Source: Cetorhinus maximus (lineage: Eukaryota). From it: 64,000 nucleotides of DNA. The notes beneath the pieces are model-generated. The model was given only the letters and a program-made list of their open reading frames with translations. It did not search any database and was not told the DNA's origin. Positions 1 through 64,000 of the stretch are shown here, piece by piece. The translations under genes and the position numbers were made by a program. The DNA is taken from contig NC_135900.1 of the NCBI RefSeq assembly GCF_964194155.1, positions 10,912,001 through 10,976,000 on the forward strand, given 5' to 3'. Numbering within the stretch: position 1 is the stretch's first letter; each line of letters begins with the position of its first letter.

Positions 1-2105
1 AGCAGGGATAATTAATTGGGGGAAAGCCAACTTTGATGGGATGAGAATGCATCCGAGTCGAGTGAGTTGGAATCAAATGTTGGCAGAAAAGACAATAGCT
101 GAACAATAGGCCATCTTCAAAGAAAAAGTATTGCAGACAATATCAAGGTTTATTTCCTTTAAGGGGAAAGGTAGGACAAATAAATCCGGATCACCCTGGA
201 TGAAGAGAGATAGAGGTAAAGATGAAAAGGAAGAAGTTGCGCGGATGACAGAAGTCAGATAGAAAATACAATGGAGAATCAGGTTGAATATAAAATGACC
301 ACAGGGGAAGTGAAGAAACTAATAAGGGAATCAAGGAGAGAGCATGAAAAGATGCTGGCAGCGAACATAAGGGAATCCCAAAGTCTTCTATAAGCATGTA
401 AATAATGAAAAAGGTGGCAAAAGACAGTGGGGTCGATTTAGCGACAAAATTGGGGACTTGCATGTAGAAGCTGGAGAAATATCAGAGGTGTTGAATGAGT
501 ATTTTGCATCTGTCTTTACAAAGCAAGAATTGCTACCCAGGCCAAGGTGAGAGGAGGTAGCTGGTACACTAGAAGAATTTACAATTGAGGAAGGTGTTGG
601 AAAGGCTATCTTTGCTTAAAATAGAAGGTAACAGGACCAGATGAGATGCATCCAAGGATACTGAGAATTGAGAGTGGAAATTGCAGGAGCACTGGTGATA
701 ATCTTCCATAGACACGGGAGGTATCAGAGGACTGGAGAACTGTGAATGTTACACCTTTGTTCAAAAAGGGATGCAAGGATAAAGCTGGCAACTAGTTAGG
801 CCAGTCAGTTTGACCTCTGGCAGGGAAACTTCTGGAAACTATAGTACGGGATAAAATTAATAATCACTTAGGCAGGTACACGATAATTAAGGAAAACCAG
901 CATGGATTCATCAAGAGAAAATCATGGTTAACTAACTTGCTGGAGTTCTGAGGAAGTAACAGAGAAGGCTGATAATGGAAACACTGATGTGGTGTATATG
1001 GATTTTCAAAAGGCATTTGATACAGTGGCACACAACAGACTTCTAGGTCATGGAATAAAAGGGAAACTAGGCACTTGGATAAGAAATTGGCTGAGTGACA
1101 GGAAAACAGTACTGATAAATGGTGGTTTTTCAGATTGGATGAAGGTTTGTAGTGGAGTTCCTAAGGGACCCTTGCTCTTCCTGACATATATTCATGACCT
1201 AGACTCTGGTGTGCAGGGCTTGATTTCAAAATTTGCAGATGATACGAAGATTGGAAATGTCAACTGTGATGGGGATAGTCTTAAACTTCAAAAGGGCATA
1301 GACATGTTGGTGAATTGGGCAGACAAGTGGCAGATGAAGTTCAATGAGGAGAAGTAGCAGGAAAGATATGGTCAGACGGTATAAAATAAATGGAGAGCCG
1401 CTAAAGGAGGTGCAGGAACAGGGACCTCGGTGTATATGTACATATGTCATTGAAGATGGCAGGGCATGTTGAGGGAGCAGTTAATAATGGATATAGCACC
1501 TTAAGATTTATAAATAGGCGCACTGAGTACAAGAGTAAGGAGCTAATGTTGAACTCGTATAAGACACTAGTTAGGCCTCATCTGGAGTATTGTATCCTGT
1601 TCTGGGTGCCATACTTGAAGGATGTGAAGGCATTGGAGAGGGTATAGAGGAGATTCACAAGAATTATTCCAGGGATAAAGAACTGCAGCTATGAGGACAG
1701 ATTGGAGAGGTTGGGACTGTTTTCCTTGGAGAAAAGAAGGCTGAGAGAAGACTTGATAGATGTATTCAGGATCCTGAGGGGTATGGACAGGGTAAATAGT
1801 GAGAAACTGTTCCCACTCAAGAGAACATCAAGAATTCTAGAGGGCATAGATTCAAAATAATTGGCAAAAAGAATAAATGTGATGTGAGAAGCTTTTTTAA
1901 CCAGGAGGGTGGTTGGAGTCCGGAACTAATTTCCTAGAAGGGTGGTAGAGGCAGGTTCATTTGAGATATTCAAAAGGAAATTGGATTGCTACCTCAAAAG
2001 AGAATGTGCATGGTTGCAGGGACTAGGTAGAATGCTCTTTCAGAGAGCCAGTGCAGACTCAATGGGCTGAATAGCCTCCTTCTGCACTGTAAAGATACTG
2101 TGACT
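1..2105 (+). mobile_element. CR1-type LINE, decayed ORF2 (RT) and 3' end
   Basis: ORF fragments VYMDFQKAFDTV, KFADDTKIG, WADKWQMKFN, LVRPHLEYC; CR1-like 3' UTR ending ~2100; many stops and frameshifts. Confidence 0.9.
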
Positions 2106-2114
2106 GCTGCCACT

Positions 2115-3620
2115 ATGTCAGTGGTGGAGAGAGTGAATGTGTAAGGTGGTGGATGGGGTGCCAATCAAGCAGGCTGCTATATCCCAGATGGTGTCGAAAT
2201 TCTTGAGTGTTGTTGAAGCTGCATTCATCCAGGCAACTGGAGAGTATTCCATCACACTCCTGTCTTGTGTCTTGTAGATGGTGGACAGACTTTGGGGAGT
2301 CAGGAGATGAGTTACTCTCTGCAGAATTCCCCAGTCTCTGACCTGCTCTTGTAGCCACAGCATTTATATGGCTGGTCCAGTTCAGCTTCTGGTTAATAAT
2401 AATCCCTAGGGTGTTGATTGTGGGGGATTCAGCAATGGTGATGCCATTGAATGTCAAGGAGAGATTCTCCTGTTGGAGATGATCATTGCCTGGCATTTGT
2501 GTGGCATGAATGTTACTTGCCACTTATCAGCCCAGCCTGAATATTGTCCAGGTCTTGCTGCATACGGATACGAACTGCTGCAGTATCCGAGGAGTCGCAA
2601 ATGGTGCTGAACAGTGTGCAATCACCTGCAAACCTGATTGCAAACATCCCTACTTCTGATCTTATAATAGAGGAAAGGTCATTGATGAAACAGCTGAAGA
2701 TTGTTGGGTCTAGACATTACCCTGAGGAACTCCTGCAGCAATGCCCTGGGGCTGAGATGATTGTCCATATCTTGCTCCAAGCTGATATGGCTTCTGTATT
2801 TTCAGAGAAATTGTGAATGGAGCAAAACACTGCAGAAACATCAGCATATATTTGCACTGTTGACCTTACATTGGAAGTAAAATCATTGAAGCAGCTGAAG
2901 GCGTTTCAGCTGAAATTATTTCCCTGTGAAACTCCTGCAGCGATGTCCTAGGGTGCAGTGATTGGCTTCCAGCAGCAACAGCCATCTTCCTTTTTCAGAT
3001 ATGTCTCCAGCCACCAGAAAGTTTTCTTCTTGAGCTACAGATTTGATAGGTGTTTTGGCACTACACGTACTTGAATGCTGCCTTGATGCCAAAGGTGGCT
3101 GTCTTCTGGGATTCAGCTCTTGTTTCGAAGTAATTGATTTGTCTGAAGTTTAGCAAGCAGGCTACTGGTGATTGCACTTCTCAGACCAGAACAGTTGAGG
3201 ACTTCTCCCACTGGGAGGAATCTGATAGGACAACAATTGGCCAGGTTAGTTTTGTCCTGCTTTTATAGATACAACATATCTAAGCAATTTTCCATTGTTG
3301 GGTTGATGCCAGTGTCTTGGCTGTATTAGAACAGCTTGGCTAGAGGCCCAGTCAGTCCCAGCATGCATGTTGCCAGCACTAGAGCCAGGATATTGTCAGG
3401 GCTATGGCATGTCACTTTTTAATGTGACATGGATGAATCGATTGGCTAGACATTGGCATCTGGCAGCCTTGGGAGTGGGAAAGTGGGATCATCTTTAACA
3501 AGCACCTCAGCTTTGCCTCTTGTACTCATACTGGGTTCTGCTATTGTTGAAGATGGGGATGTTTATATTCTCTTTTAACCAATTAGTTTTCTGATTGTCC
3601 ACCACCATTCTTGAGTGAAG
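2115..3620 (-). mobile_element. Second non-LTR LINE family (CR1/L2 group), decayed RT C-terminus
   Basis: Minus-strand QKLNWTSHINAVATRAGQRLG and LSTIYK..RSVMEYSPVAW; more eroded toward 3620; boundaries approximate. Confidence 0.75.
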
Positions 3621-3629
3621 TTGTGGGCA

Positions 3630-4000
3630 GGTGAATGCCTATGGATGTTGTTTGTACACATTCCAGAAGACATCTGATAAAATCCCTCATAAATGACTGT
3701 TAGCTAAAAATTGAATCTTATGGAATTGAAGGGAAATTATTGACCTTGTTTGGAAATTTGGCTGAGTGGCAGGAAATAGAGAGGGGTAATGGGCAGGCAC
3801 TTTAATCGGCAGGATGTGACTAATGGTATTCTGTAAGGATCTGTGCTGAGGCCTTAACTATTCACCATATTGAGTAACAACTTAGATGATGGGATGGAAA
3901 GCCACATTTCCAAGTTTGTCGATGACGAAAAGAAAAAAAAATTTGTAAGCAGTCTAGATGGAAGCTTAAAATTTCAAAGAGATACTAATAGACCAGCAGA
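3630..4000 (+). mobile_element. Decayed CR1 LINE fragment
   Basis: NNLDDGMESHISKFVDD, a decayed FADD motif region. Confidence 0.65.
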
Positions 4001-4030
4001 GCTCTGCAAAACATCTGGGGTCAAATTAAT

Positions 4031-4841
4031 GGCCCAGATCTTCCATTCTCCGGAGGGTCATGCCCCGGAAGATGTGTTGGTAAGTTGTAAGTCCCCATAC
4101 AAGGTCTGCACAGGAATTGCCTGGGAAGTTCAACTTCCATTGGGCAGTTACCATGCTTGTGGAACCCTCAAACTCCGATTTAAAGGGGAGTATTTTCTCC
4201 CCGTCGGGCGGGCCAGTCGGAAGCTGGTGCGGAGCCACGCGCCACCATTTTATATGGGCGGGCCAATTAAGGCCCATCCAGCATGACGCGTGCCCGGCAG
4301 AGCACCATCTGTGCGGGTGGGGGGAGGAGGGAGAATCGGGGCCTGCGTTCTTTCATGCATGTGCGCAAAAGAGAGCAGGAATCTCCGAAGTATGGAGCTG
4401 CCTCGGAGATTAATTTCAGAATGAGAATTTTTAATAAAGAAGGTAAAAAATTATTTACACGTCCCCTCATGTGACAGTATCACATGAGCTGGGACATGTT
4501 TATGAAATGTATTAAAAAATTTATTAATTTAATAAACCCTTCATGAAACCTCATCCTGCCTGTGGATGAGGTTTCATGAAAAATGCGACGGGCTCTTCGC
4601 CTGCCTGCCAACCTTAAGGTTGGACGGGCAGCCCTGTCAAATTGGTTAATTGTTTTATTAATGGCCTTAACTGGCCTTTGACAGTTCAGCAGGCGCACAG
4701 CCAACTCCGCTGCTTGCCCGCCAAACAAAAGGTCAGAATGACGCGTGGTGATGTCGGGATGCACACCCAACATCACTGCGCGTCATTTTATGCATTGGCG
4801 TGCCAGGCCCACCCCCACACACCGAACAGAAGATTCTGCCC
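4031..4841. mobile_element. Non-autonomous PIF/Harbinger-type (MITE-like) element
   Basis: Right end aagattctgccc, degenerate left end ggcccagatctt; GC-rich with internal palindromes; related sequence in reverse orientation at 23590-23850. Confidence 0.6.
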
Positions 4842-6399
4842 AAAGTCTGAGGCTTTGGATGGTTCTGACTTTGCAGAACAGTTACCCAGGAAATGTTAGA
4901 AGCATTAAAACCAGTTCTAACTCCTACTACTGAACCCTGACTCCCCTCACCCCACCAACAGACACCCTCACTACAGAACCCTATCCCCCAAGCTAACAGC
5001 CCTCCCAACTACTCCCCAACCCCGCCTACTCCATCTGAACACACAACTACCCCCTTGACCCACCAACTACCCACCGACTGGTCCCCATCCTGCAACTACC
5101 CACCCCACCCCTCAGGCTAGCCCCCATCCCCCATACCCAACTATCCTCCCTGGCCTCCTCTTGATGACCGCCCACCTGACTAGCCCGCATTTCCCCCGAC
5201 TACCCCCTCCCACCCCATGAACTACCTGACTAGTTGGAAGTCTGGGCAAGAAACGTGGAGCTCCAGTCTAAGGTTGGAAAATAACAGCAGATGGTAATCC
5301 AATGGTGATTGCCACTCCATGGAAGATTCACCCCAATATCTTTATTGCAACACTACTTCCTTAAATCCAGGATTTCTAATTATTCTTTCACTAAAGACTT
5401 TAACAGAATCAAACTTCTCATTCTGTAAAAAGTAACATTTCTAAGGAATATAAATGCAAATCTCATTAGAAGAGTCTGGCTTTGTGATTTGTCTATATTC
5501 ATAGATTATGAAAGTCTAATTGGGAACTGTTTTCTCCTGAGTCCAAAAGGCAGGTTTACATCTGGTGGGCTCAATGTTATTCAAGGAATGAACAATCTAT
5601 TTTCTTGAAATCTGCCTGTTATAATTCCAGCATCTATTATCAAATAAGACAGCTTCCTAACCACTGTACCAATTTTGTTTCATGACAAAGTCCTTGTTTA
5701 GGATTCAAATTTCGGAGTAACATTATAAGTTCTCCTTCCTTAAGCCTAAGTTTATGTAGTGGCATGCCCATTGGAGTTAGACTAGAAATTCTGCAGGGTA
5801 TAGACTGTTATCTTCATCTATGGAATCAAAGCTGATGTATTCTTTTTATTCACTTGGCAGCTTTTCTAAAGCTTTTTCATTCAAATGTAGTGAACCTTCA
5901 TTTTTAGCACAGAGTAGCTTTTGAATAATAAGTTGAATCAAATAATTGTTCCTGCCCTTTTTCCACACTTAACCAATTCCATAATCTCATCCACCTCTCC
6001 AATGCTATCCCCATCCCATGTCATTCCATCCTTCCTATGCTATCCCCCTCGTGTCAACCCATCCCATTCCTTCCATCTCTCCCACACCATCCCCTTTCTG
6101 CTCTTGCCATCCCCATTCCTCCCATCAACCCCATCCCATCCCTCACGGAAACAATCTCTCCAGCCAAAGCAACCTTGTTGTTGGGCTCTCCTTACCTTTC
6201 GCTGTTTTTAAAATTTTCCAGCAAACTATCCGCCCTACTGTTACCATCTTTGTGCATTAGCAGCCACACGTGTGTCATGCACTCCAGTCCTTGACGTGCC
6301 CCATATGCCTGTGCATGCACCAGACTCTGCCCACCAAGTAAACCCACCAACACATCTTAAACTGACCAATCAAAATCAGACAGACAAAAACAGGCTATT

Positions 6400-7200
6400 A
6401 TTATTACAAATTACTGAATACGTAAAATTCTGGCATAAGTACAATGGGGACAAATATGAGGACATTATTTTTTGACCTAAAAAGGTTGGAACAGAGTAAT
6501 TTCCAAATGCTTAAAAGCTAGAAACAGTGGATGTCCTAAGAGAATTGGGAGTTCATAGATCATATAAATGTCTTGAACAGGTACATAAAATAAACAAAAA
6601 AGCTAGTAGATTCTGGTCTTTGTACTCTAGTCCTCTAGAATATAAGGGGATAGAAGTTATGCTACACCTATTGATCAACTTGGTCAGACCATACCTGGAA
6701 TGCTATATGACCAGGCTGGCACCACACCTAAGGATATTTTGGCCTTGGAGGGAGAGCAGCACAGACTTACCAGAACAATATCTGACTCCAAAGGTTAAAT
6801 CACAATGAGAAATTATACAAACTAGGTTGTATTCCCCGAAATTTCAAATATTAAGGGATGATTTGATCTAAGTTTTAAACAAATAAACAATCTATTTTCC
6901 TCAAATAGGAAAATAGAGAGAATCTATTTCTGCTGGCCATGGAGTCTAGGACTTAGGGCATATTCTAAAAGTCAGAACCAGACCTTTCAGGAGGGAAGAC
7001 AGAAGTCTGGAACTGTTTTCTGCAAATGGCCATTGATGCTAGATCAATTGTTAATTTTAAATTTACATTTTTGATTAACCAATGGTAGTAAAGGATGGGG
7101 GCAGTGGTGGGTATGTGGAGTTAAATGGCAGATCAGCCATGATCTCATTGAATGGTGGGAGAGACTTGAGGGACTAAATGGCCTTCCCTTGTTCCTATAT
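6400..7200 (+). mobile_element. Decayed CR1 LINE 3' fragment
   Basis: LEYKGIEVML..LVRPYLEC; CR1 3' UTR gatcagccatgatctcattgaatgg. Confidence 0.8.
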
Positions 7201-7355
7201 TGTAGGGCCATAGAGTATTACTCTGGTTCACTGGTTGTGGGCCTGCTCAGAAAGGTCTGCAGCCAATGTTTGATGTTGGTGCCTCATTCCAAGGTATGCC
7301 TGATGCTGCTCCTGGTATGCGCTTCTACACTTCCTATTAAACCATTGTTGGTCTC

Positions 7356-7635
7356 TGTTATGTCTTGGGTAAATAAGTTAGTTGGCCAACTAAATTCTAC
7401 CTGCATGTCTTCCTATGTTCTCATCAATTGCTGCTTGCAATCAATAATGGGGAGAGACTGATGTAAGAATAAAGAGATGGTTTATTGAGGCAAAGGGCAG
7501 AGCACCAGATCATTGCTTACTCAAACCTCCAGAACGGGACTTACAGTTCCCAGTTGTACAGTGATTTGTCAGTGCTGTCACATGATCAGTCCACTTGCAT
7601 TCTCTTAGAGGGACAGGGTACCTCACTTTACCACA
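7356..7635 (-). repeat. 3' LTR of the Gypsy element
   Basis: TG...CA termini; direct repeat of 11249-11543. Confidence 0.9.
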
Positions 7636-7834
7636 GCCCTTCCCCTTTACTTAAAAATACAGCTAACAAGCTTAAAACACTAACTATTTACAGATCAAGT
7701 CTCTTAGGAGGCCGCCTTTGATGGGTTGAGCGTTGTAGCCCAACAACCTCAGCTGGTGTTTCTGAGACCTCCTTTTCAGGGGCAGTTGCCCATTATGTCC
7801 TTCAGTGGATGATTTCGCCATCTTCCGGATGTAG

Positions 7835-8950
7835 TCACACAGAATCACAGTGCAGAAGAGGGACTTCAGCCCATTGAGTCTACATCGACACGTGAGGAAC
7901 ACCTAACCTACCTACCTAATCCCATTTACCAGTACTTGGCTCATAGCCTTGAATATTATGACGTGCCAAGTGCTCATCCAGGTACTTTTTAAAGGATGTG
8001 AGGCAACCCGCCTCCACCACCCTCCCAGGCAGTGCATTCCAGACAGTCACCACCCTCTGGGTAAAAAAAGATTTTCCTCACATCCCCCCTAAACCTCCTG
8101 CCCCTCTCCTTGAACTTATGCCCCCTTGTGACTGACCCTTCAACTAAGGGGAACAGCTGCTCCCTATCCACCCTGTCCATGCCCCTCATAATCTTGTACA
8201 CCTCGATCAGGTCGCCCCTTAGTCTTCTCTGCTCCAACGAAAACAACCCAAGTCTATCCAACCTCTCTTCATAACTTAAATGTTTCATCCCAGGCAACAT
8301 CCTGGTGAATCTCCTCTGCACCCCCTCCAGTGCAATCACATCCTTCTTATAATGTGGCGACCAGAACTGCACACAGTACTCCAGCTGTGGCCTCACCAAG
8401 GTTCTATACAACTTCAACATGACCTCCCTACTTTTGTAATCTATGCCTCGATTGATAAAGGCAAGTGTCCCATATGCCTTTTTCACCACCCCACTAACGT
8501 GCCCCTCCGCCTTCAGAGATCTATGGACACACACGCCAAGGTCCCTTTGTTCCTCAGGACTTCCTAGTGTCATGCCGTTCATTGAATACTTCCTTGTCAA
8601 ATTACTCCTTCCAAAGTGTATCACCTCACACTTCTCAGGGTTAAATTCCATCTGCCACTTATCTGCCCATTTGACCATCCCGTCTAAATCTTCCAGTAGC
8701 CCAAGACATGCAATCTCACTGTTAACCACCCGGCCAATCTTTGTGTCGTCCGCAAACTTACTAATCCTACCCTCCACACAGTCATCTATGTCGTTTATAT
8801 AAATGACAAATAATAGGGGACCCAGCACAGATCCCTGTGGTACGCCACTGGACACTGGCTTCCAGTCACTAAAGCATCCTCCTTTCATCACCCTCTGCCT
8901 CCTACAACGAAGCCAATTTTGAATCCACCTTATCGAATTACCCTGTATCA
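7835..8950 (-). mobile_element. Young 5'-truncated CR1 LINE nested in the LTR element
   Basis: 322-aa open RT frame 7989-8957 (SGVPQGSVLGPLLF, FADDTK, LVRPQLEYCVQFWSP); attctgtg-type tail at ~7835-7855. Confidence 0.93.
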
Positions 8951-11234
8951 CATTCACTCATGCTGTCCTTCCTCTCTAAGCTGAAACAGATAAAGGGTAA
9001 CAAGCGCAAAGCAATACAGCGATGAGCTACATGACGTGTGAGGAGATGTCTTTTTGTTTTTCTTTCCAAGGACTGTCAACGATTTCTTTTTTTCTTCCTG
9101 TGTGTCCTTTTCTTGGTAGCGCTGACCCGTATCTCTGTCTTCTCTTTAATTTCACTGTTGCCTGGACTAGACTCGGGTGCGAGCTGAAAGTGAATGTGAA
9201 TGAGCTCAGTAGTTGGGTTTTCCAACAGCTCTTCTGAGAATTCAGGGCCTTCTAGCTTTACAACTTCAGGGCTTTTACACAGCTGCTGTTTCAGCTCTTC
9301 CAATTCTTTCCTATTCCCATTAATAGTTTGCTGGAGAATCACATATCATTGCCACTTCTCAGCTAATTCGTTTCTTAACTTGGCCAGAGACAGACTTAAC
9401 TCTTCCTTTTCTTCTTCATATCTTTTTAGTGGCACAAATTGGGAGCTGATTGAATTTTGTAGCGCATGAAAGTCCTTTAATAGATTTTCCATTTCCTTTT
9501 GAAGGATGCTGACTTCAGCTTGAATTCTGTCCCGGTATAACAATTCTACGGGCTTCTCCCATTGGGTCTTTGTGTACTCATATTTTCTTGCAGCAACGCT
9601 TCTGGTTTTGAATTGGGAACTTAGCGGGCCCTCAAGATTTATCTCTCCCAGCCAGTTCCTTCTGAGGATACTCGGTCCCCTCCTTGACATTACAAATGGG
9701 GATAATTTTGCAGATTCATACTGCACCTTACTTGACATACCTCTTTCACATTTCTTTCTTTGCCTGTGTATGTGTCAACTTTGTGTCCAAAACTTCTAAC
9801 TTTAAAGGATTAGTTCCTTTACTCAGATATCTAAATGTGTGCTCTCCAATGATGTACATCGACACTCCAGTGTCAACTTCTATCTTAATGGGTTGTCCGT
9901 TAACTGTAATGACTATTTGGATTGGCTCAGTTCACTTGGCTCACTTTGAGGTTATATAACGAATAGATGTCTGTTTCTATTTCTTCTGGCTCTTCCATGA
10001 GATATACTTCATGATTTTTCCTTCTGCCTTTATAGTGTTGTTTTAGCCTTTCTCTGCAGTGCCGCCTTTTTACGTGGCCATAGCGGTGGTAGAAAAAGCA
10101 CTCGACTTGCTTGATTTGTCGTTCGCTCGCTGGCGGCCTGGATGTATTTCTCTCATTCATTTTGTGGGTTTTCATTGCAGTACCATTTGTCTTTCAATGG
10201 TTTGGAGTTAGAAAGCGTTTCCTGCCTTTCCGCGGAGTCCGAGGTTTTTGTGCCTTTTGTTGCTGGACTGTCCCGCTCAACCAGTTGGACGGCGCCATTT
10301 TGTGTATCTTTTATAACTTTGGAATTTCTAACAGCACTCTCCATTGCAGTAGCTGATTCTAATGCCTTATTGAGGTCTACACTCAGCTCGGCTAGCAAAC
10401 GCTTTTGGATAGTATTATCTCCAATCTTGCATATCAGCCAGTCTCTCAACATATCACTTTGGACGTCTCGAATTCACAACGCTCTGTTAATGCCTTTAAA
10501 ACAGCCACATAGTCAGCTATTGTCTCCTCTGGAAACCTGTTCCTTGAATTGAACTTGAAGCACTGCATTGTAACTGAGGGCTTTGGTCTCGGGTGGCTCT
10601 GTGCAGTTTTTATTAACTCATTGAAAGTCTTCGCGGCTGAGGCACTAGGTGACATGAGGCTGCGGATCAGCCCTTGCGTTTTGCTCCCGCATGAGGACAA
10701 AAGAATCGCTCTCTTCCCCTGCGATGTCATTAGTGGTAAAAAAGAACGCTAGGCATTCAACATACTGAGACCAGTCACCTGCAATGGGGTTGAATGGATC
10801 GACATGTCCAAACTGCGGCATCGTGAACAACTGCAAGGGGACTACACTTCTGATAGGCTTTCCAGGTAATGCCAAATTTAGGTGTTTGGCTTACCGCGGA
10901 GTTGCCCTCTCTCTGGGGTCTCTTATCATTTTCTGTCCATAGCCATTTTTCATGTGTTTACCCTTTTAAATGTATTGCCGTTTTAAGAGCAGTCACCGTT
11001 TTTTTAATTCTGTCTCTGCAGCTGTCTGCTTTTCTGTGCTGGGTTTTGTGCTTTTTTTGCTGAGTTTTGGCGGGATCCCTCTGATCGTGATTCTGCAGGG
11101 CTTTTTTTAAATTTTAAACTGCAGCACTGCTTTTTGCTCCGATTGCCAGCTGTCGCCTATTTTACAGGGTAAGTACAGATGTTCTTTCCAATTCTTTGCT
11201 CACGCGTCTTGAAATTTATTTTCTTTTGTTCTTT

Positions 11235-11247
11235 ATCCTCGTCGCCA
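11235..11247 (-). promoter_or_regulatory. Primer binding site TGGCGACGAGGAT (matches the 3' end of tRNA-Ser GCT as recalled)
   Basis: Plus strand atcctcgtcgcca immediately internal to the 5' LTR. Confidence 0.8.
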
Positions 11248-11248
11248 C

Positions 11249-11543
11249 TTTTATGTCTTGGGTAAACGAGTTCGTTGGCCAACCGAACTCTAACTGCACG
11301 CCTTCCTATGTTCTCATCAGTTGCTGCTTGCAATCAATAACGGGGAGAGACTGATGTAAGAATAAACAGTGATGGTTTATTGAGACATAGGGCAAAGCAC
11401 TAGATCATACTTGCTCACTCAGAAACCTGCAGAACTAGACTTACAGTTCCCAGTTGCCTGCACTGTACAGAGATTCATCAGTGCTGTCACTGATCAGTAC
11501 GCTTGCATTCTCTTAAAGGAACAGGGTACCTCCTTTTTCCACA
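11249..11543 (-). repeat. 5' LTR of the Gypsy element
   Basis: Direct repeat of 7356-7635; adjacent PBS; followed by TSD GTCTC. Confidence 0.9.
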
Positions 11544-11871
11544 GTCTCCAGACTTCCTGGAGATATTAATGAGCTGGACTCTGCAGGGTTGACAGAGCTG
11601 AGATTACATGGGGACATTTGCTTCTTGAAAAATAGCCTCTTTGATCGCTAAACACAACAAAAGTGACCTTATCCACTGTTCTTGGAAGAGAATTGAATTT
11701 GGCTTTCAAGGGCAAACCAGAACACACATGGAACAAAGTTGTAAATTTAATAGATAAGCAACTGTTATGTCATACCTTCATTACTTAAGTGGACATCATG
11801 TCAGTTTTTTTCTGTGGGTTTTATAAGCTTTGGGGATTTATTTTATTGTCATATAGAATATAGTTACTAAC

Positions 11872-14800
11872 CTGAGATGGAAGGAGAGATATCTTTTTCT
11901 CTGCTACCAGTTCTCTTCTCAGTAACCCAACTGTAGTCTTCAATCCAACGCCTAAATACAGCAGCCCACAACTCCTGAACAGAATGACAGTGAAGATATT
12001 CCTCCAGACAATCAGTCTCATTTCTGAATGCTCCACATACACGGAGTTCGTTAGCCAAAATAACCAGGACGATTGGAAGCGTGCTCAATTTTCTACTCAC
12101 AATAATTTGGAGTTGGATCTCATTTAGTTCTTTGTAGGGCATGGCCAAATGCTTCTGGAAGATATGGATTCTGAATTTATCATCAGTTCTATTGGAAAGC
12201 TGCACCACATTTGCTTCTTCATGCTTTGAAATTGATTTGTAGGCAAGGTTTGAAGTGGCAGTGGTTACAATAAGCTTGCACTGAGCTGGGAGGGGCCATG
12301 GAAGCCATGAGAATTCCTTTACCTGTAGGGAGTGGAATCACTGTTAGTATTAATTAATGAACAAGGGCATTTTGCAGAATAAGCATGGACAAGGCTTACT
12401 AATTATTCACAATGTGCAATATACTTCCTTGCTCGTATAATTTTTCAAAACCCTTTAGGAATAGAAATAACTACTTATCCAAGCTCCTTCTATTTGAACT
12501 TTGTAACATTCATGATCTATTTTGACCTCATCGTTGATTTGACAGTTATAAACTGTGCAGGTGCTGCATATTACTGAGACAAACTCCACTTTTGTTATCT
12601 TGTCATTGAATATTACGAATGGAATATACAAGACACCAACATCACCACTAGTATATATATTTTATTTCATATAATACTTGGATTATTATGATTCTTAGAT
12701 TTTCATTCTTTAGGCAAACTTTTTCAGTCCCCTGGTTTGAAGGTGGCAGTGCATGGCCTGCACGCTGATCCTCTGTGCCCATCAGATGCCCCCCCTACCT
12801 GTCGTCTTTTTTACAGGGGGACAGTGGAGGTGTTGGCAGCCCACCCACCAGTGGACCTATAGTGGCCCTCAAGTGGCCAACTAATGGCCACTTAAGTACC
12901 TCATCCCACATCCACCACTATATTACCCATGGCAAGGGGAGGCCCATGACAGACGGGTAGCCCTGAAGCTTTTACTGTGCAGGTTGATGTCGGGCCAGCA
13001 TGGGGGCACCTCCTTTGGGAGTCTCCTGTGCCCATCAGAAGCACCTCCCCAACAAGGCTCTATTCCCCCCCCCACCTTTTAAACCTGCTCCCATAGCCAC
13101 TCAAACCTGGCATCCATAACATTTTCTTTTTCAGGAACTGTCTGTAGTCCCAGCAGTGGCCACCGCTCGAGCTTGGCGCTGCTGGGACTAAGGAGCTGCC
13201 GGCAATCAGATTAGCTGGCAGCTCTCTAAAGTGGGACTTCCTCCCCAGATGTGGGTGGAATTCTCGACCTTAAGCAATTAACGCCCTTTGGAGGATTAAA
13301 AATGGCTGTGGGGCAACTGGGATCAGAGGGGATGGGTTCCCCGTTGACTTCCAAGTGGCGGGGCAGGAAACTGCATCATCCGAAAAATCTTGCCCTTTAT
13401 TTTTAAAAACTCTAAAGATCTGTTTTATCTTAAATTTATCATTAATAATGAGAATAATACCTGCTGTGCTGACAACCCACGGGTTCCAGTTAGTTGATCA
13501 GCACCATCTAGCACTAGCACACATGGTTTTAAACCAATCGCTGCTATGAAGGCTTCGCGGATCATAGGAAACATCCAAATATCTGTAGGATTTGCACTGA
13601 AAGCACCAGGGTGTTCTTCAGCTCCTGAAATTCAGTTATAAAAAATGTTTCATACTCACTGTGCATCATTTCATATTCACTTTCCAATGAGCTGACATCG
13701 ACACATACTGTTGCTCATGCACAAAGAAAAGGTCCATTTTCAATCCTGTCCCGATTTTAACTCAGGCCAAAAATTAGGGATTATGTGGGCCAAAGTGGGC
13801 AGTGAACTGTCCAGTTCCTCCAGAGCGTGAGGTCCACAAGATCTTATCACTGTCTCCCAATTAAAGACAGCGGGAATGGTGTCACTGGGAGTCACAATTG
13901 ACTGGTGGGGGGAGAGCAGGAGGCAGGCTGCCAATGGGCACACTTAGAAAAAGGTCCTGGCAAATTAAGCATCATTTTTTTGGACTGTTTGTTTTCTCAC
14001 ATTTGGGCTGCTTTTCTTGACTGCAGCCAGCCTGACACAGGTGGTCGGCTGCTTATTTGCATCTGCAACTTTTAGACATGGGCCCTGGCCACACTTAGGG
14101 TAGAACTTTTAGGTCGGCATGCAGGTGCGATTGGCGGGCCAGGGAATGAACATTTCAGCGTGCGTTTCATGTTCGCTGGCCATTAATGGGCCAGCCAGTG
14201 TGAAATCGTGGGTCAGGTGCGCGCCTGCACAATGAGCTATAAGTTCTGCCCTTAGATTTTTTGCCAATACCAATATGATAAGTGGTGCATTTCTGGCACG
14301 TAATGAGTATGTGCTTGCTGCCTGCAGTATTGGAGGCTTAGGTGCTCCTTTAGCACCTGAAAACTTGGCACAATATCTATGTTTGTCGGTCTCCAGGTAA
14401 GAAATAAAGCATGAGTGTTGGCTCTGTCTCTCACTAAAATAGTGATCTGTCAAAGGGGTGAACACCCAAAACATCAACCAATCTTTCGTACTTCCTTTCT
14501 TCCACAAACCTACTTAAAAAAAACTCTTGCTTATGTTCAACTTTTTGCCCATGGTAATTTTGTCCATGCCCAATAGTGAACATTACCACCTGTTCTGTAT
14601 ACCTTTATAAAAATATTGTCTACATTCAAGCCATCTTAAAATCAGCAGGAAATAGGCATATGCATGATTAACAGATATCGAATGGTTCCATTTTCATAAT
14701 TTGTTGTTTATTCTTTACTGACAAGCAATAGATCTTAACAATGTCCATAAATATTTCTCATGCTTGATTCTAAAAGAACAATTATACTCACCAAAATATT

Positions 14801-17800
14801 CGTGACGTAGTTTTAAAATACAGTGCCTCATAAAGGACATGATGTTGTGGCTGGCAGAGCTACTTCCCACAAAGTGAGTTATCACCAGGATATTCGGGTT
14901 TTTCTGCGTAAAATATTTTAGCCAGTTGCAGATCACTGTTGACTTGCCACAGCCTTTCTCTCCACAAAGTAATAGGACGGATGTACCCTGGGACACACGC
15001 CTGGATCTAGAAATTAACCAGAAGAAAAAAAATCAAAGCAATCAACATTAGTTGAGGTGTTAAATGAATACTTTGCATCTGTCTTTACCTATTAGGGAGA
15101 TGCTGCCCAGACCATGGTGATAGAGGGGGAAACTCCAATCACTAGAAGGGTTTAAAATTAATAAGGAAGAGGTATTGGATAAGCTGTCGGTACTTAAAGT
15201 TGATAAGGCACCGGGACCGGATGAAATGCATCCAAGAATATTGAAGGAAGTGAGAGTGGAAATTGCAGAGGCACTGGCAATAATCTTTCAATGCTGCCTA
15301 GATTCAGGGGAGGTGGTGGAGGACTGGACAATTGCAAACATTATGCCCTTGTTTAAAAAAAGGTTGTAAAGATCTACCCTGCAATTACAGACCAGTCAGT
15401 TTAACTTCAGTGGTGAGGAAACTTCTAGAAACAATTATTCGAGATCGAATTAATAGTCACGTAGAAAAATGTGGATTGATTTGGAAGAGTCAGCATGGAT
15501 TTGTTAAAGAAAAATCATGTCTAACTAACTTGCTGGAGTTTTTTTTTGAAGAGATAACAGTGTAGGTTGATTTAAGGCAAGGCCGTTGATGTGGTATATA
15601 TGGACTTCCAAAAGGCATTCGATACAGTGCCACACAACAGACTTGTGAGGAAAGTTCTAGGTCATGGAATATAAGAGACAGTAGCAATGTGGATACAAAA
15701 TTGGCTGAGGGATAGGAAACAGTAATGATTAATGGTATTTTTAGGGCTGGAAGAAGGTTTGTAGTGGAGGGGACAATGTGCAGGGGACAATTTCAAAGTT
15801 TGCGGGCGACACAAAACTTGGGAGAATTGTAAACTGGTGATCAAGATGGTGTAGAACTTCAAAAGGACATTGACACATTGGTGGAGTGGGCAGATAAGTG
15901 GCAGATGAAGCTCAATACAGAGAATTGAGAGATGATGCACTTCGGTACAAAGAACATGGAAAGACAGTATAAAATAAAGGATACTATTTTAAAGGGTGTA
16001 CAGAAGCAGAGACCTGGGTGTACATATACATAAGTCATTAAAGGTGATAGGACAGGTAGAGAGAGCTGTTACTAAAGCATACAGTATTCTAGGCTTCATT
16101 AGGGGCATAGAGTACAAGAGCAGGGAGGTTATGATGAACTTATATAAGACACTGATTAGAGCTCAGCAGGAGTATTGTGTACAGTTCTGGATGCCACACT
16201 CTAGGAAGGATGTGAATGCATTGGAGAGAGTGCAAAAGAGGTTTACGAGAATGGTTCCAGGGATGTGACACTTCAGTTATGAGGAAAGTTTGGAGAAGTT
16301 GGGACTGTTTGCCTTAGAGAGGAGAAGGCTAAGAGGGGAATTGATAGAAGTTTTCTAAATCATGAGGGGTCTGGACAGAGTACTTCGGGAGAAATTGTTC
16401 CTGCTCATAAACAGATCGAGATCCAGAGGGCACAGTTTTAAAGTGTTTTGAAAAAGAAGCAAATGCGAGGTGAGAACTTTTTTCACACAGCGATTAGTTA
16501 GGATTTGGAATGCACTGCCTGGAAGTGTGGTGGAGGCAGGTTTAATTAAGGCATTCAAAAGGGCATTGGATGAGTATTTACATAGAAACAATGTACAGGG
16601 TTACGGGGAAAAGGCAGGAGATTGGCACTAAGTTAAAATGTTCAGAGCAGGTGCAGACATGATGGGCTAAATGGCCTCCTTCTACACCATAACGATTCTG
16701 TGATTATAGCTATTTTAACCCACCCACCACGCCGCCTCCACCAACCTCATAACTAACATATTATTCTAACACAGTTGCCATGGTGATTCCATGAAGCTGC
16801 TAATAAATTAACTATATTTGATATGGATTTCATGGCACTGTAGCATTGATTATTTCTCATGTTTTAAATATTCTTGATCTGAACAAAGACAAAATCTCAA
16901 TGGTATTTTTTTTTTCTAAAAGTGGTGTTCCTTCAGGTCTTGTGCTGCAGTTGTAGCCACCCTACCTCTGAGTCAGGAGCTCTTGAGTTTAAGTCCTGCT
17001 TCAGGACTTGATGGCCATAGAAAGTGTGGCCAAACAGGTTGATTATCAGGTTGTAAATCCTTCTAATAAGCCTGATGGCAGGTGGTAAGAGCAGGAGAGT
17101 TTCCTGGTCAGCCATATTGCAGAAGGAAACAGCAAACCACTGCAGTACTTTACCAAGCATAACCATGGACCAATCCAATGGAATTCCATGGTTGCCAATG
17201 GCCCCTTAGGGCATTGTACCTGGAGGAGGAGGTGTTCCAGCCTGAAAAAAGTACTGCTCTCTCCCTGTAACTTGTGACCCCCGCCCCCCACCCCATTTTA
17301 TATTTTCCCTTCCACAAAATTATTTCCTGGTTGTAAGAATGGAGAGAAATTGATTTCATAATTTGCATTTATAATTGTTGCTTCACACACATTTACCATC
17401 ATCCAGTGCTGCAATCATAGCTGTGATAGATTTGCACTGCCATGCTAATGATATCGTTGTCATGGTGGTATTAGCACCTTGTCAATTATTACAAAAGAAC
17501 ATATTAAAACTAATAGTTAGGAAAAGTAGTGAGAGAATAAATGGCAAGAATAAAATGGGTATCTGTGAATGGAAATACAATAGAACAAGACTGAAGGGAA
17601 TTCAGAATGTAAAACAAAGTTTAATAATCTAATGTCATGTTTATGAACATGGGGAAAGGTTGCTATCTAAGGCCTTTCAGTCATAGAGCACTGAGGGGGC
17701 TGAAATTGTATAAAACGCCTTGAGCTGTATGACTCACATTGAATGTATACAGTAAATAATATATGCACCACAATTGCATTGAAGCACCTCAAAGTGCAAT

Positions 17801-20800
17801 ATCATCTATGCAGATAACTTGAATATCATTGCATTTACTGTGGTGGCCATTTTGAAGTGTTTGTAATGTTCTTTTAGATATTTACCAAATCAAGTATATT
17901 TTTTGCAACAAACAAAATGCCATGTTCATGAACATTACAATTGCACAAGGCTGAATCAAAATTCAAGGCTTTTCCTTGAAACCACACCTGGGCTTCATTG
18001 TACAGAAGGCACCGGTACGATTAAAGTCAGTTAATCCACTGTTGGCTTCAATTTGAACGTCATGTTGGGAAGAGACAGCAAATTTGTCCAGAATTCTAAA
18101 AACCAACCGTGTTTCTTTTGTTTCCACAAAAACTTGGCAATACCTTTGAGAAAATGCTTCATGATAACAAAGCTCTAGATAACTTTCATGATCTGAAAGA
18201 GAGAACATTCCTGGAAAGGTTCATTTGTTCCAGTGCTATGCAGTTCAATGAAAACAGTTAACATTTACTACTTTTGGTTTAATTAAAACTGGGTCTATCG
18301 CATGCCATAATATATCTTTATTATATTGCAAAGTATGCTCTATAAAGCCAATGTTCTACTACATCCAGTCTAACTGTAACACACAAAATAAAATCTTCAA
18401 ATGATCTACAGTAGATATCAGGTTTTTTTTAGTTATCTGATTTTATAATGCACTGACTTACGATTTATATGACTATGTGACACACTGTCGTTTTAATTCA
18501 AGGCAACACAGCTCCATAACCAGGGTGAATGGTTTGTCCTTAGTTCCACACTACAGGTAAATATAGCAGCTAATCCTCTGCCTCTCACTAATAGGGAATA
18601 ATTCTTAAAACCATTCATCTTAAATGTATATTGATCTACTTTTCATTCTCATCAAAGCCAGGAAGTGGATACGAAGGGCGGAATCATTCCAGATTTGCAC
18701 AAAGTGCAGTAGCGGACAGGGAAAAAGGACGTTTTATCTGCTAGCCACAGTGGCGGGTTTTCGCGCTGTATCATCCCATTCCCGGTGTGTCCCACCTCAT
18801 TAATAATGCATTCTCAGAAATATGCCAGATTGCTGGTTGGGCAGCCTCTGATTCGCCCACCCCACCTTCACCTCAGGCCTTCAATAATCTGGGTGCCCCT
18901 GCACAGAGCTAGCTCTCTAAGGGATCGGAAACTGCTGAAAAGTCACGGCTGCCCAAAGGAGGAAACATGCCTCCAAAGTTAGCGACGCCTCCCTCGGGCG
19001 CCTACTGGACACAGTGGAGGCCCAGCATGAAGTCCTCTACCCCGCTCTGGGCGAAGGCCAGCAAGCAAGGTCATCAATCCAGCATGGGAAGAGTGGCAAC
19101 GGTGGTCAGCGCCAACACCCAGTAAAAGAGGACAGCCACTCAGTACCGAAAGAGAATGAATGATCTCCGTTCCGCCAGGGTGAGTCACTCTCTTATCACT
19201 CTCAACACTCTCATTCTCAAACCCATCACACATCTACAGGGATCTCACTCACTGCCAGTTCAAAGGACATCATCATTTACTCTCTCTCAAACACTTTCAT
19301 CTGCCTGCGGATCATGTCCTCATCCTGTCCATAGCACCAAGCATCACCCACACATCCCAGGTATCCTTCTCACCTGGCCTGGTGGGTGTCCTGATTACAC
19401 TCTCTCCATCTGTATTCATGCAGGACAAGCTGGCACGCAAAAGGGAGAGGTCGCAGACTGGCGGAGGAATGCCTGACCTCCAGGTCCTCATAGACTTTAA
19501 AAATAGAGCCACCCAGCTGGCTGGTGAAGATCTGGACCGTTCCTGTGCTGACAGTGAGGTTAGCGGTGCTCAACCAAATGAGGATCCAGCAGTGCAACAT
19601 CCATCAGACAACCATGCTGAGTCACTCTCCCTGTTCTGCAGCCCCCTGCCATACACTAATTATCTCTCCTTGCTTTCACAGGAGAAAATTTCAATTTGAA
19701 CATCATGTTGGGAAGAGACAGCAAATTTGTCCAGAATTCTAAAAACTAACCGTGTTTCTTTTGTTTCCACAAAAACTTGGCAATACCTTTGAGAAAATGC
19801 TTCATGATAACAAAGCTCTAGATAACTTTCATGATCTGGAAGAGAGAACATTCCTGGCAAGGTTCATTTGTTCCAGTGTTACACAGTTCAATGAAAACAG
19901 TTAACATTTACTACTTTTGGCTTAATTAAAACTGGGTCTATCGCATGCCACAATATATCTTTAATTATTATATTGCAAAGTATACTCTATAAAGTCAAAG
20001 GGGTCCATGAGCCAGGTCCTCAACTCAAGACCTGATGACACCTCGGAAGAAGAATCTGATGACAATCTAATTGAAGACCCATCACAGCGCTCACCCACAC
20101 CCTCCACCAGTACAGAGACACACACCTCGGTGGGATCTAGTTCTACAGTACCCTCGGCGTCACAATCTGGTGAGCACGTCTGTCTGATCCACAGCAGTCG
20201 GCAGCAGGGACTTCCCAGGTTTCTGACACTCGAAAGACTGCTGGAAGCCAGAGGTCTGCTGAGTCCAAGTCCGATGATGAGCCTCTGGACTCGATCACAC
20301 CTCAGTTGCTGGAACTGCAAAGGCAAGCTTGGGAACATCAGGAAGGGATGTCCGCTGCACTCAGATTGCAAGGCACGATGGAGGAGACTGTCCACCTCCA
20401 GGCTGAGGTGACAGCTCTGGCATGCCAATGCACCGAGGTCAACACTGGTAGGATGGTGGCCGCCACAGGAGACCTTGGGCCAGGCTGTGTGGGCTGGACT
20501 CCGTCGCTGATGTCCTAGTTGGCCTCCAACAGTGTCAATGCAAGAAGGGTGCGAGGCAGCTCGATCTCGCTCCAGTTTCCCCATCCCTTCAAGGAGTCAG
20601 CCAGGGGCCCTCAGGCACCCATAGGGAGGAGGATCAGCAGGTGTACACCCCGGGGCCATCCACCCAGGTGACTCCGGGAGTGTCCAATCCATCCAAATCC
20701 CCTCTTCCTGTGACCCCAACAGCTCCAGCTCCACAGGCTGAGGGTGCCACTGCCACACAGCAGGACCCTGAAAGCAGGCCAGGACCCTCCAGAGGATGCC

Positions 20801-23800
20801 CACCAAGGTCATCACAGACAGGGTGTAGCAGTCAGAAGGCTGCCTCCACCTCCGCTGTGGGTATCGGGGGAGTACCAAGACAAAATGGCAGGGTTAGGAA
20901 GGTTAAGAAGATGTAGTTGTATGGCCTGGACATGAGTGTTAATGACTTGCACTTAATGTTCACTATTATAAATAAATAAATTCCCAAGAATGCCTCCTTG
21001 CCTATGGCTCCTTGTTCTGATGAGCAGTGTCAAAGATCTGTGCAAATCCCAGCGCTCTTGTTTCCTGGCTTTCCTGATCCTGGGCGAAATGCACAAAGTT
21101 CTCTGCCTTTGCAAAGATGGCATCTGTGACCTCCTGGATACACTTGTGCATGGAAGCTTGCAAAATCTTGCACAGGTCACCTGTGGAGCCCTCCATGTCC
21201 CCATGGTGCTAAATCCTGCAGCAGGTGGAATATGTGACCGACCAGCTCCCTAGACATGCAGTCTTCAGCGTTCTCGGTCATTTGCAGGAATGACCGGTAC
21301 CAACTATAGACCCTGGGTCTAGCGAGCCATCTACGAGCAATGGCTCACTGGGGATCTTCAGCTCCGTGCGCAGCAGGCCGGGCCGCTCCTTCATTTTGAG
21401 GGAGGTGCTCCTCCCTTTACCGAGTCAGGCGCCTCCGTCACTTTCTTCTTCTTCTCTGCTCCCTGTAAGCCATGCAGCATACTGCTAAATCACCAGGCTC
21501 CATGATCCTAATGTTCTCCTCCTGTTGGATCAAAGAGAGACCCTTGGGCTAGTGTAGGTGTACTAAGAACCTCTCTTGGTTAAGTCTTAAGGCCCCCTCA
21601 TGCATGCAGGAGAGTGCTGGCCACCACTTGGATGGCCAGTGTGTAGTGCGCTCATTGGCTGTCCAAAACCTCACCCGCCTCTGCCCCACTCCGCTTGACT
21701 GATTGGTGGCAGCTTCAGCCACTGGACTGCACGCTGTATTCTCATCTCACATGCAGGCATTCTCCTAACCCACATTGCAAGGCTGTGCCGTAAGCTTGAA
21801 CCATAACGGATACTGGTCCAAACCTGAATAAAGATATTGCAAGGGGCTTTGAGCACCTCCACCAGTGACTGCGCCATGTCCACCTTTTGCAAGGGAATTG
21901 TATGACTTGCCCAATCGGCCAATTGTTCTGCTGCCCCCTAAAATGCACATTAATTTCAAGTCTGCATCCAAGGGTTGAAAAGTTCTGTAGTATTTTGTGG
22001 CACTTTCATGCTTTTGTGTTACTTGAGTGGGCAGAAAAGCTTCAGAGGCCCAGCTCCAAGTATGTCAATGGAGCTGCAGCTGAACAGTCTCAGCTACAGA
22101 AGAATGCATACCTTTGACAAGCTTTTCCAAATGTATGGCTGCTTCCCTTCCCACTACCACCCCCACGCCTCTGGCTTGATTATTTCCTTCAGTCTGTGCC
22201 GCCTTGTCCCCCCACCCTCTCCAATCTGATATGCGCTGGAGCCCTTGCCCTGGAACCACACTAAAAACCAGCCGGGAGAAACTAACCTGCCTGTGCTCCC
22301 TGCGAATGCACAGTACCTCTTCCCTGATAACCTATAGGCGATGCTCGCAAGCACTGTGCAAGGTTGTGTGCACTCACCTGTAAGTTCGCCTCGAAGTTCA
22401 AGTCACCAGGTGCACGCCTTTTAAAGGCGGTTGTGAAGCACGCCGTTCTGAAGTCACACCAACATGGGTGGTAAATTTGATGTGGGAGGATGCTTCCAGC
22501 AAGCAGGGCTTATAATTAGATGCAAATGTATTAAAATTACATTCCCGACATGCAGTAGAGGGAAATGTGGCCCGCCATTGAAGTGGACAATCACAAACTG
22601 GTTTCACGACGGCATAAAACTGATTTTTGACATTTTTTGCCATTTTGTTGTCCCCCCCCCCCTCAACCTGTCATGATGCCTGATGCCAACGAGGCCAAAA
22701 ATGTCCGACCTAAATCTTTTGTGGACTTTCATTTCTGATTTCTCTCTGTAAATGACAACCTAGTTAGCGTGATGTATAAACTGTCCAATCCGAAATCTGA
22801 TCTTATGTTGTCTGAGGAAACCACCAATTTGGTACCTTAAGAAATGCACGATATTTTTGTAGTTGCAAATTTGACTATTTAAATATATAATCCTTGCTGT
22901 TTTTGTTTATACCCACCAAATAAATCCTACCCTCCATTTATTAATTATGCATTTATTATCAGTACGATAATATGATAATAGTGAAGTTAAAGGAATGTTC
23001 TCTTAGGTTTCCGCACTCCCTGGGATTAACTTTAGCACTTACCTTTGCTTTGTAAAAAGGCAAAAACCATCAGGGGAAGTGTTTTATTTATTAATTTATC
23101 ATTAAATATTATTATTTATTATTAATTTGTTTATTTATTGCATTATGTCATGAAAACATAATTTTCATAAAATTATTCTAATTTATTGTAAAGAAAATTA
23201 TTCTAATTTATTGTAAAGGTATGTTAATAGTGGGGTTTGGATTAGTTTTTCTGTGTATAGGTGTGTGTGTGGGTTTTAATTGAATTACAGACAGCTGGTC
23301 TGGGCGCTTTGCTGTATCAGAAGAGAAATTAGGTTTGAAATGCTAACTCTAAGTATGGCTGAAATTTTAGAATGTGAGGTGTGAAGAACATTTGCAATTT
23401 TAGATAAACCAGAGTTGTGAATTTCAAAGAGATGGTAAAGTGTTACACCTAGCCAACAGAGGATAAGCAAACATTGTTTATTTTTCCCAAAGATTACTGA
23501 TAATGAGTGTTGGGAAAGATTTTCAAAAAGTAGTTACAAAGACATATTGGGACAATGGAATTTGCATTAAAAAGGGGAGAAACATGTATAAAGGAGATAT
23601 GCCTCAGGGAGATTTCTGCGCTCTTTCATGCGCATTCGCAAAAGAGCACGCTCCCAACTCTGGGAACTACCCCCCCAACCCCCCAAACCACCAGCACAGG
23701 GAACGCACAGCGCTTCCAGGTGCATGTCACACTGGGCGGGCCTTAATTGGCCAGCCCATGTAAAATGGAGGCGCAGACCCGATCGGGAGTACCAATCATG

Positions 23801-26594
23801 TCTATGCCCACCCCCGTACAACCCCCCCAATGGGGAAAATTCTACTCTGGGAGCTAGATTAATTATGGGATTTAGCAGTTATCATGGTAGTAATTTGTAG
23901 ACCTATGTATGTGCTTAAAATGATTTCAATTATTAATAAATGCTTAATTTAGTTTTGTAAAAAAACCTCTAAGACTCGGTCTTATTACTACTGAATTCAA
24001 GGCACGCATCTTGAAATAAAAATACAAATTGCAAAATAGTTGTGGCAGCTGTTTCAAGTTTCCCTCTGGGATTTGAACAGGTTAGCATTTACCATCCACT
24101 GTGCCATAACAATTATCACAAGTACCTAAATGTTGTAAGGCAAGAAACCAATAAACATATTCTCATCATCTCTGTAATGTCTTTCTTTTATTCTTTCACG
24201 GGATGTGGGCATCGCTGATAGGCCAGCATTTATTGCCATCCCTAATTGCCCTTGAGAAGGTGGTGGTGAGCTGCCTTCTTGAACCGCTGAAGTCTGTGTG
24301 GTGTAGGTATACTCAGTGCTGTTAGGAAGGGAAATCTACCCATTAGAGAAACATTGAAATGGCCAATTTCTACAAAACTGGCCCTGAAGTGTGGTACGAC
24401 ACCATGGGCTTGATTTTCAATCTGGGTTTGGGAACTCCATAACAAAAACAGAATTACCTGGAAAAACTCAGCAGGTCTGGCAGCATCGGTGGAGAAGAAA
24501 TCAGTCAACGTTTCGAGTCTTCATGACCCTTCGGCAGAACTTCTGCCGAAGGGTCATGAAGACTCGAAACGTTGACTGATTTCTTCTCCACCGATGCTGC
24601 CAGACCTGCTGAGTTTTTCCAGGTAATTCTGTTTTTGTTTTGGATTTCCAGCATCCGCAGTAGCTTCTAGCTTTTTGTTTTTATCTTTGGGAACTCCATG
24701 CCTGGATCATTTTTGGGTCCGGTTTCTGTGGCATTCTGCATCACTGAGGCATTACTATCTTTCAAATCCAGATCCCCCAGTTGGACCAGAGACAAGTTTG
24801 ACACGCAATTAATGGTGCAGAGTGCTACAAGGAGGTGGAAGCTGACTGCTGAGTATAATCCTCAAAGGCAGATGACAGCCAGGACTGGGCTTGCCTCTGC
24901 CTTGCAGAATAGAGGAGACAGAAAATCAGAGGGCTCGCAGCCTCTCAGCAGAGAGAAGTGGCCAAATGCCAACAAAAAATTACTGCACTTGATCTGAGCC
25001 AATAACCCTTTTTGGCAAAATGTTTACTTCAGATAAATATGATTTGATGGCTCCCCTACATTGTGCCCAAAAGCTGTGCACTAATATGCTCCAGAATGTT
25101 TGGTCTGCCAATCTGCGACTTGAAACTTATCTTCTAGCCCTCCCCAGCCCATTACCCAGCTCCTCAAGGAGTTTAAAAGGCAATTAATTGGAGGTAAGTG
25201 GATTCCTAATTTCCCCACCCGCCCTTGCTTTGAAAATACCAGCACACCCCAGAGGCATCAGGACACTGACATGCCATCCAGAGTGGCATTTTCAAAGTGT
25301 GCTCGCAGCCAATCTTGCCCCCATGGTGATTGAAAATCAAGCCCCATGATGTTCAACCCTGATTAGGGATTCCACAGATAGAGGAGGCTTTGCACATTCC
25401 ATTGTGCTTCAACACTACTGACATGAATAGCGAAGAGATGGACCTTTTCTTCAACATACTCCCCATTTCATTGGCTAAAATAACATGGCAAACAAACTTC
25501 ACGTTATTAATTCAACTTAATAAAATTTTGTTCAATGTTTTCTTTTCTCTTTGATTTGATAATGTAATAATGTAATGATTGAGGAATGAATCTAACAACA
25601 GTAAACTTTCCCAAGTCCAATTTCAAACAATGACGGGAAGTTATTTTTCAGTATATTGACTGAAGAATAACCTCTAATCTGTGTCCTTGAGGAAGAGGTT
25701 GTTTCAATAACACAAGTAGCCAATTGTGTTAAAAGCTGAGCCAAGAACAGAACTGTAGTTGACCTTATTACAAGATCACACGATAAGCTTACCTGTTTGC
25801 AAAGGAACTAAATCCATGGGATACAACTTGTCAATGACATCACTACAGTTTTTCAAAACTGCTTCTCCTAATTCTTCAACTGTCCTAAAAATTTTGACAG
25901 GTAATCCTTTATTGACTATCTTTTCCTTCAGCTCCCTCACTCTCCGTTCCTCATAATGATCTCTGTGGTTATATTTACTCGCTATCATTTCCCTTTTATC
26001 TTGTGGGACATGCAAAAGTATATCATCGACATACTGGGAATCTCGGAAATAAAAGAAGCTGAACACAGAGTCATTCAGTAAAGCTGCTTCAGTTATCTCG
26101 AGCTCTAGCAGACTGCAGTTTTTGTATTCTTCGCGCAATATCCAAGAGTAACCGTTTCTTGCTGCGATATGAATATTCCTTTCTACCTTGGATAAAGCTT
26201 CCATATCCATTCTACCCGCTGGAGAGCACTCTGCATCTGGTGGGCAATACTCACCATATTTCTGACCTAACATGCATATGAAGAAAGGTGAGCATTTTGA
26301 GATGAAGTCTAGTGAAACCTTTAGCTGGTGGGAATCTGTGCTCTGGCGATGGCTTCCTTCGTGTGATGTCCACTGCATATCTAATACTTTAAAGCAGCTT
26401 CTTCTGGTGTTACAGAGTTCACTTAGAAGAGGAAAAATATCATTTTCCAAATAGTTTCTTTCCTCTTGAAAATCCTCACATGTTGAACAGAGATATACCT
26501 GAATGGGTGGTCGATAGGTGAAATCTGGGTGGCATGTAAGACATTCACTTTCCTCTGTCTTGGATTTGCTCTGTCTTTTTATACATTCATTCAT
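11872..26594 (-). CDS. TTC41: TTC41-like protein (DUF4062-like N-terminus + STAND/NACHT-type P-loop NTPase), 5' part; further exons not found in the window
   Basis: Phase-consistent GT-AG exons 26594-25793, 18210-17988, 15006-14792, 13624-13461, 12322-11872 (~618 codons, no stop); PPIQVYLCST..DFQEERNYL, SPFFICMLGQKYG, Walker A CGEKGCGKST, Walker B CVLVLDGADQL, FSWLPWPLPAQCKLIVTT; head-to-head with HSP90B1 like mammalian TTC41. Confidence 0.85.
12712..13395. mobile_element. Decayed Harbinger-type MITE
   Basis: GC-rich island with termini aggcaaactttt / aaaaatcttgccc. Confidence 0.45.
14098..14251. mobile_element. 154-bp Harbinger/Tourist-like MITE
   Basis: TIRs gggtagaactt / aagttctgccc; TTA target-site duplication at 14095-14097 and 14252-14254. 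Confidence 0.75.
15050..16705 (+). mobile_element. CR1 LINE fragment (decayed ORF2 + 3' tail)
   Basis: DKAPGPDEMHPRILKE, NYRPVSLTSVV, SQHGF..SCLTNLLEFF, LERVQKRFTRMVPGM; tail gattctgtgatt. Confidence 0.9.
16925..17260 (+). mobile_element. tRNA-derived SINE-like repeat
   Basis: A/B-box-like head; shares ggcagg..taagagcaggaga..cagcca core with 47400-47640. Confidence 0.5.
18676..22710. mobile_element. PIF/Harbinger DNA transposon (decayed) with convergent Myb/SANT gene (+) and HARBI1-like transposase remnant (-)
   Basis: + strand spliced Myb/SANT remnants (SDASLGRLLDTVEA..AWE.VA..VSA..RTATQYRKRMNDL, donor 19180; DKLA..RERSQTGGG; acidic S/T/P-rich exon from ~20000); - strand GDLCKILQASMHKCIQEVTDAIF at 21002-21196; ends gggcggaat / atgtccgacc followed by TAA. 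Confidence 0.85.
19690..19994 (-). repeat. 305-bp duplicate of TTC41 exon/intron sequence 18047-18347 inside the Harbinger element
   Basis: Manual alignment: 10 substitutions plus one 4-bp insertion; acceptor AG retained at 19855-19854. Confidence 0.95.
23169..23218. repeat. Perfect 25-bp tandem duplication
   Basis: aaaattattctaatttattgtaaag x2. Confidence 0.9.
23590..23850 (-). mobile_element. MITE fragment related to 4031-4841
   Basis: Reverse complement of the gggcgggccaattaaggccc / aagagagcaggaatctcc segment. Confidence 0.6.
24406..25344. mobile_element. Harbinger-type MITE with perfect 17-bp TIRs
   Basis: GGGCTTGATTTTCAATC at 24406 and its reverse complement ending 25344; 3-bp TSD CAT on both sides. 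Confidence 0.85.
24441..24685 (+). mobile_element. Penelope-like pseudo-LTR fold-back insertion
   Basis: 99-bp perfect inverted arms 24441-24539 / 24541-24639 plus ~46-nt tail; 14-bp TSD tttgggaactccat; same sequence as the pLTR at 46220-46368. Confidence 0.9.
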
Positions 26595-28057
26595 TGTTGA
26601 AAATTTTAGAATATTTTCTTAAGTTTTTTTTGTATAAAGAATGATCACTGTTTTCAGTTTTTTTTATCTTCTAATTCTAGTGACTTTTCCCTAAAATTGT
26701 AGAACGTACAAATGGAATTACATACAGCCATCTTATTTATGTATTCACGTTCATTAGCTTCTGCAACACTTCCACTGGAGATGTGAAATAAGCATGGTTC
26801 TTTGAATGGGTTCAGAATTCCTTACATAATAACTTGTGTTCCATGTTGCTGATGACTTCAGCTTCTTCAAAGTTACTAAAATAGAATGGAAATTTGTGTT
26901 TTAAGAAATCAGCGCAAATGGAAAAGGCTCATCTTTCCAGTTTTCACAGAACTGTGTATTCCATTTCAACATAAATAAAGTGCTTTGGAAAAAGACAGCT
27001 CATTCTTTAATTACATAAGAACTGAAGAATAAATCCCTTGAGCCTGCTCACCATTTAATAAAACCATAACTCATCTTTGGCCTCAACTCCACTTTCTTGT
27101 CCTAATCCCATATTTCTTGATTTCCTTAGTATCTAGAAATCTCAATAAACTCAATAACTGAACATCCACAGTTCTCAGGTGCCAAATGAATAGACAATTC
27201 ACACGCGCTCAACATTCGTGTTGCAAATCAGCTCTGGTTATACTTCTTCAAATCTCCTTGCTGTTTTAAGTGCAGGTACTGACATCTCTGCATAAATGCA
27301 TCTTAACATCTCTGCAACAATGCCTTGCCACAGAATCATAGAACCTTACAGCAGATTCAGCCCATTGTGCCTGGAGAAATGGGAGCACCATAGAGAGTAC
27401 GCCATTCAGCCTTTTGGGTCTGCCCTTCCCCTTTCAATTATATTATTGCTGGTGTGAAAGATAATGACAGAGCTCCTTCAGAAGCTTCACAAACAGTTCT
27501 TGGAAACTTGCAAACACCCAATCAAACTATTATTCTGAAAGGCTTTGGAACTCCACTGATTGAATCAACACCAAAACCATGAGGAAATCTCTGCAAAGCA
27601 AAACTGGATTGAACGTCTGAGCATAAGTTAGAAAAACAAGGTGCACCATATTGAACTCATTGTGGAGAATTATGACTGCTTTGTTCATCTTATCAGAGCT
27701 CCTGAGGAATACTGTATCCCCATCTCCCTCTACCCCCTTATAGTCCTTACTGGCAGCTAGAGGCAGAAGCACTCCGCAAACATTTCTGAGCTAAGCTGGT
27801 TAAGAGAGAATCTGGGGGGATCATTCTTCACATAAAGCCTTATAAAAATGCAGAGTGACCTGTCTCAGATGCCTACCTGACATCTGTCACAGCACCTTCA
27901 TATGATTACAATAAACGTGCTGCCTTGTTGAAGAAATTATCCAATTTAGTCCCACACCCCAGCCTTTTCCCCATAGGCTTGTAAATTAGTTCCCTTCAGA
28001 CAAGTGTGCATTTGCTTTATAGAAGTCCTAATGGGTTCTGATGCTTTGTTTCTGCTG

Positions 28058-28870
28058 TGGCTCAGCTTGTAGCATCCTTGCCTCTACGTTAAAAGGTAAT
28101 GGGATCAAGTCCCACTCCACAGATTTAAGCAAAAACACACCAGCGAAGTAGTAAGGGAGCATTGGACTGTCAGAGGTGCTGTCTTTCGGATGAGGAAAGA
28201 TTGAGGAGACTGGGCCTGTATTCTCTAGCGTTTAGAAGAATGGGAGGTGACCTCATCGAAGTATACAAAATTCTTACAGGGCAGGAAGGATGTTTCCCTG
28301 GTTGGTTGGTTGGTTAGTTGGTTGGGGGGTTGGGGGTCTAGAGCCAGGGGACACAATCTCAGAATAAGAAGTAGGCAATTTAGGATTGAAATGAGGAATT
28401 TCTTCAGTCAGAGGGTGGTAAATCTTTGGAATTCTGTACCCCAGAGGGCTGTGGAGGCTTAGTAATTGAGTATGTTCAAAGCAGAGATTGATGGCTTTCT
28501 GGATACCAATGACATTAAGGGATACGGGAATCGTGCGGGAGGATGGGGTTGAGGTAGTAGATCAGTCATAATATGGTTAAATGGCAAAGCAGGCACGAGA
28601 GGCCAAAGGGTCTACTCCTCCTGCTACGTTCCTATGAGACATCGAACTGAGACCCTGTCCGCCCTCTCAGGTGGCCAAAGAACAGAGGAGTCATCCTTCG
28701 TGTCCTGACCAACATGTCTCCCTCAAACAACATCACCAAAAAAAAAACCCAGATTATCTGCTCACATTGCTGTTTGTGGGAGCTTGCTGTACGTAAATTG
28801 GCTGCCCTGTTTCCTCCTACATGATGGGATAGTGACTACACTACAATGGTACTCCCTTTGTGCTTTGGGC
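28058..28870 (+). mobile_element. tRNA-headed DeuSINE-type SINE interrupted by a CR1 3' fragment (~28195-28638)
   Basis: tggctcag..gggatcaagtccc head; cacattgctgtttgtgggagcttgctgt..aaattggctgcc core; atgag flanks the CR1 piece. Confidence 0.7.
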
Positions 28871-29295
28871 TCTCCAGTTTCCCCCCCACTTGTCGTTACG
28901 TTCCTCAGATTAAAACCATGAACTAGATGATTTCAGTTTACTTTGAATCCATCGGCTCAACACCCTCAAGCTTTTTTTTTTGTTAAACAACTCACCACGA
29001 CCCAGAGTCGTTCCCGTCCTGTCCAGGCTCCGGAGCTTCGCCAGTCTCCATCGCAACCGTCTCCAAGGCCCGTTACCAGGGTAAACGACCCGGAGAACCA
29101 GGACAGAGGAGCACCCCCCCTCCCCCCGGAAGCAAATCACAGCAGCTCCTTAAAGAATAAGAGACACTCCTTTTTTAAAAAATAATAATAAATGATGCCA
29201 ATCAGTGTACAATTGCACCCCCTTCCCTTAAAATTAAAAAACACATATTTTTGGCACGAGAAACGATAGGTTTCAGCTTTGACCCCCTGGCTCCA

Positions 29296-29314
29296 CCAAT
29301 TAGGACGAGCCACG
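29296..29314 (+). promoter_or_regulatory. ER stress response element (ERSE)
   Basis: CCAAT-taggacgag-CCACG, exact CCAAT-N9-CCACG consensus upstream of HSP90B1. Confidence 0.9.
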
Positions 29315-29335
29315 CTCTCGACGTAGGAGATGGTA

Positions 29336-29354
29336 CATGGAAGGCGCTGATTGG
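29336..29354 (-). promoter_or_regulatory. ERSE-like element (CCAAT-N9-CCATG)
   Basis: catgg-aaggcgctg-attgg; one mismatch to consensus. Confidence 0.6.
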
Positions 29355-29399
29355 CGGGGCGGCTCCGGCCGCCGCGCCTGATTGGCGGGCTGCGTTTTG

Positions 29400-29418
29400 C
29401 GTGGTGAGCTGCGATTGG
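29400..29418 (-). promoter_or_regulatory. ERSE, reverse orientation
   Basis: CGTGG-tgagctgcg-ATTGG, exact consensus on the minus strand. Confidence 0.9.
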
Positions 29419-29597
29419 CCGTCCGTCGCCCCGGCCCCCCCCACCTCTCCCCCTCCCCCCGCTTTTATTGAAGAATCCAAGTGAAGCGGCGAGGAGAAAA
29501 CTCGGCTCAATCTCCCAGAGAGGACGCGCGGTAGCCCCGGGGGGTAGGGAAAGATCAGTCGGAAAGCTCAGGGCCTCTCTCCTCTCCTCTCCTCACC

Positions 29598-43104
<13,507 letters not shown>

Positions 43105-43314
43105 GAATTAGACTACAATTTACACTGGGGAGGTGTAAAATATTGGGACAAGAAACCATTGAACAGGATGTTGAACAAACAATTCACTTATCCCTATTAA
43201 AAGGTCTGGGAGGGCAAAGGAGTTTTGTATGTTACTTGCATTCCTTCAAGTGAAATGACTGTAAATTTGTAATATTTAAAATGACTTTCTTGTGAAACTT
43301 GTCATGTAAACCAT

Positions 43315-43320
43315 AATAAA
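43315..43320 (+). terminator. Candidate polyadenylation signal of HSP90B1
   Basis: AATAAA ~210 nt after the stop codon. Confidence 0.6.
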
Positions 43321-45281
43321 ACTTTTCCACAAACTTGTTCAAGCTTGATTTAGGTTTCATATTGTACAATTTTAAGATATCAATTTTAGTTGAAACAATT
43401 TTTTTGGGGTGTGGGTGGAAAGGAAGTGTTTCCCTATACATGTTGCCAGGATTTTTAAAAAAATGGTACGGGCTGAAATTTTTCTCAAAAGGTACAAAGC
43501 TGAGGGCCTGGATAGTGGATGGGAAAGGCTTTTATTTGCTTTAGCAGAAAGATCAATGACTAGGGGGCATAAGATTTAATGATTGGTAGAAAGATTAGCA
43601 ATGTGGATTTTTTTCATAGGGTTCAGGGTAGTAGATTAGAAATGTTCAACTCAAGGTGTCAGCATAGGCACCTAAAGTGCTGTAATAAGCAGAGCTAGAC
43701 CAAATACTGGAAAGTGGGGTAGGCCAAGTGACTTCTGCTAACTTTCCAAAATTCTAACTTCGCCTTTTGAATAAGTAGGTAATAAGATTGTAGCCTTGTC
43801 ACTTTCATAAGAGTCCATTGAGCATCAAGCTGTATGGCTAGTAATCTCTAACTTGGAGTAAGGATTTTCCTCTTGCTAGAGGCTGAATATTTGTCATTCA
43901 CAATCAAATGTAGTATTGGCACTTCAGGACAAACTGGATAGCTTTACCAATCACCTTGGTAATTTTTTTCCTCTTCTAAGTGTTTGGATTAACCAGTTCA
44001 ATTAAATCTGTTGGCACAACTCTGCCTTCCAGAACACAACTTTCCACTTAAGTTTCCTTATGTTGCTTGGATCTCTTCCAGTTAACTTAAATCTGTAGTG
44101 TTGCAGTGGTATTGATTTTCATATTGTTTTGTGTAGGAAGAGATCTTAAACTCTCCACTCCCAAGTACTTTTTATTCTTAACTGTCAATAGTAAAATGTA
44201 TTATAGATTTTCCTCTAGTGACATCCCAGTTCTTCAGAAGATGGGTTTTTAACTCATTTCAACTAGAATCCTGCAAGTTGCCTGTTAGTTTCAGAGTATG
44301 ACCAGATCTGAAGATGAGTTTATAGGTTTTTAAACTTGCATTAGTCAAAATTTAAGGAATTATTGTCTGAAGTGCTTGTTTAAGCCCACTTGAGTAATCA
44401 GGAACATGAGGTAAGCCAGAGTGGCAACTTATTGATCTGCCTGCCTTGCTGGGACAATTATTCCACAAGCTGAACTGAGTCATTCATAACAAAAACAGAA
44501 TTACCTGGAAAAACTCAGCCCAACCGTGTCCGGCCTATCTCCCGTGCATCCGCCCTCATGCCTTCTCCCAGAAACATGATAGGGTTCTCACTTATCACCC
44601 CACCGGCCTCCACATTCAAAGGATCATCCTCTGCCAACTCCAGCATGATGCCACCACCAAACACATCTTCCCTTCACCCCCCCCCCCACCGGCGGCATTC
44701 CGTAGGGATCATTCCCTCCGGGACACCCTACTCCTCAACCCCCACCTATGGCACCTCCCCATGCCCACGCAGAAGATGCAACACCTGCCCCTTCACTTCC
44801 TCTCTCCTCACCGTCCAAGGGCCCAAACACTCCTTTCAAGTGAAGCAGCATTTCTCATTTCCCCTTAGTCTACTGCATTCGTTGCTCCCAATGCGGTCTC
44901 CTCTACATTGGAGAGACCAAACGTAAACTGAGCGACTGCTTTGCTGAACACCTGCAGTCTGTCCGCAAGAAAGACCCAAACCTCCCTGTCGCTTGCCATT
45001 TTAACACTCCACCCTGCTCACTTGCCCACATGTCTGTCCTTGGCTTGCTGCATTGTTCCAGTGAAGCCCAACGCAAACTGGAGGAACAGCACCTCATCTT
45101 CCGACTAGGCACTTTACATCCTTCTTGACTGAATATTGAATTCAACAACTTTAGATCTTGAACACCCTCCTCCGTCCCCACCCCCTTTCCGTTTCTTCCC
45201 CCTCCCTTTTGTTTTTTCCAATAATTTATATAGATTTTTGTTTTCCCACCTATTTACATTATTTTTAAATCTATACCTGTA

Positions 45282-45848
45282 ATGCCCTGTCAGTCTTTCC
45301 ACCCCACCCCCACTAGAGCTGTACACATCTTCCCTTCACCCCCCCCGACGGCATTCCGTAGGGATCGTTCCCTCCGGGACATCCTGGTCCACTCCTCCAT
45401 CACCCCCTACTCCTCAACCCCCACTTATGGCACCTCCCTATGCCAACGCAGAAGATGCAACACCTGCCCCTTCACTTCCTCTCTCCTCACCGTCCAAGGG
45501 CCCAAACACTCCTTTCAAGTGAAGCAGCATTTCACTTGCATTTCCCCTAACTTAGTCTACTGCATTCGTTGCTCCCAATGCGATCCCCTCTATATTGGAG
45601 AGACCAAACGCAAACTGGGCGACCGCTTTGCAGAACACCTGCGGTCTGTCCGCAAGAAAGACCCAAACCTCCCTGTCGCTTGCCATTTTAACACGCCACC
45701 CTGTTCTCTTGCCCACATGTCTGTCCTTGGCTTGCTGCATTGTTCCAGTGAAGCCCAACGCAAACTGGAGGAACAGCACCTCATCTTCCGACTAGGCACT
45801 TTACAGCCTTCCGGGCTGAATATTGAATTCAACAACTTTAGATCTTAA
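45282..45848 (+). CDS. Penelope GIY-YIG endonuclease domain (C-terminal fragment of the element ORF)
   Basis: CQRRRCNTC Zn motif; NLVYCIRCSQCDPLYIGETKRKLGDRFAEH; VACHFN; GTLQPSGLN. Confidence 0.85.
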   Translation: MPCQSFHPTPTRAVHIFPSPPPTAFRRDRSLRDILVHSSITPYSSTPTYGTSLCQRRRCNTCPFTSSLLTVQGPKHSFQVKQHFTCISPNLVYCIRCSQCDPLYIGETKRKLGDRFAEHLRSVRKKDPNLPVACHFNTPPCSLAHMSVLGLLHCSSEAQRKLEEQHLIFRLGTLQPSGLNIEFNNFRS

Positions 45849-46218
45849 ACTCCCCCCTCCCCCCATCCCCACCCCGTTTCTCCCCCCTCCCTTTTTTTTC
45901 AATAATTTATATAGATTCTTCTTTTCCCACCTATTTCCATTATTTTTAAATCTAAAACTAAAACTTTTTTAGTCTTTCCATCCCACCCCCACTAGAGCTG
46001 TACCTTGAGTATCCTGTCTTCCATTCTTAATTAGCACTTTTCTCAGACAATATCACCACCTTCAACACCTCTTTGATCCTTTTGTCTGTGACATCTTTTG
46101 ATTATCTGCTCCTATCACACTGCTTGCTTATCTCCACAATCACCACACCCTCAACTTCTCTCTCCCCCCGCCCCCACACCTTAGACCAGCTTATATTTCA
46201 CTTTTCTCCTAACTATAC

Positions 46219-46261
46219 TCAGTTCTGCCGAAGGGTCATGAAGACCCGAAACGTTAACTGA
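46219..46261 (+). ncRNA. Minimal type-I hammerhead ribozyme motif, variant core CUGCCGA
   Basis: Stem I UCAGUU/AACUGA; CUGCCGA-A; stem II GGGUC-AUGAA-GACCC; GAAA; palindromic ACGU helix III; lies in a Penelope pLTR. Confidence 0.7.
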
Positions 46262-46571
46262 TTTCTTCTCCACCGATGCTGCCAGACCTGCTGAGTTTTT
46301 CCAGGTAATTCTGTTTTTGTTTTGGATTTCCAGCATCCGCAGTAGCTTTTAGCTTTTTGTTTTTATCTCTGTACCTTGAGTGTCCTGCCATCCATTCTTA
46401 ATTAGCACATTCTCTTAGATAATATCACCACCTTCAACACCTCTTTGTTCCTTTGTCTGTGACATCTTTTGATTATCTGCTCCTATCACTGCTTGCTTGT
46501 CCCTACAACCACCGCCCCCCACCCCCCCAACTTAAACCAGCTTATATTTCACCCTTCTCCTAATATTACTC

Positions 46572-46610
46572 AGTTCTGTTGAAGGGTCATGAGGACTCGA
46601 AACATCAACT
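46572..46610 (+). ncRNA. Second minimal hammerhead-like motif, core CUGUUGA
   Basis: AGUU-CUGUUGA-A-GGGUC-AUGAG-GACUC-GAAAC-AUC-AACU in the second pLTR. Confidence 0.55.
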
Positions 46611-47160
46611 CTTCTTCTCCACCGGTGCTGCCAGAACTGCTGATTTTTTCCAGGTAATTCTGTTATTGTTTTGGATTTCCAGCATCCACAGTAGTTTTTT
46701 GTTTTTATCTCTGAGTCATTCATAACCCCACTGGTTGAGTCTAGGATAATTTAGTTACCCTTTTTTTCATCTTGCAAAGCTAGTTTCTCATTCCAATGTC
46801 AGCACAAGTAATCAAGTTCATATCACATGTATAAACCACTTTTGTGCTTTATAAATATTTGACCTTCAAATGTAGGTCTGGCATATTAAGTGCATTTCCT
46901 TTTTACTTCCAATGCAAGGAAAATTAAAGTTATGGGAGATGGGTGTTACAGTTCTGCTTTTCTGCAGTTAGGTGGTGCAAGAATTATACTAGTTTATTTG
47001 ATCCTTATAGAAATGGTTCATGCAACACCAGCCTTTGAACAGTTTAATAGCCCAGTAAAGAATCTTAACATGTTAATCATGCCCACATTTTTAAATATAG
47101 ATCTGTCATGTCATCTACATTTAAATAAATTCAAGTTGGATCATAGCTGTCCCATATACT

Positions 47161-49395
47161 TTATGGAGAACTTGAATTTTCTATTCCACTTAAGTGTTTT
47201 TCAGAATTATGAGTTTGCACATGTTCTTTCAGACCCAGCAGTTCTGTTTTAAGCTCGCCTGGTTTAGGTGGAATCTCTGGTATACTCTGAAGAACACAAA
47301 AACAGAATCAAGTTTAGTATTAAAACAAATCAGGAAAGTTCAAAATGAAGCTCTGACTCTAATATGACAACACTAAGTTATGGTTACAGCCTTCATTGAT
47401 GTCTTCTGGCACAGTGGCTTGCACCCTTGCCTCTGAGCCAGAAGCTCTGGGTTCAAGTCCCACCACTAAAGACGGTGCATCCATAACATAGCAAAACAGG
47501 ATCAACCACCTGCAAAACCTCCCAACAAAAATCAATGGCAGGCAGTAAGAGCAGGAGAAATTCCTAATCAGCCATCTGGTGACAAAGTTGGAGCCTCTAC
47601 CTTACTATCCGTAGCCTCAGACAACATACATATTACCACAGCAACTCAGATTATCTCTTGCCAAAAAGCCCACAACTGGGTTTGGGTTTATGTTCACCCA
47701 ACACCTGGTGAAACTTCAAACTCATTCAAAAAGATGGCTTGTGGAGAACTAACAAATCACTTTTGAGTAGGTATAATTTGTACATTTATATCTTTCAAAT
47801 AAGATTTCCTTTGGTTTTCTAGATACGTGTAGCTATCTGTAAATTCCTGACATCATCCAAGGAACAACTGTAAACATATGAAAAGGTTTGGCCCCACAGT
47901 AGACAAAAAGAATGGCTTTTTTCTAATAATGATTAAGTGACTAATCTCAAAATTTTGCATAAACTACCATCTTGTGTGGTGTTGTTCACGGTAGTTATTT
48001 TATTGCTAGGGAGATTGAGTTTTTTTCCTGGAAAATAAATTGTATTCTTTGCCCAAAGTAGGTCGATATACATTTGTTACCCCTTGCACAACACATTGAT
48101 ACAGGATTTTTATTCAGAACCTCCCTTCAAATTTGAGTAACACTCCCAGAATGTACTGGGTTTCATTTTACTCATATTCAACTGTTGTGAATTAAATGCA
48201 TTATAAATACAAAGACAGTGCAAGTCCTTCTCTAATCACTGTTTCAACTTATCTGCAGGTGTTCAACCTTCTTGGGGTACTGCAGATTGTTAGCTAAAAT
48301 AATAAAACAATAGGTGCTTAAGTCACAAGGAAAATTAAAGCTTTAACTTAATTCATACATACATGGTGTCTAGTCAAATACAGAAAATAGTATCGTATTA
48401 AAATAGTTCAATCATTTTCTTGTTTAATTTTAGTACTACAAACCTTGTTTTCAGTAAATCCTCAGTTTATTGGGCAAAGCTGTTGGCTAAAAAAAATCTT
48501 AAATGAGAAATTTTATTGATCACTTCCTTTATTTGGTTTACCTACTACATTGACATCTTCAGCTGTGTTTCGCATGTTTTTAATCAATACAGAATTTGAA
48601 CCAACCAGCTGCAAGTGTGAAACAAAATTTGTAGTTTGAGAAAGGTGTGACAACCAAAATGTAGGATAGATAAAATAAATGTGACTTAAATAAAGATAAA
48701 AAGTATAAGAAACAAAACGCATTAGTGCTAGCATGTCGGAGGTGTAGAAAGGCAGAGATGGAAGAGAATTTACAAGATAGGAAAGAAAATTTTATGTAAA
48801 CATGGAAATTATTGGGGTAAGAATATTTTAATGAGAATGGAGAGGTGTGGCACACAGATGTTTCCTTATGCCATGGAGGGGACATGGATTCATGCACTTA
48901 AAATGAGCTTCCCAATTTCAGCTATGTGCTTGGAGAAAAACACTGATAAGAGTTCACTGCAACATTTCTCTACAGAAATTAAAATAAAATGCTAATAACT
49001 ATCAGCCTTTTCCTGGTGGTAGGCAATGTTCCATCTAAGCTGTGCAGATGCCTGCAAAGTTCCCACACAAGGCATGCACAAGTCAGCCCTTTTAAGTTAC
49101 TTTCAAGTTTGCGTGGCTGTGCAATTAAAACACCTATGCACTACCAAAAAAAAGAGGGTATGTTGGTGGCAGACAAAAGTAGTACTGCCAGAAACCTGAA
49201 GTCAAGCTGCCAACCTACCCCTTCCCAACAAGGGGACAATGGCAAGGATTAGGGAGGCAAACAAAATCTACAAGATTTCTCACTCACCAAATCTGGTCTG
49301 TAGTACCTGTGTACTACTTCTGCTCCTGCAAACATTGCTAGAATGCTTGACCCCAGCATCTTCAGGTAACGAGGCCAGGACACCCCAGCTGGCAT
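47161..49395 (-). CDS. UQCC6: BRAWNIN / complex III assembly factor 6 (C12orf73) microprotein, 77 aa
   Basis: Coding exons 49395-49288 (MPAGVSWPRYLKMLGSSILAMFAGAEVVHRYYRPDL|GTGAGT) and 47286-47161 (cag|SIPEIPPKPGELKTELLGLKEHVQTHNSEKHLSGIENSSSP*); lies between HSP90B1 and TDG; candidate AATAAA on the minus strand at 46998-46993. Confidence 0.95.
47400..47640 (+). mobile_element. tRNA-derived SINE-like repeat in the UQCC6 intron
   Basis: tggcacagtgg...gggttcaagtccc A/B boxes; homologous to 16925-17260. Confidence 0.6.
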
Positions 49396-49619
49396 CTTTA
49401 TTTGCTAAAACTGTCTCCTAATTCATAGTACTGTTGACTGTAAAACAAACATTGGACATCATTAACTATTAAGTGAAAACAACTGCAATGATGAATCACC
49501 ACAGCATTAACTGTGTACAATTTGCACTGTAAAGTGATCTAACATTTCTGAAACGGAATACTCTGATTAAAGGAAATTAATTTGCATACAGTAAATTGCA
49601 AAATATTTAAGATCTATCT

Positions 49620-50860
49620 GCTGTTGCTTGTAGCTACTCCTACCAGGAGATGTTGTCTTGGTTTGTCACACTCGTCATTGTTTGCGTCATCCTCACATCC
49701 ACTGCAGCCATTCTTTTACATCCATCATCCAATTATGCCTAGGACAACCCCTCTTTCTGCTGCGCTCCACTTTACCCTATCAAGGGGATCTCTGTAGCTT
49801 TTCAGCTCTGATCAAATGGCCAAAAATACTGATATTCCCTTTTTCGGATGTCGCTTTTTAAAAGGGTTCTTTGCTCTTGCTAACTCAAGCACCTCTTCAT
49901 TTGTCCTATGGTCTGTCTATGGAATTTTAAGCATATGTCTGAGCATCCACATTTCAAAGGCTTCTATTTTCTTTCCCAGGTCTTTACTTATTGTCCAGGT
50001 TTCTGAGGCATACAGGAAAGAGATGTAGGATCTTATGAGTGTTTTTCCCTTGTTACAAGTTGAGTTTTTAACACCACGTTCATCTTCAGGAAATTGCTTC
50101 TGTCCATCTCTATCCTACTTCTGACTTCAGAATCACATCTACCATTTTCTGTTATCATTTATCCTAAATAGACAAACTTATCTACTTGTGACACCATCCA
50201 CTTCTATCTTCACTCTTGTTTCTTCTAATGTATTCTTTCTGTCCACCATTGTTTTTGTCTTTTGGTGCTCATACTCCATCCATGTTCTGAACTCCTAAAT
50301 TTTACTTGATCCACGATATTTTGTGGGGCCTTTTCTGATTCTGTAATTAGCGCTGCGTTGTCAACGTACCGCAACTTTGTTATGTTCTTGCCTCCATTTT
50401 TTTAGCCTTGGAAGTCCATCTTATTCTCTGAATATTTGTTGCGTACAGATTGAATAATTTTGATAACAGTACACAGATTCGTCATACTACTCTCTTCATT
50501 TATCTGATCATCCATCTTCCAGCCTGATGTTCACTATTTGATTCCAATATAGGCTCTGGATAAATCTCACATCTTTACTCTCATTGTCACATTTCAGTAA
50601 CATGTCTATTAGCATTTGGTGATAAACACAATTGAACGCTTTTTCATAACCTGTAAATGTTCTTGTTTACTTCTAGATATTTATCAAAGATTTTGTTCTT
50701 TTTTGTAAATATTCCTTTTCTCATTCCTACTCCAGGTCTAAATCCAGACTACGTTTCACCAATTTCTGCTTCAAATACATTATTATTTTCATTATGATTT
50801 TCAAGATCATTTTAATGAGATGACTCATTAAGCTTATAGTTCTAAAATCTAAGATTTTCC
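49620..50860 (-). mobile_element. Decayed RTE-clade LINE
   Basis: DFRTISLMSHLIKMILKII and recognisable RTE RT/3' sequence with many stops. Confidence 0.7.
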
Positions 50861-51244
50861 ACTGTACCACAATGATACTGTATTGTGCAAACAACTGAAC
50901 TGATTCAGATTGCACTTTTGAATTACACAGTACAGATCAGAAACGGGCCATTCGGTCCAGCTACTCTATATCACTATTTACACTTCACGTAAGCCTCTAT
51001 CCCATTTCAGCTAAACCTGTCGCAAATCTTTCTATTACTTTTCCCACTATTGTTTTTCTAGCCTTGTCTTAAAGGCATATGAACTGCATAGTTGTGCATA
51101 CAATTTGGTGGCTGGTAACAAAGCATATTCAGTAAGTTTTGCTACAAGTGTCAATTGTTTCCTCTTAAAAGCAGCAAGTTGCTCAATGTATGTACAGCAT
51201 GGCTGCATAAGAACCGCATTTAACATTCAAGTACAAGAGACAAT

Positions 51245-53650
51245 AACATAGAAAATAGGAGCAGGAGTCGATCATTTGGCCCTTCAAACCTGCTCCGCCA
51301 TTCAATATGATCATGGCTGATCCTCTATCTCAAAGCCGGACTCCCACGCTCTCCCCATACCTTTAGAGTCCAGAAATCTATCCATTTCCTCCTTAAACAT
51401 ATTAAGTGACTTGGCCTCCACAGCCTTCTGTGGTAGAGAATTCGATAGGTTCACCATCCTGAGTGAAGAAGTTTCTCTTAATGTCAGTCCCAAATGGTCT
51501 ACCTCGTATCCTGAGACTGTGACCCCTTGGTCCAGAACCCCCCACCCCAGCCAGAGGAAATATCATCCCTGCATCCAGTCTGTCCATCGCTGTCAGAATT
51601 TTATACGTTTCAATGAGATCCTCTCTCATTCTTCTAAACTCCAATGGATACAAGCCTAATCGGCCCGATCTCTCCTCATATGACAATCCTGCCATTCCAG
51701 GAATCAGTCTGGTGAACCTTCGCTGCACTCCCTCTATGGCAAACATATCCTTTCTTAGATAAGGAGACCAAAACTGCACACAATATTCCAGGTGTGGTCT
51801 CACCAAGGCCCTGTACAGCTGCATCCTTGCTCCTTTACACAAGTCTTCTCGCAATGAAAGCCAACATACTAATTGCCTTCTTAACTGCTGGCTGCACCTG
51901 CATGCTTGCTTTCAGTGATTGACATCCAGGTCCCTTTGTACATCCAACATATCCCAATCTATCACCACTTAAATAATACTCTGCCATTCTGTTTTTCCTA
52001 CTAAAGTGGATAACTTCACACTTATCCACGTTATACTGCATCTGCAGTATCTTTGCCCACTCGCTCAACCTGTCAAAATCACCTTGAAGCCTCTTAACAT
52101 CCTCCTCATTGCTCACATTCCCCACCAAGTTTCATGTAGATTTGCAAACTTGGAAACATTACATTTGGTTCCCTCATCCAAATCATTGATATATGTGAAT
52201 AGCTGGGGCTCAAGCACTGGTCCCTGCAGTACCCCACTAGTCACCGCCTGCCACTCCGAAAAAGACTCTACTCTCTGTTTCCTGTCTGCTGACCAATTCT
52301 CAATCCATGCCAATATATTACCGCCAATCCCATGTGCTTTAATTTTACACACTAATCTCTTATGTGGGACTTTATCAAAAGCTTTCTGAAAATCCAAATA
52401 CACCATATCCACTGGTTCTCGTCTATATATTCTGCTAGTTACATCCTCAAAAAATTCCAGTAGGTTTGTCAAACATGATTTCCCTTTCACAAACCCATGT
52501 TGACTTTGTCTAATCTCGTTGATATTTTCTAAGTGTCCTGTTATCACATCCTTTATAATAGACTCTAGCATTTTCCCTTCACTGTTTTCTCCCTCCCTCC
52601 TTTTTTAAATAGTAGGGTCACATTTGCCACCCTCCGATCTGCCGGGACTGTTCCAGAATCAACAGAATTTTGGGAGATGACAACCAACTCATACACTATT
52701 TCCATGGCCACCTCCTTCAGCAACCTGGGATGTAGATTATCCGGCCCTTTGGATTTATCGGCACTCAGTCCCATTAATTTCACCAGCACTATTGTTTTAG
52801 TAACACTAATTTACTTCAATTCCTCCTTCTCAATAGATCCTTGGTTCCCTATTATTTCTGGGAAGTTGTTTGTATCTTCCTCCATGAAGACAGAACTAAA
52901 GTAGTTGTTTAATTGCTCTGTCATTTCCTTGTTCTCTATTATAAATTCTCCTGTTTCAGACTGTATGGGACCGACATTTGTCTTCATTAATCTTTTTCTT
53001 TTTACATACTTATGGAAGCTTTCACAGTCTGCTTTTATGTTCCTTGCAAGTTTACTCTCTCTCAATTTTTCCCCTCTTGATGAATCTCTTGGTCCTTCTT
53101 CGCTGAATTCTAAACTGCTCCCAACCCTCAGGGGTTTTTTTTCTAGCAATTTTATATGACTCCTCTTTGGGTCTAATATTATCCTTAATTTCTTTTGTTA
53201 GCCATGGTTGGGCCACTTTTCCAGTTGTGTTTTTGTGCCAGAAAGGAATGTATAACTGTTGCAATGTATACATTCGTTCCTTAAATATTAGCCATTGTCT
53301 ATCCACCATCATGCCTTTCAATGAAGTTCCCCAATCTATCTTAGCCAACTCACACCTCATATCTTTGTAGTTTCCTTTGTTAATATTTAGGACCCTAGTT
53401 TCAGATTGGACTACTTCACTTTTCATCCTAATGAAGAATTCTATCATGTTAATGGTCATACTTCCCTAAAGGACCCGGCACAACAAGATTATTAATTAAA
53501 CTCTTCCCATTACACAATACCAAATTTAGGATAGCCTGGTCCCTAGTCGGTTCCTCGACATACTGGTCTAAAAAAACACCATCTCGTACACACTCCAGAA
53601 ATTTGTCCGCCACAGTATTATTGCCAATTTGGTTTGCCCAGTCTATATGT
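51245..53650 (-). mobile_element. CR1 LINE, long decayed ORF2 (APE-RT linker + RT)
   Basis: LDQYVEEPTRDQAILNLVLCN; SQHGFVKGKSCLTNLLEFF; YLDFQKAFDKVPH; LVRPHLEYCVQFWSP. Confidence 0.92.
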
Positions 53651-54009
53651 AAACTTTTAATAGATAATTTGCTAATTCCTTGAAGTACACACAATTCATG
53701 ATACATTATGCATTTTAAGCTATAAAATTACATTCCTTTCCTAACAGCACTGTACTGCACCACATGGACTGCAGCAGTTCAAGAAGCAGCTCGCCACCAT
53801 CTTCTCAAGGGCAATTAAGAATGGGCAACAAATGGGTTGCCTTGCCAGTGGCATCCTATGAAAGAATCAAAAAAATACAAACATCATGGGTTCAGATGTA
53901 ATTCTATCTTCTAATAAAATGTGTAGCTTTAGGATTGGGTTCAAGGATACATACAGGAACAGACTTCAGAATCTTTCAGATTATGTGCAAAACAAAAGCA
54001 TGTACTATT

Positions 54010-55300
54010 TTCCCTTTACTCAGAGGGCTAGGAATCTTTGGAATTCTCCACCCAAGAGGGTTGTGGATACTTATTTGTTTAAGGCTGAGATAGATAGATT
54101 TTGGACTCTTAAAGGAATCAAGAGATATGGAGATTGGGCAGCAAAGTGGAGTTGAGATAGATGCACAACCATGAATGACGTTAGTTAATGGCAGAGCACA
54201 CGTGAGGGGTCATACATACGAATTGGGCGCAGGCCTGCTCCTAATTATTAATATCTTCTGAGATATTGCCCTCCAGTAATCTGATGTCTGAAGCATGATT
54301 ACACTCAGCTCAGCCTGTTCATCTGAGAACACTTGATCACATGTTTCCTGTGGAGAACTGATACATCAGGAGGGTAACTGAGATTACAGCTGGAAGTTTC
54401 TCTAGGTTGGCAGCTGCATGACTCCTCCTTTGTGTAGATGCTAAGCCACCTCACAGTTGGAAAAACAAGACAGGAAATAGCTGCTTTTCTTTCGTTTTTG
54501 TTTTTTTTAAAAGGTCGTTTAGTACTCTTGCATAAAACATTTGTTAGAATACTCTGAACACAGAAAATGCTATTATTTGGGTAGGTCTGTTGACAAGTGA
54601 ACATTCCCCAACCACAGGATATACTTCACAGCCGATTAGTGTTAGCTGCCTGTCACCTATTGAAAGTCTGAGCATTTTGTTTTTAGATGCATGTTAACTT
54701 GCCTGTTCTTTCACAATGCCCACCTGACCTGCTGAGCATTTACAGCATCTGCAACGGTTTTGTTTTAAGAGAAAAAAACACAGCCACGCAGACGGGTTGG
54801 ACCATACAACCCGTCCTCATATTGTGATCTCTATGGGGACGGAAGGGCAACTCGGGTATTCGCAACACTGAGTTACGTACCGTCTGACTGAGTTTCTGAT
54901 GAAGCAGGGGATACTTTAGTCTTGGAGGGAATGCAGCATTGATTTACCAGAATGGGTCAAATTACCTGGAGAAATTACACAAACTAGGGTTATATTCCCT
55001 GGAATTTAGAACACTTAGGTGATTTGGGTGACTTGATCGAAATTTTCAGGACATTAGGGGGAACTGATAAGGTAGGTAAGAGGGGCTATTTCCACTGGTT
55101 GAGTCTAAGACTAGAACACATAGTCCAAAAATTAGAGCCAGACCCTTTCTGGAGCAAAATTTAGAAACACTTCTACCCATAAAATGAGTGGGAGAGGTTT
55201 GAAACTCCCTTCCACAAATGACAACTGATGCTTGATGAATTAATCTGATATTGATCAATTTTTGTTATCCATAGGTATTAAGGGATGTAGGGAGTAAAGA
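54010..55300 (+). mobile_element. Short CR1 3' fragments (~54010-54245 and ~54900-55300)
   Basis: FTQRARNLWNSPP and CR1 3' UTR motifs. Confidence 0.6.
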
Positions 55301-55649
55301 TATACTAAGTAAAATGACATAGGGCGTACAATACAGAAACAAGCCGTTCAGCCTCTTTGACATTTATGCTCCACTGACGTCTCCTCCAGTCTTTCCTCGT
55401 CTAATTACCAGCCCAGCCCTCTTAAGGCGACAAATCAGATCAGCCACGATCGTACTAAGTGGCGGAGCAGGCTCAATGTTCCATTTCTTATGCTCTTATT
55501 CCCATTTTCCTCATATGCTTGCGTAGCCTCGCCTTAAATGCACCTATAGCATTCACCTCAACAGCTCCCTGCCAGAGCCAGTTCCACATTCCCATCACTC
55601 TCAACAAGTTTCTTCTGAATTCCCGGGTCCCTCATCAGCCATGATCTCA

Positions 55650-56720
55650 CTGACCGGCGGAACAGGCGAGGCTCGAGGGGGCTAAATGATTCCCCGCCCC
55701 GCCCCGCCCCGCCGTTCCTCCGGGGACACCACAGCTCCCACTCGTGCAAACGTATTTACAAAGGGGACCCCAGCCACACTTACCCTCTCCTCCTGTCCCC
55801 GGCCCTCCCAAACCTTTCACTTCCAGCCTGTGTAAAGGAAGGGGGGGGGGGGGGGAATGTGCTTCACTCACAACCGTCCCTCCTGCCGCGCCGCACCACA
55901 AACATTCGTTCCGCCCTTCGGAAACAGCCGTCTGGCGTCTGCGGCTTCCTCCATCCATTAACCAGAGCGAACTTTAAAACCAAAAAAAATGAGTCACTGG
56001 TAACGCTCATTCCCCAACCTTCTCAATCCTCCACTAACCATAACCCCCCCTCTCTCACTCACTCAGAGCTCACCGTTAGGAACGGAACCTTCAGCCCAGT
56101 TCAAATCGGCTTCGGAATATACCAATACTGAAAGAGGGGGGATAACAATACATTAGATGTGAACAATCTTACCTCGAAGGCAGTGAGTGAACACATAAGG
56201 TAATTTATCCATTTTTTTTAACTCTCTTTTACTCACTTTAGTCCGGGTTGATGTTTGACTTTTATGATCTTTCGTACTCTGGAATTTCAGGCTCGCCCCC
56301 CGCCAAACGTGGAAGGAGGGGATTTGGTGGAGTCCGGGCCACGTGCGCCCCCTGCGGCAGTGGGCGGGTGGCCCCTTTTGTTTGGCGGGGCTGACGAGCG
56401 TCTGCTGTTTCCTCTCGGAGGTAGTGATGGAGGCGCAGGGCCCGGGGCTGCAGTGCGAATACTTCCACGATTGGTGAGTCAGCGTAGGCAGAGCCCGTCG
56501 TTGCGGGAATCAGGTCCTGTCCTTCTCCTCCTCGATCCCGGAACACTGACTAACCATCTTTCCCCCCTTCTTTGTGTTAACCTTCAGGTCCAGCAGCTCC
56601 GGCCTGCCGCTTCTCCAGCCGGCCCAGGCCCAGACCCAGGCACCGACAGGGCCCGATCCCTTCAACGTGGAGGAGGCCGCCGCAGCAGCCTCGCCGCCAG
56701 AGGCCGGACAGGGTAAGAGA
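55650..56720. promoter_or_regulatory. CpG island / bidirectional promoter of UQCC6 and TDG
   Basis: High CpG density; GC boxes; E-box CACGTG 56340-56345; inverted E2F-like CCCGCCAAA 56299-56307 and TTTGGCGGG 56381-56389; candidate minus-strand donors near 56172 and 56236. Confidence 0.65.
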
Positions 56721-59700
56721 ACGTCCCCAGGCCTGAATAAAAGAGTTTCATATTGTGAAACTCGTCGCACAACAACAGCAGCCGCAGCAGCAACAACTCC
56801 GCCTGGAATATGTTCTGAAAGAAAGATAAATCCTAGCTCTTCCTGCCACTTGTTGACTGTCTCAGTGCTGCGTGAAGGGGAGTGAACTGATTAAGATACC
56901 AGAACAAGGAGCTGGAGCTTCTCTGTTACACCTTTTTAATATAATAAAACAACCCACAGAGACACAAGATAAACAATTATACCGAGACACATAAGGAGAT
57001 TTTAAGCCAGATGACCAGAAGCTTGGGCAAAGGAGCAGGTTTTAAGGAGTGTCTTAAGGGAGGAAAGCGAGGTACAGAGGCTTAAGGAGGGAATTCCAGA
57101 GCTTAGGGCCCAGGTAGCCGAAGGCAAGGCCACCAGATTTAAATTGGGGGTTCTCAAGAAGCCAGACATGGAGGAGTGGAGATATTTCAGAGGGTTATAA
57201 AGCTGGAGCAAATTATAATGATGATTTTGTGGGGGGGGATGAAGAGAGGGTAAGGGCATGGAGGGATGAGAATTTTTAAAAACAAGGTGTCACTTGATTA
57301 GTAGGTCAGTGAGCACAGGCGTGATGGGTAAACAGGACTTGGTTTCATCACTTTAAAAATAAGGGATCGCCCATTTAAAACAGATGAGGTGAATTTTTTT
57401 TTCCTTCAGAGGGTCGTGAGTCTTTGGAATTCTCTTCCTGAAAAGGTGGTGGAAGCAGTCTTTGAATATTTTAACGGCAGAGGTGGATAGATTCTTGGTA
57501 AGCGAGGGGGTGGTGATAGGTTATCGGCGGTAGGTGGGACGCAGATTTCAGGTTACTATCAGATCAGCCATGATCTTATTAAATGGCGGAGCAGGCTTGA
57601 AGGACTGAATGGCCCACTCCTGCTCCTTGTTCATATCATGAGCAGCAGGGTTTTGGATGACCTCAAGCTTATGTAGGGTAGAAAGTGGGAGGTTGGCCAG
57701 GAGTGTGTTAGTATAGTCAAAGACATGAATAAGGGTTTCGGCAGCAGAACACTTGAGGTGGAATAGGTGATGTTATGAAAGGAGGCCTCGGTGACAGGGA
57801 TGGAAGTTTATCTTGGGTTCAGACATGATACTAAGGTTTCAGTATAACTTCAGACAGTTGCCGGGGGAGGGATGGCATGAGTGGCTAATGTTTGTGGTGG
57901 GGACTAATGACAATAGCTTAGGTCTTCCTGATATTTAGTTAGAAGAAATTTCTGCTCATCCAATGCTGAATGCCAGACAAGCGGTTTGACATTTGAGAGG
58001 TGGTGGGGGGGGTCAAGAGAGGTGGTGGTGAGGTAGAGCTATGTCCCGTCAGCATGTGTGTGGAAAGTGGAGCTGTGTTTTTAGATGAAATTGCTGAGGG
58101 GCAACGTGAGGAATAGGACAGGGTCAAGCATAGACCCTTGGGCACACCAAAGGTAATGGTGCAGTAGCAGGAAGAAAAGCCATTGGAAGTGATACTTTGG
58201 CTACAGTTAGATAGGTGAGATTAGAGCCGGGTGAGTGCAGTTCCAACTAGTTCACTGTTTTGGTTGAGGAAGGTTTGGTCAACTTTCAAAGGTGCAAGCA
58301 TGTTGAGAGGATGACAAGGGATGGTTCACCACTGTCAAAGTTATATAGTATGCTCTGGGAGAGATGGACACAGAATTGGGAGGCAATGGCACATTCAAAG
58401 ACTTTGGAAAGGAAAGGGATGCTGAAGATGAGGCGGTAGTTTGCAGGGCTGGAAGAGTCAAGGTTGGTTTTATGATGGGATAGGGTGATGGCAACAGTTT
58501 TGAAGGAGTGGAGCACAGTACCTGAGGAGAGAAAACTTAATGTCAGCTAATATGGGAGTTAGGAAGAGAAATTGGTTGTTTAGCAGTTTAGTGAGAATAG
58601 GTTCAAGGGAGCGAGATGAGCTCAGAGATGGCATGAGGAGAGAAACTAGAGAAAAGTGAGAGTTTAGAGCAGGAGGAAGAATGTGCAATAGGATGTGTTG
58701 CCCGCACCCCGAAAGTGATTTAAGTTGTTGTGAGATGACACTTGATTCAGCTTTGTGCACCTTGTTCGTTTTATTAACTTCATCACAATCAACTCAATGC
58801 TAAAATTGAATATGCATGTGTAAGTAGCTGCTTGTTTTGAGCTGACCATAAGATTTCAGATGTGAGCCCCAAAACCAACAGAGTCGACAGCATCATCAGA
58901 CTTCTTAATTTGTGGCATTTAATTACATCACTAACGGTTACTAATGTTGCTTCATATATTGACACGTTTTACATATGAAAAATGTATTTTGTGTAACTAC
59001 AAATGTAGGGCCTCAATAAATTCTAAAGCCATTTGAAAGGTAGAGGGAAAGCTATAATACAGAATTTTTGGGACGGAGTAATAATGTTCTGTAAAGTGAT
59101 AGAAAAGTATATTGCAAATATATCAGCCCTGTGTCTTTTCAGCCTCAATACTATATGTAATAATTTCCTCTTATATCAACCATCTTATATACTGCTACAG
59201 TGATGTTACTGTTGTATTTAGACTGTACTGCTATAAAAATAAAACTGATGAATTAGATTAATTCCTTCCCTTCATTTGTGACACCTGTTTACTTTTATGC
59301 CACAAATTAAGGAACAATAAGTGTTAACTCTGGGTTATTCAGCAGAATAATCCATCTCTAAACTGACAGAAACTGAAGCGTTAATTCTCCTCTGTTCGTC
59401 CCTGGTGCTGTACACATAGTTTGAGGTGATAACAGTGGTGTATTGTGTTGCTGCACAAACCATTTTTTTACATGGTGTTTCACAGACATAGATACTGACT
59501 TGCAACATTGCAATTTAAATCCTGCTACTAGTGGCAATTCTGACTCTGGCACTAATATAAACAAAACTCCTCCCAACAGTATGGAGACTTGCCTCAAGAT
59601 TCACTTTTGACCATAAGTAATAAATATGTCATGTGCTGGTAGCCACCATTTTGTTCCTGCTGTGAATGGGCAGACGGTTCTCAACCAGTCTTGTATCCAT

Positions 59701-61683
59701 TAACGTAATTTTTGTGTCACTGGCATATAGTGGACTTTCTCCCAAGAAGATTTGTGGCCAGAAACTTTAGAATCACAATGGGTTTTCATTTTGTAAATCT
59801 TTTCCTCAAAATTTATCTTAAATAGACATTACTCTATGGCTTTTAAAAGTACATAACTTTGCTGAAGTGTCATTCTAGGTTTGTGTCAGTGATAAAACTT
59901 GTCAAAGTCAGTGACTTGAGCTATGGATGAAATCTTCCCTGATGCAGTGGTGATTGATCATAAGTTCATAATAAATAGGAGGAAGAGGCCATCATACCTG
60001 CATCACCATTTCAATAGGAATGTGGCTAATCTGATTGTGGCTATAATTCCACTTTCCTGCACGCCACCCCCCCCACCCCCCAATAATCCTCGTTGGCTCC
60101 CTTGTAGATCAAAAATCTGTCTAAATCAGCCTTGAATATATTCAATGACCCAACCTCCACTGCTATCTGGGAGAGAATTCCAAAAACTAGCAACTCTCTG
60201 AGAGCAGTTTCTCCTCATCTCTATCTTATTTTTAAACTGTTCCCCCTCGTTCTGGACTTCCCCCATGAAGAAATATCCTTTCAGCATCTACAGAATCTTA
60301 TGTTTCAATGAGATCACCTTTCATTTTTCTAAACTCCAATGAGTAAAGGCCCAACCTGATCAACCTTTCCTCTTAAGACAACCCCGTTCATTCCAGGAAT
60401 CAACCTAGTAAACCTTCTCTGAACCGCTTCCAATGCAAGTATATTGCTTCTTAAGTAGGGAGAACAAAGCTGTACACAGTGCTCTAGGTGCGGTCTCACC
60501 AATGTGCTGATTGGTTGTAACAACACTTCTCCACTTTTATACTCCATCCCCCTTGCAATAAAAGCTAACGTTCCATTTACCTTCCTAATTATTTGCTGTA
60601 CCTGCAGGCTAACTTTTTGCCGTTCTCATACTAGGACACCCAAATTCCTCATTGGTATTCTGCAGTCTCTTTCCATTTAAATACTGCTCTGCTTTTCCGT
60701 TCATCCTGCCAAAATGGGCAACCTCCCACATAAAACTCTTCATTTGCCAAAATTTTTGCCCACTCGCTTAACCTATATTTATACCTTTGCAGTCTTTTGT
60801 TTTTCCCTCACAACTTGCTTTCCCTATCTATCTTTGTATCGTCTGTAAATTTGGCTACAATACAGTCAGTCCCTTCATTAATATAGATCATAAATAGTTG
60901 AGGTTCCAGCTCTGATTGCTATGGCACTCCACTCTTTACAGTTTGACAACCTGAAAATTATCCATTTATCCTGACTCTCTATTTCCTGTTAGTTAGCCAA
61001 TCCTCTACCTATGCTAATATATCACCCTCAACATCATGAGCTCTTATCTCGTGCAGTAAATTTTTATGTGGTGCCTTAACGAATGCCTTTTGGAAATCCA
61101 AATACTCTTCGGCTGGTTTCTCTTTATCCATTCTGCTTGTTACATCCCCAAAGAATTCTAATAAACTTGTCTAACACCGTTTCCCTTTCACAAACCATGT
61201 TGACTCTGCTTGTTTGTATTATGATTTTCTAAGCATCCTGCCATTACCTCCTTAATAACATTTTCCCAATGACAACTCTTAGGGTAATTGGCCTATAGTT
61301 TCTTGCTTTCTGTCTCTCTCTTTTTTTGAATAAAGGTGTTATGTTTGTGGTTTTCCAATTCACTGGGACCTTTCCAGAGCCTAGGGAACTTTAAGCTGCA
61401 CACAAAAACCACAAGCCATTTCAAGATTTGGTGTTATTGTGTTCTTTCAGCAGCTCCAAAACGTAAAAGAGGAAGACCTCCAGGATCGCAGAAAAATAAG
61501 TCTGAAGGAACAAGCACCAAACGTGGCAAAACAGATGGGAAATCAGGGGGGAAGCAGGAAAAAATCACCAATGCTTTTAAAGTTACAAAAAGAAAAATTG
61601 ATCGATTCAATGGAACAACTGAAGCTGAACTTTTAACAAAAACCTTACCGGATATATTGACCTACGGTTTAGACATTGTGATT
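56427..61683 (+). CDS. TDG: G/T mismatch-specific thymine DNA glycosylase, first three coding exons (continues beyond the window)
   Basis: Exons 56427-56473, 56588-56712, 61451-61683, phase-consistent; exon 3 KQEKITNAFKVTKRKIDRFNG..EAELLTKTLPDILTYGLDIVI matches the start of the TDG catalytic domain. Exons 1-2 are supported by splice signals and phase only. Confidence 0.9.
56995..58860 (-). mobile_element. Decayed L2-type LINE with a CR1 3' fragment inserted (~57350-57635, +)
   Basis: KTNLDSSSPANYRLIFSIPFLSKVFECAIASQ; IQHWMSRNFF; SSLKTLLKT. Confidence 0.75.
59980..61390 (-). mobile_element. Decayed CR1 LINE
   Basis: MEYKSGEVLLQ..LVRPHLEHCVQL..LEAVQRRFTRLIPG. Confidence 0.85.
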
Positions 61684-61959
61684 GTGAGTTAACGTTTCCC
61701 GTTATTTTATTAATTTGATTTAGTCCGATTGAAATGAGCAGAAGATTGTTCTAGATCATGATTAAGTCTCCAGAGAAAAAGATTAAATATTTTTATGGTG
61801 AAAGCAACATGATAAGAAACAGAAATCTGTCAGGTACTTGAATGAGAACGGTGCAGGGATATGTGTTCTTGTATGCTTTAGCATAGTGGCAAGCTTCAGA
61901 TGGCTTTTGTTGTCTCCTTTCCTTGGGGAGGTTAATTAAAGATTAACTCTATCCAGTGC

Positions 61960-63150
61960 TATCATGCCAGAAGACAAGAAGTTTGCAAATGTTACACCAC
62001 TGCTTCAAAACTGGAGAGGGATAAACCTAACAATTACAGGCCCATCAGCCAGTAGTGGGGAAGCTTTTGGAAACATTAATCTGAGACAAAATTAATTGAC
62101 ACTTGAAAATATATGGGTTAAGAAATGAAAGTCATCACAATTTGTTAAAAGCACTTCATGTTTGACTAAGTTTGTCAGCCTTTCATGAAGTAATGGAGTG
62201 GGTGAGTGAGAATGCTGCAGTTGATATTGTGAATATGGATTTTCAAAAGATTTGATAATGTACCAGCTAATTGAGTAGCACAAAATAGACTTGTTAGCAA
62301 AGTTGAAGTCCATGGGATTAAAGGGGCTATGATTGTGTTGATACGAAATTGGTCGAGGGACAGAAAATGGAGAGTAGCACAAGTCTTTGAAGGTGGTAGG
62401 ACAAGTTGAAAAAACTGTTGAAGGGGCATTTGGGATCCATGGCTTTATATATAGAGGCATAGAGTACAAAATCAGGGAAGTTATACTAATCCTTTATAAA
62501 ACACAGTTTAGGTTCCAGGTGGAGTATTGTGGCCAATGCTGAACACTATGCTTTAGAAAGGATGTCAAGGCCTTTAGAGAGGGCGCAGAGGAGATTTACT
62601 GAACTGTACAAAGGATTTTTAAAATCTACAAAATTGTGGACAAACTAGTGAAACTGGCGTTAGGCTGATGGGCCTGTAATTGTTAGTTTTATCCCTCTCC
62701 TGTTTTGAAGCAGGGGTGTAATATTTGCAATTTTCCAATCCTCTGGCATCACTCCCATATCTAAGTCCATAAGGCAGGGAAGGTTAAGGGGAGGTTTGAT
62801 AGAGGTGCTCACAATCATGAGGAATGTTGAGAGTGTAAATAAGGGAAAACTTTCCAGTAGCAGATGATTCAGTAACCAGAGAACACAGATTTAAGGTAAT
62901 TGACAGAAAAACCAGAAGTGACATGAAGAAATTTTTATTTTAAACAGTAAGTTGTTGAAATCTGGAATGCACTACCTGAAAGGTTGGTGGTTGCAGAATC
63001 AATAATAACTTTCAAAAGAGTGTTAGATAAATACCTGAAAAGGAAAGATTTGTTAGGCAGTGTTGTTGGAGGAGACGAATTTGATAGCTCTTCTAAAAGG
63101 CTTGCACAGGTATGATGGACTGAATGGTCTCCCTCTGTACTGCATTATTC
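61960..63150 (+). mobile_element. Decayed, internally rearranged CR1 LINE
   Basis: aattacaggcccatcagcc (NYRPIS), atggattttcaaaag, CR1 3' UTR; inverted internal copy at 62663-62749. Confidence 0.75.
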
Positions 63151-63879
63151 TATGAAATATCTAACGCATTATTTTTCTGAAATTATAATTGGAAAAGTAA
63201 CTTTCTTTCTTGCAATCTGAATTACAATTCTAAACTGACAGAAAGCGATCGGTCATCATCATGCTAATTTAACGTGGGGAGCCAATATGTTAACAAGGGA
63301 CATTACATTGCCTAGTGTAGTTGAAAGGTAGAATTGGTTTGGTTGCTATTATAGGGTGAATAACTTACATGGGAAAAATAACCAGCACTTTTAATTAGGT
63401 ATATTTGCCTGACATTTTTAGACTTGTATTGCTGCAGATTCCTCGATTGCCACATAGAGGTGCTGGTGATCTTTTGAAAATCAATGTTCAGTATGCATTT
63501 TTGAATCTTAAAGTTTATTTAAATTGCTATTGCAGCGACTTTCCTGTTAACTAAAATATTTAAGAAGCTTTAGGAAGCCATGCTGCTAAACAGTTGTTCT
63601 TCTGTTGAGGCTACCCGCTAGCATTCATTCCTCTACTTACAGTGCTGTAAAATGGCAAGACCGGCCAGACTTGGTGCTTTTAAGTCCACAGACACTGCTT
63701 AATATACAATGAGGGAATGAGGTTCGTTTATTGCTGGTTTCTGAACGAAGGTTCCCACATGGAGAGGGAAAGCTTGATTGCTTTATCAGTTAATGGTAGA
63801 GCTTTAAAAGTGGTCTTTTTTTTTAAAAATATATATATATATACTGGCAACAAGAGACTGTTTCCTATTATCACATTAT

Positions 63880-64000
63880 AGGGGAGGCGATACCGTAATG
63901 ATATTGTCGCTGAGCTAGTAACCCAGAGGCCTGGGTTTGAATCCCGCCACGACAGATGGTTGAATTCAATAAAAATCTGGAATTAAAAATCCGATGATGA
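63880..64000 (+). mobile_element. 5' end of a SINE/LINE-associated repeat, truncated by the window edge
   Basis: gggtttgaatccc B-box-like motif followed by gaattcaataaaaatctggaatt. Confidence 0.55.

What the first reader, a model, noticed from the sequence alone, without database searches (positions are those of the whole stretch)
9076..9738. Gypsy/Mag LTR element in which RT-RNaseH-integrase is replaced by an in-frame, cellular-looking coiled-coil (UACA/RAI14/ANKRD24-like)
Seen: the element has both LTRs, TSD, PBS, PPT, gag, protease (DTG) and the extreme pol C-terminus (RRPPKRLDL*), but no RT, RNaseH or integrase core. Straight after the protease end (GPSILRRNWLGEINL) the same frame continues ~200 codons with one stop (TGA 9348-9346, possibly a decayed CGA). 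It encodes a heptad-rich segment QAEVSILQKEMENLLKDFHALQNSISSQFVPLKRYEEEKEELSLSLAKLRNELAEKWQ*YVILQQTINGNRKELEELKQQL and ends in a basic tail (KKRTHRKKKRNR). Inference from recalled sequence: the [FY]VPL..[YH]EE pattern and register resemble the coiled-coil repeats of the UACA/RAI14/ANKRD24/ANKRD35 family. That would make it a transduced host-gene fragment fused to Gag-PR in a non-autonomous LTR family.
Basis: partly seen in the sequence, partly recalled or inferred. Interest (0 to 1): 0.75.

Follow-up and report, generated by a model that had tools for sequence, protein, structure and literature searches.

The report
Shark retrotransposons carrying captured UACA coil
Hundreds of old jumping genes in a shark genome lack their copying enzymes and carry, in their place, a stolen piece of the host gene UACA that kept evolving as protein and moved from one element family to another, likely because it helps the element's proteins stick together.

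Summary
Confirmed and extended. The window holds a dead copy of a 3.1-kb non-autonomous Mag-type (Gypsy) LTR family with at least about 275 copies. After the protease, 185 codons replace RT, RNaseH and integrase. The coiled coil comes from the large exon of host UACA (46% identical; E 1e-8 against 1.8 billion proteins). Older LTR families in the same genome carry 1.55 kb of that exon at 74-88% DNA identity, joined to 271 nt of a second host gene, ninein; nested deletions lead from them to the window's family. The cassette sits on two unrelated autonomous Mag backbones (one clade rejected, p-AU 1e-64), with the crossover in the protease end. Between families it evolved under purifying selection (dN/dS 0.19-0.43, against 0.7-1.1 among inserted copies), and a parallel homodimer is predicted (0.41, best control 0.02). 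Best reading: a Gag-PR-coil fusion whose coil likely replaces RT as multimeriser, mobilised by helpers; this role is untested. LTR capture of host genes is known (Bs1, Tan 2016); long selection inside the element and transfer between backbones I did not find described.

The parts
11544..11548 (.). target-site duplication GAGAC (left)
11249..11543 (-). 5' LTR
   Evidence: 89% identical to the 3' LTR
11235..11247 (-). primer-binding site (tRNA-Ser type, recalled)
   Evidence: similar sequence in 16 of 16 full-length copies
9931..10821 (-). Mag-type gag with one CCHC-type knuckle, broken by frameshifts and stops in this copy
9634..9930 (-). aspartic protease (DTG 9874-9866); last ~15 codons come from the family-C side of the crossover
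9544..9633 (-). linker of 30 codons, positionally homologous to the linker and first UACA residues of family C
9289..9543 (-). UACA-derived coiled coil (host exon residues 536-620), one stop at 9348-9346
9118..9288 (-). diverged remains of the second UACA segment (after a 450-nt deletion), a linker of unknown origin and at most ~6 codons of ninein; homology inferred through families C, B and O
9076..9117 (-). basic tail and stop codon
   Evidence: mean 7-8 K+R in the last 14 codons in families A and C
7839..8947 (-). nested LINE RT fragment (CR1-like, name recalled), private to this copy
7688..7838 (-). remnant of the pol C-terminus
7637..7648 (-). polypurine tract
7356..7635 (-). 3' LTR
7351..7355 (.). 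target-site duplication GAGAC (right)

Best explanation
This is a dead copy of a multicopy non-autonomous Mag-type LTR retrotransposon in which a captured piece of host UACA is fused in frame behind Gag-protease, and the piece likely acted as a predicted two-stranded coiled coil that would multimerise Gag-protease in place of the lost RT, while RT and integrase would come from autonomous helper elements. Shown: donor, copy family, frame, descent from an older UACA+ninein cassette, change of backbone, purifying selection between families. Inferred: capture by template switching on co-packaged mRNA, translation, helper dependence, cis-preferential packaging. Predicted only: homodimer. Untested: effect on protease activation or particle assembly. 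My odds: origin 0.97; translated and selected inside the element 0.85; multimeriser role 0.5.
For: Donor. Ladder host-O-B-C-A in identity (81, 80, 74, 54% over one segment) and tree, with shared ends at exon nt 865 and 2415 and a shared 450-nt deletion. Ninein nt 1097-1367 at 73-86% in O copies. Backbones: family A sister to autonomous lineage Z150 (100/100), family C with lineage Z139 (100/100), A+C as one clade rejected, p-AU 1e-64 (32 rows, at most 5 a group); crossover in the protease end. Selection: net dN/dS C1 to A 0.27 (0.13-0.49) at kappa 2.5, 0.19-0.43 over kappa 2.5-6 with or without CpG codons, against 0.68-1.07 within A; 17 of 2000 bootstraps reach the within-family value; shifted frames give 1.06 and 3.5; gag and protease of A against Z150 0.25 and 0.27. 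Hydrophobic share at predicted core positions 0.71-0.75 in host and all four families against 0.09-0.18 elsewhere. Two long helices, pLDDT over 90. Homodimer score 0.41, best control 0.02, pLDDT 80, runs agree in 89% of contacts; the mark was reached by 17 of 29 eukaryotic self-pairs and 0 of 30 single chains. Precedent: a leucine zipper behind HIV-1 protease raises Gag-PR multimerisation and cleavage (PMC3291649, abstract), and RT contributes to protease activation (PMC11998509, abstract).
Against: Net dN is no lower at the predicted interface than outside it (0.29 against 0.32). The segment is only 79 codons and dS is near saturation. On earlier branches constraint is not significant (O-B 0.71, B-C1 0.56, C1-C2a 0.9; intervals include 1). 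Families O and B, where the cassette arose, show no Mag protease, and their gag-like piece is in phase with UACA in only 4 of 14 copies, so the first capture cannot be explained by protease activation. In HIV-1 the zipper lowered particle yield through premature cleavage (PMC3291649, abstract). A coiled coil may pass the complex test by likeness to solved coils. No expression evidence.
Confidence: 0.5

Rival explanations
1. The coil and basic tail are a trafficking module: they bind host partners of UACA or ninein (actin, centrosome, dynein; recalled) or act as a nuclear localisation signal, steering mixed particles to the nucleus or germ line and giving the defective RNA an advantage.
For: Two captured donors are both cytoskeletal coiled-coil proteins; outer positions are as constrained as the interface; the basic tail is kept in families C and A.
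Against: Ninein is cut to a few codons in C and A; 54% of coil residues differ from the host, which fits a generic dimer better than a specific host contact.
Confidence: 0.22
2. The coil is a tolerated spacer: selection only keeps a soluble open frame from Gag-protease to a basic RNA-binding or import tail, or protects the RNA from decay.
For: No interface-focused constraint; weak constraint on early branches; in-frame deletions are expected anyway, as 62-78% of microhomologies in the exon are in frame.
Against: dN/dS 0.19-0.43 in the coil but 0.5-1.0 in the segment next to the tail; the heptad core survived about one synonymous change per site; the cassette was carried to a second backbone.
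Confidence: 0.16
3. Constraint came from the host: a domesticated Gag-coil gene (Fv1-like restriction factor, recalled) evolved as a host gene and was later re-captured or copied.
For: Two sister-family copies are annotated as genes by NCBI; a Gag-protease-zipper can poison assembly (PMC3291649, abstract).
Against: Synonymous distance O to C to A is about 1.0-1.4, while copies of O have decayed by about 0.11 and of A by 0.06 per site and host-to-O is 0.14: far too fast for a host gene. All 51 A loci behave as decaying insertions.
Confidence: 0.07
4. Ordinary Pol linker, chance coiled-coil likeness or a single-copy insertion.
For: Pfam gives only weak generic coil hits; a word-based search with one copy found nothing; no blastn hit between family A and the host exon.
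Against: Autonomous Mag elements continue from the protease into RT with an unrelated linker; profile hit to UACA; DNA-level intermediates at 70-89%; hundreds of copies.
Confidence: 0.01

Closest known systems
Maize Bs1 (read through PMC5131818 section 10 and PMC13317346 passages; primary papers not held)
   Same: Non-autonomous LTR element carrying fragments of several host genes in a chimeric frame, with secondary retrotransposition.
   Different: Bs1 has one to five copies; here there are four families with at least 150 scored copies each, about one synonymous change per site accumulated inside the element lineage, and transfer between autonomous backbones, in a vertebrate.
LTR-mediated retrocopies in animals (Tan et al. 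2016, PMC5131818; passages and section 10 read, supplements not read)
   Same: Partial host mRNA pieces inside LTR elements, multi-parent chimeras, sense and often in frame; template-switch model.
   Different: Those cases are young, low-copy and viewed as new host genes; here the piece became a long-lived selected part of the element's own polyprotein.
Acutely transforming, defective retroviruses with Gag-onc fusions (recalled)
   Same: Host coding sequence fused to gag in place of pol; helper dependence.
   Different: No env; germ-line retrotransposon; passenger is a structural coiled coil, not a signalling protein; persistence over a long evolutionary time.
Engineered HIV-1 Gag-protease-leucine zipper (PMC3291649, abstract)
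   Same: A foreign dimerising coil placed at the protease C-terminus in place of RT.
   Different: Artificial, and harmful to particle yield there; here a natural, amplified arrangement of unknown effect.
Mag-clade Gypsy elements (K02A2.6-like Gag-Pol; clade name recalled)
   Same: Gag, protease, LTR, PBS and pol C-terminus are of this type; autonomous relatives exist in the genome.
   Different: RT, RNaseH and integrase are replaced; LTRs end in AA in 15 of 16 full-length copies.

Membership tests
Gypsy/Mag LTR retrotransposon (backbone) | LTR pair, TSD, PBS, PPT | tested here: met
   TSD exact in 11 and within one mismatch in 16 of 16 full-length copies (16 of 39 loci passed the two-LTR filter).
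Gypsy/Mag LTR retrotransposon (backbone) | Gag and protease homologous to single-ORF Gypsy Gag-Pol | tested here: met
   103 hits, best 38% over 98%, named K02A2.6-like where named; sister to an autonomous lineage in the genome.
Gypsy/Mag LTR retrotransposon (backbone) | RT-RNaseH-integrase in Gypsy order | tested here: not met
   Absent from family A; so not an autonomous member. Present in its sister lineage.
Gypsy/Mag LTR retrotransposon (backbone) | Placement in the Mag clade by RT phylogeny with named references | not tested
   Clade name rests on recalled gag and PBS features and on database names.
Non-autonomous LTR retrotransposon family | Many dispersed copies with own TSDs and the same internal structure | tested here: met
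Non-autonomous LTR retrotransposon family | Mobilisation in trans by a helper | not testable with these tools
   Candidate helper lineage Z150 shares LTR, gag, protease and tail at 66-77%; mobilisation itself is inferred.
LTR-mediated gene transduction (Bs1 type) | Host coding sequence inside the LTRs, donor gene intact elsewhere | tested here: met
   UACA exon on contig C27 (911 codons open), ninein exon on C19 (576 codons open).
LTR-mediated gene transduction (Bs1 type) | Intron loss showing an mRNA template | tested here: inconclusive
   Both pieces lie within single large exons, so no junction can be checked.
LTR-mediated gene transduction (Bs1 type) | Microsimilarity at the capture junctions | not tested
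   Short overlaps are seen at internal deletions; the outer junctions were not analysed.
LTR-mediated gene transduction (Bs1 type) | Transcription and translation of the chimera | tested here: inconclusive
   Selection implies past translation; no RNA holder listed.

The most novel reading that the evidence does not exclude
Selfish exaptation in reverse: a vertebrate LTR lineage domesticated a host coiled coil as a portable multimerisation module that replaces RT in Gag-protease, was trimmed and optimised over many replication cycles, and spread by recombination to several autonomous Mag lineages, turning each into a successful defective parasite.
Probability: 0.4. Interest if true: 0.88.

Novelty: new variant of a known kind. 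Interest (0 to 1): 0.76.

Why it matters
Captured host genes in LTR elements are usually seen as young, low-copy passengers or as raw material for the host. Here a whole series of intermediates is preserved in one genome, from a 1.8-kb two-gene capture to a trimmed 85-residue coil with about one synonymous change per site, under selection in the element and moved between backbones. It gives a direct case for asking how defective elements outcompete their helpers and whether a foreign dimeriser can stand in for RT in protease activation. It also warns that some annotated shark 'uncharacterized' coiled-coil genes are copies of these elements.

Tried and rejected
Word-based protein search with one copy against longer proteins: none of 2002 candidates. 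PDB search: nothing significant. Atlas searches gave generic coil clusters only; the ninein-like top rows are not used, since the main coil scores 68 against the ninein exon, inside the shuffle range. In-frame internal deletions as evidence of selection: rejected as weak, null 62-78%. Gag-like piece of families O and B: no Pfam or BLAST support, phase unresolved; its gag nature is recalled only. Constraint on the segment before the basic tail: not shown (0.52-1.03; alignment imperfect). Expression: no RNA holder listed; contigs of two runs guessed to be RNA are not counted. Whether the window's own insertion is shared with the other two organisms stays open. My first two TSD counts had off-by-one errors and are replaced. 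Rows dropped: L052, L092 and L093 as duplicates or near-duplicates; 17 and 3 loci in the gag and protease blocks for missing or poor alignment; family labels C1, C2a, C2b and Z groups were set after seeing trees, but the A+C group tested was defined by cassette content. Literature searches (listings only) and a term search in PMC13343379 found no report of UACA or ninein capture by LTR elements; Repbase and Dfam could not be searched and may list the family without this reading; supplements of PMC5131818 were not read.

Full report
Observation. The minus-strand element spans 11543-7356 with 89% identical LTRs, a GAGAC target-site duplication, PBS, PPT, gag, protease and a pol C-terminal remnant. 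After the protease end, 185 codons (9633-9079) run in the same frame with one stop. This copy is dead: gag and protease are broken, and a 1.1-kb LINE fragment is nested behind the insert.

Family. The insert is not private. All 40 scored of 836 DNA candidates match it over nearly its full length, the 39 other copies at 88-90%, and 150 of 150 scored protein candidates match. An exact 20-mer occurs 113 times and is intact in 21 of 51 sampled copies, giving at least about 275 copies (the sample is biased to close copies, so this is a lower bound). Full-length copies are about 3.1 kb, with median LTR identity 88.5% and 5-bp TSDs in 16 of 16. A Mag Pol query hits no family-A element. The coil is in phase with the protease end in 36 of 47 measurable copies (30 at one distance) and with the basic tail in 40 of 51; gag to protease is in phase in 19 of 40, the commonest single distance being in phase. 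The window's stop recurs in 19 of 51 copies and 32 read through. Two other coded organisms hold 22-27% of the sampled words, and three of the listed DNA contigs from them bridge the protease-coil junction, so the family is old and not confined to this species.

Donor. A profile of natural copies against 1.84 billion proteins gave three hits: ray UACA (E 1.2e-8) and two proteins labelled Cetorhinus maximus that are encoded exactly in this genome. The host UACA exon (911 open codons) was found on contig C27. The window's coil matches residues 536-620 without gaps at 46% (score 183; heptad-preserving shuffles mean 65, maximum 97 of 1000; two paralogue-like exons 75 and 83); 51 of 52 family-A loci hit the same stretch.

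History. The two annotated hits belong to sister repeat families with at least 150 scored copies each. Family O carries exon nt 865-2415 at 74-89% DNA identity, followed by 271 nt of the large ninein exon at 73-86% (E 3e-36 to shark ninein), in phase in 17 of 25 measurable copies. Some O copies, family B and family C share a 450-nt deletion. Family C puts the trimmed cassette behind a Mag gag-protease; three of its copies still keep RNaseH or integrase parts behind it. Family A shares C's derived residues, deletion, linker and basic tail. Identity to the host falls 81, 80, 74, 54% from O to A, and the tree is a ladder with a long branch to A (bootstrap not fully settled). Gag and protease tell another story: A is sister to autonomous lineage Z150 and C groups with lineage Z139; holding A and C together is rejected (p-AU 1e-64). 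A's LTR and tail also resemble Z150, and identity switches from Z150 to C within the last ~15 codons of the protease. The cassette therefore moved between backbones by recombination in the protease gene; the O/B backbone, with a different LTR and no Mag protease, is a third carrier.

Selection. I compared natural copies pairwise and subtracted within-family distances, masking stops and gaps. Over 79 codons of the coil, net dN/dS from C1 to A is 0.27 (0.13-0.49), range 0.19-0.43 over kappa 2.5-6 and CpG masking, against 0.68-1.07 within A; 17 of 2000 bootstraps reach the within-family value. Gag and protease show 0.25 and 0.27 between A and Z150. Earlier branches are mixed: O-C2a 0.19-0.26 and B-C2b 0.32-0.46, but O-B 0.71, B-C1 0.56 and C1-C2a 0.9 with intervals that include 1. 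The segment before the tail shows no clear constraint. Synonymous distance along O-C-A (about 1.0-1.4) far exceeds the decay of inserted copies (0.11 for O, 0.06 for A) and host-to-O (0.14), so the change accrued during repeated retrotransposition, not in a host gene; time in another host by horizontal transfer is not excluded.

Structure. AlphaFold2 gives two long helices broken at the FVP motif and a disordered tail. A parallel in-register homodimer is predicted (0.41, best control 0.02; pLDDT 80; 89% contact agreement; 17 of 29 eukaryotic self-pairs and 0 of 30 single chains reached this mark; may be from memory). Core positions are hydrophobic in host and all families (0.71-0.75 against 0.09-0.18), but net dN is the same inside and outside the interface.

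Mechanism. Most likely, mRNA pieces of UACA and ninein were captured by template switching (model of PMC5131818, section 10 read; intron loss cannot be checked, both pieces are intra-exonic). The defective element made its own Gag(-protease)-coil protein, which would co-assemble with helper Gag-Pol and favour its own RNA. In single-ORF Mag elements the coil stands where RT stood; in HIV-1, RT aids protease activation through Gag-Pol dimerisation (PMC11998509, abstract), and a zipper at that place raises multimerisation and cleavage, though it lowers yield (PMC3291649, abstract). I give the multimeriser role 0.5, trafficking 0.22, spacer 0.16 and host domestication 0.07.

Known and new. Capture by LTR elements is known from Bs1 and from young animal retrocopies (PMC5131818; PMC13317346, passages). 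Seven literature searches found no report of this family or of UACA or ninein capture; repeat databases could not be searched. The scan's notes had no look-alike; one note describes host mosaics fused to Gag in a BEL/Pao family of another animal. Verdict: new variant of a known kind, interest 0.76.

Noticed in passing
family A copies, L014-L048; window 11249-11255: LTRs end in AA rather than CA in 15 of 16 full-length copies, with exact TSDs directly behind; the window's 3' LTR ends in CA.
   Followed up: partly
L086:4592-4676 and 4948-5092: Two in-frame stretches flanking the ninein piece in family O match neither UACA nor the ninein exon; they may come from further host donors.
   Followed up: no
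L053/L054 (G000:C3) and L089 (G000:C1): NCBI-annotated uncharacterized genes P0004 and P0003 are ORFs inside LTR copies of families B and C; the P0004 copy is duplicated 43 kb away.
   Followed up: partly
window 11867-15032, minus strand: The element lies in sense orientation downstream of exons of a NACHT/NPHP3_N-like gene (weak Pfam hit), probably in an intron.
   Followed up: no
L119, L120, L122: Family-C copies that keep RNaseH-end or integrase coding sequence behind the cassette: deletion intermediates between autonomous and minimal forms.
   Followed up: partly
L072:2730-2938, L075, L078: Family B has a ~74-nt tandem repeat in its 5' untranslated region.
   Followed up: no
L127, L144, L149: Autonomous-type Mag copies with internal pol deletions; several Mag lineages with about one or more synonymous change per site between them coexist (32730 first-look candidates).
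   Followed up: no
window 24431-24689, 42193-42433, 44482-46713: A family of near-palindromic ~220-250-nt repeats (87-98% identical) and a 660-nt inverted pair.
   Followed up: no
window 18047-19998: A second pair of 95-97% identical ~300-nt direct repeats 1.64 kb apart, possibly a young short LTR element.
   Followed up: no

Follow-up and report, generated by a model that had tools for sequence, protein, structure and literature searches.

Host gene fragments enclosed within DNA transposons bounded by terminal inverted repeats (TIRs), known in animals as Pack-TIRs, have been surveyed on a large scale (Tan et al., 2021; PMC8277862). In this survey, 370 animal Pack-TIRs were recovered, nearly all of them single-copy, and they were attributed to transposition-independent gap filling. 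It has been reported that 160 out of 281 lie within 15 kb of their donor, with a median of 224 bp and an exonic share of 13.4%, while microhomology, present at the breakpoints in 67.6% of the published cases, is not obligatory (PMC8277862). Twenty-one of the rows in Supplementary Data 1 of this study are PIF-Harbinger elements, from two frogs and the alligator, and by our own count 15 of these 21 lie within 15 kb of the donor.

We describe here a related arrangement in the basking shark, within a window (the whole stretch of DNA analysed) of 64,000 nucleotides. Our main reading, which we hold with a probability of about 0.8, is that the first coding intron of TTC41 holds a Harbinger element in which a 309-bp copy of the neighbouring exon and intron replaces about 21 bp. 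Break repair in the resident element most likely produced this copy at a later time; no second one was found elsewhere, and in related sharks conversion with the exon has likely overwritten part of it. The copy is best read as a single-copy, cis Pack-TIR which would have been made by gap repair.

As in the published single-copy Pack-TIRs, a TIR element surrounds a host fragment with a cis donor less than 5 kb away and a small internal deletion (PMC8277862); here, host sequence lies between contiguous parts of the element, its donor is identified 1.6 kb away in cis, the fragment is single-copy and about 21 nt were lost. Fragment size is also similar (309 bp against the published median), and an old element, an exonic donor and a PIF-Harbinger host are common to both. 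In contrast to the published set, the species is a shark, the sole cartilaginous fish surveyed there, the elephant shark, having 0 cases; the element is a formerly coding one of 4 kb, whereas the 21 Harbinger rows concern consensus elements of 260-497 bp; one junction carries a donor-matching filler; and there are signs of later conversion with the donor, while the term 'gene conversion' occurs 0 times in the main text of that study (PMC8277862). Plant Pack-MULE, Pack-CACTA and Pack-TYPE elements likewise hold a host gene fragment between TIR arms (PMC8903248, PMC6379663), but they are often multicopy, mobile and derived from trans donors, whereas the present one is single, in cis and without sign of movement (PMC8277862, PMC8903248, PMC6379663). 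An earlier note on this DNA had presented such capture as little documented for vertebrate Harbingers, a statement that the 21 frog and alligator rows already in print contradict (PMC8277862). For sharks, no publication on Harbinger capture was found in a thin and incomplete literature search. Captures of this local kind have been recorded in animals before, in Harbinger transposons as well, and the present locus is real, old and ordinary in kind.

TTC41 has been described as one of the TeTIR/STAND proteins, inactive in the authors' cell assay and a pseudogene in human (10.64898/2026.09.21.753143). Its exons within the window are intact. Coding exon 1 (25791..26594, minus strand), which puts the element within the first coding intron, matches TTC41 proteins (24 matches, the best at 94% to white shark P0001), and some of the protein matches carry PF13271 in this region. 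The basking-shark protein P0025 matches five exons of the window at 98.6-100%. Coding exon 2 (17988..18210, minus strand, 223 nt, donor 17988|17987) was delineated by tblastn with P0025, at 100% over residues 268-342, together with splice sites read from the sequence. Two in-frame acceptors, 18 nt apart, are present in this exon (18210 and the alternative 18192), and shark proteins differ in the one that they imply: the residues GMFSLS are found in P0001, P0005 and P0025 and not in P0002, P0003, P0004 and P0006. The captured exon length is 164 nt with the acceptor used by the former and 146 nt with the downstream acceptor implied by the latter.

Elsewhere in the window, exon-like open stretches on the plus strand (about 29500-40100) lie head to head with TTC41 and encode peptides which we take to resemble HSP90B1/endoplasmin. 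An open stretch near 61330-61689 (plus strand) presumably resembles TDG, and a GC-rich, promoter-like region is present near 55600-56900 (plus strand, within about 55600-61700). A MITE-like palindrome of about 220-260 bp, with 94-98% self-complementarity, occurs in several copies, at 24431-24689, 42193-42433 and 46221-46713, and tandem duplications are seen at 44661-46713.

The donor segment (18047..18351, minus strand) consists of part of TTC41 coding exon 2 and of the intron upstream, and it ends 325 bp outside the left end of the element. Window self-BLAST and alignment revealed its duplicate at 19690..19998 (minus strand), in the same orientation and 1643 bp away from start to start, with 95.1% identity (E 1e-138), 11 substitutions and one 4-nt insertion on the copy side. 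The copy contains the 5' part of exon 2, both acceptors and 141 nt of upstream intron, without the final 59 nt of the exon and without its splice donor; it is sense to TTC41 and antisense to the transposon Myb gene. The duplication announced in the earlier note is hence real. The start of the copy, the 164 nt of exon (with the acceptor of P0001, P0025 and P0005), the 4-nt insertion and the 10 substitutions within the limits first drawn were all recovered; the end, placed at 19994, is in fact 4 nt further on, the intron part exceeds the 137 bp announced, and the full extent adds the eleventh substitution. That note had also advised a genome-wide search for the loaded element elsewhere: across the 3.99-Gb assembly, the 309-nt copy matches 2 places only, the donor and the copy itself (both of the 2 candidates being scored), with no third match of the segment. 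A retrocopy was rejected, as intron is included in the copy.

The element that carries the copy is an old one of 4.0 kb (18676..22710, no strand assigned), with a Myb/SANT gene on the plus strand and a nuclease remnant on the minus strand. PIF/Harbinger transposons have short TIRs and a 3-bp AT-rich target site duplication (TSD). Both ends were set from 19+19 other copies and consist of 9-bp imperfect TIRs, the left one intact and the right one damaged, next to a degenerate 3-bp TSD (GAA at 18673-18675, TAA at 22711-22713). Among 20 fetched siblings, both ends were called in four, with TSDs (TTT/TTT, CTT/CTT, TAA/TAT and TAT/TAC) looser than the TWA preference. DDE_Tnp_4 (PF13359) scored above the Pfam cut-off in all six nuclease-side sibling pieces (best E 3e-25), and Myb_DNA-bind_5 in one of three sibling pieces (E 1e-4), a second being below the cut-off and the third giving no match; for these reasons, the element is assigned to the PIF/Harbinger family, in keeping with the proposal that the copy lies within a Harbinger. 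The window nuclease remnant matches one sibling nuclease piece at about 70%, and the two window Myb fragments gave no Pfam match. The C-terminal part of the nuclease gene is gone through an internal deletion of about 1.2-1.3 kb (21030..21036, no strand), a gap on both sides of which siblings align, the nuclease piece matching only up to 21035. End-bypass transduction was rejected as a source of the insert, which is internal, with both element ends in place.

Probes placed at the insert site and at either end of the element gave at least 8,000-10,400 candidate places per probe, of which 40 were scored. Six family copies (L092-L097) are found at about 6.0-8.8 Mb of a single 19-Mb contig (C40); they are 82-95% identical (at most 94.6%) inside the element, have distinct flanks and are closer to one another than copies elsewhere (median of about 84-87%). 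Segmental duplication was rejected for them because the likeness stops at the element boundary, and this cluster may represent a younger subfamily, local hopping or local conversion; it may also mean that transposase was present in trans. In another copy (L025, near 1316-1410), the second Myb intron holds a 96-nt insert which, by eye, resembles a LINE/SINE 3' end.

The break site (19682..20000, plus strand) falls 1 nt into the predicted third Myb exon, as judged from sibling loci and from empty-site joints in reads. All 27 loci with both flanks (26 distinct elements) have a family segment of about 21 nt at this place, and the insert is present in none. This count comes from 28 loci, chosen as the best among 40 scored out of 10,403 candidates, and thereby leans to close relatives; L012, with a single flank, and L022, which duplicates the element of L017, were left out. 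The flanks are contiguous in 26/26 of these distinct copies, which confirms that they are parts of one Harbinger. In the window, the family segment is replaced by a 7-nt filler (19683..19689, plus strand), the 309-nt copy and one base. The filler in the form of this genome matches 8 nt of the donor (18148-18155), and in the form of two related organisms, B and C (19685 = C), it matches 9 nt (18077-18085). With random fillers against the same-strand donor, such matches have p = 0.015 (8 nt) and p = 0.0065 (9 nt); they are weaker against a wide two-strand neighbourhood (p = 0.1 and 0.04, respectively), and either form may be the ancestral one.

The left junction has this filler and no direct microhomology, and the right junction has partial likeness only, amounting to 3 exact nt at most should this copy have lost a CpG. 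The motif tcaa, put forward as microhomology at both junctions, proved to lie inside the copied segment at both ends; family sequence at the left break lacks it, and the donor of this genome has ccaa instead at the right end, so that it is no two-sided microhomology. Its interpretation as a TSD was rejected as well. The copy, first placed about 10 bp after the acceptor of a Myb/SANT exon, starts 8 nt past the predicted acceptor (19681|19682), but its orientation is opposite to that of the Myb gene, so that the captured acceptor does not pair with the transposon exon. A fusion with the Myb exon was discarded, the strands being opposite and the upstream donor, the second one predicted for the Myb gene of the window element, having also lost 2 nt.

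Read contigs from 4 runs were compared, 76-100% of each being read. In organism B, one contig crosses the left junction with 32 nt on the left and 37 nt on the right, and contigs span both element ends. In organism C, two samples from two studies yield 137-nt contigs that match each other and cross this junction with 18 aligned nt to its left. As for the right junction, none of the contigs listed bridges it by 31 nt on each side, X7 record 31 having 9 nt on the left. Since contigs of B and C carry the left junction, the insert is old and not an assembly artefact, and both the element and the insert are older than the split of organism A from B and C. The locus is hence no fresh snapshot of capture, as had been proposed. 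Flank divergence of organism A from B and C amounts to 3.3-5.1% pairwise, and we assume that this split took place tens of millions of years ago. A date for it is not given in the accessible parts of PMC11886822. In organism B, the contigs taken as the copy stop matching at 19963, one of them with 32 further unaligned letters, and the B copy may have an indel near its right end (19963-19990).

Among the 11 differences between donor and copy, 8 belong to the copy line, 7 of them by direct reading and the eighth by inference from counts, and the other 3 to the host line of this genome. Copy-line change (8 in 305 nt, 2.6%) is lower than that of the element, which on either side of the insert differs by 6.7-7.0% from the family majority at non-CpG sites (Fisher p = 0.003). 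This suggests that capture took place well after insertion of the element, which is likely and not proven, because conversion resets divergence and the gap in age is no proof of later capture.

The following sequence of events would account for the locus. 1) The element inserted 325 bp from the donor segment, in an ancestor shared with organism B, which has both ends. 2) A break would have occurred 1 nt into the third Myb exon, and the broken end would have copied nearby same-strand DNA, with a short first extension (the 7-nt donor-matching filler) and then the 309-nt extension; the right arm would have been rejoined with at most partial microhomology, by gap filling or synthesis-dependent end joining. 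3) The insert was in place before the split of A from B and C; in the element, 1.3 kb of nuclease sequence is gone and the right TIR is damaged, and no loaded copy was found elsewhere. 4) After the split, at least one exchange of sequence between exon and copy probably took place in the B/C line. Templated insertion during break repair, as first proposed, is supported as the most likely origin by the local copy in a contiguous Harbinger and by the left junction in related species. Short templated inserts have been described as characteristic of end joining by Pol theta (PMC7454005), and the insert resembles them in being copied from nearby DNA with a small deletion at the junction; its main tract of 309 nt is longer than these inserts, which measure 2-35 nt (PMC7454005). 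Involvement of Pol theta would be a guess.

Capture could instead have been linked to transposase, through abortive excision, through gap repair at the time of insertion or soon thereafter, or through nicking by transposase acting in trans, later conversion then giving the copy a younger appearance than that of the element. Since the B/C line shows signs of conversion, a reset of divergence is possible, and the younger C40 group suggests long family activity. Nonetheless, the break lies in the interior, some 20% of the way along the reconstructed element, and only about 21 nt were lost, whereas large deletions close to the ends are expected from excision repair (PMC8277862); conversion over nearly the full length, not long before A and B split, would also be needed, and we regard this alternative as unlikely. 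Mobilisation of the Pack type is not borne out, given the single copy, the 1.3-kb deletion and the damaged right TIR. A re-transposed loaded element with new TSDs was sought in this genome only, where there is no third match and 0/26 other distinct copies are loaded.

The copy could also have been kept for a function, as an alternatively spliced TTC41 pseudo-exon (frame-neutral, of 174 or 156 nt, or a poison exon) held alike to the exon by selection together with conversion. A weak cryptic donor, CCT|GTGAAA, is predicted at 19678..19680 (minus strand), and its GT at 19679, if used, would close a frame-neutral pseudo-exon of 174 nt (or 156 nt) without a stop. Both acceptor AGs are kept with an open frame up to this phase-keeping GT, the two changes of this genome in the conserved 146-nt part are synonymous, and the copy is kept in three species. 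However, the candidate donor is far from consensus, two silent changes out of two are not significant, the C copy has 2 replacement changes and 1 silent change in 104 nt, and the repeat is in none of the 10 shark TTC41 proteins listed over this stretch (7 with the motif found), within the residues listed. A retained pseudo-exon is accordingly given little credence, and a neutral pseudo-exon is most likely the simplest reading of the persistence of the copy. Purifying selection on the copy was also considered and is unsupported.

Exchange between exon and copy is indicated by bases which they share in organism C. Within the 164 captured exon bases, the hosts of A and C differ at 19751 and 19764 only. 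At these positions, both the host and the junction-linked copy of C have T and A, while the host and copy of this genome have C and T. Relative to the A host, the C host has Arg changed to Gln at 19751 and Thr changed to Ser at 19764, and P0001 has the same residues as C. Outgroup proteins from four more distant sharks have Thr at the codon of 19764, so that the B/C state is derived. Variants 19685, 19706, 19735 and 19763, the last one copy-only and adjoining 19764, follow one another at less than 31 nt, and this spacing lets k-mers tie them together and thus link the C copy bases to the junction. With one origin of the copy and later changes in common, transfer between exon and copy would follow. 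These data point to an exchange, in either direction, after speciation in the B/C line.

Parallel mutations or chimeric contigs could also produce the bases shared in C. It is true that 19751 is a CpG site and that contigs can be mosaic, as X1 and X3 are. Yet 19764 is a non-CpG transversion beside the copy-only change at 19763, k-mers tie the variants from 19685 to 19763 to the junction, two studies give an identical contig span and variants, and parallel mutation at both sites has a probability of about 5e-4 to 5e-3 under assumed rates; this explanation is very improbable. Organism B has a single contig over 19690-19899 at about 2.1x depth (29.6 against 13-15), and the probability of no change over this interval is 0.004-0.05. 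This is consistent with near identity of host and copy, which bubble removal in contigs may overstate. One B contig (depth 6.6 of 67) lacks the third shared site, 19920. Further to the right, the variants 19942 and 19948 occur in the B host alone, and the A copy and the B contigs taken as the copy have 19951 in common, a pattern that would mark the end of a conversion tract. Similarly, in the concerted evolution of tandem duplicated exons, nearby exon copies are homogenised by conversion (Dscam, PMC3236188; newt sodium channel, 10.1101/2021.03.25.437018), although the partner is here a truncated, donor-less putative pseudo-exon in a transposon. Conversion between a Pack element and its donor was not found in print in a thin literature search, PMC5861414 covering, in its accessible parts, GC-biased conversion only.

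Contig depth in organism A is 108-131 over the donor against 43-56 in unique flanks (about 2x), and one donor-region contig carries five copy alleles; donor and copy thus collapse into one in this organism, and the empty bin at 19712-19912, of depth 0 in runs X1 and X2, is explained by copy reads collapsing onto the donor. An assembly artefact, by haplotype or repeat mis-join, can be dismissed despite this empty bin and the lack of a junction contig among those listed for organism A, as the collapse accounts for the former, the 11 substitutions and the indel set donor and copy apart, as the earlier note had argued, and the left junction with its filler, for which an artefact is refuted, is present in contigs of B and C.

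As a capture, the locus is one more case, from a shark, of a class already in print, and alters little. The apparent conversion, in turn, means that identity between copy and donor (about 95-96% here, in a copy common to three species) can understate the age of cis Pack-TIRs. A further, doubtful possibility is that the copy has been a long-lived conversion partner returning unselected mutations to TTC41: the Thr to Ser and Arg to Gln changes of the B/C line would have arisen in the transposon-borne copy and been converted into the exon, the copy possibly being also spliced as a frame-neutral extra exon. More generally, cis Pack-TIR copies could pass mutations to coding exons, and slowly evolving genomes of sharks that hold the family in thousands of copies would be a good place to measure the frequency of such conversion.
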